64,000 nucleotides of DNA. Origin: Candidatus Poribacteria bacterium (GTDB lineage: Bacteria > Poribacteria > WGA-4E > WGA-3G). The stretch covers positions 3,488,001-3,552,000 of the forward strand of contig CBDANF010000003.1 in NCBI GenBank assembly GCA_965197475.1. Reading direction: 5' to 3'. Each line of letters starts with the position of its first letter. Position 1 is the first letter of the stretch. This document shows, one piece after another, positions 1-64,000 of this stretch. A model generated the notes under the pieces. The model was not told the origin of the DNA. It saw nothing but the letters and a program-made list of their open reading frames with translations, and did no database searches. Both the position numbers and the translations under genes were made by a program.

Positions 1-604
1 AATTCAGGGACGTATTGACCAGATCCGACGGCAGATTGAGGATACCACATCCGATTATGATCGCGAAAAATTGCAGGAACGCCTTGCAAAACTCGCCGGT
101 GGTGTCGCTGTTATTAATGTCGGTGCAGCAACCGAAGTTGAAATGAAAGAAAAGAAGGCTCGCGTTGAAGACGCAATGCACGCCACACGCGCAGCTGTTG
201 AAGAAGGCATTGTTGTCGGTGGGGGTGTCGCTCTCGTTAGAGCACAAACCGCGCTTGCTGAACTCAAACTTGAAGATGACACCGAGCAGGTCGGTATCTC
301 TATTGTTGCTCGCGCACTTGAAGACCCACTTCGCCAGATCGTTAAAAACGCCGGAAAAGAAGATTCTGTCATTATCGCAAAGGTCAAAGATGATGGCGGG
401 AACATTGGCTATGATGCGCGCGAAGAACGCTTCATCGACATGTTTGAAGCCGGCATCCCCGATCCAACCAAGGTTGTGCGTGTGGCACTTCAAAACGCAG
501 CTAGTATTGCAGCGTTAATGATTACCACCGAAACGATCATCGCTGAAATTCCTGAGAAGGAAGCGGCAGCACCACCTATGCCTCCCGGTGGTGACATGTA
601 CTAA
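1..604 (+). CDS. groEL: Chaperonin GroEL, C-terminal part (5' end outside window)
   Basis: [62 protein letters not shown] and a GGDMY tail. Confidence 0.98.
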
Positions 605-676
605 TCTCAGAGACAATCTCATAAATAGTAAGCAGGCTCAGCCTGCGGGTAGGGTTTATGAGAAAAATCTCGTTAT

Positions 677-714
677 AGAAATCGGGAGGATGTTAATCCT
701 CCCGATTTCTTTTT
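677..714 (+). terminator. Rho-independent terminator of groEL
   Basis: Hairpin AGAAATCGGGAGGAT-GTTA-ATCCTCCCGATTTCT followed by a T-run. Confidence 0.85.
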
Positions 715-797
715 ACTAAGTCCTAAGGAAGTATTTGAAAACTACCAACGAGAAGTGAAACTACATGTGTCTGATAGTTGGATGTATTGGCGAAAAG

Positions 798-960
798 AAT
801 CTGCAGATTTTCAGAATCGCAGATTTTCACAAATTACGCGGATTTCACGGATTTTTGACTTTGACATTTCAAGAGGCATTTAACTGGCAGAACGGCTTGT
901 TGTGTGCTTTTGATGTAATCCGCGAAATCCGATAAATCTGCATAATCCGCGATTCAGACA
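798..960. repeat. Clusters of degenerate AATCCGCG/CGCGGATT short repeats in inverted arrangement (REP-like)
   Basis: gcagattt/gcggattt/acggattt at 798-855 face aatccgcg/aatccgat/aatctgca/aatccgcg at 917-955; the same motif recurs at 12259-12287. Confidence 0.55.
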
Positions 961-1072
961 GAAAAGTGAAGGCTTGCTGAATGAGGTATTGGAGTTCTGA
1001 AAGATTATTGATGTGATGGCATACCATAAGTGATTCGGTTGTATAGGATTGTCGATTGCGTCTCAACTTAAC

Positions 1073-1101
1073 TTGTATTGTAACATACAATGTGTTAGAA
1101 T
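1073..1101 (+). promoter_or_regulatory. Putative sigma70 promoter of the TA operon with overlapping palindromic operator
   Basis: TTGTAT-N17-TAGAAT; inverted repeat TTGTAT-N6-ATACAA (1073-1090) overlaps the -35. Confidence 0.45.
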
Positions 1102-1159
1102 TCAAGTTGAAGGGTTACACAACACGCTCAGCAGAGAATCTTGAATATGGAGATGAGGA

Positions 1160-1531
1160 ATGGATGATACGCGCCAACTGGCGGTAGACACGTACCGTAC
1201 TTCAAGTGGGAAAGAGCCCTTCACGGAATGGTTGGCTTCAATCCGAGATAGAACTACGCGAGGTAGAATCGAAAAGAGAATGGACCGAGTAGAGAATGGG
1301 AATATGGGGGATTATAAACGTATAGGGACTAATCTTTATGAACTACGTCTTGATTTTGGTCCTGGTTACCGTATCTATTTTAACATCTATTTTACAGAAT
1401 CAGATAGCAAGACTATTCTGATTCTGTGTGCTGGTGATAAGTCATCACAAACACGTGATATTGAACGTGCTAAAGAATATTCGTTAGATGCCAAACAAAG
1501 ATATGAGGGATATAATGATGGAACGATTTAG
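1160..1531 (+). CDS. Type II TA RelE/ParE-family toxin (addiction module killer protein)
   Basis: GKEPFTEWL...RI..R..R...GN.GD.K.IG..LYELRLDFGPGYRIYF...ILILCAGDKSSQ.RDI..A signature. Confidence 0.9.
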   Translation: MDDTRQLAVDTYRTSSGKEPFTEWLASIRDRTTRGRIEKRMDRVENGNMGDYKRIGTNLYELRLDFGPGYRIYFNIYFTESDSKTILILCAGDKSSQTRDIERAKEYSLDAKQRYEGYNDGTI

Positions 1532-2351
1532 AACATGGCATGAAATTTTAATGGAACGTCTTTCTGATCCAGAAGATGTTATCGGTTACCTTGAAGTTTC
1601 TCTTGAAGAATATTTAGATGATGGCGACAAGGCATTTTTTCTGAAGGGAATAAAAAATGTAATAGAGGCACAAGGTGGGATTCTTAGCGTTTCAGAACAA
1701 GCTGACATTGATCCGATATTTCTTTCAGACGCTGTAAACAATGGATCCATGCCACCTTTTCATATCCTGAGTTCAATTTTCACATCTTTTGGAGGGGCAT
1801 CTCCCATTAATCTGCCGCCGACAGAAATGATGTCCAATGCAGTGTCACACGGCGCATTACGGACTTCATGTAAAATGGGATCTGAACCAGTTATAGCGGA
1901 AAATTTTACTGAAAGACAATTACAGAATATTAAATACTGGACAGAGCTATGTAAGCATCTAAACCGGCGAGACAGTTATCTACAACGGCCAACGGCTAAT
2001 GCATCTCATTACCGAGATTTGCAGATTGGAATAAAAGGTTTTTCGTTAAGAGCAAGGCAGACTATTAAACACAAGGAAATCAGTGCTTCGTTGGTCATGA
2101 GAGGAACAAATGCAATAGGGCACTTCTACTCTTTAAGGGTGCAGGAAGAAGAAATTGAGAGAGACTTTGGTGACAAATTGGAATGGTGGGCAAGGGCAAA
2201 ATCTGAGAAACGTGTGGCTTTCAGAAATCAAGATGCAGATCCTACCAATGAAAAAGATTGGTATAATCAACACGAATGGTTAGTTGATATGCTTGAAAAA
2301 TTACATGCGGTATTTCATCCGCGACTTGAGAAGCTAATGATGGGGTTGTAG
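1515..2351 (+). CDS. Addiction-module antidote (HTH) fused to a C-terminal DUF4268-like domain
   Basis: N-term E.L.DPE...YL...LEE...D...FL...KNV.EAQGG; C-term YWT.L ... F..L..Q.EEIE..FG..LEW ... W..QHEWL...L..L..VF.PR; overlaps the toxin stop. Confidence 0.75.
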   Translation: MMERFRTWHEILMERLSDPEDVIGYLEVSLEEYLDDGDKAFFLKGIKNVIEAQGGILSVSEQADIDPIFLSDAVNNGSMPPFHILSSIFTSFGGASPINLPPTEMMSNAVSHGALRTSCKMGSEPVIAENFTERQLQNIKYWTELCKHLNRRDSYLQRPTANASHYRDLQIGIKGFSLRARQTIKHKEISASLVMRGTNAIGHFYSLRVQEEEIERDFGDKLEWWARAKSEKRVAFRNQDADPTNEKDWYNQHEWLVDMLEKLHAVFHPRLEKLMMGL

Positions 2352-2791
2352 GTCTTAACGTTCAGCGAGCAAGAGCAGTGGTTCTTGGTCATTAGGAAAT
2401 AAAATAGAGAAATAATTAGCACAAGCTGTTAGACAAAGTAGGTGAATTAGAGGATAAATTCTGGGAAATATCAGTTAAGTAATTTTACAAGTTAAATTTT
2501 GTCCTATGGAAGATAATAACAAATTCTGGCGTGAACTAAAAGCATTGGTGGCTTTCCTGGCAAGCGGGGCTTTTGCGGCGGTCCATAAGCAATTTATGGT
2601 GCCTTCGCCAGAAGTTTCTTGTATTTTTCCTTTGGCAAACCAAATTCACCACTGGGGTCATTTTTCATAGGTGTAGTCCTTCAAGGGGTATTCCTTGTAT
2701 TGTTAGTCAGGATTGCGTGGCATGTATTATTCGAGAAGCAAGAACTTAAGGATGTATCGGAGAAAAAAGACTTGAAGTGAGGTTTAGAGTT

Positions 2792-4138
2792 ATGAAGCGT
2801 TATCCTGAATATAAAGACAGCGGCGTGAAATGGATTGGAGAGATACCAACCCATTGGAGATATAGTCGGCTGAAGTTTCATCTTACTGAAAACTCTGGTG
2901 GTATTTGGGGCGAAGATGATGAATTTGGAAATGGTACTTATGTCCTTCGGTCAACGGAAATCACGATAGATGGTCATTGGGATTTACAGAGATTAATAAA
3001 ACGGGAACTCAACAATGAAGAAACAGAAAGATTTTTGCTGAAGAAAGGTGATTTAGTAATCACAAAATCCAGTGGTAGCCAAGACCATATTGGTAAAACA
3101 GGGCTGGTTAATGAAAGAATTGAGTCTATGTTCGTTTGTTATTCGAACTTTGTTCAAAGACTTCGAACCCAGAATCATATCAACAGCAAATTCCTGCATT
3201 ACTTCATGAACTGTCCTCTTGCAAGAGAACAGTATAAGTATCAAAGTGAAACGACTACTGGGTTAGCTAACCTTAATGCACAATCTATTAACGAATTATT
3301 TATATCAGTACCATCTGAACAAGAACAACGCCAAATTGCAAACTTCCTGGACCGCAAAACCGAACAGATTGACCAACTCATCCGCATCAAAGAAAGACGG
3401 ATAGAACTGCTGCAGGAGCAACGCACCGCACTGATAAATCAAGCAGTGACAAAGGGACTTGACCCAAATGTGGAGATGAAACCGTCGGGCGTGGAGTGGA
3501 TTGCGGAAATACCGAGACATTGGGAAGTCAATAGACTCAAATACGTTGCCAAAATACTACCAAGTAATGTTGATAAACACATTTTTCCAGATGAGATTCA
3601 GGTCAGACTATGCAATTATACGGATGTCTATTACAACGACTATATTACAGTTGATACCGTTTTAGAAAAGGGTAGTTGTAAAGAACGTGAGTTTACGAAA
3701 TTTGCTTTGAGGAAAGGTGATGTTATAATTACCAAAGATTCTGAGACTCCAGATGATATTGGTGTTCCAACATTTGTCAAAGACAATTTGGACAATGTTG
3801 TCTGTGGTTATCATTTAACAATGATTAGACCTTATGCTTGTCGTGGGGGGTTTGTTTTTAGATTCATTCAATCCGATAGGACGAGAAGATATTTTGAGTT
3901 GGAGTCAAATGGAATTACCAGATATGGTTTGGGAAAACCATCAATTGAGAATCTACTCTTACCCATACCTCCTGATTCCGAACAACATCAAATCGCCAAC
4001 TTCCTTGATCGCAAAACCAAACAGATTAACGAACTGATATCCACGGAGCAGCGAAAAATTGAACTTCTCAAAGAATACCGTCAATCCCTCATCTCCGAAG
4101 CAGTGACAGGCAAAATAGATGTCCGAAACGAGGTGTAG
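2792..4138 (+). CDS. hsdS: Type I restriction-modification specificity subunit (orphan)
   Basis: YPEYKDSGVKWIGEIP.HW, two TRDs, repeated EQ.QIANFLDRKT.QI, MKPSGVEWI.EIP.HW, ending LISEAVTGKIDVR. Confidence 0.95.
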   Translation: MKRYPEYKDSGVKWIGEIPTHWRYSRLKFHLTENSGGIWGEDDEFGNGTYVLRSTEITIDGHWDLQRLIKRELNNEETERFLLKKGDLVITKSSGSQDHIGKTGLVNERIESMFVCYSNFVQRLRTQNHINSKFLHYFMNCPLAREQYKYQSETTTGLANLNAQSINELFISVPSEQEQRQIANFLDRKTEQIDQLIRIKERRIELLQEQRTALINQAVTKGLDPNVEMKPSGVEWIAEIPRHWEVNRLKYVAKILPSNVDKHIFPDEIQVRLCNYTDVYYNDYITVDTVLEKGSCKEREFTKFALRKGDVIITKDSETPDDIGVPTFVKDNLDNVVCGYHLTMIRPYACRGGFVFRFIQSDRTRRYFELESNGITRYGLGKPSIENLLLPIPPDSEQHQIANFLDRKTKQINELISTEQRKIELLKEYRQSLISEAVTGKIDVRNEV

Positions 4139-4220
4139 ACCATACCAATGAGGTGTTGGAATTATCCAAACTATGCTGGGTATAGAGACCCGCTCTACAG
4201 TGTCAGAGGGGTGACAACAT

Positions 4221-5399
4221 CTATCCCAAATACACCTCACATGCTTGTAAAACATCCACCACTGCAATCGTCCGCATACAAGGCGATGTCCCATCCGGCA
4301 ACGCCTGACATGCATACTCAAATCCCAAATTAAGGCATGGGCTGCACGGCACAGTCGCCTCAAGACATGTTGACTTATCAGTCCAAGGACCCCATTGCAC
4401 CGAATTCGTCGGTCCGTGAATTGCGATAACTGGTGTTCCCGCCGCCGCCGCAAGATGCATCGGTCCACAATTCCCACTAATGACTAAATCCGCTCTCGCA
4501 AACAACGCTGCGAGTTGATTCACTTGCGTTTGCCCCGCAAGGCAGACCGTCTTACACTTCGTCCGCTCCGTGATCCACTGCGATACCGCCAGTTCATCCG
4601 GCGCACCCGTCAAAATAATTCGCGCACCGTAACGAGCTGCCAATGCATCCGCCAGCGTAACATACCTTTCCTGCGGCCACCGCCGACGCGGTTCACCACG
4701 CCGACCCGCCTCCGGATGCAGTACAACCAACGGATCCACCTGTTTCTGTGCCAACAAATTCTGACACCATTCGCTTTCCATTGCGCCAATCCAAACTGCA
4801 AGGTTTGTATTATCGGCACTGCATCCCAATTCATGCGCAATGCTTAGAAAATTAAGAACTTCGTGCTTTCCTTGAATATGCGGGACAACATCGGTAAACA
4901 GGTAGTGTCGGTATTGATGAGCATCACTGAATCCGACAAGGCGAGGTGCCCCCGTAGCATAAGCGAGGATCACACTAAACCGCGACCAATGCTCCAGATC
5001 AATCACCCAATCAAAATGCTCCTGACGAAGCATCCGAATTAATTGGTAGAAAGGGTAACGGAACAGGATCCGCCGGTCAATGTAGGGACACCGTTCCAAA
5101 TATGAGAGATTTGTCGGTGAAGCCAAGAACGATAGTTCTGCTTGTGGAAAGCTTTGGCGCAAGGCACGGACGGTGGGAATCGCCAAGATTGTGTCACCCA
5201 ACGCGGAGAGTTGAATGAACAGAATCTTTTTAGGAGGGACTGTAGAAAAGCCGGTTTCGCTATCAGAACCTAATCCTTGATTTCGCGACTTAACTTTCCT
5301 ATCCAGAAAAGTTCTAACAATTTTAATTAAAGATAGCAATATGCTGATCGGAATGCCGACATATCGGTCAAGGAATTTTTGGAGTTGGTTCGACTGCAT
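4221..5399 (-). CDS. Glycosyltransferase family 9 (LPS heptosyltransferase-like)
   Basis: ILFIQLSALGDTILAIP, RRWP.E.Y..LA, DLVISGNCGPMHLAAAAGTPVIAIHGPT. Confidence 0.92.
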   Translation of the reverse strand: MQSNQLQKFLDRYVGIPISILLSLIKIVRTFLDRKVKSRNQGLGSDSETGFSTVPPKKILFIQLSALGDTILAIPTVRALRQSFPQAELSFLASPTNLSYLERCPYIDRRILFRYPFYQLIRMLRQEHFDWVIDLEHWSRFSVILAYATGAPRLVGFSDAHQYRHYLFTDVVPHIQGKHEVLNFLSIAHELGCSADNTNLAVWIGAMESEWCQNLLAQKQVDPLVVLHPEAGRRGEPRRRWPQERYVTLADALAARYGARIILTGAPDELAVSQWITERTKCKTVCLAGQTQVNQLAALFARADLVISGNCGPMHLAAAAGTPVIAIHGPTNSVQWGPWTDKSTCLEATVPCSPCLNLGFEYACQALPDGTSPCMRTIAVVDVLQACEVYLG

Positions 5400-5413
5400 T
5401 CAACACAAAACCA

Positions 5414-6784
5414 TTAAGGTAGCGGCACTGCCTTGGATTTATCCCCAATCCGCCGCATCGTAATATCTTGTTCAACCGTGGGGTCAGGCAGCCCTGTTTC
5501 AGCCAACCGAAGCTTCAAAAAGGCATCCATATCATTTCTCAATTGCGCTACAACATCATCCGCTTCCTCTGCCAAACTGTAAATCTCATCAGGGTCTTCC
5601 TCAAGATCGTAGAGTTCAATATCGGGTGTGCCGTAAACGGTAGGTGTGCCACCAGTCTCCACAATCAGTTTCCATTTTCGTGTCTGCCATCCGCGCTTTT
5701 TCATCCAACCGCATTCTGTCAGGTAGATCGCATCACACGAACCGTCATCTTTGCCATTTTCAACCAAAGCGCGGATACTTGCACCTTCCATCTCTTCTCG
5801 TTCCGCCAGCACGCTTTGTCCAGCATAATCCAGAACAGTTGGGGCAATATCCTTTAGTGACACCAATCCATCAAGCCGTTGTTCTTTCGGAATAACCGCA
5901 GGACAGTGTAGTACCAACGGAATGTGACAATTTGTCTGATACAACCCGTGGTGATCATACCAAAGTTCGTGTTCATCAAGTTCCTCACCGTGGTCAGCCG
6001 TAATAACCAAAAGTGTCTCTTCCATTAGTCCGCAATCGCGCAGATATTGGAAAAGTTGCGATAGAGACGCATCCATATAAGCAATTGAAGCGTCATATAG
6101 CGAATTCACATATCTACGGTCTGTCCAGAGACGTTTTTTCGCGATGTTGTCAGGATCATCCGGATCCGGCTTACACATCCACTGCCGAAAATAATCTGTA
6201 AACGGTTCGCAGGCGTAAACAGCATCCATGCTCCGATTGTTCGGATCGCATTCATCTCCGCTGTAAAACATCCGCTCAAATGGAAGCGGTGGCAGGTAAG
6301 GCGTGTGCGGATCCCAATAGTGCAGAAACGCAAACCACGGCTTATCCTGCGATTGCGCGAGTTCCAACACCTCTATTGCTGTTTGATTCACAGCTTCTGC
6401 TTTCCGTGCACTACGGTAACGTGTCTTCCACTGATAGCCGCGATATTGATTGTCCGGAAAACCGCGTTGAAACCAACGCCCCAAATTGTCCGCAGCCACA
6501 GTAAAGTATCCTGCTTCGCTTAGCAATTCTGGAAGCGTTTTGATGTTCTCAGAAAGGTTTAAACGCCCACCTTGCGTGATAATTTGGTGAGTCAGCACAT
6601 CTTTCCCAGTGAACATCGTCGTATGTGCCGGATGCGTCGGGATATGTGGACTAATACAACTTTCAAATAGGGTAGCATCCGCAACCAATGCGTCAAGATG
6701 TGGTGTTGTCAGGTGAGTATGCCCATAACAACTCATGCTTGACGCACGGAGCGTATCTAATGAAAAAAGGATGATATTACGCAA
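5414..6784 (-). CDS. Sulfatase/alkaline-phosphatase superfamily hydrolase with atypical TxPxH active-site motif
   Basis: NIILFSLDTLRA, PTHPAHTTMFTG, HYWDPHTPY, ITADHGE, DHHGLY, ELYDL..DP.E. Confidence 0.88.
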   Translation of the reverse strand: MRNIILFSLDTLRASSMSCYGHTHLTTPHLDALVADATLFESCISPHIPTHPAHTTMFTGKDVLTHQIITQGGRLNLSENIKTLPELLSEAGYFTVAADNLGRWFQRGFPDNQYRGYQWKTRYRSARKAEAVNQTAIEVLELAQSQDKPWFAFLHYWDPHTPYLPPLPFERMFYSGDECDPNNRSMDAVYACEPFTDYFRQWMCKPDPDDPDNIAKKRLWTDRRYVNSLYDASIAYMDASLSQLFQYLRDCGLMEETLLVITADHGEELDEHELWYDHHGLYQTNCHIPLVLHCPAVIPKEQRLDGLVSLKDIAPTVLDYAGQSVLAEREEMEGASIRALVENGKDDGSCDAIYLTECGWMKKRGWQTRKWKLIVETGGTPTVYGTPDIELYDLEEDPDEIYSLAEEADDVVAQLRNDMDAFLKLRLAETGLPDPTVEQDITMRRIGDKSKAVPLP

Positions 6785-6842
6785 AACTCTCCTCCGCTAC
6801 AATATAGCAGCGTCAATAAGTTGAAGTGATGTCTGCATTGTC

Positions 6843-7988
6843 TTAATCTGCTGCAGCTGCATCTACTGCTGCAACTTGTGCGCTTTGGATGGCTTCAGCC
6901 AGATAAGTAATTCCTTCTGAAATGTCATCTACATGGCAATATGCATACGCTAACCGAATCGCTTTCACCGGATTGCCTGCATAATGGAAGGCACTACCGT
7001 TGCTATAGCCTACACCTTTCGCCGATGCCAACTCATTTAACTTATTCAGATCGGTCGATTCCGGTAGGTCTATCCAGAGGAAAAGTCCACCGCGCGGCTT
7101 TGTCCACGTACAGAAGTCACTAACATGTTCTTCAAGCGTGTCTATTACAGCTTGACATTTAGCACCGACAGCAGTATTTGTCTTTTCAAGGTGTGCCTCA
7201 AGATGTTCCATGAAAAACTCTGCCACGATAGCACTCGCAAGCGCGCTCGTTCCACCATCCCAACGGTTGTGGTGAACCATCCCATAATACGGTTGTTTAG
7301 CAACGAAATATCCTTGTCGCACCCCAGCTCCCAAAATTTTTGAGAATGTTGCAATGAAAATAACACGGTTTGATGTATCTAACTTAAACAGTGATGCGGG
7401 TGTCGGGTTGGGCACAAAATCAATGTCACCGTAGCAATCATCTTCTACAATCAGTGTGTCGTATTCTTCTGTCAATTCCAACATGCGGTGCCGTCGTTCA
7501 AGCGACAAAATCGCACCAGTCGGGTTTTGGTGGTTAGAGGTTGTGTAGATCAGAGAAGGCATGACATTTTGACGCTTAAGTTCTTTTAGCTTATCCTCCA
7601 GCGCGTCCATATTCATTCCGTCTATATAATCCATCGGTACCCCGACGATATTTGCCTTAAGATGCCGCATAATACCGAGTGTGCCGCTATAGGTAAATTC
7701 CTCCGTTAACACCGTATCGCCCGGTTTAATAAATGTCCCCAACACCAATTCCAGTGCCTGCATTGACCCTGAGGTAATTGAGGTATTATCTACTGGGAGT
7801 GGAACACCTTCTCGACGTTCAAAACGCATTGATGCCAGTTCACGCAATCCACGATAGCCAGATTCACCGGGATAATTAACCAATTGACCACCCAATTTTC
7901 GCAGGGCCTTTGCACTTGCTTCAATCAAAGCCTCTGTCGGAAACGTGTAAGGGTCGGGTCTGCCCCCTGTAAACGCAAAATCTTTCAT
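6843..7988 (-). CDS. PLP-dependent aminotransferase (MocR/LysN-like, class I/II)
   Basis: ITSGSMQAL, HQNPTG, IVEDDCY, TFSKILGAGVRQG, P.GGLFLW. Confidence 0.9.
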   Translation of the reverse strand: MKDFAFTGGRPDPYTFPTEALIEASAKALRKLGGQLVNYPGESGYRGLRELASMRFERREGVPLPVDNTSITSGSMQALELVLGTFIKPGDTVLTEEFTYSGTLGIMRHLKANIVGVPMDYIDGMNMDALEDKLKELKRQNVMPSLIYTTSNHQNPTGAILSLERRHRMLELTEEYDTLIVEDDCYGDIDFVPNPTPASLFKLDTSNRVIFIATFSKILGAGVRQGYFVAKQPYYGMVHHNRWDGGTSALASAIVAEFFMEHLEAHLEKTNTAVGAKCQAVIDTLEEHVSDFCTWTKPRGGLFLWIDLPESTDLNKLNELASAKGVGYSNGSAFHYAGNPVKAIRLAYAYCHVDDISEGITYLAEAIQSAQVAAVDAAAAD

Positions 7989-8075
7989 TTGGGTTTCCTT
8001 AAAATTCTTGGCAGATTCCATATTGACACTATTATAGCACTATCCCAATAAAAAAACAACCTCAAACCTAACATC

Positions 8076-9452
8076 GGGTGTGTAAAGTTTTTGTACAAAG
8101 ATTATGCGGCTTTTGTGTTTAGATACCAATAACTATCCCAAGCATTATTCTTATACAAACATCGCCACCCAAGTACAGCGTTGATACCCGGTTTCTCCCA
8201 CCTCATAGAAGCCCGTTTACATCTTTGCCCGACAACATGTTTACAGGCACTCTCAATCACACCACTGCCAATCTAATATCCTTTTTCTCTAAACGCTTGA
8301 TACCGCATACGCTTCGCGTGTTTTTCGAAATACTTCGCTTCTCTTTCTAAAATATCCGAAACTTCCGGGTTCTGTGCTCCTAAGGTGCGGATGCGTGCGA
8401 CCATTTCTGTGATGTGGCCATCAAAAAGATGCGGTTCCGTCGCTTTTATCCACGCACCAATCGCTTCTATTTCAGTCTCACCAAATGCGTGTTTGGCAAC
8501 ATCATACAGATGAGATTTGGCCTGCCTGTAATCCACAATCTCAACCGCATTGGGGAAGTATTCATCGGCTAAGTTCCATATCCACGCAGCACCATCGCCA
8601 ATAAACACAATCTCCTGGGTATCTATAGCTTCTTGATAGATACCGCTGTTTGTCGCTAACGCAAACAACTCTTTACCAAAATGTGCCACATCAGGACGAG
8701 ACGCAACATAACGGATACTGGATGTTCTGGCACTCGGTATCGCCCCAGAACCTTGTTGCGGATAATCCCTATAAATACAACCAACTTTTACTTCTTCCCA
8801 ACCATCCAGTGAGTTCGTCCGACAGCCATCACAACTCACATACCATCGCTGATTTTCTACTGGCGGACTTCTATTCCCTGACGAGATAACTCTTCCGACG
8901 CTTCTCTAAAGTCAAGAAGTGCCGCCAAACGACACATCGCCTCAGCAACACGATGCGTCCATTGACCTCGCAACTTCTGTTTGGTATCAAACGGCACATG
9001 ATTATGACCACAAGGACAACGATACACCCAACGTTTTACACGGATAACACCACACAAGGTCGTAATACGCCGCTCTCTTTTACACCACGGACGACACACT
9101 TCCTGATGTTCGGGACATTCAACAGGTTCACCAGACTGTTCACTCGCTTTTTGAGAAATAAATATCTCTAAAAACTTTTGACACCACGAACGAGATGCCT
9201 CAAATACACGAAACTCCGCTTCTTCTAACGGTATACACGGATCGGAAAACATCTCTCCCGCAAAATCGTTGAATTCTTCTACAAACTTCTGAAATACGCC
9301 TTCAAACGCTTTGACTTCACAACGCTCTAATGATATACTAAACATCGGTATCCTCTCCTATTTTGTTCATAATTTATTAGGATAGGATACCATTTTTGGG
9401 TAAAACTTGTAACATCTTTCCAATTCATACCTGTACAAAACTTTACACACCC
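8076..9452 (-). mobile_element. ISKra4-family insertion sequence with terminal inverted repeats
   Basis: IRs GGGTGTGTAAAGTTTTTGTACA (8076-8097) and TGTACAAAACTTTACACACCC (9432-9452) enclose a transposase pseudogene. Confidence 0.85.
8102..9345 (-). pseudogene. ISKra4-family transposase, disrupted (frame break near 8850, in-frame TAG at 8273)
   Basis: Zn-finger-like CxxH..C/RCPCGH N-terminus; DG, W.EVKVG, GDGAAWIW, EIVD; after the stop the frame reads IGSGVIESACKHVVGQRCKRASMRW. Confidence 0.85.
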
Positions 9453-9740
9453 TTTTTCATTCGGAATAAGTAGTTTTGGACATAAGAAAAACAGCATAAA
9501 ATCAGACATAGACTGACATCGTAAGGGCTTCCTGACGAGGAAGATAATTGTTAGACCATTTCTTTTGATGGGAATTGGTTATAGATTGTGTTTAATCTTA
9601 AGTAGATAATTTTCAATAATCATCATAATTAAACGCGATTCTATCACGTTTTGTCCTGCTTTTATTTCGTTGAGCAGGAACTGATTATTTTGGTTATACA
9701 TAACTATCACCTCCTTTTATTTGAGTTAAAAGAGGTGGTC

Positions 9741-9814
9741 TAACAATCGCTTAACAATCGCTTAACAATCGCTTAACAATCGCTTAACAATTGCTTAACA
9801 ATCGCTTAACAATT
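9741..9814. repeat. Tandem repeat, 11-bp unit TAACAATCGCT, about 6.6 copies
   Basis: Read directly; the fifth copy is TAACAATTGCT. Confidence 0.95.
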
Positions 9815-9888
9815 AAAGCATTAAAAAGGAAGTTAATCAAGAAAAAGTAGAAAAGTGCTGTAAATGTAGATGGTTATTGACTTTTTCC

Positions 9889-9917
9889 TTGATTTAAATG
9901 GTAAGAAATGGTATAAT
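9889..9917 (+). promoter_or_regulatory. Putative sigma70 promoter of the IS1595 transposase
   Basis: TTGATT-N17-TATAAT with TG extended -10. Confidence 0.6.
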
Positions 9918-10068
9918 ATAGGCAAGAAAATAGGGGGCGGACACCCCCTATTGAACCGAAAAAGCGGAGTTGCTTTTTCTAAGTTCTATCTTATCTATAT
10001 CATATTAAGATAGTATAGCACAATCTTTCAGAATAAAGCAACTCCTTTTGACATATAGGAGTATTCTG

Positions 10069-10950
10069 ATGGATTTAATCAAGGTTATGGAGAGATTCCC
10101 AGACCAGTCATCCTGTATTGAGTATCTTGAGAAGATACGATGGAAAGGTAAGCCTCATTGCCCACATTGTGGGATTACCGATGTTTTCAGGCGTAATGAG
10201 ACGGCAACTGGTCGGATTGGTCGTTGGAATTGTAATGGTTGTAAGGCAACCTTCAAGGTTACTCAAGGCACAGTGTTTCACGGGGCTAAGATCGCACTTC
10301 AAAAGTGGTTTCTGGCTATTTCACTAATGGGAAACGCAAAGAAGAGCTTGTCCAGTTATCAGTTGAGTCGTGATTTAGACCTGAATCAGAAGACGGCTTG
10401 GTTTATGATGCAACGCATTCGTGCTGAAATGGCTACTAAAGGTCAAACTCTGCTGAAGGGTATTATTGAGGCAGATGAGACTTATATAGGGGGCAAACCT
10501 CGGAAAAAGAACAAGCGCGAGGACGATGAACCCGCCAAAAGAGGAAGGGGAACATCAAAATCCGCTATTCTTGGCGCAGTTGAGCGTGGAGGTAAGGTAG
10601 TAGCTAAACTTGCTGATGATTTAACGGGAAGGGGTATCCTGGCGTTTATTCGGGATGCTGTCAAAATAGATGAATCCGAACTGATAACCGATGAATATGC
10701 TGCTTACAATGAGATCGGAAAGCAGATAAAACATCGGGTTATCAATCACAAAGAACAGTTCGCTGATGGGGATACCCACACGAACACTATTGAAGGTTTT
10801 TGGGCGTTGTTGAAACGCGCATGGTATGGACAGCATCACCACTACTCTACTGGGTATATCCCGCTATATGTGGCTGAGGCTTGCTATAAATATAACTACC
10901 GGAATGTGGATAGCATATTCTGGAAATTTGTTAATGAAAGTATGAGGTGA
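10069..10950 (+). CDS. IS1595-family transposase
   Basis: RW...P.CPHCG zinc ribbon, CxxC, KI.LQKWF.AI, IEADETYIGGK, LITDEY.AY, INH, THTNTIEGFWALLKR. Confidence 0.95.
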   Translation: MDLIKVMERFPDQSSCIEYLEKIRWKGKPHCPHCGITDVFRRNETATGRIGRWNCNGCKATFKVTQGTVFHGAKIALQKWFLAISLMGNAKKSLSSYQLSRDLDLNQKTAWFMMQRIRAEMATKGQTLLKGIIEADETYIGGKPRKKNKREDDEPAKRGRGTSKSAILGAVERGGKVVAKLADDLTGRGILAFIRDAVKIDESELITDEYAAYNEIGKQIKHRVINHKEQFADGDTHTNTIEGFWALLKRAWYGQHHHYSTGYIPLYVAEACYKYNYRNVDSIFWKFVNESMR

Positions 10951-11092
10951 AAAAATGACTAAAGAAAAACAAGTCTGCCAAGAATGTGGAAACAAAAAGG
11001 CCCGCCTACCTGTAAAAAAAAACAGATGGTAGACCTATTGAACCAATTAAAGCAATATGGAATGGAAGATTTAGGGAATATATCCGAAAAAA

Positions 11093-11377
11093 TTAAGTGT
11101 TCGTCCGAGCAACCCTAATCATATCGTCTAAAGTTTCTATTGATACTTTTAAATCTGAGATGATATTTTGTATATCAGTTTGGAGATTTGGTGGAATTGC
11201 ACCGCTTTCAACGATCAAACAGCATTTACAAAGTGGTCGAATCTGTAAGGCACGGACATCTTTGGGGTTAATTTCTAATGCTGTTTCTACATAAGCGAGG
11301 GCATCAACAAAATTACCTGTTCTGAATTCATTGAGGCTAAGTCGGATTAACTCAGCTGCTTGTCTGGTGGATTTCAT
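11093..11377 (-). CDS. Small TPR-like hypothetical protein (IS passenger)
   Basis: GNFVDALAYVETALEINPKD resembles a TPR helix pair; purine-rich RBS upstream. Confidence 0.5.
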   Translation of the reverse strand: MKSTRQAAELIRLSLNEFRTGNFVDALAYVETALEINPKDVRALQIRPLCKCCLIVESGAIPPNLQTDIQNIISDLKVSIETLDDMIRVARTNT

Positions 11378-11388
11378 GGTTTTCTTCC

Positions 11389-11676
11389 CTATTTGTTGGC
11401 ATGTTCGATTATAAACACGCCAAACTGATGTCGGATTTCTTTTGGCATTGAAGTGTCGAGGGTAGTCCACCCGAATTCTTGATTGGAAAGAACCCAATTT
11501 CTTAAATCTGAAGTGAGTGGATACAGGAAATGTTCGTTTTCAATAGCATTAACATACATTTTCCACATCTTTTTAGTATGTTCATCGCTTGATTGATCCA
11601 TCTTTTCTTTGTCAGCTCGAAGATGTGTTACCATAAAAAATACTACGATGATAACAAAGACACTGAAAATTATCAT
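11389..11676 (-). CDS. Small hypothetical protein with N-terminal transmembrane helix (IS passenger)
   Basis: MIIFSVFVIIVVFFMV hydrophobic N-terminus; AAGGGG RBS. Confidence 0.55.
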   Translation of the reverse strand: MIIFSVFVIIVVFFMVTHLRADKEKMDQSSDEHTKKMWKMYVNAIENEHFLYPLTSDLRNWVLSNQEFGWTTLDTSMPKEIRHQFGVFIIEHANK

Positions 11677-11830
11677 ATTGTACCCCTTAAATTGTAGGTT
11701 TGGTCATCCAGTAAATCCCAACTTCTCCACAAAAGAAGTGGGCATCCCTGGTGACCAAACCATAACACCTAACTTACATTAGATATGGGATACCCATAGT
11801 CCAATGGTGTTATAGTTTGGTCTGTTAAGA

Positions 11831-11860
11831 ATTCTACAATTTTAAGAAGGGGAATGTCAA
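11831..11860 (-). promoter_or_regulatory. Putative sigma70 promoter of the passenger operon
   Basis: Minus strand TTGACA-N18-TAGAAT. Confidence 0.55.
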
Positions 11861-11931
11861 GTTAAAGGTGGGAATTTTGAAAAAAGTGGAGAAAAAAATG
11901 AGAAATCTAATGTCCGAAACTACTTATTCCG

Positions 11932-12315
11932 AAAACTTTTGACACCACGAACGAGATGCCTCAAATACACGAAACTCCACTTCTTCTAACGGTATACACG
12001 GATCGGAAAACATCTCTCCCGCAAAATCGTTGAATTCTTCTACAAACTTCTGAAATACGCCTTCAAACGCTTTGACTTCACAACGCTCTAATGATATACT
12101 AAACATCGGTATCCTCTCCTATTTTGTTCATAATTTATTAGGATAGGATACCATTTTTGGCATTAACCATTCCCTTTCTCTTGTAGGAGGGGTTTTCAAC
12201 CCCGATTTCCAATATATCAAGCGCGCATTTGCCATTGATTTGACACCAAGTTTCCCAAAATCCGCGCAATCCGTGTAATCCGAGATTTAGAAATTGACAA
12301 AAACTTTACACACCG
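11932..12315 (-). pseudogene. Truncated second copy of the ISKra4 element (5' end of transposase)
   Basis: 11932-12160 is nearly identical to 9172-9399; degenerate IR TGACAAAAACTTTACACACCG near 12295-12315. Confidence 0.8.
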
Positions 12316-12347
12316 TTTTCGGTTTTTTGTGCGTTTTAATCGTAAAG

Positions 12348-12373
12348 TCGCGACCGGGAGGTCGCTCCTACAG
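12348..12373. repeat. REP-like GTAG palindrome
   Basis: TCGCGACCGGGAGGTCGCTCCTACA, the reverse complement of TGTAGGAGCGACCTCCCGGTCGCGA. Confidence 0.55.
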
Positions 12374-12464
12374 AGGAGGGCCTTGAGCAGAAGGTTGCAA
12401 CTACTGGAGAATTGAATGGCTCTGGAAATCGCTTTTAGATGATATTCGCACCTTATTTGAACCC

Positions 12465-12650
12465 GTGCCATCAGCAAGAACAGCATCCGGACAGACTGAA
12501 GCACTCAAAAAGACACACGCTGCTCTCGGCGCACATATAGACACTCACGAAACATTTGAAAAAGGACACGGTTGGATACAAACACGCACGCTTACTGCCA
12601 GCACCGCTCTCACAGACTATTTGGCATGCCCGGGGCTTGCACAAGGAAAT
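12465..12650 (+). pseudogene. ISAs1-family transposase fragment
   Basis: EKGHGWIQTRTL..STAL.DYL..PGLAQ resembles ISAs1 (K/D)GHGRIETR...WPGL. Confidence 0.6.
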
Positions 12651-12830
12651 AGCATATTCACTCCGATATTTTGCCGCACATCCAGAGCAAGTACTCAAAC
12701 TCATCGGGATAGATACCGAAAATTGAATGGTTCTGAAGGAGATAGATTTTTAGTTGCAATTCCCGAGTAGATGTGTTAAAATTGTATATGTGTAAAGTCT
12801 GAATGCCTTGCTTGTAGGAGGACAGGGCGA

Positions 12831-13343
12831 GTGGATGTCACTGTTTTGGTACTAAACGCAAGCTATGAAGCAATCAATGTTTGCAACCTCAGACGCGCCT
12901 TGAAGATGGTTTTCAAGGGGACTGCTCAGACAGAAGAAGTGTCTGACTCGGAAATAAGGTCACCATCGTCTGTCGTTAAAGTACCGCACGTTATTCGTTT
13001 GGTAAACTACGTTCATGTTCCGCGTAGTGTGGTCAAGTTTTCTCGTAAAAATGTCCTCGCGCGCGATCAACATACGTGTCAGTATTGCCTACGAGAACTT
13101 TCTGCCTCTCTGCTTACACTTGACCATGTTGTGCCTATTTCAAAGGGCGGAAAAACAACATGGGAAAACGTTGTGACTGCTTGCAAAAAGTGCAACAACA
13201 AAAAAGGCAGTCGGATGCTTCATGAGACGCAATTCAAGCTGAAACGTCTACCGAAAACGCCTTCAATCTTAACGTATTTGCAACTCAACCGTCATTTTCG
13301 GGGTTATCATCCGTCATGGAAAAAGTACCTTTACATTAACTAA
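12831..13343 (+). CDS. HNH endonuclease (McrA-like)
   Basis: VLVLNASYE, FSRKNVLARDQHTCQYC, LTLDHVVPISKGGKTTWENVVTACKKCNNKKG. Confidence 0.93.
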   Translation: MDVTVLVLNASYEAINVCNLRRALKMVFKGTAQTEEVSDSEIRSPSSVVKVPHVIRLVNYVHVPRSVVKFSRKNVLARDQHTCQYCLRELSASLLTLDHVVPISKGGKTTWENVVTACKKCNNKKGSRMLHETQFKLKRLPKTPSILTYLQLNRHFRGYHPSWKKYLYIN

Positions 13344-13363
13344 ATCTGAACAAGTCTTAACGT

Positions 13364-13726
13364 ATGCCGTATCAACCACATCCGGAAAGGCTTAAAAAGT
13401 CTTGGGAATTTCAGAGAGCATATAAAAAGGGTAAAAAGTACTGGGATACCTACTTCGTTATTTATGTCTACCACACGCAAATCAGTCAACCCCGTTTAGG
13501 AATAACAGTTAGTAAAAAAGTTGGTAACAGTGTTCAGAGAAACCGTGTAAAACGGCTCATTCGTGAGGCGTTTCGGACGCTTAAGCTTGAACTGCCCCCT
13601 CAGTACGATATTGTGGTTGTCGGCAGGAAAGCTGCCTACGGTCTTTCAGGACAGCAAGCTAAAGAAAGTTTGCACAAATTGTTCCGTAGAGCATCAATCT
13701 TGACGATCAAAGAAACAGGCTTATAG
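13364..13726 (+). CDS. rnpA: Ribonuclease P protein component
   Basis: RLGITVSKKVGNSVQRNRVKRLIRE (RNR motif). Confidence 0.96.
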   Translation: MPYQPHPERLKKSWEFQRAYKKGKKYWDTYFVIYVYHTQISQPRLGITVSKKVGNSVQRNRVKRLIREAFRTLKLELPPQYDIVVVGRKAAYGLSGQQAKESLHKLFRRASILTIKETGL

Positions 13727-13840
13727 ACACACTTGACAGCATAGAGATTTGTGAAAAGCGGATGGAGTCGAATTACTGTTAAGAGGAAGTCCATTAGGTC
13801 TAAAAAACACATCCTGCCAGTGCGATGATGTGAAAGAAAA

Positions 13841-14050
13841 ATGAGCCAATTAATCCTTTACGCTATCCGCGGATATCGTCGCTTTATCTCTCCACTTTTT
13901 CCTCCAACGTGTCGTTTTCATCCGACTTGTTCACATTACGCACAGCAAGCCTTAGAGCGGTATGGGACCTTCAAAGGCATCTGGTTAACGCTAAGACGAT
14001 TGGTAAAATGCCATCCCTATCACCCAGGGGGTTTTGACCCGCTTCAGTAA
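13841..14050 (+). CDS. yidD: Membrane protein insertion efficiency factor
   Basis: [24 protein letters not shown]...[12 protein letters not shown]. Confidence 0.96.
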
Positions 14051-14139
14051 CAAAAACACTGATCTTATGTTCACATTCAATGTATGGTGAATCACAAAAA
14101 CTTCCCGCTATAACCAGAAAGAGGAGTATTTAAATTTAA

Positions 14140-15993
14140 ATGGGAGCCCGCTATATTCTTGCACTCGTTCTAATGATTGCAGTCATGATTGCATGGAGCA
14201 TGATATTTCGCAAAAGTTTTACGCCTGAACAGAACGAAGTCCCAATTACTGAACAAACACCCCAAGGTGACACACCCGATACTGATATCGGAGAAATGGG
14301 AGATGATCCCACTGATGCGGATTCTCTGGCTACGCCAGAGGATAATCCCGACGATCCACAGGTACGTGTCAGAACGAATACTTACGATATTACTTTTAAC
14401 GAGAGATTGGCAATAGTTAAGAAATGGGAATTAGTAGAAAAGAATGAAAGTGGAAATCTACGTTTCCCTGACAGATCTAATCTATCAGAAGACCTGCCGT
14501 TGAACCTTATTCCTGAGACAGCACTTAACTGTCTTGCCCTTCGGTTGGGAAATACAAATCTGCAGCTTGATTTACTTCGTGCCATCTGGAAGGCGGACAA
14601 GCCACAAGGAATTCAACTCTCAGATACAAAAGAGAAGGGGACACTTACCTTTACGACTACGATAGGAGAGCAATTGAAGGTTGCCAAACAATTTACCTTT
14701 TATAACGACGATAGTTATACGGTTGATTTGGCGATAAAGTTTGAAAACGTTTCAGATGGTTCTGTACCGTTGCAAATTGGCGGAAATGAAAACGCGAATG
14801 GCTACGAACTCCGTTGGGGACCAGGGATTAATGCTGACCTGCTCGTACACGAAAAAAAGGCAAGAAAACCTGGACGCCGTGGTGCTGAAGGTGCTAGAAC
14901 TTATATTGGTACAGGAAAACCAATACGCGAACTGAAAGATGAGGTTGCGTTTGAAACTGTACTTTGGGCGGGGCTTAATAGCCAATACTTTAGTGCAATA
15001 ATGATTCCCGATCCGCAAATCAAGGCTACCTATAGACTGCATAATGCAGCTGTAAATGAAACAAGAGATATTCTCGTTACAGCACCTACAGAGACTGCTG
15101 TATTGACAATTCCAAGTTTCAAACTAAATTCTCAGCAAGAACAAACCCATGTTTTTCGACTTTACATTGGTCCCAAAGATGACGCACTTCTGAAGAAGAT
15201 CACTGCACCAAATGGCTCGGAAACCCCGATCAACCTACACAAGGTCATTGATTTCGGTATTTTCGGACCCTTGGCTTGGGGAATGCTTTGGTTAGTCAAG
15301 GTGTTGTACAGTGTCTTTCGGAACTATGGGGTAGCGATTATCCTTTTAACTGCGTTAGTTAAGGTAATTTCTTTTCCACTCACCCGTAAAGCACATGTTT
15401 CAATGAAGAAGATGCAGCAACTTCAGCCGCAATTGACCGAATTAAAAGAAAAATATCGAGACGATCCCCAAAAACTGAACAAAGCAACAATGCGTATTTA
15501 CAAAGAAAACGGTGTGAACCCGTTGAGCGGATGTATCCCTTGGATTCCGCAGCTTCCTATTTTCTGGGCATTATTTGCACTGCTTGGAAGTGCGGTTGAA
15601 TTGCGAGGCGCGCCTTTCTTCCTGTGGATTAATGATCTCTCGGCACCGGATACATTGATTTCGCTTCCGTTTACGATTCCACTAATTTCCCGCTTTATAT
15701 ATATAGACGCTATCCGATTTTTGCCTATCTTGAACGGACTAACAACTTGGCTTCAGCAGAAATTTGTCGGTGGTATGTCAGCGACACCGGCTACGACTAC
15801 TACACAAGCGAAAATCATGCAGTTTATGCCGCTTATCTTCATTTTCATTTTTTATAACTGGGCTTCTGGATTTGTGTTATATTGGTTATGTAATAATGTC
15901 TTTACTGTTGCTCAACAATATATACAAACAAAATATTTCCATGATGGCGAACCCGAAAATCAGGAAAACACCTCAAAACGCAAACCTAATTAA
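14140..15993 (+). CDS. yidC: Membrane protein insertase
   Basis: NYGVAIILLT, SMKKMQQLQPQL..LKEKY, NPLSGC, PFFLWINDLSAPD, LYWLCNN; position in the rnpA operon. Confidence 0.96.
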   Translation: MGARYILALVLMIAVMIAWSMIFRKSFTPEQNEVPITEQTPQGDTPDTDIGEMGDDPTDADSLATPEDNPDDPQVRVRTNTYDITFNERLAIVKKWELVEKNESGNLRFPDRSNLSEDLPLNLIPETALNCLALRLGNTNLQLDLLRAIWKADKPQGIQLSDTKEKGTLTFTTTIGEQLKVAKQFTFYNDDSYTVDLAIKFENVSDGSVPLQIGGNENANGYELRWGPGINADLLVHEKKARKPGRRGAEGARTYIGTGKPIRELKDEVAFETVLWAGLNSQYFSAIMIPDPQIKATYRLHNAAVNETRDILVTAPTETAVLTIPSFKLNSQQEQTHVFRLYIGPKDDALLKKITAPNGSETPINLHKVIDFGIFGPLAWGMLWLVKVLYSVFRNYGVAIILLTALVKVISFPLTRKAHVSMKKMQQLQPQLTELKEKYRDDPQKLNKATMRIYKENGVNPLSGCIPWIPQLPIFWALFALLGSAVELRGAPFFLWINDLSAPDTLISLPFTIPLISRFIYIDAIRFLPILNGLTTWLQQKFVGGMSATPATTTTQAKIMQFMPLIFIFIFYNWASGFVLYWLCNNVFTVAQQYIQTKYFHDGEPENQENTSKRKPN

Positions 15994-16006
15994 GGAGTAC
16001 TGCCAC

Positions 16007-16633
16007 TTGCAAAACTATATTGAAACTGAAGCAGAAACTGTCGAAGAGGCAATCGAAATTGCACTCACGCAGCTTGAAGCGACGCGCGAACAAGTCAGCA
16101 TATTAATTATTAACGAACCGACTAAAGGGATTTTGAGTTTTGGTGCGAAACCCGCCAAAATCCGAGCTACGCTTAAGGAAGATATTGCGACTGCTCCTGA
16201 AACCGTTTTGAAGGAAATCCTCACCCGGATGGACATTGGTGGTGAAGTTGAATCTAACTTTATTGAAGGAAGTCTGCACCTCAACATGGTTACTGATTCG
16301 CCAGCACTACTTATCGGCAAGCATGGGCAAACGCTTGATGCTATGGAACGTATCCTCAATTGTATCATCAATAAAAACGCACTCGCTAAGAAAAAGGTGT
16401 TTGTCAATACCGAAGGATACCGCGAACGGAAAGAGCATATGCTCACAGAACTTGCGCATCAAGTTGCCGCAAAAGTCAAACGGACGCGTCAGGATGTCGT
16501 TCTCGCGCCAATGTCTGCCAAGGATCGTCGCGTAATTCATCTTACCTTACAATCAGATGAAAATGTTTCAACATTTAGCCAAGGAGAAGGTGATATGCGG
16601 CGCGTTGTGATTACAAGACAAGACAACTATTGA
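16007..16633 (+). CDS. jag: Jag/KhpB (EloR) RNA-binding protein
   Basis: TVEEAIE.AL..L N-domain, KH LIGKHGQTLDA, R3H PM.AKDRRVIH..L; TTG start after AAGGAG. Confidence 0.92.
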   Translation: MQNYIETEAETVEEAIEIALTQLEATREQVSILIINEPTKGILSFGAKPAKIRATLKEDIATAPETVLKEILTRMDIGGEVESNFIEGSLHLNMVTDSPALLIGKHGQTLDAMERILNCIINKNALAKKKVFVNTEGYRERKEHMLTELAHQVAAKVKRTRQDVVLAPMSAKDRRVIHLTLQSDENVSTFSQGEGDMRRVVITRQDNY

Positions 16634-16735
16634 CCCATAGATATACGACCAACCTTGTGACACACCAAATCAACGAGGCGGCTACCGATCCCCTGGGTGA
16701 CCTTGCCTTGCATCTATAAGAACGGGGATTGCAAT

Positions 16736-18124
16736 ATGAAATTTGACGATACCATCGCCGCCATTGCAACACCGCGAGGCGAAGGAGGCATCGGGATAGT
16801 ACGCGTCAGCGGTCCGCTTGCAATTCCGATTGCTTCTCAGTTGTTTCGTCCCTCACGTGCGGTTCTACCCGCCGAACTCCCATCGCATACACTCACATAC
16901 GGGCATATTATAGATACTTCCGCATCCGATGAAGTCATTGACGAAGTGATGCTCGGTGTTATGCGTGCTCCGAAAACATATACCACTGAAGACATTGTTG
17001 AATTTAACTGCCATGGCGGGATTGTTACCCTGACAACCGTGTTAGATTTGGTTGTAAAGACAGGCGCAAGACTTGCTGAACCGGGCGAATTTACTAAACG
17101 CGCGTTTCTAAACGGTAGACTTGATCTTGCACAAGCTGAAGCCGTAGCAGAACTTATCAGCTCAAAAACAGAACTCAGTCGTAAAATCGCAATTCAGGCA
17201 CTTGAAGGTAAACTCTCTGAAAATGTAAATAACCTCAGTGATAGACTTGCATCCTTGTTGGCAGAAATTGAAGCATCCATAGATTTTCCAGATGAAGACC
17301 TGGATTTTATGAAGGTAGAAACACAGCTTCATACTGCCCGCGCTGTTAAGGCAGATTTAGTGCACTTACTTCAAACTGCTTCAGAAGGAAGGCTTATCAA
17401 GGAGGGGGTCAACGTTGCCATTTTAGGCAAACCGAATGTCGGAAAATCAAGTCTATTTAACGCACTTGTTCGGTCTGCGCGTGCCATTGTCACAGACATC
17501 CCCGGCACAACACGCGACACGATTGATGAATCCATCAACCTTGGTGGTATTCCGATAAATCTCATTGATACCGCAGGGCTACGACAGACAGACGACATTG
17601 TTGAAAAACAAGGTGTCCAAAGAAGTAGAGATGTTCTCAATAAAGCGGAATTTCGGCTGCTAATGTTCGACGCATCGCAACCCTTAAATGAAGCAGATAT
17701 TGAGCTTTTACAGGTAACGAATTCGCACCGTGCAATTCTGATTCTAAATAAAATTGATCTCCCCAATATCACACAAACACAGGCATTAACTAACCATTGT
17801 CCAAAGGCGCGTGTTGTTCAAACAGCAATTACCGAAGGAAAAGGGATTGATGCACTGAAAACTGCTATCTATGAAGAGCTGCTTGGTGGAAAATTCGTCA
17901 TGGGCGAATCTCCGATTATTACCAATGCTCGCCATCACGATGCACTACGCCGCGCACAAGAAGCTCTTGATGATGTAATAGCGAGCTTAGAAAATGAGAT
18001 GCCGCCTGATCTCGTTTCTGTTGACCTGCGTATCAGTCTTGATGCCCTCGGTGACATCGTAGGCAAAACAACTACTGAAGATATCCTGGATCGGATTTTC
18101 TCACAGTTCTGCGTTGGCAAATAA
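16736..18124 (+). CDS. mnmE: tRNA modification GTPase
   Basis: DTIAAIATPRGEGGIGIVRVSG, GKPNVGKSSL, IPGTTRD, DTAG, NKID, IFSQFCVGK. Confidence 0.98.
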   Translation: MKFDDTIAAIATPRGEGGIGIVRVSGPLAIPIASQLFRPSRAVLPAELPSHTLTYGHIIDTSASDEVIDEVMLGVMRAPKTYTTEDIVEFNCHGGIVTLTTVLDLVVKTGARLAEPGEFTKRAFLNGRLDLAQAEAVAELISSKTELSRKIAIQALEGKLSENVNNLSDRLASLLAEIEASIDFPDEDLDFMKVETQLHTARAVKADLVHLLQTASEGRLIKEGVNVAILGKPNVGKSSLFNALVRSARAIVTDIPGTTRDTIDESINLGGIPINLIDTAGLRQTDDIVEKQGVQRSRDVLNKAEFRLLMFDASQPLNEADIELLQVTNSHRAILILNKIDLPNITQTQALTNHCPKARVVQTAITEGKGIDALKTAIYEELLGGKFVMGESPIITNARHHDALRRAQEALDDVIASLENEMPPDLVSVDLRISLDALGDIVGKTTTEDILDRIFSQFCVGK

Positions 18125-18489
18125 CAAAATTTCGTGGTGTTACGTTTGTCATACTTACAAACATGTTATAATGTTATAGTAAATGCGCCCTTTATTCACA
18201 CACGGCGTGTTTTTATAATAAATCCACTGATATTTCTTACAATCGTGCAGTACCTAATAACAATCAACATAAAAAGGTATAACGCCATGAAATGTGATTT
18301 GTTTGTAGATTTTCTTGACTTTTAGCGCATGAGATACCATCTTAATTAGTAAAACTCATACCTAATTACGCATTAGGAGGTTATCTCACGCAACAACATC
18401 TTATCATATCTACAACCTTTTTCAACGGCTTCTATATTCAATTCTCCAGTAGTTGCTAAATGGTTCACTCGGTAAGTATTTAAGTTATG

Positions 18490-18930
18490 TTTTCCATGTT
18501 GGTGTCATAGGCACCTAACTTGTATCACGGTTGCTGTTGTGGCATTTTCTTCCATTCGTATGGGTGCTTGTAGGCATTCCACCAACTCACCGCACCGTTG
18601 AGCGCATCCGTGAGTTCATCAAGCGTCTCAAACCTTCTGCCTTTGAGTTGCCAGAGACCTCAACTGTTTCCACTACGGTTCTATCAGATTCAACCAACAC
18701 GCATATTTCGGAATAAACTGCACTCACACCTCCGGCCACGCCAAGAGTGCCGTCTTGACATCACGACTATGATGCGTCGAAAGATTATCTTCAATCAGCA
18801 ACCACTTCTCGCAAGGAAACTTCTCTATCACTTTCTCAATGAGTTGAATATGACTCGCAGTATCTCTACGCGGCGAAATCACGATCTCCGCTTGACCGGT
18901 TGCCGGTTCAAACGCATCATGCACCATAAG
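18490..18930 (-). pseudogene. IS630-family transposase remnant
   Basis: LIEDNLSTHHS...FIPKYACWLNLIEP*WKQLR with internal stops. Confidence 0.7.
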
Positions 18931-18957
18931 CGTCAATTTAGAGTGCCATATATGCTT

Positions 18958-19015
18958 GTGGGAGGTGTTTTCAACGCCGATAACAAATCGGGCGGACAAG
19001 GTTTCCCTCCCACAG
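18958..19015. repeat. REP-like element (GTGGGAGG...CCCTCCCACA)
   Basis: Inverted ends; internal GTTTTCAACGCCGAT resembles 12191-12206. Confidence 0.5.
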
Positions 19016-19515
19016 TGTTGGTGCGCTTTGGAAGCGCGCTTGTTTGGATCGCGGATTGTTGTAGCACAAACTTTTGAAGTTTAAGTATTTAAATCGGTAA
19101 TCCCGATTTCCCCATGTTCTGTAGGTTTTTGTGGGTAAAGTTCGCTGAAATGGTGAATTATGTTCAACATTTACAATAAATCGAATTCACGTTATACGCA
19201 GGCATTTACAGGATGATACAGAAACAGAGTAAATCGTTTGCACTTACTACCAACTTCTGATAAAATTATAAGCAACAGGAGTGTTAAACATGTCATGAAA
19301 ACACCACAATCTACAAACGCAACCAGTAAAAACAAAAGCAACGTCTCACCTTTCCAACCTATGACGAAGGAGACATCCTTAACTTGGATGCTGTCATAAT
19401 TATACCACTGCCTCAACAATCTGGAACAATACGGGTAAAGTTGATATATGAAGAACCGAGCAAACCAATTCCGGTTGAAAATCCTTGTGAAGAATAGGAT
19501 AGGAGTAGAACACGC

Positions 19516-20820
19516 ATGCCAGAAGAAAATATCTCAGGCATTACCAAGATAGCTGTAAAGGGTTTCAAGTCAATAGCGGAGGAATGTGAAATTGACATCC
19601 GTCCATTGACGATCCTTGCTGGTGCGAACAGTTCGGGGAAATCCAGTATCATGCAACCACTACTGATGCTGAAGCAGACCCTGGAGGCACCCTATGATCC
19701 GGGACCGCTGCTGATTGATGGACCAAACGTTCAATTTACGGAGACAGCGCAATTTCTGTCCACTTTACCTGACGAAAAGGGAACAGATCAATTTCAGATA
19801 CAGATTAAGACTCGTGACTCTGATTTTGCCCACTCGGTGGAGACAACTTTCAGAAATGGACAGATCGGGTTTAAAATTGTCGAAATGACGGTTGAAGTAA
19901 AACAAATTACCAAAACATTATCTTTCAAACATTTTACCCTATATCCTGAAATGTCGGTTGAAGAAATCAGGGCACTAGGGGACCAAGGTCCAGTGCGAAA
20001 CGATTTTAACGCAGTGAAACGTTCACGCTGTTTTTTGTGTTTTGAATCTAAAGATGGTGATCGTCTCTTCAACGTCACCTACAATTCTGTTGAATCCTAC
20101 ATTTTCAACGCTATTCACCTTCCCGGATTACGCGGCAATCCTGAACGTATCTATAAATTGAGCAGCACTGGTCCTCGGTATCCTGGCACGTTTGAAAATT
20201 ACGCGGCAAGTGTCATTCACGAATGGCAAGAAACGGCAGATGAACGCCTGAAACAAGTAGCAGATACCCTTCATACGCTTGGACTGACAGGAAAAGTCAG
20301 TGCCCAAAAAATTGGGGATGTCGGTATTGAACTTCAGGTTGGTCGTATTCCTCGCTATAGAACTGATAATCCTGACATGGTAAGCATTGCCGACGTGGGA
20401 TTCGGTGTATCTCAAGTCCTACCTGTTTTAGTGGCACTGATTGCTGCAGAACCGGGGCGACTGGTTTATATTGAACAACCGGAGCTGCACCTACATCCTA
20501 ACGCACAAGTCGCGTTAGCACAAGTGCTGGCAGATGCAGCAAAACGTGGGGTGCGTGTCGTTGCTGAAACGCACAGTTCACTACTGCTTTTAGGAGTTCA
20601 AACGCTTGTCGCAGAAGGAAAACTCTCCCCCGATTTGGTCAAACTGCACTGGTTTTCACGGAACGAAGATGGTATTACCGAGGTTGACAGTGTTGACCTG
20701 GACGAAGCGGGAACTTACGGTAAGTGGTCCGTAGATTTTGATGATGTCAGCCTCAACGCACAGAGTCGTTTTCTTGATGCTGTTGACAACGTTAGATTTG
20801 GCAAAATGGAGACTTCGTGA
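19516..20820 (+). CDS. ABC/AAA ATPase (AAA_15/AAA_21-like, DUF3696-type C-terminus)
   Basis: FKSI, Walker A GANSSGKSS, signature GFGVSQVLP, Walker B IEQPELHLHP, ETHS. Confidence 0.9.
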   Translation: MPEENISGITKIAVKGFKSIAEECEIDIRPLTILAGANSSGKSSIMQPLLMLKQTLEAPYDPGPLLIDGPNVQFTETAQFLSTLPDEKGTDQFQIQIKTRDSDFAHSVETTFRNGQIGFKIVEMTVEVKQITKTLSFKHFTLYPEMSVEEIRALGDQGPVRNDFNAVKRSRCFLCFESKDGDRLFNVTYNSVESYIFNAIHLPGLRGNPERIYKLSSTGPRYPGTFENYAASVIHEWQETADERLKQVADTLHTLGLTGKVSAQKIGDVGIELQVGRIPRYRTDNPDMVSIADVGFGVSQVLPVLVALIAAEPGRLVYIEQPELHLHPNAQVALAQVLADAAKRGVRVVAETHSSLLLLGVQTLVAEGKLSPDLVKLHWFSRNEDGITEVDSVDLDEAGTYGKWSVDFDDVSLNAQSRFLDAVDNVRFGKMETS

Positions 20821-21362
20821 GAGCAAGAGATTCAAAACGATTAGTGATTGACACTGATGTTGTGCGATCATCCGGTGATGAAGATGCAACTGATCCGAGG
20901 GCCATCAATTGCCGTGACTTCCTAAAGGGAGTGATGACGCAAAATCATAGGATTGTAATGACAAGAAAAATCAGTGATGAGTGGAAAAGACATCAATCAC
21001 GCTTTGCCCTTGAGTGGAGAGCGTCAATGGACGCGCGTAGAAGAGTGGATCGTATTGATCCACCGGAATATGATGAGCTTCAAGACAAGGTCACAAACAC
21101 AACAGATGACGAAGATGATATTGAAGTAATGCAAAAAGATTTTCACCTTCTCCAAGCGGCACTGGAAACTGATAAGACTGTCATTTCGCTTGATCAAACC
21201 GTTCGTGAACTTTTTGCACGAGCATCTCAACGGGTTGGTGAAATCCAAGATATTATCTGGGTAAACCCTGAACGGACAGAAGAAGAACAACCTATTAAGT
21301 GGCTCAAAGAAGGTGCACTGCCGGAACAGGATCGTCAACTTGCTACGTATCCAGCACAATAA
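20817..21362 (+). CDS. Hypothetical PIN-like protein, translationally coupled to the ATPase
   Basis: LVIDTDV...EW...KDFHLL.AAL..D..VISLD acidic pattern; GTGA overlap. Confidence 0.6.
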   Translation: MRARDSKRLVIDTDVVRSSGDEDATDPRAINCRDFLKGVMTQNHRIVMTRKISDEWKRHQSRFALEWRASMDARRRVDRIDPPEYDELQDKVTNTTDDEDDIEVMQKDFHLLQAALETDKTVISLDQTVRELFARASQRVGEIQDIIWVNPERTEEEQPIKWLKEGALPEQDRQLATYPAQ

Positions 21363-21367
21363 AATAT

Positions 21368-22240
21368 CTACCCCCGCCAATTCAGATCAATGCTGGTGTA
21401 TCCGTGCGTATATTGATGCAAATGCGATGGTAAGTCCGCTAAGAAATGCTTGCCTACGCCTGGTATCTCCCACGGAATATCAATATGATGCACTCTGCTC
21501 CGAAAACCGATAGCGCATGACAACCGTATCTCGTCAATCTGATTCGGAAATGCGGCGTGATACGTCCGATGCGCAAACACAATCATATCACCAGGATTGG
21601 TAAAGAGCGGCACTACACCCGGAACATCAAAATCTGTATATGCCTTCCCTTCTCCACCTACTTTGTAAAATGAACGCTTATCTGCGGTCAGGTTGAACCC
21701 TTCTGGTCCTTCCCAATTCTCCACGTGAGAATCCGCAATCACGCATAAACCACCGTGTTCGGGACGCGAACCCGTTATGTAAAACCATTTGCCGGATGGC
21801 CACATCCCACGGTTCAGCACATCACCAGAATTCTTTGGTGTATCCGTCGAAAACCCACACCAATCGGTATACCATGCAACAGGATGCGATCCCGGCATCC
21901 GGATGATAGCAGCGGACCGATGCACGGTCAGTTCATCCGTGCCAATCAAGTGCCGATGGACTTTCATGAACGGTTCATATTCCAGAAGCTGCCATGCACC
22001 AGCACCTGATTCTATCCAAGCATGTCGGGTACGACTCTGTCCATGCTCCAATTCTCTGTTTGGATCTGTGCCATCAAAAACGGCTTGTTTCAAACTGTCC
22101 ACCAATTTGGGAGGTAATACGTCTTTGATAATTGCAAACCCGTGTGCCTCCAAACATTCGGACATGAGGGAAAGCTGATTGGTTTCAAACTCGTAAGTGT
22201 ATCCAAGTTCAGGTTTTTGAATCTGTAAATAGTGTTCCAT
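21368..22240 (-). CDS. Phytanoyl-CoA dioxygenase (PhyH) family protein
   Basis: HGFAIIKDVL, GGLCVI..SH, PGDMIVF.HRTYH, R.S. Confidence 0.8.
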   Translation of the reverse strand: MEHYLQIQKPELGYTYEFETNQLSLMSECLEAHGFAIIKDVLPPKLVDSLKQAVFDGTDPNRELEHGQSRTRHAWIESGAGAWQLLEYEPFMKVHRHLIGTDELTVHRSAAIIRMPGSHPVAWYTDWCGFSTDTPKNSGDVLNRGMWPSGKWFYITGSRPEHGGLCVIADSHVENWEGPEGFNLTADKRSFYKVGGEGKAYTDFDVPGVVPLFTNPGDMIVFAHRTYHAAFPNQIDEIRLSCAIGFRSRVHHIDIPWEIPGVGKHFLADLPSHLHQYTHGYTSIDLNWRG

Positions 22241-22500
22241 AAGTAAAGCCCCAAAGGTATTTTGTTGATATTGTATTATTCACGCATCGTGTTGTCAACA
22301 ACAATCTTTCAGATGTAAGTTATCATCTTGCACTAATTGGTGACTTTTGTTAAAATACTAATGCAAAATCAAATATCTCTCAAGATTGGGAAGTAGCACA
22401 ACTGATTCAATGCATTACACAAAAAGGCGTTAATTATTTGATAATAATGAAGACATAATACTTTTCAACTTAGGGCGAAACCCCTATTCGGAGGAAAATA

Positions 22501-23403
22501 ATGGCAGAAACCGTTTTTGTGGGAGAACATGAAGTCACATTTCCAGGACCACACCTTGGTGTGCTGCGGGACTGCAACGCCGTGCTTGATTCGGCAGAAG
22601 GCTTGCATAAACAGATAGCGGAGGACGGGTATCTACTCGCTCGCGGTTTAATTGACAAGGACAAGGTGATGGCAGCACGACGGGCTATCCTTGAATACGC
22701 CGAAGGCAATGGAAAAGATGAAGTTTTTAAACCGGGAACTGAAATGATGGATGCTATTGCTGGACCGGGAAGTCCGGGGCGGACGATGGGCGCGCCTGCG
22801 GTTACACATCATCCGGATGTGTTGTCCGTTTTGGAAGGTGACCAACTCTTTACCTTTTTCCGAAACTTTTTTGGTGGCGATACCCGCACGTTTGATTACA
22901 AGTGGCTTCGGTTCGTTCGTCCTGATGGTTGGTCGGGACCGCATTTTGATTTTGTCTATATGGGCAGAGGGTCAAAGCAGTTGCACACCTGCTGGATTCC
23001 ATTCGGTGATGTGCCAGCGACGATGGGGACGTTGACTGTTCTTGTCGGATCGCACAATCTGGAAAGTTTTGCACCAGTGCGCGATACTTATGGCAAAACG
23101 GATGTGGATAAAGATGGTACCCCAGGGCATTTCGGGCGCGATCCGATAGCAATTAGTGAGAAGTACGGCGGGGAATGGCAGACAGCGGATTTTGAGATGG
23201 GTGATGTCATTGTCTTCACTATGCACACGATGCACATGTCCACCAAGAATCTATCGGATCGGTGGCGCATCAGTTGTGACATAAGATTCCAACCCGCAGA
23301 ACACCCGATTGATGAGCGGTGGGTAGGCAAAAATCCTATATCGCACACTGGAGGTCAGAAGATTTCGTTTGAGGAAGCGAAAAAACAGTGGGGATTGGAA
23401 TAG
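22501..23403 (+). CDS. Phytanoyl-CoA dioxygenase (PhyH) family protein
   Basis: DGYL..RG, HFD.VYMGRG, TCWIPFGD, G.L.VL.GSH, GDVIVF...TMH, RISCDIRFQP. Confidence 0.88.
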   Translation: MAETVFVGEHEVTFPGPHLGVLRDCNAVLDSAEGLHKQIAEDGYLLARGLIDKDKVMAARRAILEYAEGNGKDEVFKPGTEMMDAIAGPGSPGRTMGAPAVTHHPDVLSVLEGDQLFTFFRNFFGGDTRTFDYKWLRFVRPDGWSGPHFDFVYMGRGSKQLHTCWIPFGDVPATMGTLTVLVGSHNLESFAPVRDTYGKTDVDKDGTPGHFGRDPIAISEKYGGEWQTADFEMGDVIVFTMHTMHMSTKNLSDRWRISCDIRFQPAEHPIDERWVGKNPISHTGGQKISFEEAKKQWGLE

Positions 23404-23424
23404 AGGGATAGGAATTTTTAAACG

Positions 23425-23451
23425 ATAGACGCGGTTATAAACCGCGTCTAT
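23425..23451. terminator. Hairpin between convergent genes (bidirectional terminator or REP)
   Basis: ATAGACGCGGTT-ATA-AACCGCGTCTAT. Confidence 0.6.
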
Positions 23452-23457
23452 TCTCAA

Positions 23458-24633
23458 TTATTTAAACAACGCTCGCCGAATTTGCCGCACCGCTTGCCGA
23501 ATCCGATCCTCATTCTCTACAAGCGCAATGCGGATATAACCTTCACCGTTGTGTCCAAACCCAGCACCGGGAGAGACACAGACCTCCGCTTCATTTAAGA
23601 GTTTCATTGAAAAGTCTAAAGAGTTGAGGTGTTTCCATGCTTCAGGAATAGGTGCCCACACAAACATTGAAGCCTGCGGTTTCAACACTTTCCATCCGAT
23701 TCGGTTTAACCCATCAACTAACACATCACGGCGTTTCCGATAAACAGCTGCGTTTTCCATGACCACATCTTCTGGTGTACGCAGTGCCATAATCGCAGCG
23801 ACCTGAATAGGTGCGAAAATTCCGTAATCGTAATATCCTTTTATCCGTGCGAGTGCCTCAATGATATCACGATTGCCAGCAGCGAACCCGCATCGCCAAC
23901 CCGCCATGTTATACGATTTTGAGAGAGATATAAACTCAACGCCAACATCTTTCGCACCCTTTGCTTGTAGAAAACTCGGTGCTTTATACCCATCAAAGAC
24001 AATGTCCGCATAAGCCAGATCATGGATTACCACCATATCCTGTTGTTTTGCGAACTGGACGACCTCTTCAAAAAAATCCAACTCTACCACTGCGCCGGTA
24101 GGATTATGTGGAAAACTCAATATCAACACCTTCGGTCTCGGCCATATATCACGTGTGATTTCTGCGAGGGAGGGGACAAAAGCGTTTTCCTCTGTTAACG
24201 GAATGCTCACAACGCTTCCACCTGCAAGGACTACACTATACATGTGAATAGGGAATGTTGGATTAGGCACCATCGCCAAGTCCCCATCATCAATCAAGGC
24301 TAAAGCGAGATGCCCTAATCCTTCTTTAGTGCCGATGACAGCAATCGCTTCCTCATTCGGATCAATATCTACACCGAATCGGCGTTCATAGTGCCAACTG
24401 ACTTCTCTCCGCAGGTTGTAGATGCCGCGAGATGCAGAATAACGGTGATTTCGGAGCTCCTGCGCTGCTTCTGTGAGTTTATCAATAATGGGTTGCGGGG
24501 TCGGTTGATTAGGATTACCCATCCCCAAATCAATTATATCTATTCCCTGTTGCCGCCGTTCATGCGTCAACTGCTTAAGTTTGCCGAACATGTATGGCGG
24601 AAGTCGATTTAAGCGTTTTGAAAATATATTCAT
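23458..24633 (-). CDS. Class I/II aminotransferase (AlaC-like)
   Basis: RLPPYMF, DLGMGNP, HRYSASRG, GTKEG, FPHNPT, HDLAY, SLSKSYNMAGWR. Confidence 0.92.
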   Translation of the reverse strand: MNIFSKRLNRLPPYMFGKLKQLTHERRQQGIDIIDLGMGNPNQPTPQPIIDKLTEAAQELRNHRYSASRGIYNLRREVSWHYERRFGVDIDPNEEAIAVIGTKEGLGHLALALIDDGDLAMVPNPTFPIHMYSVVLAGGSVVSIPLTEENAFVPSLAEITRDIWPRPKVLILSFPHNPTGAVVELDFFEEVVQFAKQQDMVVIHDLAYADIVFDGYKAPSFLQAKGAKDVGVEFISLSKSYNMAGWRCGFAAGNRDIIEALARIKGYYDYGIFAPIQVAAIMALRTPEDVVMENAAVYRKRRDVLVDGLNRIGWKVLKPQASMFVWAPIPEAWKHLNSLDFSMKLLNEAEVCVSPGAGFGHNGEGYIRIALVENEDRIRQAVRQIRRALFK

Positions 24634-24689
24634 TTTCCGAAGTCCTGGTATTTTTTAAATATGTGTTAACAAATTTGTTTTCCTATGTC

Positions 24690-26114
24690 TTATCTACCGT
24701 GTTCCCAATATTCCCGCAGCCGTTTACCCCAATTTGATATGACTCTTTGTGGACCTTGATGAACAATCTGCTGCCTATTGAGTTTATTTTCTTGAGCAAG
24801 GAGTTTTTCTCTGCACTCTTTGACGACTTCTCCGTAAGCTGCGTCTTCTGCAAGGTTTTTTGTCTCACATGGATCGTCATGCAAGTCAAACAATTGGGCA
24901 AGTCCAAGCTGCTCAGCAGCTGGTCCGGGCGGCACAAAATCCTCCACCGCTTTCGGTTTGTATTCTGTAACGTATTTATACCGATCAGTGACAATTGCGC
25001 GTCCCCAATAATTGCTCTCTATGTAAGCATATTCCCGCCAAGGAATATCTTTGCCTTCTGCAAGTGCACGGAGGCTCATTCCTTGACACCCTTTAGGTGT
25101 ATCACTGTCTGCGTAATCAGAGACAGTTGGAAATAGGTCTACACTGGAGACGAAGTGTGTTTCATCAAATCGATCTTTCTGGACAGAAACACCCTCCCCT
25201 AAGCATGAAATGATGAACGGCACCTGCACGCTTTCTTCATAAAGCGCGAATTTCTGAAACAGCTGGTGGCTTCCACACGCCTCACCGTGGTCGGCACTAA
25301 AGATGATTAACGTGTTATCACAAAAAGACGTTTGTCGCAGCAAAGAAAGCACTCTACCGATCTCTGCGTCAACTTTTTCAATAAATCTGTAATAGTTCCA
25401 CCTTAGATAACGCCACTGGAGTTCGTCCCAACTGCGAACCGCTTTTAGGATGCGCGCATGGATAAGCGCGTCATCAACCCGTTTACAGACGCGATTTAAT
25501 ACCGTTTCACGTTCATCGTAGTTAAAGTTATCAGGTAGCGGTGGCAAATCGTCTTCTGTAAGAATTCCCTGTTCTACCGGATTTGGTATGTGTTTTTCCT
25601 CATGGTTGTGTAGATATTCACACACGTCATGCGGATCAATGTATCCAATTTGCAGATAGAACGGTTTATCGCCATCGTAATTCGTTAAGAAATCTGCTAC
25701 TGCATGAGTAGATGCTGAATCGTAATATGCAGCACCACCTGCCCCAATATTGTTTTGTCCGTAGTAGAGTGTCTCAAAACTTTCACGTACATTCCTGCCG
25801 GGAACATGCCATTTTCCGCAATGGAACACCCTATAGCCACTTGCATTGAGTACCTGCCCTATATCGGGAATTTCTGTGTGAAGTTGTCCTCCGTTGAAAG
25901 GCACACCTGTTTCGGATGTGTATAATCCTGTTGCCCAACTGGAGCGTGCCGCAGCACATACCGGATCGGTGCAGTAAGATTTTTTGAAAGATGTTCCATT
26001 TCGGTGGAGTCCGTCAATATTAGGCGTGTAGAGATACGGATTTCCGTAGGCAGATACAGCGTTCCATGAGTGTTGGTCGGTGTTAATGAAAAGGATATTG
26101 GGACGTTTGCTCAT
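24690..26114 (-). CDS. Sulfatase family protein
   Basis: PNILFINTDQ, CAAARSS..TG, GKWH, DPHD, SADHGE, LYEESVQVP. Confidence 0.9.
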   Translation of the reverse strand: MSKRPNILFINTDQHSWNAVSAYGNPYLYTPNIDGLHRNGTSFKKSYCTDPVCAAARSSWATGLYTSETGVPFNGGQLHTEIPDIGQVLNASGYRVFHCGKWHVPGRNVRESFETLYYGQNNIGAGGAAYYDSASTHAVADFLTNYDGDKPFYLQIGYIDPHDVCEYLHNHEEKHIPNPVEQGILTEDDLPPLPDNFNYDERETVLNRVCKRVDDALIHARILKAVRSWDELQWRYLRWNYYRFIEKVDAEIGRVLSLLRQTSFCDNTLIIFSADHGEACGSHQLFQKFALYEESVQVPFIISCLGEGVSVQKDRFDETHFVSSVDLFPTVSDYADSDTPKGCQGMSLRALAEGKDIPWREYAYIESNYWGRAIVTDRYKYVTEYKPKAVEDFVPPGPAAEQLGLAQLFDLHDDPCETKNLAEDAAYGEVVKECREKLLAQENKLNRQQIVHQGPQRVISNWGKRLREYWEHGR

Positions 26115-26914
26115 GAGGGACTCCCCGTCTTCTCTTGAAGCACCAACGTCTCAAAAACACTTGCAACAATAGCGATGTTCCCGTTTGCATCAACCCACCA
26201 ATACGATGGCAAGACACCTGCACCGTAAAGATAATAGCCATCAAGTGAAATCGGGGATTGTATTGAATCAAGGAAGCCGAGTTTATTTTTCGGTCTAAAT
26301 TGCTCAAGGTCTTCAAGTAGGACGATATCTACGTGATCGCCAGACTTTTTCATCTTTTCAGCAAGCGCGGGAATAACATCAAAAAGTGCCCAATTGCACG
26401 TCAACGATAGGGAGTTGTCCACTGTCCCCGTAGTGACTTCAGTGCCGTTAATGTGAAGTCGAATCTCTGCGTCTACGGTGAGGTGTCCATCCCACGCTAG
26501 TCCGGAATATGCGTCGTTGCAACTATTTTGAACATCAACGCGCCAACTTTCATGAAGTGGGCGGTAGCATTCATCACGACAACAGAAGTGGAACTGTAAA
26601 TTTTCGCCGCTTGTTGTATTCTGGTATCGGACATTATAGTTCCAAATATCACCGTTACCTTTCTGGCGTTCAATGATAACCGTTCCAATACTTAATGCTT
26701 TATCTGGAATATCTCTTCTCTGATAGCCGCGCCAGAAATTCGGTAATATTTGATAAACGTGCTTTGTAGAATTGTCTGCATCCGCGTTTGTGTCATGGGT
26801 AGCAGATTTAACATCATACCCATGTAGCAACTCAATCAGTTCCTTTGCAAAATCAGGGTTTTGTGCGCCATGATTGTAGTCAAATGACCAGTGTAACGGA
26901 TTGCTATCATTCAT
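26111..26914 (-). CDS. Hypothetical protein
   Basis: 267-aa ORF coupled to the sulfatase start (ATGA overlap). Confidence 0.65.
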   Translation of the reverse strand: MNDSNPLHWSFDYNHGAQNPDFAKELIELLHGYDVKSATHDTNADADNSTKHVYQILPNFWRGYQRRDIPDKALSIGTVIIERQKGNGDIWNYNVRYQNTTSGENLQFHFCCRDECYRPLHESWRVDVQNSCNDAYSGLAWDGHLTVDAEIRLHINGTEVTTGTVDNSLSLTCNWALFDVIPALAEKMKKSGDHVDIVLLEDLEQFRPKNKLGFLDSIQSPISLDGYYLYGAGVLPSYWWVDANGNIAIVASVFETLVLQEKTGSPS

Positions 26915-27011
26915 GATTTTACGGAGATTTTATTATTGATGTAATAGGAAAAGGTTTATTCGTGCTATTTTATTTTTTGCATTTGGCGAACATCACATCT
27001 TGTTCAGAGAC

Positions 27012-27704
27012 CTATTCACCCTCCTTAACAAAAGCCACACCCTCAAGAATTTTACCGGATGCGGCTTTATGGGCATAACGGGTAGTTTCTGGTAAGCGGA
27101 ATCTTGGACAACATGCGATAGTAAACTTCCGTGCTGAATCCAGTGAAATACGGTGTCCGATTGATACGTAAACAACGCTAACGTTAGTGCGCGTTCGGAG
27201 CGCAGCCCCAATAGTCTCGTCTTTGTCCAAAAGATATGTGTAAGCACCTTTTTCCGTGTCTGGTTCAGTGTATTGTCCGCACAAACGAGACTTAGCACAA
27301 CCAATCGTCGGTTTATCCAAAATCAACCCTAAGTGGGATGCAAGTCCAAACCGTCTTGGGTGCGCAATTCCTTGACCGTCTACTATCACCAAGTCTGGTT
27401 CTGTTTGTAGACGCGCGAAAGCCACCAGAAGCGGTGGTATTTCGCGAAATGATAAAAATCCTGGTATGTAAGGAAAACTGACATGACTTTCAGCAACTAC
27501 ACCGTCTACTACTTGTAAATCGGGGAAGTTCAACACTACCACAGATGCAAGTGCAATATTGTTTTTGAGTCCGATATCTACTCCTGCGACCGTTTTGATT
27601 GTATCAAACTGATCTACCGGGACTACCTGATGGCGTAAATCGTTTTGGAGTTGTCGTGCTTCTTGAGGTGTGACATTCCAAGGATGAAGGTCTTGATACT
27701 GCAT
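27012..27704 (-). CDS. nfi: Endonuclease V
   Basis: VAGVD, FPYIPGFLSFRE, VDGQGIAHPRRFGLASHLG, IGCAKS, VYVSIGH, RLPETTRYAH. Confidence 0.97.
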   Translation of the reverse strand: MQYQDLHPWNVTPQEARQLQNDLRHQVVPVDQFDTIKTVAGVDIGLKNNIALASVVVLNFPDLQVVDGVVAESHVSFPYIPGFLSFREIPPLLVAFARLQTEPDLVIVDGQGIAHPRRFGLASHLGLILDKPTIGCAKSRLCGQYTEPDTEKGAYTYLLDKDETIGAALRTRTNVSVVYVSIGHRISLDSARKFTIACCPRFRLPETTRYAHKAASGKILEGVAFVKEGE

Positions 27705-28823
27705 ATCAATGCTTCGTTGCCCGCTTATGCTCGCTCCTTAAAACTATCACACCCAATTTCCTTTAGACGGCATCTATTCAGGTGTTCGGCCACGCGTTCC
27801 GAAACTTACGTCAATTTCATAACGGAACACGTTGTACATCTGTTTTGACCGCATAAATTCGATAACTATGATAACAGAAAAGGTGTCAGTTGTCAAGATT
27901 TTTTGTTGCTTTTTTGAATTCAACAATCCGAGGCTTAGCGATATGTTGAACTCCCGCAAAAAAAGCACTAAGAATCAAGTATCCAGCACCAATTCCCATC
28001 AAGGAACACAAACCACTTATGAGAATTACGTTAAACATCAATTGTGCCTCCTGCAAACCTAAATTACTTTAGGTACTCAACATGAGTATTCCCGTTCATT
28101 TTGTTTATTTCAAAGGTTTACAATTCTTGGACTGATAGAGTTCTTAAAACTAATATTTAATTAAAATTTGTATTTATTAATCGTACTTGTATTTATTAAT
28201 CGCACACAGTCTTCAATTTTGTTGCCATACACATCTGCTGAGATGTTTAGCAAACATTTCAAGGTTTCCATTATTATTTATTAACTTAAAAGACTTTTAT
28301 GCTTGACACTTGTGAACATGTTTCAAATGTTGCAAAAGTGTTGTAATACTAAACGATTAATCCCTTGCTCGGTTTCAAATCAATATGTAAATTTATTTAA
28401 GTTGAGCAAAAACGATGCCAATTCGGAAATTAGCAGTTTGAAATTCTGTTCGGTGATTAGAATGCAGTGTGTTGATATCATGTTAAGACTTGTATGTTGT
28501 ATTCCGGCAACTATACAATCGCTGAATTTCAGTCTAAATTCGTCGGGTGCTAATCGGAATAAGGTGGGGTTTTTCATTAGAACACAAAAATAATGGAAAA
28601 TGATGTGTCAAAATTGAGACATGCCTATAAGCAATTTTGCATTGTAGTGGTAAGCAAGTGTCTTATTTTGATAGTGTGTAGATGTGCACATTACAATTTA
28701 TTAATTTCAGGTTTACAAATTGCAGCAAGGCAAAGTAAAAATAGATGCAATTCAACGCAATACACGGTATAATTACAAGTGCAGTTCTATAACATATTGT
28801 AGATTGTCATACTGGAGAAAAAG

Positions 28824-30629
28824 ATGTTCAATCGCCCAAAGGCTAAAGATAACACCCTCAATAATCTGTCCTTAATAGACAAAATTAGGCGAAAATACGA
28901 TTTAACGCCACCTATCACACTCATCCTGGTACTGACAACGCTGTTTTTTGTTGCATTCCTCATATACCCCCTCCTCTATGTTTTCAAAGAAGCATTCTGG
29001 ATTGAAAACAGATTTGACCTAACATATTTTAAACTGATGGTAACTGATCCGAACAAAAGAGAACTGGTTATCAATAGTTTCAAAATTGGTGTTATGGTTA
29101 CGCTGTTGACGAGCATCGTTAGTCTTCCGCTGGCATATTTTCTCACCCGCTACCAATATCCAGGTCGCAATACACTTCGATCTGTGATTTTAATTCCGAT
29201 GATAATGCCTCCGTTTGTTGGGGCTATCGGAATGCAAAAATTTTTCGGAAATTATGGTAGCATAAACATGCTTCTTGACAAACTTCATCTGATGAATTTA
29301 ACCGAAAATGACCCTATTGACTGGTTTGAGGGAGGTTTTTGGGGTGTAGTTTTGTTGTCAACGTTACACTTATACCCCATTATGTATCTAAACATTGTTG
29401 CTGCATTGGCAAATGTTGATCCGAGTTTAGAGGAAGCTGCAGAAAACCTCGGCGCATCGCGATTCCAAATATTCCGGCGAATTACACTGCCTTTAATGAT
29501 GCCCGGTTATTTTGCTGGTGCGATTCTCGTCTTTATCTGGGCATTTACCGACCTTGGCACACCATTGATTTTTGACTACAACAAGGTGATTGCTGTCAAG
29601 ATTTTCCGACAAGTAACTGAAGCGAACGTAAATCCGATGGGATATGCACTTGTAGTCCTTGTTATTGTGCTGACTGCTCTTGCATTTTATGCTTCAAAGC
29701 GGTGGACAGGTAGCAAACACTATGAAATGCTCGGACGAGGCCACGTAACTTCTCGTGAGACAAATGCAAAATTGTGGATGCGCTGCGTTATCTACCTGTT
29801 TATCGGTGGATTGACGTTCATTGCGTTGTTACCTCACATCAGTGTCATTTTGGCATCCTTAACACCGAATGAAGGTCAATGGAACATGACCGTACTACCG
29901 AAATCGTTCACCTTTGCGCACTATGTAGAGACATTCACACATTCCGATACATTACCGAGTATTCTCAACAGTCTGAAATACAGTATCTTTAGCACGTTAA
30001 TTGCACTGATTGTTGGTGTTGCGATCGCGTATCTCCTCACCCGCAAACGTCTTCCGTTCCACAATTTGTTAGATGCGGTTGCGATGTTACCTTTGGCACT
30101 GCCGGGTGTTGCGATTGCTTTCGGATATATGGGAAGTTTCTCGGATACCTCATTTCTTTTGCGGAATCTTCCAGAGGGGTTTATTGCTGTGATTGATCCG
30201 AGAAAAAATCCGACGTTTCTCTTGATTATTGGTTACGCTGTGCGGCGGTTACCGTATATGTTACGTGCAATATATGCAGGTTTCCAGCAAACCAGCGTAA
30301 CCTACGAAGAAGCATCACAGAACATGGGGGCAACACCCATGCGAACACTTTATAAAATCACATTACCTCTGGTTTTTGCCAATATCCTTGCCGGTGCGAT
30401 TCTGGTTTTTTCCTTTTCTATGCTTGAGGTAAGTGAAAGCCTGATTTTAGCGACTCAGAACCAGCACTATCCGATTACAAAAGCAATTTGGTCACTTTCC
30501 CAACGTGTTGGTCAAGGTCCGTACATAGCGAGTGCGCTTGGCGTTGTAGGGATGCTAATCTTAATTGCGTGTCTGCTTGGTGCGGGGCGCGTTCTTGGCG
30601 GAAAGTTAGGGGAAATTTTCCGGATTTAG
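28824..30629 (+). CDS. Fe3+/thiamine-type ABC transporter permease (two-domain)
   Basis: Two EAA loops (LEEAAENLGAS; YEEASQNMGAT), multiple TM helices, FTDLGTP. Confidence 0.9.
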   Translation: MFNRPKAKDNTLNNLSLIDKIRRKYDLTPPITLILVLTTLFFVAFLIYPLLYVFKEAFWIENRFDLTYFKLMVTDPNKRELVINSFKIGVMVTLLTSIVSLPLAYFLTRYQYPGRNTLRSVILIPMIMPPFVGAIGMQKFFGNYGSINMLLDKLHLMNLTENDPIDWFEGGFWGVVLLSTLHLYPIMYLNIVAALANVDPSLEEAAENLGASRFQIFRRITLPLMMPGYFAGAILVFIWAFTDLGTPLIFDYNKVIAVKIFRQVTEANVNPMGYALVVLVIVLTALAFYASKRWTGSKHYEMLGRGHVTSRETNAKLWMRCVIYLFIGGLTFIALLPHISVILASLTPNEGQWNMTVLPKSFTFAHYVETFTHSDTLPSILNSLKYSIFSTLIALIVGVAIAYLLTRKRLPFHNLLDAVAMLPLALPGVAIAFGYMGSFSDTSFLLRNLPEGFIAVIDPRKNPTFLLIIGYAVRRLPYMLRAIYAGFQQTSVTYEEASQNMGATPMRTLYKITLPLVFANILAGAILVFSFSMLEVSESLILATQNQHYPITKAIWSLSQRVGQGPYIASALGVVGMLILIACLLGAGRVLGGKLGEIFRI

Positions 30630-30668
30630 CGTCAGGTTTGCAGAAAATGATTCGAAAGAAACCTTCTT

Positions 30669-31654
30669 GGCTCATGTAAAAAGTAAGTGCTATTTTTTCA
30701 AAGTTATGTTAGCGTGTTACCTATGGACTTTCCAATACAATCTCTCCTGGATGAAGAAAAAACTCAAGCGTGGGTGTTGGATCATTTCCACCTTCAAGGG
30801 CTGTGTTGCCCAAAATGCCAAGCGAGCGTGGCGGAGGCACGCAAGTTCCGTCCGACTGAAACAAGTGGTCTACAAGTGTATCGCTGCAAACACTGTGAGA
30901 GCATCTACAACCTCTATACCGGGACGGTCTTTGCTGGCACGCAGTTTCGTCCCTCACAGGTCGTTCTGCTTTTGCGCGGTGTCTGTCAAGGTGTTTCAAG
31001 TGCACAACTCGGGTGTGAACTGGGTCTAAGTCGTCAAACCGTTCTTTCTATAAGACGTAAACTCCAAACTTCGGCAGAGCAGATACAACCCGAAGCTGCT
31101 TTACCTGATGCTGAAGTCGAAACAGATGAGATGTTTCAAAACGCCGGTGAAAAAGGCGATAAGCACGTTGATGCTTCGGATCCGCCGCGTCGGCGTGGCA
31201 ATAAACGCAGGGGACATGGGACTTATGACAATGATCGTCCGCCTATTGTTGGGACGAAAGGTCGCGAAAGCGGTCTCCTGAGATTACGTGTTGTGCGGCA
31301 CACCGATTCTGCGACGCTTTCAACACACGTTCATCAGTGGACGTTGCCGACTTCAACGGTGTATACGGATGGTTGGCGTGGCTATAACCGTATTCAGCGC
31401 GCCCGTGAGATTGTTCTCCATAAGGATGGCGAGTGGGCAAGAGACGCAGACGGTGATGGTCTTTACGAGATCCATACAAGGACGATTGAAGGTGCCTGGA
31501 CGACGCTGCGAAACTTCCTTCGTCCCTTTCGTGGCGTTCATAAAAAGTTCCTCGCCGGTTACGTCGCAATCTGTGAGTTCGTCATGAATCTAAAAGCTGT
31601 CAGTGTTGATTTTATAGCAAAACTCGTCAAAAGCACTTACTCTTGACATGAGCG
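30669..31654 (+). mobile_element. Complete IS1595-family insertion sequence with 8-bp target-site duplication
   Basis: IRs GGCTCATGTAAAAGTAAGTGCT and AGCACTTACTCTTGACATGAGCG; direct repeat ACCTTCTT at 30661-30668 and 31655-31662. Confidence 0.93.
30723..31646 (+). CDS. IS1595-family transposase
   Basis: CPKC/CKHC zinc ribbon, ETDEMFQNAGEK, VYTDGW.GY, HTRTIEGAW..LRNFLRPFRGVHK. Confidence 0.93.
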   Translation: MDFPIQSLLDEEKTQAWVLDHFHLQGLCCPKCQASVAEARKFRPTETSGLQVYRCKHCESIYNLYTGTVFAGTQFRPSQVVLLLRGVCQGVSSAQLGCELGLSRQTVLSIRRKLQTSAEQIQPEAALPDAEVETDEMFQNAGEKGDKHVDASDPPRRRGNKRRGHGTYDNDRPPIVGTKGRESGLLRLRVVRHTDSATLSTHVHQWTLPTSTVYTDGWRGYNRIQRAREIVLHKDGEWARDADGDGLYEIHTRTIEGAWTTLRNFLRPFRGVHKKFLAGYVAICEFVMNLKAVSVDFIAKLVKSTYS

Positions 31655-31785
31655 ACCTTCTTTCTTGATAAAATACAGGAGATATAAACCGATAGTATAT
31701 AGAACCAACAGTAGTCATCTGCATGGTAACAAACTTAGTAACGATCTAACCCCAGATATAAAATGACATAAAACGAGGATTTACC

Positions 31786-34071
31786 ATGAAAATATTTCTG
31801 ACCGTACTTATTCTGTCTACCGTTTTTTCTCTAAACTCCTTTGCCGGATTTTTTGGTTCTGCTACCTTTGAAGGGCATACGGGTAAAGTTGATAGCGTCG
31901 CATTCAGTCCGGATGGCGAAATGCTCGTAAGTGGCGGTTGGGACAACACCGTCCGTCTGTGGAATGTTGCCACTCGTGAAAACATCCACACACTCAAAGG
32001 GCATACGGCTGAGGTCTATGCTGTGGCGTTCAGTCCGGATGGCAGAATAGTCGTAAGTGGGGGTTGGGACAACACAATCCGTTTGTGGGATGTCGTTACT
32101 GCTGAAAACATCCACACACTCAAAGGGCATACAGCTGCGATTTCTTCCTTAGCGTTTAGTCCTGATGGGAAGATACTCGCAAGCGGAAGTTATGACCGGA
32201 CTATCCGACTGTGGGATGTAGCTATTACTACAAACATTGCGACACTCACTGGGCATAAGGGTAGGGTCTTAACTGTGGCATTTAGTCCGGATGGCAAAAT
32301 GGTTGCAAGTGGGAGTTGGGACGACACCGTCCGTTTTTGGGATGTAGCCACTGCTGAGAACATCAACACAATCACAGAGCATCCGGGTGATGTCTGGAGT
32401 TTAGCGTTTAGCCCTGATGGCAAAACAATCGCAACTGGGGGTGAGACCCGCTATATCTATTTGTGGGATGTCGCCACTGCCGAAAAAATCAATACATTCA
32501 CCCAGAGTAACCAGGGTGCCCTTAGCGTGGCATTCAGTCCTGATGGAAAAACAATCGCAAGCGGGGTTTATCCCAGGGGCATCCAACTGTGGGAAATAGC
32601 CACTGCAAGAAGGATCGGTAGTTTTAGTGATACGTATCAAAAAATGAGTACGGTCGATAGTGTCGCATTCAGTCCAGACGGTAAAACAATCGCAACTGGG
32701 AGTTGGGACCCTACCGTCCGTCTATGGACTATCACCAGATGTTTTAAAATCACGCCCTATCCCATAGTATCTCCCGCAATCGGTGAGAGGTTTACTATCA
32801 ACATTGAAGCTGATATGGGACCAAAAGTACAGGAAGCCTATTTTAACTTATACTTTAATTCACGTGCCATTCGTTATGTTGAAACTACTGGCGGGGATTT
32901 AATATATCTTTCAAGTACTTTTGAGTCGGACTTTACCTATACAACCAGCCTAGGTTTCGTAAGGTTTGAATCACGTTTTGGTCCAGGCAAAGGCACATTG
33001 GCAAAAATAACCTTTGAGGTGATTGATGTAAGAGAATCTAATATCAGATTTCAAGGCATAGGTTATATAAACACGCCCTATCTCATTTATGAAGGAAAGA
33101 TTATACCACCCGAGTTCTCCTCTCCTGCTGTTGTCAGCATTACCCCATCCGAAGTGCTGTCTCCTGCTATCGGTGAGCAACTTGTTTTTAACGTTAATAT
33201 TGCCGACGGTCAAAATGTTGCACGTTCTGAGTTAACACTGGACTATGATCAGTCCGCTCTTAAAGAGATATCGCGCAGTGAGGGAAATTATCTGTCTGGT
33301 GAGATTGGCAACGGTGACGGCACACTTGAGACGATAACATTTGAAGTTCTTGATGTCAAAGCCTCAACTGTAAGTGTCTCTGGGTATCTGGTTGCTCCAA
33401 ATGGATATCGTTATGTTCCTACCTTTCAAAGTGCAGAGGTGATTGAACCGCTTCTGGGAGATGTTAACAGAGATGGAGTCGTGAGCATCTTGGACGTGGT
33501 CCAGGTTGCATCAAGTTTGGGACAGGTTTCAGCAGGCGGAAACCCCGCAGATGTCAATGAGGATGGTGTTGTCAATATTGTAGATATGATTACAGTCGCT
33601 GGGGCGATCAATGACGCAGCTGCTGCGCCTGCAGTGTGGAATCGCTACCAAGGGGTTGCTTTTACAAGTGACCGAGTGCAAAAGTGGCTATCCCAAGCAC
33701 AACAACTGGATTTGACAGATGCAATTGCACAAAAGGGCATTCTCTTTTTAGAAAATCTCTTAGCATTGTTGACACCGAAAGAGACAGCACTTCTACCGAA
33801 TTATCCAAATCCGTTCAACCCTGAAACGTGGATACCTTATCAATTAGCAGAACCCGCAGATGTAACGATTTCCATTTACGCAGTAGATGGAACAGTGATA
33901 CGTACCCTCAACCTTGGACATAAAACTGCGGGAATCTATCATGATCAAACCCGTGCGGCATATTGGGATGGTAAAAATGAAGTCGGTGAGGCGGTTGCAA
34001 GTGGTGTCTATTTCTATACTTTAACAGCAGGCAGCTTCAACTCTACGCGGAAGATGCTGATATGGAAATAG
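31786..34071 (+). CDS. Secreted WD40 beta-propeller protein with cohesin-like, dockerin and FlgD/T9SS-like C-terminal domains
   Basis: Signal peptide; 7 x GH...V..VAFSPDG..ASG.WD.T.RLW repeats; GDVNRDGVVSILD/ADVNEDGVVNIVD; NYPNPFNPETWIPY...WDGKNE.GE.VASGVYFY. Confidence 0.9.
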   Translation: MKIFLTVLILSTVFSLNSFAGFFGSATFEGHTGKVDSVAFSPDGEMLVSGGWDNTVRLWNVATRENIHTLKGHTAEVYAVAFSPDGRIVVSGGWDNTIRLWDVVTAENIHTLKGHTAAISSLAFSPDGKILASGSYDRTIRLWDVAITTNIATLTGHKGRVLTVAFSPDGKMVASGSWDDTVRFWDVATAENINTITEHPGDVWSLAFSPDGKTIATGGETRYIYLWDVATAEKINTFTQSNQGALSVAFSPDGKTIASGVYPRGIQLWEIATARRIGSFSDTYQKMSTVDSVAFSPDGKTIATGSWDPTVRLWTITRCFKITPYPIVSPAIGERFTINIEADMGPKVQEAYFNLYFNSRAIRYVETTGGDLIYLSSTFESDFTYTTSLGFVRFESRFGPGKGTLAKITFEVIDVRESNIRFQGIGYINTPYLIYEGKIIPPEFSSPAVVSITPSEVLSPAIGEQLVFNVNIADGQNVARSELTLDYDQSALKEISRSEGNYLSGEIGNGDGTLETITFEVLDVKASTVSVSGYLVAPNGYRYVPTFQSAEVIEPLLGDVNRDGVVSILDVVQVASSLGQVSAGGNPADVNEDGVVNIVDMITVAGAINDAAAAPAVWNRYQGVAFTSDRVQKWLSQAQQLDLTDAIAQKGILFLENLLALLTPKETALLPNYPNPFNPETWIPYQLAEPADVTISIYAVDGTVIRTLNLGHKTAGIYHDQTRAAYWDGKNEVGEAVASGVYFYTLTAGSFNSTRKMLIWK

Positions 34072-34197
34072 TATCAAATGACCATAGGATATCTGGAAGG
34101 TTGATGTTTATTGGCTTCCCAGCGATCATTAATGAGTGGGTTGCGTTGGGATCGCGAGCATCCTCTTTGAGAAATGATGCGTTTAGCGATAAACGTG
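34071..34197 (-). ncRNA. Putative element-encoded structured ncRNA (~125 nt, four stem-loops)
   Basis: Lies directly downstream of a near-consensus promoter; stems at 34180-34195, 34158-34180, 34122-34155 and 34093-34122. Confidence 0.5.
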
Positions 34198-34202
34198 TCT
34201 AA

Positions 34203-34231
34203 AGTATAGCAAAACCAGTAGCGGTTGTCAA
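34203..34231 (-). promoter_or_regulatory. Near-consensus sigma70 promoter inside the element, pointing toward the left TIR
   Basis: Minus strand TTGACA-accgctactggttttgc(17)-TATACT. Confidence 0.75.
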
Positions 34232-34298
34232 CCATATTTTCAAGGCACCTGCCCCGGTTTTGCGAAGTAAAGTTCGTCGGGAACATAGGATTAGGGTC

Positions 34299-35183
34299 TC
34301 ATTGGGCTTCTCCTTGGTGAGTGGCTTCATCGTTTGAGTCTGAATTGGCAAGGTCTGCATCTATGGCTTGGAGTTGGTGCTGCGGTATGAGGTCGAGATA
34401 TTGAGAGATGACGCGTTTAGAAAGTCGTGTAATCTGTGAGATTTTATCAATATCTGCGGTTGCTTTCCGAACGACTTTGACGCTCTCATAATCGCGAATG
34501 TATCTATCAACTGCCTCCTTAGAGTGTTTGGTCTTTGCGGCAATCCTGGGGGTGAGATGTCCTTGAAGATAGAGGGTTATGATCTCTTTCTTATGGGTAA
34601 TAGCCCCCGATAAGTCATGGATATTGCCACGGGTGGGCAAGAGTTCTCCAGTGGTTTTTTGCCATTCATTAACATAATCACAGACAACGGCATCGCAGAC
34701 ATTGAGCAAAACTGCCAAGTCGAGTTGTGTCAATAATGCCCCTTGGTCATAAGCTTGATGACACCAGCGGACCAAGCGATTGATCCGCAATTGCCGGGAG
34801 GTGAAACCGTTGCGAAAGGATTCAATATCCTCTGCGGCGAGGTAAGTCAGGATGACGGGTTTCATGCGGGTTTTGACGATGGACTTTCCTCTTTCTGGAT
34901 GCTCTTCAATAGGGACGGCCATCCAAACGAGTTGTCCATAACTCAAGAAACGCTCATCCGGGAGTTGATCGCCGGTGGCGAGTTTCTCCAAAGGAAGGGT
35001 AATCACGAAATAGTCTTCAACGGTCTTAAGAATATCATCAACAATGGCGGTGGCAGTGACTTCGCCTTTGTCATAACCATAGTCATTGAGAAAGCGGTGA
35101 ATGAGCAACTGTCGTAGGGACTTATCGTTGATGCGTCTGAATTTCTTCTCGTTGATTTGCGTGCGGGTTAGAGGTTTGCTCAT
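34299..35183 (-). CDS. DUF1670-like protein (paralog B)
   Basis: RL.RWCHQAYDQGALLTQLDLAVLL...LPTRGNIHDLSGAITHK..II.LYLQG...HS.EAVDRYI.D. Confidence 0.8.
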   Translation of the reverse strand: MSKPLTRTQINEKKFRRINDKSLRQLLIHRFLNDYGYDKGEVTATAIVDDILKTVEDYFVITLPLEKLATGDQLPDERFLSYGQLVWMAVPIEEHPERGKSIVKTRMKPVILTYLAAEDIESFRNGFTSRQLRINRLVRWCHQAYDQGALLTQLDLAVLLNVCDAVVCDYVNEWQKTTGELLPTRGNIHDLSGAITHKKEIITLYLQGHLTPRIAAKTKHSKEAVDRYIRDYESVKVVRKATADIDKISQITRLSKRVISQYLDLIPQHQLQAIDADLANSDSNDEATHQGEAQ

Positions 35184-35980
35184 GAGAGGTCCCCCTTTTT
35201 TGTGTCCTCAGGTTCTGGGTGAAGGAGTTGGGTCATGCGATCTGTGTGTTGGTATTCCTCATAGAGTGAGAGATACTCGCGGATCAACCGGTCAGATAGA
35301 TGGGTGATCAGGCGTATCTGTGCGTTAGGAAAGCCTTGATGATGGAGCGTAGCGACTTGTGTAAAGTCTTTCAAGTAGCGGTAGACAGCTCGTTCGCTGT
35401 GGTTCGTCTTTTTCTCGATTTCGGTGAAGGTATAGGCTTTGAAATATAACTCCAGGACCTGGGTTTTATGAGAAGTGCCGGGGCCCATGTCGTGTTTCGT
35501 CCCGCGCGTCATAACGAAATACCCATCCTGCTTCAAGTGTCGAATGTCGCGTTTGACTGTAGCAGGACTGGTGGTTAATAATACAGCTAAATCCTCGTAG
35601 CTCAGTAAGGCATCTTGGTCATAAGCTTCTTGGGTCAATCGGAGGATCCGATGCCGTCTGAGTCCTGCGAGACCATAATTCGCTAAGACTTCAAGATCGG
35701 CGTTTGTGTCATTGAGAGTTAGCCGACAGGAAACTTTTTTCGCTAAAGCGATATGTTTACCTGCGGGTTCCTCTGCGGCGACTGCCTCGTAGCAGATTTG
35801 CCCTGATGTCAGGTGCACATCGGCGTGTTGTTCAAAGTAGGTGGAAATCTGTTTATAGTAGGCTTCAGCAACGAGAGGCATTAGATTAAAGTCTGCTGAA
35901 ATCTTCTGAATAATCGCGGCTCTGGCATTCTTGGATTCGAGCCGAGTGATACCGTAAGCGGTATCCTTCTTGCGGTTCAT
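35180..35980 (-). CDS. DUF1670-like protein (paralog A)
   Basis: RILRLTQEAYDQDALLSYEDLA.LL.TS..TVKRDI...TRG.KHDMGPG.SHK...HS..AV.RYL.DF; GGAGG RBS; ATGA coupling to paralog B. Confidence 0.8.
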   Translation of the reverse strand: MNRKKDTAYGITRLESKNARAAIIQKISADFNLMPLVAEAYYKQISTYFEQHADVHLTSGQICYEAVAAEEPAGKHIALAKKVSCRLTLNDTNADLEVLANYGLAGLRRHRILRLTQEAYDQDALLSYEDLAVLLTTSPATVKRDIRHLKQDGYFVMTRGTKHDMGPGTSHKTQVLELYFKAYTFTEIEKKTNHSERAVYRYLKDFTQVATLHHQGFPNAQIRLITHLSDRLIREYLSLYEEYQHTDRMTQLLHPEPEDTKKGDLS

Positions 35981-36120
35981 ATCGACCTCCATGAATAGAT
36001 TATCGGGGATCCGAGGACATCTACTCGTTAGTTTAACGAATACTAATAGTATAACTCATGGGGTCATTTGATACAAACTATAAGTAAACTCCACTCATTA
36101 AACAAGCAGGAGAAACATTA

Positions 36121-36708
36121 ATGGACATCTTGCATAGCGTTCGTAATGCGCTGTTAGATGCACAGGACGTGCTTAATCGGTTTATCCAAAACCCTGACAA
36201 TATCGCAATCATTGCCGAAACAGCAGCCCTGATGCGAGACGTTTTTGAACAGCAGGGAAGAATCTTTACGTGTGGCAATGGTGGCAGTTTGTGCGATGCC
36301 ATCCACTTTGCAGAAGAGTGCACCGGAAAGTTTCGGGATAATCGGAAACCTCTTCCTGTTATTGCGCTAAGCGATGCAGGGCATATCACCTGCACAGCAA
36401 ACGATTTCGGGTTTGCGGAGGTGTTCGCTCGTCCACTGCTGGCACTTGGACACCCCGGTGATCTGTTAGTGGCACTCTCAACAAGTGGTAATTCGGAAAA
36501 TGTTGTTCGTGCGGCTGAAGCAGCAAAATCACGACAGATGCACGTGTTCGGGTTGATCGGTAGAGATGGCGGAAGGCTCAAACACCATTGTAATACTTAC
36601 CTAATTGCGCCTGGTGATACCGCAGATCGGATACAGGAAATCCATATTAAGGTATTACATATTTTGATTGAGCATATTGAACGACTAATGTTTCCTGAGA
36701 ATTATTGA
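36121..36708 (+). CDS. gmhA: D-sedoheptulose-7-phosphate isomerase
   Basis: CGNGGSLCDAIHFAEE, TCTANDFGF, LSTSGNSENV, ADRIQEIHIKVLH. Confidence 0.93.
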   Translation: MDILHSVRNALLDAQDVLNRFIQNPDNIAIIAETAALMRDVFEQQGRIFTCGNGGSLCDAIHFAEECTGKFRDNRKPLPVIALSDAGHITCTANDFGFAEVFARPLLALGHPGDLLVALSTSGNSENVVRAAEAAKSRQMHVFGLIGRDGGRLKHHCNTYLIAPGDTADRIQEIHIKVLHILIEHIERLMFPENY

Positions 36709-36792
36709 CAAAATTACAGTATTATGATACTATTCAGTATAGGTAAGAATATCACCTTTAAGATTTGCAGTTAAGCGGAGGAGAATAATTTT

Positions 36793-37068
36793 TTGGCAAC
36801 TTCAAATAAACACCGGGCATATTGGCGGAAAAATCTACAATATCTCGCTATTCTACTCGGAATTTGGTTTATTACATCGTATCTATGCTCAATTGTTTTT
36901 GTCGAACAACTTGACAAAATTCAATTCGGTGGGTTGCGCCTCGGCTTCTATTTTGCACAGCAAGCATCTATATGGATTTTTGTTGTACTGATTTTTGTCT
37001 ACGCATGGTTGATGAACCGTTTAGATAAAAAATATCAGGCTGATCGTGATGCGGAGGATTCTGAATAA
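36793..37068 (+). CDS. DUF4212-like small membrane partner of a sodium:solute symporter
   Basis: YWRKNL...LL.IWF...[25 protein letters not shown]. Confidence 0.85.
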
Positions 37069-37070
37069 AC

Positions 37071-38760
37071 ATGAGTGTACAAGCCTGGACTTTCGTAATG
37101 GTTGGCCTCACCTTTGCATTGTATATCGGACTTGCGGTCTGGTCCAGAGCACGTTCAACAGGGGACTTCTATGTTGCTGGCAGCAACGTGCATCCGGTTG
37201 TGAACGGATGGCAACAGCGGCGGATTGGATGAGTGCTGCATCCTTCATCTCAATGGCAGGACTCATTTCGTTTATGGGACGCGACGGATCCGTCTACCTG
37301 CTTGGATGGACCGGCGGATATGTGTTACTTGCACTGCTATTGGCACCCTACCTCCGTAAATTCGGTAAGTATACCGTGCCCGATTTTGTCGGTGATCGGT
37401 ATTATTCACAGTTGGCACGGGTTGTTGCTGTTGTGTGCGCTGTGTTTGTCTCATTTACCTACGTCGCAGGACAGATGCGCGGTGTCGGTATTGTCTTTTC
37501 CCGGTTTCTGAATGTCAATATTACAATAGGTGTACTGATAGGCATGGGGATTGTGTTCTTTTATGCTGTCCTCGGAGGGATGAAAGGCATTACCTACACG
37601 CAGGTTGCACAATATTGTGTCCTCATGTTTGCTTACCTCGTGCCTGCTATTTTCATCTCAATCTTAATTACCGGCAACCCTATTCCCAGTTGGGATTGGG
37701 CGCAGCAGATAATACAGGCGTGTACCTCTTAGACCGCCTCAACGGACTGCACGAAGCACTCGGTTTTGATCGGTACACTGATGGAAGCAAATCTACGATT
37801 GATGTCTTTTTCATTACGGCTGCCCTAATGTTAGGAACAGCCGGACTTCCGCACGTGATTATCCGTTTCTACACAGTCCGAAAAGCTTCAGAAGCAAGGA
37901 TTTCTGCAGGATGGGCATTACTATTTATTGCACTGCTCTATACAACTGCCCCCGCAGTAGCAATCTTTGCACGAACTAATCTCCTCAATACTGTAACTTC
38001 TGAACAGGATGGCGAATTAATAGATGTCAAATATCAGGACGTGCCAGAGTGGTTTAAGAATTGGGAAGCGATTAAACTTATTACGTTTAACGATTTAAAC
38101 GGTGATGGTGCAATTCAGTACCGTGGACCAAAATCCGATGTAGAGAATGAACTCGAAATTGACAGGGACATCATGGTGTTGGCGAATCCGGAAATCGCGA
38201 AACTTCCGAATTGGATTGTAGGATTAGTTGCAGCGGGTGGCTTGGCAGCCGCTTTGTTTACAGCGGCCGGACTTCTTTTAGTTATCTCAACTGCTATTGC
38301 CCATGACTTACTTAAAGGTTGTATTGTCCGAGATTTATCAGAGAAAAACGAATTGACCGCAGCACGAATCGCAGCCGGTTTTGCGGTCTGCATCACAGGC
38401 TATTTTGGTATCAACCCACCCGGATTTGTAGGACAAGTCGTCGCATTTGCTTTTGGACTCGCTGCAAGTTCATTTTTCCCCGCAATCGTCATGGGAATTT
38501 TCTCTAAGCGGATGAACAAAGCTGGCGCAGTAACAGGAATGATTGTCGGTATCACTTTTACAGCAGCGTATATCATCTTTTTCAAATTTATAGAACCCGA
38601 TCTTAACAAGCCAGAGCATTGGCTATGGGGCATATCCCCTGAAGGAATCGGTACTCTCGGCATGGTGTTAAATTTTATTGTTGCTACTACCGTATCTGCT
38701 TTCACGCCGCCTCCACCTGAAGAGGTGCAAGCAATGGTTGAAGAAATTCGAGTTCCCTAA
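37071..38760 (+). pseudogene. Sodium:solute symporter (ActP-like) with two -1 frameshifts (~37208, ~37685)
   Basis: MSVQAWTF...FYVAG..VHPVVNG | [18 protein letters not shown]...[14 protein letters not shown] | QLG...GTAGLPHVIIRFYTV...AFGLAASSFFP. Confidence 0.85.
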
Positions 38761-38775
38761 AATGGAGGTGTTCTG

Positions 38776-40461
38776 ATGAAATTCAAAACCTTAGTTCAAG
38801 ATCACAGTTCATCACTGCCTTGGATTAACATACTTAAATTAATCATTTTCACACTTTTAATAGTTGGTATTCCTGTTTCCGCACACGCAGCAAAGGTGAC
38901 TAACTTTATTCCCGCAGAAAGTTTCGTATACGTCCAACTTAAAGATATTGATGAAGTTTACAGTGAAATTGAGATTTCGGAAAATTGGGAGAAAACCCGC
39001 GATCTACTCATAGACAAAGCAGATTGGCAGCAAATGCAACAGGGTTTGTTGATGGCACAAGGGATCGTTCGCACTGATGTGTTCGGTTTAATTGACACTG
39101 TAGGATACCAAACAGGGTTCGCATTGTGGAAATCAGAGACAGATACCGTTCAGGGTGGATTTGTTGTGCATTCAGGTGGAAATCTTGCAGAACTGCAACG
39201 ATTGACCAAAATTTTGACCGGTTTTATTGGTTTGTCTGAAGGCACGTTAAAACTTAATGCAGGGGAATATAGGGGGGTTAAATACAATACACTCCAGTTA
39301 CAGGAAGTCCTTTTCACTTATGGATTTGTAAGTGATTTTCTTGTTGTAGGCATTGAGGAGAATAGTTTTGAAAAGTTAATTGACACCTACCGCAAGAGAG
39401 TACCATCTATTCAAAAAAGCATATCGTATTCAAAAGCTTCTAAAAAGTTCGGGGAAGGACAATTGAGCGTTTCGATTAATGTATCAGAGGTATTGCCTTT
39501 GGTCGAAGATATGGATGCTAATGTGAGAGTACAACTGGAGACTTTTAAAAATGTTTATGCTAAACTCAACTTGCTTGATACAAAGCCGCTTCTTCAGATT
39601 TATACCGAATTCGATCCCACCCTCCTAGAAAGCAAAATTGGGCCTTTTCTGCAAGAGGGGGGCGAAATGGAAATACTTAAAAGCTTGCCTGGGGAGGAAG
39701 ACCTGTTTATTGCTGTTGCGCCAAGCTGCTTAGAAAATGTGTGGCAGCTTGCTCAAATTGCAATTGAAAATGCAGAATCGGATGAGGCTTATGCTTTCAT
39801 TACGTTTCTTGAAGGGATTTTGAATCTCAACTTTGAGGAAGATGTCATCGCTGGTTTGACTGGCGAAATCGCCTTGTCTGTTGATGATTTAACGCTGTTT
39901 GATCCGAATGCTTTGGAAAGCCTTGAACTTGAAATAGATAACAACTTTGAGATTGATGCAGCAAACGTAGATACACTCGGAAGCTTAATTTTCTTTCCCA
40001 GTAACCGCCTCAAATGGGATCAAATAAGTAACAGTCTTTCTAACCTGCAGAATACTTCTGTATCCCACACTAACTATAAAGGCACAAAAGTTGCGATGTT
40101 TGCTTCGAATATCTACTATGCTGAAAGGGATGGGCTCGCTCTTTTAAGTTTTTCTGAAGACCAGATGTATTCAATCGTAGATGAACTTCAGGCAAAAAAG
40201 AAGCCATCCTACTTAAAGCGTTTACCTAAAAACCCACTGGTAGTTGTAAAACTAAACATTGCGAAGTTGTTAGAGTTGATTAATGGTGCTATGCAGATAG
40301 AAAATGATGTTGTACCAGCAGATGAAATATTTCCGATCCTTGCTTGGATAACAGTCAAAGAAAATGAGGCAGTGTTAGAAGTGACACTTTCAGAGAAAGA
40401 ATCGCCGCTTGAGATATTGATAAAATTCGCACCTTTTATCGCTTCCCACCTGAAGAATTAG
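38776..40461 (+). CDS. Hypothetical exported/membrane-anchored protein (DUF3352-like)
   Basis: 561-aa ORF with GGAGG RBS and an N-terminal hydrophobic segment. Confidence 0.65.
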   Translation: MKFKTLVQDHSSSLPWINILKLIIFTLLIVGIPVSAHAAKVTNFIPAESFVYVQLKDIDEVYSEIEISENWEKTRDLLIDKADWQQMQQGLLMAQGIVRTDVFGLIDTVGYQTGFALWKSETDTVQGGFVVHSGGNLAELQRLTKILTGFIGLSEGTLKLNAGEYRGVKYNTLQLQEVLFTYGFVSDFLVVGIEENSFEKLIDTYRKRVPSIQKSISYSKASKKFGEGQLSVSINVSEVLPLVEDMDANVRVQLETFKNVYAKLNLLDTKPLLQIYTEFDPTLLESKIGPFLQEGGEMEILKSLPGEEDLFIAVAPSCLENVWQLAQIAIENAESDEAYAFITFLEGILNLNFEEDVIAGLTGEIALSVDDLTLFDPNALESLELEIDNNFEIDAANVDTLGSLIFFPSNRLKWDQISNSLSNLQNTSVSHTNYKGTKVAMFASNIYYAERDGLALLSFSEDQMYSIVDELQAKKKPSYLKRLPKNPLVVVKLNIAKLLELINGAMQIENDVVPADEIFPILAWITVKENEAVLEVTLSEKESPLEILIKFAPFIASHLKN

Positions 40462-40476
40462 GAGGATAGCAAAGTA

Positions 40477-40749
40477 ATGTTTGCTCGGATTAGAACACTC
40501 AATCAAAAAACAAAATGGATGAAGTGGCCAAGTATTGTTCTTTGCTTGCTCATTGGAATATATAATTTTGTTGATGGTTATACATTTCTGCAAGATGAAC
40601 CAGGCCACCGATCAGGGATACTACTCATTATCTCTGGTTCGTTTTTCCTCTTAAGTGGTGTCTTTCAATGCTTATCACGTTATCTCACTGCTAATGTTGT
40701 TGGCGCAATCTCAGCTGTTGTAGCAGTGGTTATATTTTTCATCGCGTAA
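40477..40749 (+). CDS. Small membrane protein
   Basis: Three hydrophobic segments; AGGAGG RBS. Confidence 0.65.
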   Translation: MFARIRTLNQKTKWMKWPSIVLCLLIGIYNFVDGYTFLQDEPGHRSGILLIISGSFFLLSGVFQCLSRYLTANVVGAISAVVAVVIFFIA

Positions 40750-40906
40750 TCTCATTCTTGGATAAGACCGTAATTTAGTGTGTTGGTAAATTTAGAAAGG
40801 AGCCTGCATTTTCCCAGATATATGCTGTTGAGGTGTGAAAAGTTCCATTTTGTGACGTGTCCCTCAACTAAAGTAGATAACATGAGAGAACTTGCAGGAT
40901 TTTGAA

Positions 40907-41719
40907 ATGATAGATGTCTGTTTTTTTGCTGATGAAGTTTCCAGAGAAGATTTTGAGGAAGCTATAAAACTCGGTGTGGAAGCCGGTGCCACTGCTGCGG
41001 AAGTGCGTGGTGGCGTTTGGGGCAAACACGTTACCGAAATTGATGATGACGACGTAAAGCGCGCGCAGGATGTACTAAGTTCTTATGATGTCAAGGTTGT
41101 CAGTATCGGTTCACCTTTCGGGAAATGCCCAATAGACAATCCACAGGAGTATGAACGGCACCTACGACACTTCGATCGAATGGTTGAACTTGCACATGCA
41201 TTTGAAACACAGATAATTCGAGGATTTGCATTTTGGAATCCAAATCGTAGGCTTAAAGAGACATCCCGCCCGGATATTAACGATTATTTGGAACGAATTG
41301 CTGAAAAACTTGCCCCTGTCGTTCCAATTGCTGAGAGCGCAAACGTTATCCTCGCTTTTGAAAATGAAGATGCCACACTTGTGGGCACCTGTGAAGAGAC
41401 ACGTGCAGTTATTGATGCGCTTGGTAATAGTCCGGCACTCGCTTCATGTTGGGATGTTAATAACGGTTTACACTGTGGTGAACTCCCTTTACCGGATGGA
41501 TATTCACATATTAAGGGACTTGTGCGGCATGTGCATGTCAAACCGAATCGAGAGAAAAATCTGGATCCGATTCGAGACACAGACTTAAAATATGAACAGT
41601 TGTTAAGAACACTTGTCAATGATGGGTTTACCGGCGCAGCAAGCATTGAACATTGGGGAAACCCGCAACAGATGTTAGATGGTATTCGTCAACTTCGCGC
41701 TGTTGTTGAGGCAATGTAA
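40907..41719 (+). CDS. Sugar phosphate isomerase/epimerase (xylose isomerase-like TIM barrel)
   Basis: FADEVS, IGSPFGK, IRGFAFW, LAFENE, WDVNN, HVHVK, ASIEH. Confidence 0.87.
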   Translation: MIDVCFFADEVSREDFEEAIKLGVEAGATAAEVRGGVWGKHVTEIDDDDVKRAQDVLSSYDVKVVSIGSPFGKCPIDNPQEYERHLRHFDRMVELAHAFETQIIRGFAFWNPNRRLKETSRPDINDYLERIAEKLAPVVPIAESANVILAFENEDATLVGTCEETRAVIDALGNSPALASCWDVNNGLHCGELPLPDGYSHIKGLVRHVHVKPNREKNLDPIRDTDLKYEQLLRTLVNDGFTGAASIEHWGNPQQMLDGIRQLRAVVEAM

Positions 41720-41754
41720 CCTCTACACCAAAAACGTAAGGAAAATTTTTTATT

Positions 41755-42819
41755 ATGCAATTGAAACCTGATGCCCCACATCTGAATTGGCAAGGCGTTG
41801 TGTCTCTTGAGAAAACAGATGACTCACTTATGCCGTGGCGAACTCCTCACCAGATGCACGTGCTATTTCCAGAACCGTTATTAGAACGCTCAGCGATGCC
41901 CGCAGGGGTTCGTGTCAGCTTTCGGAGTAACACCACCCGCGTTTCGGGCAGTATCGTTGAGCAGCGCGAATCCGGTATGCTTGACCTCTGTTGTAATGGA
42001 GAATTCATTGAATCGTTTGATCTGAAGGGAAAAAACAGCTTCGTCTTTGAGAATCTGTCGGGTCAGGACAAATTAATTGAATTATGGTTGCCACAATTCG
42101 GAAGGTTTCAACTTCGTAATTTAAACATAGATGATGGCGCGACATTAGAACCGTTCATTGATAAACGTCCACGGTGGATCACTTATGGAAGCTCTATCAC
42201 CCAGTGCCGCTCAGCGGCATCACCAACGCAGACATGGCCAGGGGTTGTGGCACGCGATCAAGGGTTCAACTTAACTTGTCTCGGTTATGGTGGGCAGTGT
42301 CACCTTGATTCTATGATAGCGCGGATGATCCGTGACCTACCAGCTAACTATATCTCAATGTGTCTCGGCATCAACATCCAAGGGGCATCTAGTTTGGGAC
42401 CTCGTGCGTTTCGTCCGGCAATTGTCGGCGCAGTACAGATTATTCGTGAAAAACATACGGACATACCTATCGTCCTGATGTCACCTATCTACTGTCCGAA
42501 CAGAGAAGAAAACCCAAACGCTGTTGGTTTCAATCTGCAGAAAATGCGTGAAGAGGTGCAAGCAGCTGCCGAAGCACTGCAAACTTATGGTGACGATAAT
42601 ATTCATTACGTCAGCGGTTTAGACGTATTCGGTCCTGACTTTGTTGACCTGCTCCCGGATAACTTGCATCCCGATGCAGAGGGATATAGAGTGATGGGAA
42701 AGAATTTTATAACTGCGGTAGCTAAGAAATTTTTTCTGATTCCGTATAAACCTAAAGTGCACGAAGTATTGAATTCCGTGACAAATACAAAAACCTTTTA
42801 CAAAGAAATCCAACGCTAA
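41755..42819 (+). CDS. SGNH/GDSL hydrolase (SsfX3-like N-terminal domain)
   Basis: YGSSITQ, LGYGGQC, LGIN, DNLHPDAEGY. Confidence 0.88.
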   Translation: MQLKPDAPHLNWQGVVSLEKTDDSLMPWRTPHQMHVLFPEPLLERSAMPAGVRVSFRSNTTRVSGSIVEQRESGMLDLCCNGEFIESFDLKGKNSFVFENLSGQDKLIELWLPQFGRFQLRNLNIDDGATLEPFIDKRPRWITYGSSITQCRSAASPTQTWPGVVARDQGFNLTCLGYGGQCHLDSMIARMIRDLPANYISMCLGINIQGASSLGPRAFRPAIVGAVQIIREKHTDIPIVLMSPIYCPNREENPNAVGFNLQKMREEVQAAAEALQTYGDDNIHYVSGLDVFGPDFVDLLPDNLHPDAEGYRVMGKNFITAVAKKFFLIPYKPKVHEVLNSVTNTKTFYKEIQR

Positions 42820-42957
42820 AACAACCAAGACTCAAGTAGCACTGAGCGTTGTTGCATAGTTATGGAAGGGTTTTCGCACAACTACCGCGAAATCATTTTG
42901 ACAAAAGCCTCCTAATTCTATTCGCAATGCCTCTGCTGCTATAAGGAGGTATTTCCG

Positions 42958-43673
42958 ATGAGACGTATAATGTACTGTTTGCTTGGGGTGGTAGTCATGT
43001 TAAATGCGCCTGCGGCTTTTGCAATCCATAACGAGGAGAAGGGACCGGAAAAATTCGGACGCTACGAATTCAAAGAACAGGATATTGATGCAGCAACTAA
43101 AGCTTGTGATGCTGACGGTAAACCGGGACCCGAATTTGTGCCAACGGTTCGGGATAAACAACCGAATTTGGCTTTATTGAAAGATGCTAAAGCGGAGGCT
43201 TCTTCCCTATTAGCAGGGTGGTGTCCCCACCGGCACTGCACGGAATATCTTAATGATGGCTTCTACAACAACTGCCGTAGTTGGATCATTGATACGATCC
43301 CCGGCTGGGCAGAGATCGACATCGGTGCTGTCGCTAATGTGAACCGCATCTTTTTTGCAAGTGATCATTCGCAAGGCTTCATTGACCGCACAGCTGCCGA
43401 TTTTGACATCCTCGTCGCAACAACCAAGGCAGATGCAAACTCTATGCAGATACATGGAAAAAAGTCTACACCCACGAGGGGGCACCAATTAGCAAAACTA
43501 CTGAGTTTACATTTGAAGATGTAGAAGCACGTTGGCTGCGCATCCACATTCGTGCCAATAATGGCGCGCGTATTGATGAAATTGAGATTTATGGAGGCAA
43601 TGATCCGATGGCAGTTGAACCAACTGCTAAACTAACGACAATCTGGGCACAAGTTAAAACTGATAAATTCTAA
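42958..43673 (+). pseudogene. Secreted discoidin/F5-8-like protein with Poribacteria-type C-terminal motif, frameshifted near 43443
   Basis: Signal peptide; LNDG, WAEIDIG; the alternate frame continues TWKKVY...ARWLRIHI...IDEIEIYG...AVEPTAKLTTIWAQVKTDKF*. Confidence 0.7.
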
Positions 43674-43682
43674 CAATATGTA

Positions 43683-44127
43683 ATACCATATCTAATTGAC
43701 ATAATATCATAATAGCTTGTTTTATACCATACACCTTTCGCACCGCTGGTGCTTAGTTTCTTGTGGTATACTTTTCTATACACCTTCCGCACCGCTGGTG
43801 CTGATACGATTGACTATAGCCTCGGAGAGGCAGCATGCGCGTATGGCATGCTGCATGAGGTATATAGCAGCTGATGTCTGTGTTTACCAAGCTCCAGAGG
43901 GGCGACAGGTGTATATTTTCCACCGCATAACACTAAAATCGACGCATAAGGGTATCGCAAGCTCTACCCGACGGACGAAATAATGCAATACAATCTATTA
44001 GAAATGGTATAATACCATTTCTAATAAATTATCTTTCATTAGGGATTTGTCCGTGGAAGAAACCCCCTTATCAGGGGGACTTTTAAAGAATAGTCGTTAT
44101 GTAAGTTTTTCAAATAGAAATGGTATA
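43683..44127. mobile_element. Two abutting MITE-like elements with ATACCATTTCTA-type termini
   Basis: ATACCATATCTAAT (43683) ... ATTAGAAATGGTAT (44010); ATACCATTTCTA (44012) ... TAGAAATGGTAT (44126); internal repeat ACACCTT(T/C)CGCACCGCTGGTGCT x2. Confidence 0.6.
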
Positions 44128-44145
44128 AGGTAACTTGAAGCGTAA

Positions 44146-45183
44146 ATGATGCAGCAAAAAACCGCCTTGAGTACAGATCGCGGCATTGATCCCTTAACCA
44201 TCGGCATTATTGGTGCTGGCAGGATGGGAAGACATCATCATAGTGCAATAACCGGCTACGGCGCGCGTGTAGTTGCTGTTCACGATGTTCGGCTTGAGGT
44301 AGCACAAGAACTTGCAACGCTTGCCGATACTGAACTTGCTACCGATGTATTGGGTGATTTTTTTGATATAGAAATGAACGGGGTGGTGATTACAACGCCA
44401 CCTCCTGTTCGTTTAGAGCCTATCCAGATGGCGTGCGAACGCGGTATCGCATTGATGGTTGAGAAACCGCCCGCACTGAATATTGCTGAAGGACAAAAAT
44501 GTCTTGAATGTATTGAAAAAGCAGATGTGATCGCAGCGGTCGGATTTCAACTCCGGTACCATCCTCTCTACGAACGACTGAAGGCATTAATCACTTCAGA
44601 GACTGTCCATCTGGTGCGAACAGTCTGCACAATCAATTACTACCTCAATTTTCAAATGCCTACCTGGTTTCTACAGTCTGAGATAAGCGGTGGTCCCTTA
44701 GCAGAACAAGCGGTGCATGTGCTTGATTGTGCAAGGTTTGTTTTAGGAAATCCGAAACCTATGCAAGCACACGCATTGGCTGTAAAAAATATGGCGTTAG
44801 ACCGAACCGAATTTGACGCTGAAAATGCTATCCAGATGACTTACGAATTGGACAATGGCGTTTTCGGAACACACATGAATCACTGTGGTACCGAAGGGTT
44901 TTGCTTTGAAGTTGAGGTTGTAGGACCGCATTTACGCTTGCAAGCAAATATGGCGGATAACGCAATTCGCGGCTATTTTAATGGTGATACAATAAATGAA
45001 TCTGCTGTTTCGCAAAACAGTTTAGGTTTAGACAAAACTGAAGCGTGGCTACGTGCTATTGAAACGGCGGATAGAACACTGATCCGTTCCACTTTCGCTG
45101 ACGCACTTCACACGCTTGAATTGATTGACGCGGCAATTAAAAGTCGCAATACAGGCAAATTTATTAAAGTGGAGGAATTGTAA
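44146..45183 (+). CDS. Gfo/Idh/MocA oxidoreductase
   Basis: IGIIGAGRMG, EKPPA, VGFQLRY, SGGPLAEQAVHVLD. Confidence 0.9.
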   Translation: MMQQKTALSTDRGIDPLTIGIIGAGRMGRHHHSAITGYGARVVAVHDVRLEVAQELATLADTELATDVLGDFFDIEMNGVVITTPPPVRLEPIQMACERGIALMVEKPPALNIAEGQKCLECIEKADVIAAVGFQLRYHPLYERLKALITSETVHLVRTVCTINYYLNFQMPTWFLQSEISGGPLAEQAVHVLDCARFVLGNPKPMQAHALAVKNMALDRTEFDAENAIQMTYELDNGVFGTHMNHCGTEGFCFEVEVVGPHLRLQANMADNAIRGYFNGDTINESAVSQNSLGLDKTEAWLRAIETADRTLIRSTFADALHTLELIDAAIKSRNTGKFIKVEEL

Positions 45184-45527
45184 TGATAGACTGGATCTAT
45201 TTTCGGAATAGCTGAAACTCATGCAAAAAAGTGCAAGAGGTTCTTGACACACACAACTTACAAGCAGAAAACCGATCTGATGCGCGAAAAGAAAAACTGG
45301 AAGCAGACGCTGTATGGGATTTAATGGTAAATGCTGATCGGATAGTTGTCGCGAAGGGTAAGAGCGTGGAAACCTTTGTCCCAAATGATGATGACCGTGA
45401 ATCAATTCTGAAAGCAGTTTTGGGACGCAGTGGTAGTTTGCGTGCCCCAACGGTCAAGACAGGGAATACCTTTTTTGTTGGCTACAACGATGCACTCTAT
45501 AGTGATGTGCTGTTCGCAAACGGGTAG
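45183..45527 (+). CDS. ArsC-family selenoprotein (UxxC), in-frame TGA at 45213
   Basis: MIDWIYFRNS-U-NSCKK in frame with the 45231 ORF (GRSGSLRAPT...VGYN); SECIS-like hairpin downstream. Confidence 0.8.
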
Positions 45528-45537
45528 CTAAAAACAG

Positions 45538-46302
45538 ATGGTTATTGAAAAGATTCTGATTACCGGTGCTTCTGGCTATCTTGCCCAATTCATCATTGAG
45601 CGGTTGCACACCGAATATCAACTGACACTGACTGATATTGTTGAACCGAAGCGCGAGTTTGATGGAACAACATTTATCAAAGCAGATGTAACAAATGCAT
45701 CTGAAATTGAAGATGCGTGTGCAGAGCAAGATGCTGTCGTTCACCTCGTCGCGCTGGTAAGGGAACGACACGGTAAACCTAACCCTTTATTTGCAGATGT
45801 AATGGTAAAGGGAACATGGAATGTCGCTGAGGCATGTGTGCGGCAGGGCGTGCAAAAATTGGTTAACATCTCAAGTATTGCTGCATGCCCACCTGCGCCA
45901 GGGGTCCAATTGCCTTATCAGGTTGGCGATGCGTTTCAGTTTGGTAGAGGCGACCTTTATTATGCGTTAGCAAAACACCTCGGTGAGCAGATCGGCTTAG
46001 CCTACCATCAAGCACACGGATTGAAAGTAATTCATGTCCGTCCAGGTGTCATAGCAGGAGATGGGCAAAATCCCGGTCCTTCAGCACCTGAAGTCGTAAC
46101 CGATCCTTGGTTTGTTTACGTTGATCCGAGGGATGTTGCACAGTGTGTGGAACGTGCTATTGAAACGGAACACGTAAATTACGGCGCATATAACGCAGTC
46201 GCTGGTCGGGCAGACTCGCGTTACGACTGGAAGCAAGCAAAAAAGGAATTAGGGTATTCACCCGAACACAATTGGGAAGATATACCGGATAGTGATCAGT
46301 GA
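45538..46302 (+). CDS. NAD-dependent epimerase/dehydratase
   Basis: ILITGASGYLA, VHLVA, GTWNV.EA, YALAK. Confidence 0.9.
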   Translation: MVIEKILITGASGYLAQFIIERLHTEYQLTLTDIVEPKREFDGTTFIKADVTNASEIEDACAEQDAVVHLVALVRERHGKPNPLFADVMVKGTWNVAEACVRQGVQKLVNISSIAACPPAPGVQLPYQVGDAFQFGRGDLYYALAKHLGEQIGLAYHQAHGLKVIHVRPGVIAGDGQNPGPSAPEVVTDPWFVYVDPRDVAQCVERAIETEHVNYGAYNAVAGRADSRYDWKQAKKELGYSPEHNWEDIPDSDQ

Positions 46303-46309
46303 GGTACTT

Positions 46310-47740
46310 ATGACTTCTCAAAAAGACGAAATCCAATCACAAACCTCTGAGCTGCTTAACGAAATCACTGCACTTGATGTTGAACTCACTGAGGATTTCA
46401 AATCACAATTATCAATCGCTCCATTTTTATCTCGGAAAATTGTGAGTTTTCAAGGAAACAAAGATAAACCAGCATATAGTTGGTATAAATACAAAGAAGC
46501 GTTTTCGGCGGGACTTGTTGCCTATTTTCTGGGCGGTTATGAAGGTGGAATGCGGGGAACAGTGCTTGACCCATTCGCAGGTATAGGCACAACACTCTTT
46601 GCCGCAAGTGAGCAAGATATTCACGCTGACGGGATTGAATTGCTGCCTATTGGACAGGAAATTATCCAAACACGACTTTTATTGCAAAAAGGCTTGACCT
46701 CTAATGAAATTGCTACGTTTGAGTGCTGGATAGTCTCTCAACCATGGAGGGAATTTCCGGAGAAAGTGCCATTTAGCACGTTCCGGATTACAAATGGTGC
46801 CTATCCTTCAGAAACATTAGAAGCAATTGAACGTTACAGGGGTGCACTACAGCAGGAGAGTGAGAAGATTCAGGCAATTCTTCGTCTTGCATTGTTGTGC
46901 GTTTTAGAATCGATTAGTTATACCCGAAAAGATGGACAATATCTGCGTTGGGATGCGCGCTCGGGCAAAATACGACCAGGCACAAAGCCGTTCAATAAAG
47001 GGGCAATTCTTTCATTTGAGGCTGCAATAACTGCAAAACTAAAAGAGATTTTATCAGATGTAACTTCTGCTGAAACACCCACAACTCTCTTTCCTGTAAC
47101 ACAAACATCAAGTGATATTCGGTTGTTTAAAGACTCGTGTCTTGAAATTTTACCCTCCTTAGAAACATCAACTTATGATGCAATCATGACTTCGCCCCCT
47201 TATTGCAACCGTTACGATTATACTCGGACCTACGCTCTTGAGTTGGCGATGTTGGGTTTGACCCATGAAGAAGTTTGTGATTTACGGCAGGAAATGCTCA
47301 GTTGTACGGTAGAAAACAGAGAGAAGGATTTATTGAAAATTTGTCCGAAGTGGTCTCCATTTATAGAAGCAGTCAACAATCAGAAATTGCTTAAAACAAT
47401 AAACACCTATCTTGAGCACGAAAAGGCGGCTGGTACATTAAACAACAACAGCATTCCGAGAATGGTCCGCGGTTATTTTTCTGAAATGGCGTGCGTCATT
47501 GGTGAATGTTTCCGCTTGCTAAGACCGAATGCGCGTCTCTTTATGGTCAATGATAATGTGCGCTACGCAGGTGTTAGCATTTCTGTAGACCTGATTTTAT
47601 CCGATATAGCACGAACGTTGGGGTTTGAAGTTGAAAAAATACTCGTAGTACCAGGAAAAAAGGGAAATAGCAGTCAGCAAATGGGCACTTATGGTCGCAT
47701 ACCTCTTCGTAAATGTGTATATGTCTGGAGAAAAAGATAG
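46310..47740 (+). CDS. DNA N4-cytosine methyltransferase of an AvaI/BsoBI-type R-M system
   Basis: WYKYKEAFS, VLDPFAGIGTT (motif I), TSPPYCNRYDY (motif IV), KGNSSQQMG. Confidence 0.9.
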   Translation: MTSQKDEIQSQTSELLNEITALDVELTEDFKSQLSIAPFLSRKIVSFQGNKDKPAYSWYKYKEAFSAGLVAYFLGGYEGGMRGTVLDPFAGIGTTLFAASEQDIHADGIELLPIGQEIIQTRLLLQKGLTSNEIATFECWIVSQPWREFPEKVPFSTFRITNGAYPSETLEAIERYRGALQQESEKIQAILRLALLCVLESISYTRKDGQYLRWDARSGKIRPGTKPFNKGAILSFEAAITAKLKEILSDVTSAETPTTLFPVTQTSSDIRLFKDSCLEILPSLETSTYDAIMTSPPYCNRYDYTRTYALELAMLGLTHEEVCDLRQEMLSCTVENREKDLLKICPKWSPFIEAVNNQKLLKTINTYLEHEKAAGTLNNNSIPRMVRGYFSEMACVIGECFRLLRPNARLFMVNDNVRYAGVSISVDLILSDIARTLGFEVEKILVVPGKKGNSSQQMGTYGRIPLRKCVYVWRKR

Positions 47741-48687
47741 TGTTGTATATTCAACATTTAACTGGTAGTACGGACCTAATTACTCCTCCAGAGGAAATCC
47801 GCGCCGGTTTTGTTACTCTTGCATTGGAAAGGAATCGACAGGCTACTCCTTTTGTAGAACAAGCAAGAGCATTGAAAGTTTTAGCACAGCAAGCTAAATA
47901 CCCTATTGACTTACTTAAAATTGATGGGATTAAAACCGCGTTACTGACAGCTGCAGGATTTTCAGATAAGGCAGTTAGACACACAGATGAAATCAACCAA
48001 ACAAGAGCAATAGAACAATTAATAGAGAATTTTTTAGAACCAGTTGGCACAGAGTTTGTTGAGGAATTAGTTTATCGATTTCTCTTGACACGTGGGGATT
48101 CGTTAGGTGGTGCGATGCGGAATATTGCAGGCAAGTTAGCAGAAAGGAAACTAACCCGTGCAATTATTTCTGCACTGACACTAACTGAGACGACTTACCA
48201 GTGGTATAACACTGTTAGTAACACATGGATCACAGGAAAAAATGGTGAAGCAGATATAGAATTGAGTGTAAAAGGGCTTAGTTGGGAAAGGAATGGTGAA
48301 ACGCGAACACTAATTTACAATAAAACTATTCCATTAGTTAAGAAAAATATAGATATGTGCCTTCTCTGCTGTACCACAGACGAGATAAAGCCTGCAATTT
48401 TCAGAGTTCCTGAACAGTTTATCGCCTTTGGTGAATTGAAAGGAGGAATTGATCCTGCTGGTGCAGATGAACATTGGAAAACCGCACAAACGGCATTAAC
48501 ACGGATCAGAACATCTTTTGCAACTGAAAACTTGTCACCAGACATCTTTTTTATCGGAGCTGTTATTGTTGACAGTATGGCACAGGAAATTTGGAGACAT
48601 CTTGAGGAAGGAACACTGAAGAACGCAGCTAACTTGACAAAAGCTGACCAAGTTGCATCATTATCCAATTGGCTTGTTAGTTTGTAA
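47740..48687 (+). CDS. Type II restriction endonuclease, AvaI/BsoBI family
   Basis: RAGFV..ALE.N, YRFLLTRGDSLGG.MRN, ELKGGIDPAGADEHWKTA. Confidence 0.9.
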   Translation: MLYIQHLTGSTDLITPPEEIRAGFVTLALERNRQATPFVEQARALKVLAQQAKYPIDLLKIDGIKTALLTAAGFSDKAVRHTDEINQTRAIEQLIENFLEPVGTEFVEELVYRFLLTRGDSLGGAMRNIAGKLAERKLTRAIISALTLTETTYQWYNTVSNTWITGKNGEADIELSVKGLSWERNGETRTLIYNKTIPLVKKNIDMCLLCCTTDEIKPAIFRVPEQFIAFGELKGGIDPAGADEHWKTAQTALTRIRTSFATENLSPDIFFIGAVIVDSMAQEIWRHLEEGTLKNAANLTKADQVASLSNWLVSL

Positions 48688-48710
48688 ATTAGGAAACACT
48701 ACTCAGAGCC

Positions 48711-50324
48711 TTACAACGGCACGAGTCCTGCATATTTTATACCTGTCAAATATGCGATTTCGCGTTTCCAAGTGGTTAGGTCATCTGGGTTAAATTGGTT
48801 CAAATGCTTATGTCCACATGCTCGTGCTAAAACCTGCATTAATTCAACAGAGGCAGATAAAAACCTATTCAACCTTTGCGCTGCAGCATGAACCTTCAAT
48901 CGTGCACGCAAATGCTCCTTTTGCGTGGCAATTCCGACAGGACAATTGTTAGTATGACACGCCCGCATCCCGATACACCCGATCGCTTGCATTGCTGAAT
49001 TCGCGATCGCAACGCCATCTGCACCGAGTGCCAATGCTTTGGCAAAATCTGCCGATGTTCTCAAACCACCAGTGATGATAAGCGTTACATCGCTATTCCC
49101 AGTATCATCAAGATACTTACGTGCACGTGCTAACGCAGGCATTGTCGGCACTGAAATGTTGTCCCGGAACAGAAGTGGCGCAGCACCAGTGCCACCACCA
49201 CGACCATCCAAAATAATGTAATCCACGCCGATGTGGAGTGCCGCTTCAATATCCTTTTCAATATGTTGTGCGGAGAGCTTAAACCCAATCGGAATGCCAC
49301 CGGTTTCTTTCCGAACTAATTCCGCGAATTTGGCGAAACCGTCTAACGTTTCCCAATCGGGAAACCGCGCAGGTGAGATTGCCGGTTGTCCTGCGGACAA
49401 CCCGCGAACAGATGCTATTTCTTCGGTTACCTTGCTACCGGGCAGATGTCCACCGGTTCCTGTTTTTGCCCCTTGTCCGCCTTTGAAGTGAAACGCTTGC
49501 GCAGGATCTAATTTTTCAAAAGAGAAACCAAATCTTGCAGATGCTAACTCATAAAAATAACGACTGTTTGCCTCAGCCTCTGCTTGTAGCATGCCGCCTT
49601 CACCAGAGCAGATACCTGTGCCTGCCATTTCCGCGCCCTTTGCCAATGCTATTTTCGCTTCAGCCGATAATGCCCCGAAACTCATATCGGAAACAAAGAT
49701 GGGAATCTCTAACCGCAGCGGTTTCTTAGCCCGTGGACCGATAACTAATTCAGTACCAACCAATGTTTCATCAAGATGTGGAGTTTTGTGTAGTTGTGCC
49801 ACCACAAACTGTAGATCATCCCAATTCGGCAGATCATTTCGAAGCACACCCATTGCTGCAGTCTGACCATGATGACCAACTTTACTAAGTCCATTGCTTG
49901 CTAATTCCTGAATTTCAGCAACAAAAGGTTCTTCTGTTGTCCCATGGATGTCCTGATAGGTTCCCTGATATTGATCACGATGATAGGGTTGTGGGTTCTC
50001 TTTTTCCCACTCACGAATTTCATCTTCGTCAACATATACCCCGTCATCTTCTAACCACGCGGAAAACTTAGCAAGACATTCAGAATTCAGGTACTCGCTT
50101 ATACCCGTATCGTAGCGATAATCCCAAAAGTGAACGCCACAAATCAGGTTCTCACCATCAATATAACCGTCTGCAAGCAGCGCGCCGCGATGATGGCATC
50201 TTCCGTATAACACAGAAATCTGGTTATCATATCGGATAATGACTAAATCTACATTCGCAACAAGGGCGTAAGCAGGTACACGGTCTTCGAGTTCGCTAAA
50301 ATTAGCGACTTTTGTTTTCGTCAT
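48711..50324 (-). CDS. Rieske-domain + FMN-binding glutamate synthase-like protein
   Basis: CHHRGA...C.VH.W Rieske; MSFGALS, GEGG, KGGQGAKTGTGGHLP, DGRGGGTGAAP, GC...R.CHTNNCPVGIATQ. Confidence 0.9.
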   Translation of the reverse strand: MTKTKVANFSELEDRVPAYALVANVDLVIIRYDNQISVLYGRCHHRGALLADGYIDGENLICGVHFWDYRYDTGISEYLNSECLAKFSAWLEDDGVYVDEDEIREWEKENPQPYHRDQYQGTYQDIHGTTEEPFVAEIQELASNGLSKVGHHGQTAAMGVLRNDLPNWDDLQFVVAQLHKTPHLDETLVGTELVIGPRAKKPLRLEIPIFVSDMSFGALSAEAKIALAKGAEMAGTGICSGEGGMLQAEAEANSRYFYELASARFGFSFEKLDPAQAFHFKGGQGAKTGTGGHLPGSKVTEEIASVRGLSAGQPAISPARFPDWETLDGFAKFAELVRKETGGIPIGFKLSAQHIEKDIEAALHIGVDYIILDGRGGGTGAAPLLFRDNISVPTMPALARARKYLDDTGNSDVTLIITGGLRTSADFAKALALGADGVAIANSAMQAIGCIGMRACHTNNCPVGIATQKEHLRARLKVHAAAQRLNRFLSASVELMQVLARACGHKHLNQFNPDDLTTWKREIAYLTGIKYAGLVPL

Positions 50325-50370
50325 GTTTTCTGAGATGTTCTTTCTGCGGATTAGATGCGTATGTCCGACC

Positions 50371-50754
50371 TTACTGTTGCGGTGCGTTATGAGAATCAAT
50401 TCCAGATTCTTCCTCACCACCAGATGTCTCTTGTTCCAATTGTGCGAGACGTTGATCTAACGCTTGCTGCTGTTTTCCCAATCGCAACAAGTAGAGCATA
50501 AAAACCAACCAGATTATCAGATAAGCGGATACAAGGTATTTAAGGCGCGTGCGTTGTGCCGATTCCAGTTTTTCTATTGAAAGTGTGACTGCTTGTTTTA
50601 CAATGTCTTCATCCTCTGCAGTAACTTGAGATTCCGAGATTGCCTCCTTGATAACCACTTCAACCTTTTCACGGTCCAAAGTTGGCACCTGAATTGTCAA
50701 GAACAGCAAACTGAATACGATCAAAAAACTTAATAAGATTACAATTCGCATCAA
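50371..50754 (-). CDS. CcmD-like membrane protein
   Basis: YLVSAYLIIWLVFMLYLLRLGKQQ..L; directly follows ccmC. Confidence 0.6.
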   Translation of the reverse strand: MMRIVILLSFLIVFSLLFLTIQVPTLDREKVEVVIKEAISESQVTAEDEDIVKQAVTLSIEKLESAQRTRLKYLVSAYLIIWLVFMLYLLRLGKQQQALDQRLAQLEQETSGGEEESGIDSHNAPQQ

Positions 50755-51425
50755 GATATCTCCTCTAAATGTTTCCGGCGGATCACTTCATAGCGTGACT
50801 CTGTCTTTTTAATCTGGGACTGTAGGATTAATAAAAGTGTAAAAAGTATAATGAATGCTACTAACACCACAATCCATGTATGCAGTATTGATGGAACAAC
50901 ATTAAATTTTGATCCACGCCCTGGATGTGTTTTTTCTTCCCACAATTTTGTGGCAAAATGGACAATCGGCACATTGAGGAAGGCGATAATTCCAAGCACC
51001 GCCGAATAGAGTCTGCGTTTGTCTTCAGCTAAAGCAGAACGAAGAATGAAATACCCAACGTACATTAGCCAAAGAACGAGTGTACTCGTAAGTCGTGCTT
51101 CCCAGTTCCACCAGGTATTCCAAGCATATTTTGCCCAAATGGGACCAGAAAGCAGCACAATAGTACAAAAAATAAGACCTATTTCTGCTGCTGAAGCTGC
51201 CAGCAGATCGTCGTCCGGTTTGCGTTTAATCAAATACTTGATGCTAAATATAAAGTTTACACCGAACGCCAGATATACAGTCATCGCAGCTGAAACGTGG
51301 AAGAAAAAAATCTTCTGAACCTCTAACATTGACTTTTCAATCTGGGCATAGGAGAAGATAAGATAGAGGGCGATGAAGATCAGGATTGCGCTGACGAAGG
51401 TAAGAATTTTTACTGATTTTCCCAT
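50751..51425 (-). CDS. ccmC: Cytochrome c biogenesis heme exporter
   Basis: QKIFFFHV, SGPIWAK.AW..WW.WEARLTS WWD-type motif, PIVH, HP. Confidence 0.9.
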   Translation of the reverse strand: MGKSVKILTFVSAILIFIALYLIFSYAQIEKSMLEVQKIFFFHVSAAMTVYLAFGVNFIFSIKYLIKRKPDDDLLAASAAEIGLIFCTIVLLSGPIWAKYAWNTWWNWEARLTSTLVLWLMYVGYFILRSALAEDKRRLYSAVLGIIAFLNVPIVHFATKLWEEKTHPGRGSKFNVVPSILHTWIVVLVAFIILFTLLLILQSQIKKTESRYEVIRRKHLEEIS

Positions 51426-52198
51426 ATTGGACTCCCAGTTAGAATTTCGGGGCCATCCGATAGAACAGCCACTGTATGCTCAAAAAGGGCAGATAAGCTT
51501 CCATCTGATGTCGCAATTGTCCACCCATCTCCTAAGGCATCTACGCTTGGGTGTCCAGCGTTTACCATTGCTTCAATGGCGAGCACCATTCCTGGTCTTA
51601 GACGGACCCCACGCCCCGGCGTTCCGGTAGTAGGCACTTGCGGTTCTTCATGCAGATGCCGACCGATACCGTGCCCAGAAAAATTCTGAATTACGGAAAA
51701 TCCGGCTTTTTCAGCAACATTTTGCAGTTGGAAAGAGACATCACCTATACGGTTTCCCGGTTTTGCTGCTGATATGGCAGCATACAGCGAAGCTTTTGTT
51801 ACATCAAGTAATTTCTGTGCTTCGACTGAGATTTTTCCTACTGGAAAAGTAAAGGCGTTATCGCCGTGAAAACCGTCTATGTTCACAGCAGTGTCCACAC
51901 CGATAATGTCGCCCTCCAGGAGTTCTTCCGACTTATCAGGGATACCGTGAATGACTTTGTTGTTGACAGAGACACAGATTGTGGCGGGGTAAGGACTGTG
52001 CTGTGGAATTTGATACCCAAGAAATGATGAGGTGGCATTCAGGTTAGCAATCGTTTTGCGGGAGACCATCTCTAATTCATAAGTAGTAATCCCAGGCTGA
52101 ATTGCATCTGAAATTGCCTGCAGAACTTGAGCCGCTGCTTGACCGCTGTGCTTCATTTTCTCAATTTCGGCTCTGTTTTTGATTCTTATTTTTTGCAT
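51410..52198 (-). CDS. map: Methionine aminopeptidase type I
   Basis: CVSVN..VIHGIP, DTA, GD.A, GHGIGR.LHEEP, AIE.MVN, SALFEHTV. Confidence 0.96.
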   Translation of the reverse strand: MQKIRIKNRAEIEKMKHSGQAAAQVLQAISDAIQPGITTYELEMVSRKTIANLNATSSFLGYQIPQHSPYPATICVSVNNKVIHGIPDKSEELLEGDIIGVDTAVNIDGFHGDNAFTFPVGKISVEAQKLLDVTKASLYAAISAAKPGNRIGDVSFQLQNVAEKAGFSVIQNFSGHGIGRHLHEEPQVPTTGTPGRGVRLRPGMVLAIEAMVNAGHPSVDALGDGWTIATSDGSLSALFEHTVAVLSDGPEILTGSPIWENQ

Positions 52199-52274
52199 AT
52201 TTTAAAAAGTGGTTTTCAGTTAAAAAATGCCCAAGGCAAAATAACTTCACAGAAAACCTATACTGTTAACGTTG

Positions 52275-53672
52275 TTATCCGACAATTTCTCCAATCAACG
52301 TATGTGCCGTAGCAGAATGGATTTGGACATTTACTATATCACCGACCTGAGTGTTTTCCTTCGGAAAAACTGTCGTCTTGAACGTATCTGTTTTACCTTG
52401 ATACTGCTCCGCATCACGTCGACTTTTTCCTTCAACTAAAACAGGAACAGTTGATCCTAATGTCTCATGATTGATGTCCATAGAGATTTGCTCTTGCAGC
52501 GAAATAATCTCATTCAAACGTCTCCCTTTTTCAACTTCAGGTACATCGTCGAATAATGTTTTATCCGCTAACGTCCCTTCCCGTTCAGAGTACTTGAACA
52601 TAAACGCAGAATCGAATCGGATGTCTGCCATCAGTTGGTAGGTTTGCAGAAAATCTTCTTCGGTTTCTCCACAAAAGCCCACAATCACATCAGTTGAAAG
52701 CGCGATCTGTGGAATCCGTTCCCTGAGTTTTGAAACCAGTTCACGATATTCCTCTGCTGTGTAGGTACGCCGCATGCGTTCTAATACCGTTGTTGAACCG
52801 GATTGCAACGGAAGATGAAGTTGTTTACACACCTGTGGACAATTTTCTATTGCATCAATCATGCTGTCAGTTGCATCTGCTGGGTGAGGAGATGTAAATC
52901 GTACCCGTTCCACACCGTCAACTTCAGCAATAGACCATAGAAGTTTTCCAAAATCATGACGACCATCGTGATAAGAATTTACGGTTTGTCCGAGTAGAAC
53001 AATCTCTTTAAACCCTTCATCAACAAGTCGCTTGACATCATCTATGAGGAGTTTTAGTGGTATGCTTCGTTCTCTACCCCTTACAAACGGAACGATACAG
53101 AAGGTACACATCTTATCGCATCCGCGCTGAATAGTGAGCCATGCCCGAATGCCTTCTTTTCGAATAGGAGCAATGTCTGCATAGTCCTCGCTCTTATCCA
53201 ACTGTAAATTAAGGAAGGGGTCACCATTGGCTACAGCATTGAGTGCCATCGGTAGATTACGATACGCATCGGGTCCCATTACAAGGTCTACATACGGTGC
53301 AGCTTCCAGAAGTTTGTCTCGAAGATGTTGTGCCATACATCCGCAAACCCCGATAATTAGATTACCTTCTCGCCGCTTCTGATGATTCAAATGCTTAAGC
53401 CGATTGATGACTTTAGTTTCAGCGTTCTCTCGAATGGCACAAGTATTGAGTAAGATGACATCGGCATCAACAATGTCGGAAACGGTCCGGTGTCCTGCTT
53501 GCGTCAAGATGCCTGCCATTAGTTCACTATCACTGACGTTCATCTGACATCCATAAGTTTCAATATAGACATTGCGCGCTGGTGCCTGGCTGCGGAGTGA
53601 TGAGGGTATCTGCAAATCCAGTTTTGGAACGTTTTTATAGATAGGTAAGTTGTTTGTTGTATTTATTGTCAC
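52275..53672 (-). CDS. miaB: tRNA methylthiotransferase (start uncertain)
   Basis: IETYGCQMN, NTCAIRE, GCDKMCTFCIVP, RFTSPHP, C-terminal TRAM domain. Confidence 0.95.
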   Translation of the reverse strand: MTINTTNNLPIYKNVPKLDLQIPSSLRSQAPARNVYIETYGCQMNVSDSELMAGILTQAGHRTVSDIVDADVILLNTCAIRENAETKVINRLKHLNHQKRREGNLIIGVCGCMAQHLRDKLLEAAPYVDLVMGPDAYRNLPMALNAVANGDPFLNLQLDKSEDYADIAPIRKEGIRAWLTIQRGCDKMCTFCIVPFVRGRERSIPLKLLIDDVKRLVDEGFKEIVLLGQTVNSYHDGRHDFGKLLWSIAEVDGVERVRFTSPHPADATDSMIDAIENCPQVCKQLHLPLQSGSTTVLERMRRTYTAEEYRELVSKLRERIPQIALSTDVIVGFCGETEEDFLQTYQLMADIRFDSAFMFKYSEREGTLADKTLFDDVPEVEKGRRLNEIISLQEQISMDINHETLGSTVPVLVEGKSRRDAEQYQGKTDTFKTTVFPKENTQVGDIVNVQIHSATAHTLIGEIVG

Positions 53673-53898
53673 TGGTTTTTCCGCACCTATTTATCTTAGT
53701 AAATTTTACTCCTATGCCCTCAAAAAACTCACGGAACTCATCTTCAAGCACATCTTTAGTGGCATTTTCGGCGAGCAGAGCGGTGAGACGTGCACGGGAG
53801 GCAAAGAACGCGCTATTCACAATTGACTCCAGCCATGCACAAAATTGTGCATGAGTTAATTCGGTAAGATCGGGTGTCACCACTTTTCCTAATTGTGC

Positions 53899-54711
53899 CT
53901 ACAAACTTACATTGTTTGAAGGCAGGTAGTTTTGATAATAATCCGATATGTCAATCGTAAACAGATCTCCAATATAGATTACCACACGATATTTTAACGT
54001 CCGAGTTGCGTTGGCATCTAAAATAAACCGTGGGGTTTGTGTGAACAGAAAACCAAGGTACGCATCCTCAGCGAGGAAGCGCGTTTTACCATTTTCAGGG
54101 TGTGAAAGGATTGCCACGCCAATAGCTGTATTAGCAGTGATTCCACACAACGTTCCCCACTCCGATTCTTGTCCGTTTACTTCCGATTCGCCAATTCTCC
54201 CGTTTGAATCTGCCGCCTTCCGATATTCCATCTCTACCGCGTAGTACCCCAGTCCGAAGTCGTCTATAAATTCAACAGGGTTAGAAGGTGTGTGCAGAAC
54301 TACCTTCAAGTCCAGAATCCGCACATCATTTTGGAGCGGGTGAACTGTCGCTTTAAATGTCTCTATCAGGACAGGATTAGAATCTTCCCAAGTTGTCTCA
54401 CAAACGAATTTGGCTAATTCTTCAGTTGCAGAGGATTTAGATGTTTCTCTATCGAGTTTCGGAACACTCCGATGCAGTGGAATAGGATTCCCGTTTTCGT
54501 CTTTCACTGTTCCAAATGAGAAACATATCCCTGGTAAATGTCTTTGTTCAGTTTCCCCTATTCCCTCCGTCACTACTTGTCCATTCGGAGCATAGATCGG
54601 ATGAAAATATGAACGCGATACCGACTCACCATAGCAATAGGTGAGTACCAACTCGCCTTCCTCTGTGATGGATATCTCTTTTCCAGCAACTTCGTCCAAC
54701 ATAAATGCCAT
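53899..54711 (-). CDS. PmoA-like/DUF6807 family protein
   Basis: RSYFHPIYAPNG..VTE...H..GI.F; IL.HP.N; LKYRVVIY.GD. Confidence 0.6.
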   Translation of the reverse strand: MAFMLDEVAGKEISITEEGELVLTYCYGESVSRSYFHPIYAPNGQVVTEGIGETEQRHLPGICFSFGTVKDENGNPIPLHRSVPKLDRETSKSSATEELAKFVCETTWEDSNPVLIETFKATVHPLQNDVRILDLKVVLHTPSNPVEFIDDFGLGYYAVEMEYRKAADSNGRIGESEVNGQESEWGTLCGITANTAIGVAILSHPENGKTRFLAEDAYLGFLFTQTPRFILDANATRTLKYRVVIYIGDLFTIDISDYYQNYLPSNNVSL

Positions 54712-54856
54712 GTGCTAATTATATCATGCATACTCTAGTTAATGCAAACGTAATTCGGATTGGATTGTTTTCTGTTGCCATAATAAGGTATACTTTAAAA
54801 CCTAATTCCTGATTTTCGAGATCCTCCAAAAAACAATTATACGAAGGGAATAAGAC

Positions 54857-55555
54857 ATGGCACCTATTATTGGTATTCCTGCGGTAGATTCTGCAGCAAA
54901 GTATAAGTTTGAGAACTATAAAAACGTAATTGAGCAGCACGGAGGAGTCGTTCGCTTTTTGGTCCGAGACGAACAATCTATTGAAGAATTTGCCGCAGGT
55001 ATTGATGGGCTTTTACTACCGGGGGGTGGTGACCTTGATCCAAAAAATTTCAATCAAGAATGGCATCCTACACTAAAATATGTTAACGAGGATCGTGATG
55101 AATTAGAGTTGTCAATATTCAAGCAGGCGATTGAAAAGGATACCCCTACTATAGGGATTTGTTTTGGTATCCAGATCATGAATGTTGCAATGGGCGGGGA
55201 CATATATCAAGATATAGAGTCTGAATATCCACAAGAAACTCTCACACATCCTCAGGTAGGTGGTGAGGATTCCCTGCATGAAATTGAGATTGAACCTAGC
55301 AGTCTGTTAAGCAAACTTGTAGGCAAAAGTAAAGACTTCGTCAATTCAGCACATCATCAAGCAGTAGACAAGGTTGGTGAAGGGTTTGTTGTAACAGCTC
55401 GTTCAAATGATGGTATCGTTGAGGCTATTGAAAATCCATCAAAGCGGTTTGTCGTAGGTGTGCAATACCATCCAGAGCGGATGCTCGCCACCGAGGAATT
55501 CCGTGAACACAGACACAAACTATTTGAGGCATTTATTAAGGCTGCTTCTGAATAA
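54857..55555 (+). CDS. Peptidase C26 / gamma-glutamyl-GABA hydrolase family
   Basis: GLLLPGGGD, GICFGIQIMNV, VNSAHHQAV, GVQYHPE. Confidence 0.92.
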   Translation: MAPIIGIPAVDSAAKYKFENYKNVIEQHGGVVRFLVRDEQSIEEFAAGIDGLLLPGGGDLDPKNFNQEWHPTLKYVNEDRDELELSIFKQAIEKDTPTIGICFGIQIMNVAMGGDIYQDIESEYPQETLTHPQVGGEDSLHEIEIEPSSLLSKLVGKSKDFVNSAHHQAVDKVGEGFVVTARSNDGIVEAIENPSKRFVVGVQYHPERMLATEEFREHRHKLFEAFIKAASE

Positions 55556-55577
55556 CACTATCCGAAAAACGGTGTTG

Positions 55578-56510
55578 TTAAAAATTCGCAATCAAAGAAA
55601 ATCGGTGTGCCAGTCCCAAGTCACCGAAAGATATAAGGGCGTAATCAATCTGGAACCGTCGAAGCGTCAAGCCAAAACCCCCTCTCAGTCCTGAAATCGC
55701 GCCTAAATCGTTTCCACCGAATTTGTATTTATAGCCTGTCCGAAGTTGCAATACGTTGCCTATCGTATAGCCTATTCCTGTCCCAACAGCGTTATCATTG
55801 TCGGTAGGGCGGATGATGTCCATCGTTAAGATAACAGCCTCGTTCCAAAGTTTATACGCGCCCCCAAATCTGAAAGTAAAAGGGAGTTCAAACGTATCCT
55901 CTATAAATTTCACTCGTGGTCCCACGTGCTGGGCATTGAAGCCGAATGAAAGCGGAATGTCCGAAAAAGTGTATAATCCACCGAAATCGAATGCTATCCC
56001 GCTACCGCTTTCGTCAACGATCTGTTCCCGCAATAATTTTGCGTTTACACCCAAAGCTAACGTCTTACCGAAACCACGTGCGTACGAGAGAATCATTGCA
56101 AGATCGTAAGGACGGAATATCGTTGTCTCATTCCCGTCTTGATCGCGTCCATCCAGTTCACCGTAGGATAAGAAATTCGCACTTACGCCAACTGTGTTTT
56201 TTTTCCCAATCGGAAGCGCAAACCCAACGAACTCGTGATTGATTTCTGCGAACCATTCATTATGCATGAGTGCAAGTTGCGGCTTTTGAAGTTTCGCGAG
56301 ACCGGCGGGATTCCAATACGACGCGTAAAGATCATCGGTCACAGCGACTTGAGACTCTCCCATCCCTATCGCCTTCGCACCGACACCTATTTTGAGGAAT
56401 GTCATCGCGCGAGTGCCAGCATTTTCGTGGATGTCTGTGTTATCCGCTACCACAGGAACGCACGTGAGAATGAAAGTGATGATGAGGACGCAAGCAAAGA
56501 TTTGGTTCAT
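55578..56510 (-). CDS. PorV/PorQ-family outer-membrane beta-barrel protein
   Basis: FLKIGVGAKAIGMGE, YWNPAGLA, alternating beta-strands, C-terminal Phe. Confidence 0.85.
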   Translation of the reverse strand: MNQIFACVLIITFILTCVPVVADNTDIHENAGTRAMTFLKIGVGAKAIGMGESQVAVTDDLYASYWNPAGLAKLQKPQLALMHNEWFAEINHEFVGFALPIGKKNTVGVSANFLSYGELDGRDQDGNETTIFRPYDLAMILSYARGFGKTLALGVNAKLLREQIVDESGSGIAFDFGGLYTFSDIPLSFGFNAQHVGPRVKFIEDTFELPFTFRFGGAYKLWNEAVILTMDIIRPTDNDNAVGTGIGYTIGNVLQLRTGYKYKFGGNDLGAISGLRGGFGLTLRRFQIDYALISFGDLGLAHRFSLIANF

Positions 56511-56782
56511 AAAGTTTTTCGTATAACCTATTGAAAGTAGATCCGTCAATTCAATTGCTGAAATCTATTTGGGTTAGTGTAGATACCTTCGGTTTTATTC
56601 ATTTTTATTGATAGAATTATTGTATCACATCGTCGAATGGGAGTCAACCTACAATTCGGTTGAATCCTCAAAAAAGCATTATAACTATTAAAATTTTTTA
56701 TTGTCTTTTTGCATGTAATTATGGTACAATATCATTACACATGATAAAATTGGGAGTAGTTTATTAAAAAGGGAAAATTCAC

Positions 56783-57124
56783 ATGCCAATAGAATCTGCC
56801 ACATTGCCACCTGGTCACTATATGATCGCTGACCCAAATTATTTTAAGGACTATGAACCTTATACCTTCTTTTGGACTTATAGTGACGGTGCATTCTATG
56901 ATAACTTAGATAATTGTTACTATGTAGATTCAGCACGGATCGCTGTTTTCCAGATAGAAAAGAAACCTAACAAAATTCCAAAAGGGACACACTACTTCTT
57001 TTTCAAAAGTCCTTGGAAAATTGATTTTGATATGAATCACCTCTTGGAGCAGATTAAGATTACAGCTCTCTCATTCGAGGATATTAGTCCAAATTTTTTC
57101 GATCCTATTCTCTTTGATAATTGA
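56783..57124 (+). CDS. Hypothetical protein
   Basis: 113-aa ORF with RBS; G.Y.IADP motif. Confidence 0.55.
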   Translation: MPIESATLPPGHYMIADPNYFKDYEPYTFFWTYSDGAFYDNLDNCYYVDSARIAVFQIEKKPNKIPKGTHYFFFKSPWKIDFDMNHLLEQIKITALSFEDISPNFFDPILFDN

Positions 57125-57214
57125 GATGCCTTCGTTGAGTATTTTGTGTGTCTCCACTTGTAAATGAAACTTTGTATTGTTACGTTACGTAATTTCTTTG
57201 GAAGGAGCGGAATT

Positions 57215-58618
57215 ATGGCAGAAACTTCTTATAGTATCTTTGATTCACGCACTCCTGATGATATCCACCGCGAAATTCAAGAAGTTTATCTTAAAAAAGC
57301 GCGTCCTTGGGTTATAGGATATAGTGGCGGAAAAGATTCTTCTGCTGCACTTCAACTCGTGTGGTATGCCCTTGCAGATTTGCCACCAGAAGATCGAAAG
57401 TATCCAGTTTATGTCATCTCATCCGATACCCTCGTTGAAACGCCAGTGATTGTGGGTTATATTACGGGTACTCTTGAACGTCTCGAAAAGGTTGCACGCA
57501 AAGAAAAAATGCCATTTCAGACAGATATTGTCCGTCCAAAAATAGAAGATACGTTTTGGGTTAATCTTATTGGTAAGGGTTACCCTGCACCTTACAGTAA
57601 ATTTAGGTGGTGCACTGACCGCATGAAAATTAAACCTGCCAACCGTTTTATCTTGGACAAAGTTGCCGAATATGGTGAAGTTATCATGGTACTTGGTGTT
57701 CGTAAGGGCGAGAGTGCTACGCGTGATCAAGTTTTAAGTTTGCACAGTATACAAAATTCTCCGCTTCTGCGGCATAGCACGTTACCGAATGCTTTTGTCT
57801 ACGCACCTATTATTGACTTCAGCTTGAACGATGTTTGGTTTTATTTGTTGAATGTCCCTTCACCATGGAATAACGATAATAAGGAACTTGTCACTCTTTA
57901 CCGAAACTCGAATGCTCAAGGTGAATGCCCACTTGTTGTTGATGAAACGACTCCATCTTGTGGAAACAGTCGCTTTGGATGCTGGACCTGTACCGTAGTT
58001 ACAAAAGATAAAGCGATAGAAGGGCTTATTGATAGTGAAGAAGATTGGATGTTACCTCTTCTTGAGTTCCGCGACTTTCTCGCTGAAACGCAAGAACCCG
58101 AAAATAAACCTGGAATCCGTGAACACAGGCGAAGTAACGGTCAAGTTACAATCCTCAATAATAAACTTATTCACGGCCCCTATACGCTGAGATTCTGTCA
58201 GCAGCTCTTGGAGAAACTTCTCAACGTCCAAGAACAGGTGCGCAAAGAAGGTCCCGACCCCGAAATCAAACTTATCACTGACGACGAACTTGAGGAAATC
58301 CGAAAAATTTGGAGAACCCAACGCCAAGATTGGGAAGATGCAGTGCCACAGATTTATTCTGATGTAGTTGGTGAGCGCGAGTGGATTGTTGACGATACAA
58401 CTGCTTTTACTGCATCAGATAAGGAACTGTTATCTAAAATCTGTAGTGAAAATGGAGTCCCTGTTACACTTGTGGCAAAATTGTTAGATATCGAGCGACA
58501 GATGGATGGGATGAGTAGGCGTGCAGGAATACAATCCCAAATTGATACTATTTTCCATGAGGATTGGCGTTCGGAAGAAAAAGTACGCGACAGCGTAGAT
58601 AGTAGTGGGCAACAATGA
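57215..58618 (+). CDS. dndC: DNA phosphorothioation sulfurtransferase
   Basis: PWVIGYSGGKDSS, DTLVETP, FWVNLIGKGYPAP..FRWCTDRMKI.P, GECPLVVD..TPSCGNSRFGCWTCTVV. Confidence 0.96.
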   Translation: MAETSYSIFDSRTPDDIHREIQEVYLKKARPWVIGYSGGKDSSAALQLVWYALADLPPEDRKYPVYVISSDTLVETPVIVGYITGTLERLEKVARKEKMPFQTDIVRPKIEDTFWVNLIGKGYPAPYSKFRWCTDRMKIKPANRFILDKVAEYGEVIMVLGVRKGESATRDQVLSLHSIQNSPLLRHSTLPNAFVYAPIIDFSLNDVWFYLLNVPSPWNNDNKELVTLYRNSNAQGECPLVVDETTPSCGNSRFGCWTCTVVTKDKAIEGLIDSEEDWMLPLLEFRDFLAETQEPENKPGIREHRRSNGQVTILNNKLIHGPYTLRFCQQLLEKLLNVQEQVRKEGPDPEIKLITDDELEEIRKIWRTQRQDWEDAVPQIYSDVVGEREWIVDDTTAFTASDKELLSKICSENGVPVTLVAKLLDIERQMDGMSRRAGIQSQIDTIFHEDWRSEEKVRDSVDSSGQQ

Positions 58619-60622
58619 TTCTCCACAAACTTACCCTTAATAACTTCGGTTTGTTCCACGGAACCCAGTCCGTACAACTGACACCTAATGGTACGGGACC
58701 TATAATCTTAATTGGTGGAATGAATGGTTCCGGTAAAACGATGCTGCTTGATGCAGTTCGCCTCTGTCTCTACGGCAAACGTTCGCTGGGGCCCGTGTTA
58801 GCGATAATGAATATTATGAGTACCTTTCCACAATGATCCACCGCACCCCATCCGCAACATTACCATTAAATCAGGCTTCTGTATCACTTGAATTTGAATA
58901 TGCACGCAGTGGTGAAAAAAAATTGTACCGTGTAGAACGTTCTTGGCGGCAGCAAGGTAAAACCCACCGCTCTATAAATGAAGGTTTGACCTTTTCCGAA
59001 AATAACAATTTAAACGTAAACATTGAAGCATCACACTGGCAAGAATATATCAATGAACTCGTTCCAGTTGGAGTATCACAGTTTTTCTTTTTTGACGGTG
59101 AAGATATCCAGAAATTGGTTGATGACTCAAGTCACGATCAGTTTCTTGCAGAATCAACTAAAGCATTGCTCGGTCTAAATTTAGTGGAAAGGTTACAATC
59201 GGATTTGCGAATCTATGCAAACCGTCTGGTCAAGCGCGACAGTCCAGAACCCATTAAAGAAGAAATAGAAGCGATAGAATCAGAAATCTCTACTCTTGAA
59301 ACTTTGTTTGTAGATGCCGAAATACACAAAGAAACACTACAGGATAAAATTGAGAAATTAGAGACGCAGATTGCACGCCAAGAAGCACGTATTGCTGCCG
59401 AAGGCGGCGGTTATGCAGAGAAAAGGGAAAATCTAAATTTACAACAAGGAAAACTCCTTGCTGATATTGAGGCGTTAGAAAATGACATTCGTGACCTTTG
59501 TGAAGAACTATTTCCGTTCTCATTAGTTCCTGAACTACTTGAAAAGTTAAGAGATAGACTTCTTAAAGAGATAGAATTAGACGAGTGGGAAGCGGAAAAG
59601 CGTGCCTTGAAAACCCAAAATAAGCAGCTTCTTGAAACCATCACGTCCGCCACATTTTGGGATGATGCGTCTTTATCTGAAACTGAAATAAAAGCAGTCC
59701 ATACTAAACTTACCCCACTATTGAAAAAGCGACGTAGACGCCCAAAAGAATTGGGAGGATTCAAAATAATCCGTGACCGTTCCCCTTCCGAGTACGGAAA
59801 TCTATTTGACTGGATTGATGCCTGTCTCAACGATGTCCCTCAGGAATTTGTCGAATTGAACAATTCGCTAAAGGAGGCACAATCAGAATTGAAAAAAGTT
59901 GAAGAAGATCTCCAAAGAGTGCCAGCAGAAGAGGTTTTGAAACCGATGATTGAGAAACTGTCGGTATTAAACCAGAAACTTGGACAGTTACGCAAGCAAG
60001 CGCAAGATGCAAACGAATCTATCCACTCCTTGACTTACCAACTTGAGATAGCGGAGCGAAAACGTGAAAAATTACGTTATAATCAGCAGCTTGGACAAGC
60101 ACACATTCGACGCCAAGAACAAGTACACGATGTACATTCAGTCCTTTCGGAGTATACGAAACAATTGACGCAAGCCAAAATTTCTACGTTGAGCAATGCA
60201 ATTGTTGATAGTTTCAATCAACTTTCACACAAAACAAATCGAATTAAACACGTTGAAATAGACCCTCAGAGCTTTGTTGTGACGCTTTACGATACAAACA
60301 ATCACACGCTCTCAAAAGAAGAATTGTCAGCAGGTGAAAAGCAGATATACACAACTGCCGTTTTGTGGGGATTAGCAAAAACCTCCGGCAAGCCACTTCC
60401 GATGATTCTGGCACACCCCTTGGTCGCTTGGACACCAGTCACCGAGAACTTCTTGTTGAACGCTATTTTCCGTACGTTAGTCATCAAGTCATCCTGCTCT
60501 CTACTGACACTGAAATTGATGAACATTCACACTCACTCTTAGAACCTTATATTTCACACATGTTCCATTTAGTATATAAAAAGTCAGACGAAAATACCAC
60601 AATTGAGGAAGGTTATTTTTAG
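58615..60622 (+). pseudogene. dndD: DNA sulfur modification ATPase DndD with two -1 frameshifts (~58790, ~60410)
   Basis: GGMNGSGKT.LLDA..LCLYG | FFFFDGE.I, coiled coil, LSAGEKQI | TPLGRLD..HR..L...YFP..SHQVILLSTDTEI. Confidence 0.88.
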
Positions 60623-60658
60623 AACTATTCCGAAAATTGAATTTCTTGAAGGATCAAA

Positions 60659-61540
60659 ATGGGATTAGCAAATTGGTTTAACACGTTTTGTAGAAATCTC
60701 CAAGTTCAGGATGGGGGGACAATTTCCACTCGTTACAAAGCGATAACTCGTAGACTAAACACAGATTTCTGGAACACAACATCTGATACTTCACATAGCC
60801 TATATGTAGGTTCGTATGGTCGAAATACTGCCATTCAAGGGTTCAGTGATCTTGATATGATTTTTCGACTTCCCTATTCAATTTACAAACAGTACGATCA
60901 ATATGAGGGTAATGGTCAGTCAGCTCTACTACAAGCGGTAAAAAATTCCATTGCAAAGACTTATTCAACTACAACTATTGGAGCAGATGGACAAGTAATT
61001 GAAATTACCTTTACTGATGGTATAACATTTGAAATTGTACCCGCCTTTATCAATACTAATGACAGTTACACTTATCCTGATTCAAATGATGGAGGATGCT
61101 GGCGCGTAACGAACCCGAAGCCGGAAATTGAAGCCATTCGAACTAGGAACAACGATTGCAACAATAACTTAGTGCCATTGTGCAGGATGATGCGGGCATG
61201 GAAATCAAAATGGACTGTGCCGATTGGAGGACTTTTAGTTGATACCCTTACTTACCAGTTCATCGCCAGCTGGAAATATAGGTATAAATCCTTTTTGTAC
61301 TACGGTTATATGTGTAGAGATTTCTTTCTCTTTATGGCAAACCAAGACGCAGATCAGGAATATTGGCTTGCACCAGGTAGTGGACAGTATGTTTATGGGA
61401 AAGGGCTCTTTCAATGGAAAGCTAAGAGGTGTTACAACATCTCTCTTGAAGCAATAGCACATGAAAACGCTAATCCAAAACGTGAATGGTCAGCAAAGCA
61501 AAAATGGAGAGAAATCTTTGGAAACTCGTTCCCATCTTAA
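60659..61540 (+). CDS. SMODS/CD-NTase-like nucleotidyltransferase (CBASS-type cyclase)
   Basis: VGSYGRNTAI.GFSDLDM, DGQV, FEIVPAF, YPDSN.GG.W..TNP, W.EIFG..FP. Confidence 0.88.
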   Translation: MGLANWFNTFCRNLQVQDGGTISTRYKAITRRLNTDFWNTTSDTSHSLYVGSYGRNTAIQGFSDLDMIFRLPYSIYKQYDQYEGNGQSALLQAVKNSIAKTYSTTTIGADGQVIEITFTDGITFEIVPAFINTNDSYTYPDSNDGGCWRVTNPKPEIEAIRTRNNDCNNNLVPLCRMMRAWKSKWTVPIGGLLVDTLTYQFIASWKYRYKSFLYYGYMCRDFFLFMANQDADQEYWLAPGSGQYVYGKGLFQWKAKRCYNISLEAIAHENANPKREWSAKQKWREIFGNSFPS

Positions 61541-62135
61541 TGACTTGTCTGAACCGTGTCAGGTACTTGAAGGGCAGCTGCGTGAGTGTTTTGGCAGAGT
61601 TGTTTATTCACACAAAACCCATGAAAAATGTGCGGATATTCTTTTGAAACGCCTTTCAAGAATGAAATCTTGCGTAATTGTTCTATCTGCGATAACGACA
61701 GTTGGTTGTATTTCGCAGCTTTTCAGTTTAGAAAGAATAGGTGCAATCATTGCAAGTTTTATTTCTGCCATACTTCTCGGCTTCACTCTATACACGAAGG
61801 ATTATAATTTAGCTGAGCTTGCACAAAAGCATAAACAAGCAGCAAATAATATTTGGCTTATTCGAGAAAAATATCAATCGTTAATCACGGATCTAATAAT
61901 TGGAGAAAAACCGATAGAAACTATACAACATGAAAGGGATATCTTGATGGAAGACCTTCATTTAGCTTATTCCAGTGCACCAAGTACCACTTCTAAAGCT
62001 TATAAGAAAGCACAACAAGCATTGAAGTACAATGAGGATATGACATTTTCAGATGAGGAAATTGATGTGTTTTTACCTAAAGAACTGAGGCGAAATCAGA
62101 CTGCTGTTTCACAATCAAATGACCAATATTCATAA
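61518..62135 (+). CDS. SLATT-domain 2-TM effector
   Basis: LEGQLRECFGRVVYSHKTHEKCAD, two TM helices, HK.AA..IW.IRE.Y.SL..D, AP.T..KAY..A..ALK.NE..TFS..EID.FLP. Confidence 0.85.
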   Translation: METRSHLNDLSEPCQVLEGQLRECFGRVVYSHKTHEKCADILLKRLSRMKSCVIVLSAITTVGCISQLFSLERIGAIIASFISAILLGFTLYTKDYNLAELAQKHKQAANNIWLIREKYQSLITDLIIGEKPIETIQHERDILMEDLHLAYSSAPSTTSKAYKKAQQALKYNEDMTFSDEEIDVFLPKELRRNQTAVSQSNDQYS

Positions 62136-62218
62136 TTCTGTTTTATTCTTCTTACCCTTAAAGATTACGTTCAAGTCTCCTAAATTCCTCCATGAATAGT
62201 ATTAGGCAACCCACTAAG

Positions 62219-63172
62219 TTATATTCTCAGCACTTTCTCACGATGCCAACTCAAAGCCTCTTGATCCGGAAAAAGTTCCTTTTGTTCAGGCAGCAAAATT
62301 GACTTATCCCGCAGTGTACTTAGTAACCACTCCGTTGGTCCCCGCTCCGACATCAACTCTGAAACAATCACTGTATAGGTATCGCTAAAAGAAATAAGAC
62401 CTTCATCAAATGCCCAATGGTGTAATTGGCAAAGAGAAATCCCATTCCGCACATCGTCGTTGTTCGAAATTGTAAACGGTATTATGTGTGCTGCCTCAGT
62501 CACACTTTGTCCATCTAATGTAAGAATATGAAGTTGACAAACAACACAAGTGTATTCGTAAATTCGCATAATTGCCCGGCGGAACGCGGGTTTGCGAACT
62601 GGATTTTCTGCTTCGATTGGTGCTGTCTGTTGTAACGCAATAAATTCGTGTTCCACTTGTTCAAGTATTTTCTGACTATATTCACCAATTTGCCTTTCTT
62701 CAGCAATGAGATTTTGGATTTCTTCCTTGAAGTCAGACAAATAGGTACTGATAATTGTTTGACGAATGATCTCTCGTGTTTCAGGTTCAACAAGTAAAGC
62801 AAAGAGCTCATCGTCAAAACTACCGAAAGCCACAATTTCACGAAGACGAGAAACTGTCTTTATCTGAGTGACTACTCTTAACGCCGTTTCATATCCAGGA
62901 TTCGCGTAAAGATGCCAAAATAGGCGTTTATCCAAGTGGAAAAATGGTAATGCAAGATTAGGCTTTCGATCAGTGATTTTTGTCCAATACTTCACGAATG
63001 CCTCCATTAAACCGGGAGAAAGAGTGACTTTGTTTTCTTCAATCTGTCCCTGCTCAATCAGCTCAATAATTGCCAACAAGAGCACTGGTTGGTGAGGGGC
63101 ATTGCCGTGTGCCCTGTCTATTCGCAAGTTTTTAATCTCATGGAGATATTTTTGTAGGGTATTGCTAAACAT
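62219..63172 (-). CDS. HNH endonuclease with N-terminal sulfur-binding domain (phosphorothioate-dependent REase-like)
   Basis: APHQPVLLL and PFFHL...W SBD-like motifs; FRRAI..Y...CVVC, EAAHIIP, NGISLC..HHWAFD. Confidence 0.82.
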   Translation of the reverse strand: MFSNTLQKYLHEIKNLRIDRAHGNAPHQPVLLLAIIELIEQGQIEENKVTLSPGLMEAFVKYWTKITDRKPNLALPFFHLDKRLFWHLYANPGYETALRVVTQIKTVSRLREIVAFGSFDDELFALLVEPETREIIRQTIISTYLSDFKEEIQNLIAEERQIGEYSQKILEQVEHEFIALQQTAPIEAENPVRKPAFRRAIMRIYEYTCVVCQLHILTLDGQSVTEAAHIIPFTISNNDDVRNGISLCQLHHWAFDEGLISFSDTYTVIVSELMSERGPTEWLLSTLRDKSILLPEQKELFPDQEALSWHREKVLRI

Positions 63173-63275
63173 TTTCCTTATAATGTATCTCAACATTACG
63201 CAAAATCGAAAATGAGCACACTCTACCGTCTATGACGGTTCTGATGATGTTTGTCTTTTTATTCAGTCACTGTTC

Positions 63276-64000
63276 TTAAGGTGATAATCTACTTTTTTCA
63301 ATTAACAGTGCAGCTGCCTCATCTATGGTGACCTCTTCATCTTTTGCAAAGCGTCCCAATGCTCTATGAATTTGATGTCCAAGTGTAACAGAAATTTGTG
63401 TAACCTTTTCACCACTCTTTGCACGTTCAATCACTTCATCTACAGATGCAAAAGGATTCTCTGCAAATTGATTTTGAATATTCTTCTGTTGTGCCCCACT
63501 CATGCTCGTCATTTCTTTCGCAAGTTTTACGAATTCCTGCGGATCTGGTTCGCCTTCTGTAGCGAGTGCATCCTGAGCACGAAGGGCAGCCTTCAAGTCA
63601 GCTTCTCCAGTGTCGACAGCCTCTTGAAGATCGGGGATTAACCTATCATATTTGACATACTGCCCAACTTTTGTAGTGGAAAGTCCTGTTTCCTTTGCCA
63701 CTGCTTTTACTGATGCATAATGCTTATAAAGGTGAGTACAAACGTCAATAAGGTCTTTCCTGTTAAGGTCGCTACGAACAATGTTTTCCGTTACCGACAA
63801 CACTTTTGCGTCAATTTCATCCAAACGTTCGTCAAGTATCCCAGCCATAATTGTTTTTTCGTTCAGTTCGTGATGTGCTAAAAAACGTCTTTGGCCGAGT
63901 ATAATTTCATATTTATCACTGGATTCCAATGGAGCAACGAGTATAGGTTCTAAAAGTCCTTTTTTTTGAATGCTGTTTTTCAAATCATCGAGATCTTTTT
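63276..64000 (-). CDS. ParB/RepB/Spo0J-like N-terminal domain protein (5' end outside window)
   Basis: L..SI...GLLEPILV, YEIILGQRRFLA, S.TEN..R.DL, then an HTH-like segment. Confidence 0.8.
   Translation of the reverse strand, partial: KDLDDLKNSIQKKGLLEPILVAPLESSDKYEIILGQRRFLAHHELNEKTIMAGILDERLDEIDAKVLSVTENIVRSDLNRKDLIDVCTHLYKHYASVKAVAKETGLSTTKVGQYVKYDRLIPDLQEAVDTGEADLKAALRAQDALATEGEPDPQEFVKLAKEMTSMSGAQQKNIQNQFAENPFASVDEVIERAKSGEKVTQISVTLGHQIHRALGRFAKDEEVTIDEAAALLIEKSRLSP

Follow-up and report, generated by a model that had tools for sequence, protein, structure and literature searches.

A conserved promoter and hairpin-rich tail at the right end of a DUF1670 mobile element in Candidatus Poribacteria: probably a small RNA, with evidence against a programmable guide

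Introduction

In IS10/Tn10, a small stem-loop RNA (RNA-OUT) is transcribed from an outward-reading promoter near the end of the insertion sequence, and it is antisense to the transposase mRNA, whose 5′ end it overlaps. The omegaRNAs or right-end RNAs of IS200/IS605 elements are encoded at the 3′ end of the element, carry flank sequence and have TnpB or IscB as their partner. Junction promoters are established in circle-forming insertion sequences, and the Pjunc of the IS3, IS30 and IS256 type is a split promoter, with the -35 box in one end and the -10 box in the other. For IS110 elements, the part of PMC11208160 drawn on here describes a bridge RNA (seekRNA) with two loops that pair with target and donor DNA and covary with both, a DEDD RuvC-like/Tnp recombinase as its partner, a promoter rebuilt across the circle junction and elements that are typically without inverted repeats; the same part also mentions the omegaRNA of IS200/IS605. 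Since element-end RNAs such as bridge RNAs and omegaRNAs have recently proved to be guides, long promoter-bearing non-coding ends merit testing.

Here we describe an end of this kind in a DUF1670 element from the genome of a sponge-symbiotic Candidatus Poribacteria bacterium, for which the original prediction had proposed a dedicated promoter and a four-hairpin RNA cofactor with large guide loops. A literature search of papers without their supplements found none naming DUF1670 or PF07900. Our results indicate that the tail at the right end of the element probably yields a small RNA, and they weigh against a programmable guide.

Results and discussion

The element, its target and its proteins

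The window is a 64,000-nt stretch of contig CBDANF010000003.1 (assembly GCA_965197475.1), and all coordinates are positions in it. The element and the gene that it targets are laid out as follows.

31786-34071, plus strand: target gene, a WD40-repeat protein with a T9SS-CTD-like C-terminus (...STRKMLIWK)
34071-36079, minus strand: whole DUF1670 mobile element, a 2004-bp repeat unit between inverted repeats plus AGTTT
35180-35992, minus strand: ORF1, a 270-aa DUF1670 protein (Pfam PF07900, E 4e-62)
34299-35183, minus strand: ORF2, a 294-aa DUF1670 protein (Pfam PF07900, E 1.2e-61)
34071-34083, minus strand: right terminal inverted repeat GGTCATTTGATAC, 100% complementary to 36062-36074
36062-36074, minus strand: left terminal inverted repeat GTATCAAATGACC, the perfect 13-nt partner of the right repeat

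The genome holds 20 copies of the element, 18 of them full-length with 92-100% identity, one with an internal deletion and one a MITE-like 432-bp copy that retains the final 151 nt at 99% identity. The element ends are kept from locus to locus, as TTATAGTTTGTATCAAATGACC and as GGTCATTTGATAC followed by TATTT; AGTTT is a conserved 5-nt extension at the left end, and the right inverted repeat has a mean pairwise identity of 1.00 among 12 clade representatives. TAT flanks the element on both sides (34068-34070 and 36080-36082) and could be a 3-bp target duplication, a reading taken from the junctions only because the searches for an empty site gave none: with the SIS-gene flank, a different upstream neighbour was found in 9 relatives, and the left flank of copy L005 had no match in 5 genomes. 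Tail matches in genomes without ORF2 were considered as MITEs and rejected, as they are truncated remnants.

The insertion is precise with respect to the target gene. Its stop codon TAG (34069-34071) receives its last base from the first base of the element, and the element stands convergent to the gene with its right end at the stop codon in 18 of the 20 own copies and in 59 of 68 other loci. Insertion is strictly orientation-specific, and because element and target gene are convergent, host read-in transcription is to be expected. Relatives in Gemmatimonadota, Ignavibacteria and Bacteroidetes use the same target, a T9SS-CTD-like stop codon, without the Poribacteria tail. The five elements from these three other phyla have tails of 48-132 nt, which scored 16-21 bits against a tail model (built from 40 tails, with an effective sequence number of only 2.11), no higher than left ends. 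Since relatives in three phyla keep the ends and the target without this tail, its RNA is not essential to the chemistry of the family, and most likely the tail was added at the right end in one lineage, the Poribacteria clade of DUF1670 elements. The family as a whole combines precise insertion at T9SS-CTD-like stop codons, in at least 4 phyla, with restoration of the stop codon.

As modelled, ORF1 and ORF2 are arrays of (winged) helix-turn-helix domains. The AlphaFold model of ORF2 shows a helix-turn-helix array and one beta hairpin (pLDDT 86.9), and that of ORF1 has a pLDDT of 71.5. Neither model gave a fold match in the PDB at E <= 0.001 with Foldseek. The Pfam scan of both proteins returned only PF07900 (DUF1670) and helix-turn-helix families, with DEDD RuvC-like (PF01548), Tnp (PF02371), TnpB and IscB domains absent, and searches of NCBIfam, of PDB sequences, of the ESM Atlas and twice with Foldseek brought up nothing beyond weak matches of the helix-turn-helix type. 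The DUF1670 element is site-specific yet without a recognisable catalytic protein, which makes it a more striking object than its tail.

A complete promoter with constant spacing to the right end

The part of the element downstream of both genes contains the following features, all on the minus strand.

34203-34231, minus strand: sigma-70-type promoter TTGACA-17-TATACT, with a TG extension at 34211-34210
34180-34195, minus strand: hairpin 1, CGTTTA/TAAACG (arms 34195-34190 and 34185-34180), just after the predicted start
34158-34180, minus strand: hairpin 2, GCATC..CTC-AAA-GAG..GATGC
34122-34155, minus strand: hairpin 3, GCGATC/GATCGC (arms 34155-34150 and 34127-34122), with a 22-nt loop
34122-34115 and 34099-34093, minus strand: hairpin 4, CTGGGAAG/CTTCCAG, with a 15-nt loop
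34088-34127, minus strand: long subterminal hairpin (hairpin 4 extended by GAT/ATC), with the loop CCAATAAACATCAAC

The predicted promoter was confirmed at its coordinates, with the -35 box TTGACA at 34231-34226, a 17-nt spacer and the -10 box TATACT at 34208-34203, and transcription is predicted to start near 34196 (34194-34198). With a score of 11/12 besides the TG extension, it is more than a chance match, as such sites are rare genome-wide: those scoring at least 11/12 number 602, about 0.053 per kb per strand over 11.4 Mb of both strands, and 19 of these are tails of the DUF1670 element. TG is present at 209 of the 602 sites, against an expected 1 in about 16, and the organism therefore uses the extended -10 promoter type. 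In all 64 Poribacteria tails checked, the spacing between a -10 box and the right end is fixed, at either 137-142 or 105-109 nt, and most of the 49 unique tails have TTGACA, TTGGCA or TTGATA as their -35 box. At the left end, the only promoter-like motif is TTGTAT-17-TATACT, which reaches 8/12 by hand count and was not listed by the scan, and its -10 box varies among TATACT, TAAACT and TACACT across 45 unique left ends.

The much closer approach of the tail promoter to consensus than of the left-end motif (11/12 versus 8/12) raises the possibility, on balance an unlikely one, that the promoter matters and not the RNA. It could drive ORF1 and ORF2 strongly across a circle or tandem-dimer junction, as in the established paradigm of circle-forming insertion sequences and, for a circle, as the original prediction had offered as its alternative, or oppose the read-in expected from the convergent target gene, the tail being a leader or cis-acting DNA. 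Nevertheless, the genome itself, 155 loci and the joints listed for 4 RNA runs contained no junction between right end and left end, and a scan of JGI metagenome contigs returned one unrelated palindrome (L143). A complete promoter would also fire without any junction, and the conserved loops and the covarying 5′ hairpin described below are left unexplained.

Selection on the tail

The right-end tail, 228 nt long in the window copy, is 59-87% identical between pairs of elements, compared with 33-72% at the ORF2 fourfold-degenerate sites of the same pairs, and conservation so far above these sites places it under purifying selection. Deletion variants with tails of 156-193 nt have lost nucleotides upstream of the promoter but keep everything from the -35 box onward. 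At about 45 nt from the end, the tail contains an inverted-repeat-like motif, CTCAT-N4-GAT, which takes the form TCATTTGAT in the B clade and is exact in that clade only. The statement that no credible ORF follows the promoter holds, as relatives show 1-nt indels and stop codons in this part. A 70-aa ORF at 34286-34074 begins upstream of the promoter and is without a Pfam match, and a 10-aa micro-ORF (MLAIPTQPTH) was rejected as a candidate, being lost or interrupted by stop codons in several clades. The covariance models of Rfam 15 gave 0 matches at E <= 1 over 33500-36500 on both strands.

Hairpins and covariation

All stems of the four predicted hairpins were found in place, and the comparative support differs among them. 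Hairpin 1 is the one that covaries: both-sided changes occur at 4 of its 6 pairs (one pair is UA in 21 sequences and GC in 10), its sequence is wholly different between clades while the pairing is retained, and on the minus strand 32 G-U cells stand against 11 A-C cells. Its loop (ATCGC) pairs at long range with GCGAT in a competing fold under the ribosum scoring of RNAalifold. Hairpin 2 has 78-96% of its cells paired, a range that depends on the helix and the alignment used, and its absence from the short-tail subfamily (L084-L099) shows that it is dispensable there. Hairpin 3 did no better than shuffles, with 62.3% of cells paired against a shuffled mean of 61.2% and 119 of 500 shuffles as high, and its 3′ arm shares nucleotides with the 5′ arm of the terminal hairpin. 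The long subterminal hairpin, which stops 4 nt short of the inverted repeat, appears in 8 of 10 single-sequence folds of clade representatives (L059 is without it and L064 has a variant); 84-89% of its cells are paired, both-sided changes occur at 0-1 of its 11 pairs, and between clades its arms are 76-81% and its loop 67% identical. Hairpin 2 and the extended hairpin 4 are therefore best described as maintained mainly through conserved sequence, whereas covariation bears out hairpin 1 and the pairing counts do not support hairpin 3 as a conserved helix.

Taken as a whole, the structure has 82.7-88.1% of its cells paired, compared with 79.4-85.9% in shuffles, of which 0 of 500 reach it, and slid controls gave 32-57%. 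Cells changed on both sides were likewise in excess of the shuffles (29 versus 13.6 and 17 versus 6.4; 0 of 500 as high), whereas the number of pairs with both-sided changes was not (26 and 169 of 500 as high). The tails compared amount to an effective set of only about 2 sequences. Seven of 10 clade representatives fold with z < -2. The window copy alone folds no better than chance, with an MFE of -24.2 kcal/mol, a z of -1.32 and 20 of 200 shuffles equal or better, and RNAalifold with default settings returned no consensus fold (-0.21 kcal/mol). G-U and A-C cells number 33 and 33 in hairpin 2 and 14 and 28 in the terminal hairpin, and overall the counts have no consistent strand bias.

This lack of bias, together with sequence (loops included) that is conserved more than its pairing covaries, could also suit a tail that acts as DNA, in which subterminal binding sites for the two helix-turn-helix proteins or a host architectural protein would set the right end apart from the left end and thereby fix the orientation, the promoter-like motif being incidental or secondary. 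Both element proteins are modelled as (winged) helix-turn-helix arrays, insertion is strictly orientation-specific, the tail has its inverted-repeat-like motif at about 45 nt from the end, and the MITE-like 432-bp copy keeps the last 151 nt at 99%. We nonetheless consider such a role improbable, as it leaves unexplained the near-consensus -35 and -10 boxes with TG, at fixed spacing in all 64 tails, and as hairpin 1, unlike protein sites, swaps its sequence yet keeps its pairing.

Cover in RNA libraries

One search found 14 RNA-library runs containing the tail stretch, and sponge metatranscriptome contigs from 4 studies, compared in 4 runs, cover it; these are Logan contigs and carry neither strand, start, end nor level. 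In one run (X10), a contig is unbroken from ORF2 into the tail (34132-34455), so that the tail may be a 3′ UTR as well, or nothing but a 3′ UTR. An identical 165-nt contig at 34067-34231 was present in two others (X2 and X5), and its limits are not RNA ends because the contig stops where copies diverge. Uncovered bins (part of ORF1 in X2 and X5, and the SIS gene next to the element) and a deeper terminal bin were not counted as evidence.

The contig that spans ORF2 and the tail fits hairpins that would serve as 3′ UTR stabiliser or terminator of the ORF1-ORF2 mRNA or, read on the other strand, as a replacement 3′ end for the interrupted host gene. The scan found no terminator-like site on the minus strand from ORF2 to the element end, a canonical terminator-like hairpin occupies the same place in the Ignavibacteria relatives, and the excess of A-C over G-U in the terminal hairpin (28 versus 14) suits the opposite strand. 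Set against this, such a scheme does not account for the conserved promoter that separates the hairpins from ORF2, and no U-tract follows any hairpin on either strand, so that we regard it as distinctly improbable.

The case for and against a guide

The proposal that made this end worth testing was a bridge-RNA-like or omegaRNA-like guide, in which the loops or a flank-copied 3′ extension would pair with target or donor DNA and direct insertion. Several features suit it: the long non-coding end has its own promoter, the target is very specific and no catalytic fold can be recognised in either protein, flank sequence would be part of any RNA that reads across the right end, and by eye 9 of 10 positions of loop 2 (AATAAACATC) agree with the target consensus (AATCAACATC). 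Nevertheless, the loops are conserved rather than variable, and in a position-weight-matrix test of tail against target with 13 tails, 10 to 181 of 200 shuffles scored as high. Tails and targets are also uncoupled between elements. The tails of L094 and L112 are identical at 127 of 133 positions, and their targets are of the CTD type and the hairpin type, respectively, whereas L115 has an A-type loop but a hairpin-type target. Among the nine youngest copies (at least 99.5% identical), the right flanks share a mean of 12.8 of 20 positions and a minimum of 5, and flanks that differ to this extent between near-identical copies argue against target choice by strict base-pairing of a flank-copied guide. 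Five elements in three other phyla target CTD stop codons without this tail, and the proteins have no DEDD/RuvC, TnpB or IscB domain. A guide of either kind is thus extremely unlikely, and the large guide loops of the original prediction have to be given up, being conserved, not variable, and without a target match above that of shuffled tails. From the wider idea of an element-encoded RNA cofactor, the dedicated promoter and the selected tail survive; the guide role, the link between tail and target and the requirement for the tail do not.

A role in transposition of another kind might be imagined, with the element as an autonomous site- and orientation-specific transposon and the tail RNA as a fixed, non-programmable subunit of the transposition complex. 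It could serve as a scaffold to mark the right end, or have a short flank-derived 3′ extension that biases the capture of new T9SS-CTD stop-codon sites. We consider this very unlikely, but if true, it would explain near-identical tails in a different repeated target.

A proposed accessory or regulatory right-end RNA

Our tentative preference, held at rather less than an even chance, is for a promoter-driven right-end RNA or leader that acts as an accessory or regulatory RNA of the element and not as a site-selecting guide. The promoter motif is conserved, the tail is under purifying selection and its pairing covaries in part. Transcription would begin about 7 nt past TATACT, near 34196, and proceed outward, producing an RNA of at least about 125 nt with the 5′ hairpin first and the long subterminal hairpin beside the right inverted repeat. 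It would cross the element end into the flanking T9SS-CTD-like gene, to which it would be antisense, and its conserved loops might be recognised by the winged-helix proteins of the element or by a host factor. The start and the end of this transcript, RNA rather than DNA as the active form, and a regulated function are what we infer from these observations. Pairing of the tail RNA with the ORF1 leader was not above shuffles (157 of 300), and duplex scores over the whole mRNA were set aside, as their interior loops were unrealistically long.

Comparison with known systems

Judged against the part of PMC11208160 drawn on above, the DUF1670 element resembles IS110/IS1111 elements in its long non-coding end with a sigma-70-type promoter and a predicted structured RNA, and in site-specific insertion into repeated targets. 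It differs from that account in its conserved loops without a target match above chance, in helix-turn-helix arrays instead of a DEDD RuvC-like/Tnp recombinase, and in a promoter that is complete in the integrated copy, next to a 13-bp inverted repeat. With IS200/IS605 it would share an RNA from the 3′ (right) end that runs into flanking DNA, but it has no TnpB or IscB gene and no Rfam match. As in Pjunc, a strong end promoter would raise transposase expression once the ends were joined; the DUF1670 promoter, however, has both boxes together at about 130 nt from the end, with a conserved structured leader behind it, and no junction of joined ends was observed.

Overall, the results speak mostly against a guide and in favour of an RNA or leader that is driven by its own promoter and under selection, at the right end of an element family not yet characterised, and the function of the tail offers a tractable way into how the DUF1670 element moves. 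From IS10 with its RNA-OUT, the DUF1670 element differs in that its family and proteins are unrelated and that its promoter follows both ORFs on their own strand. The tail RNA therefore cannot pair with the element's mRNA, and its antisense partner would be the host target gene. What the tail RNA and RNA-OUT would have in common is a complete internal promoter near one end that reads outward, a short hairpin-rich non-coding RNA and a regulatory role.

Element structure and insertion site

The tail is the non-coding right end of a DUF1670 element, downstream of both of its genes on the same strand. The sequence features that had originally been described, namely the promoter, the four stem sequences and the inverted repeat, were all confirmed at their minus-strand positions.

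Features of the DUF1670 element and its tail (window coordinates)
36062-36074, minus strand, left terminal inverted repeat, partner of 34071-34083
35992-35180, minus strand, ORF1, DUF1670 protein (E 4e-62)
35183-34299, minus strand, ORF2, DUF1670 protein (E 1.2e-61)
34231-34226, minus strand, -35 box TTGACA, with a 17-nt spacer to the -10 box
34211-34210, minus strand, TG extension ahead of the -10 box
34208-34203, minus strand, -10 box TATACT
34180-34195, minus strand, hairpin 1
34158-34180, minus strand, hairpin 2
34122-34155, minus strand, hairpin 3
34088-34127, minus strand, terminal hairpin (extended hairpin 4)
34071-34083, minus strand, right terminal inverted repeat, 13 nt, perfectly complementary to 36062-36074

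Close homologues carry names in public sources that place this genome in Candidatus Poribacteria. The repeat unit between the inverted repeats measures 2004 bp, and its own genome holds 18 full-length copies (92-100% identity), an internally deleted copy and a 432-bp MITE-like copy. The latter (G000:C3:94120-94551, L020/L021), located at the stop codon of a T9SS C-terminal-domain-like (CTD) gene end, has kept nt 1-286 at 88% and the last 151 nt at 99% identity; it lacks the -35 box but retains TG-TATACT and the entire tail. L014 and L016 of the same genome have an identical 60-nt left flank and different right flanks, which suggests recombination between copies or duplication, and the right flanks of L011 and L015 are nearly identical. 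Four genomes without an ORF2 match (G007, G023, G017 and G013) nevertheless carry right-end remnants (L150, L151, L154 and L155), consisting of the last 95-165 nt and still located at CTD stop codons; those of L154 and L155 are interrupted by another repeat containing AATGCGTAAGTCCTG.

Insertions share one orientation and fall exactly on the stop codon of T9SS-CTD-like genes (...RKMLILK-stop; 34068-34071 and 36075-36082). In 18 of the 20 copies in the own genome, the right end lies directly against the final codon of a gene whose product ends in ...[KRQ][MLIVF]xxx[KR], as is typical of the C-terminus in T9SS C-terminal sorting domains, and a TAG stop codon is restored with a G contributed by the first base of the element. 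CTD stop codons are also the insertion sites in 59 of 68 evaluable loci of other genomes, among them all five non-Poribacteria elements with placeable ends (L122 from Gemmatimonadota; L129, L130 and L132 from Ignavibacteria; L131 from Bacteroidetes). Clade B of Poribacteria (L109-L112 and L115; G035, G026 and other genomes) is inserted within a REP-like hairpin that is itself repeated (GAAACCGAGTTTT...AAAACTCGGTTTC), in its loop and adjoining TTATTT. From the junctions common to all copies (left T/TATAGTTTGTATC, right GATAC/TATTT), we infer TTATTT (AAATAA on the gene strand) as the target, TAT as a possible 3-bp target duplication, and the 5-nt left extension AGTTT as part of the element; an empty site was sought as proof of all three, and none was recovered. 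By a strict filter the own genome contains 27 CTD-like gene ends, ten of them occupied and all reading AAATAG, while the unoccupied ends mostly read AAG-TAA or AAG-TAG, with AAG encoding the final lysine and TTATTT thus absent, and AAATAA occurs in only two; judged from these sequences, suitable targets look nearly saturated. A literature search for insertion sequences at such stop codons returned nothing evidently related in the portions of text it covered.

AlphaFold models of ORF2 (pLDDT 86.9) and ORF1 (pLDDT 71.5) consist of helix-turn-helix arrays and one small beta hairpin, and no known transposase or recombinase fold was recognised in them. Foldseek against the PDB returned nothing at E <= 0.001 for either model, its weak top rows being MntR, sigma region 4, TFIIB-like, Pax and SelB winged-helix domains. 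NCBIfam, PDB sequence search and ESM Atlas yielded nothing further, and a literature search for DUF1670 or PF07900 found no mention in the papers covered. Invariant residues among ORF2 homologues include P183, H197, K198, H220 and Y228. Four proteins of 930-952 aa (P0133, P0135, P0141 and P0143) each contain three stretches resembling DUF1670 at about 30% identity and may represent triple fusions within the family.

Conservation and promoter of the tail

Comparison among relatives indicates that the tail is under selection: from the -35 box to the end, identity is 59-87%, compared with 33-72% at ORF2 fourfold-degenerate sites in the same 13 element pairs. Natural deletion variants have less sequence between ORF2 and the promoter but retain everything from the -35 box onward.

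Mean pairwise identity of tail segments, 12 clade representatives
Inverted repeat: 1.00
Terminal hairpin arms: 0.76 and 0.81
Terminal hairpin loop: 0.67
Hairpin 2: 0.72
Hairpin 1: 0.55

A 20-nt direct repeat (18/20 identical) is shared by the tail at 34167-34186 (CTAAACGCATCATTTCTCAA) and by the ORF2 codons for SKRVISQ at 34401-34420; when the tail was compared with the last 182 nt of ORF2, none of 1000 shuffled tails scored equally high.

The predicted TTGACA-17-TATACT promoter is present on the minus strand and scores 11/12 with its TG extension in a promoter scan that listed no terminator-like sites on this strand. A -10 box T[AG]TA[CA]T stands at a fixed distance from the right end in all 64 Poribacteria tails checked (137-142 nt in long tails, 105-109 nt in the short-tail subfamily); among 49 unique tails it is nearly always TATACT after TG, and the -35 box is TTGACA, TTGGCA or TTGATA in most. 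Only 602 sites genome-wide score at least 11/12, 19 of which are element tails, and TG is present in 209 of the 602 compared with 1 in 16 expected, so that the organism appears to use this TG-extended promoter type. Such conservation indicates that the tail promoter is real as a motif, and transcription probably begins there. Around the -35 box (34222-34234, minus strand) and at the corresponding position in relatives is a short dyad that covaries from clade to clade (GGTTGACAACC, GGGTTGACACCC, GGCTTGACACGCC and GGCTTGGCACGCC); it could serve as an operator or form a small hairpin on one strand or the other.

Alternatively, the promoter alone could matter, through expression across a circle junction or counter-transcription, a role that we rate as somewhat less likely than a functional tail RNA. 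At the left end the only promoter-like motif is a weak one, TTGTAT-17-TATACT (36040-36060, minus strand; 8/12 by our own count and absent from the scan list), whose -10 box varies among relatives (TATACT, TAAACT or TACACT, 17 nt after TTGTAT), so that joining of the ends could give a strong outward promoter a role. However, no right-end/left-end junction was seen among contigs of the RNA runs, metagenome contigs, the own genome or the loci, all of these being poor at showing rare circles. The -10-like motif of the left end shares bases with the inverted repeat, and a small hairpin (GATG..CATC) comes after it, a layout resembling that of the tail promoter. A perfect palindrome on a metagenome contig (L143:6300-6353), with the 13-nt inverted-repeat sequence in both arms and a 22-nt spacer, is unrelated and was judged a chance match or terminator-like hairpin.

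Predicted RNA structure

The folding check proposed for the window copy turned out negative, its predicted fold being unremarkable (MFE -24.2 kcal/mol, z -1.32; 20 of 200 shuffles fold as well), and default RNAalifold on 47 tails gave essentially no structure (-0.21 kcal/mol). Rfam returned no match at E <= 1. With ribosum scoring, RNAalifold on 40 long tails gave an ATCGC/GCGAT helix, hairpin 2 and the long terminal hairpin, and single-sequence z values of ten clade representatives ranged from -0.09 to -4.08, seven of them below -2.

Covariation among homologues was borne out in part. For hairpins 1, 2 and 4 together, 82.7% of cells are paired compared with 79.4% in shuffles, and 29 cells are changed on both sides compared with 13.6 (0 of 500 shuffles equal in either measure), but the pairs with such changes, only 8 compared with 5.6, are not clearly above shuffles (26 of 500 equal); slid controls were 32-46% paired. 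Hairpin 1 accounts for most of the covariation (4 of 6 pairs) and the terminal hairpin has both-side changes at 1 of 11 pairs. All four predicted stem sequences are in place and hairpin 1 covaries, but hairpin 3 is not upheld as a conserved helix (62.3% compared with 61.2% paired; 119 of 500 shuffles equal). An alternative structure reaches 88.1% paired compared with 85.9% and 17 both-side-changed cells compared with 6.4, with just 5 such pairs (169 of 500 equal). In hairpin 1 the balance of G-U to A-C cells (32 to 11) favours the predicted RNA strand; it is neutral in hairpin 2 (33 to 33) and favours the opposite strand in the terminal hairpin (14 to 28). For the covariance model from the 40 tails, the effective sequence number is just 2.11, and the tail structure is provisional.

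Tail sequence in RNA libraries

Sponge metatranscriptome runs contain element sequence. Contigs of four runs from four studies, available as contigs alone and carrying no strand, start or end, cover the tail, and in two of these runs the whole element is covered; junction-spanning contigs are present. They prove neither transcription nor its strand, start or end. Contig X10 (34132-34455) passes unbroken from ORF2 into the tail, as would suit a 3' UTR, a role we nevertheless consider improbable; binding sites acting at the DNA level are hardly more probable.

Target choice and the guide-RNA question

Variable loops would have supported a guide role, but the tail loops are instead among the better-conserved parts. 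When a position-weight matrix from 35 CTD-type flanks was scanned against both strands of 13 tails, the score of the real tail was matched by 10-181 of 200 shuffles. L094 occupies a CTD stop codon and L112 a hairpin-type target, with tails identical at 127 of 133 positions, and L115 combines an A-type loop with a hairpin-type target. Among the own copies, the nine that are youngest (at least 99.5% identical) have right flanks that agree at a mean of 12.8 of 20 positions (minimum 5), which is too loose for a flank-copied guide. In the other three phyla, tails are 48-132 nt long, those of Ignavibacteria have a terminator-like hairpin instead, no comparable promoter was found by eye, and tail-model scores are 16-21 bits, no higher than those of left ends, compared with 49-148 bits for Poribacteria tails. 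Together, these comparisons indicate that target choice does not depend on the tail.

Of the proposed RNA cofactor, the conserved promoter and the selected tail therefore stand, but the guide loops and tail-dependent targeting do not. We tentatively favour, at somewhat less than even chances, the tail RNA itself as the functional product, with an accessory or regulatory role in the Poribacteria clade. A true guide RNA is very improbable, given the conserved loops, the lack of a target match above shuffles in the matrix scan and the use of the same target in other phyla without a comparable tail. The property absent from the DUF1670 tail is the one that defines a bridge RNA (PMC11208160), namely loops whose sequence covaries with target and donor and base-pairs to both.
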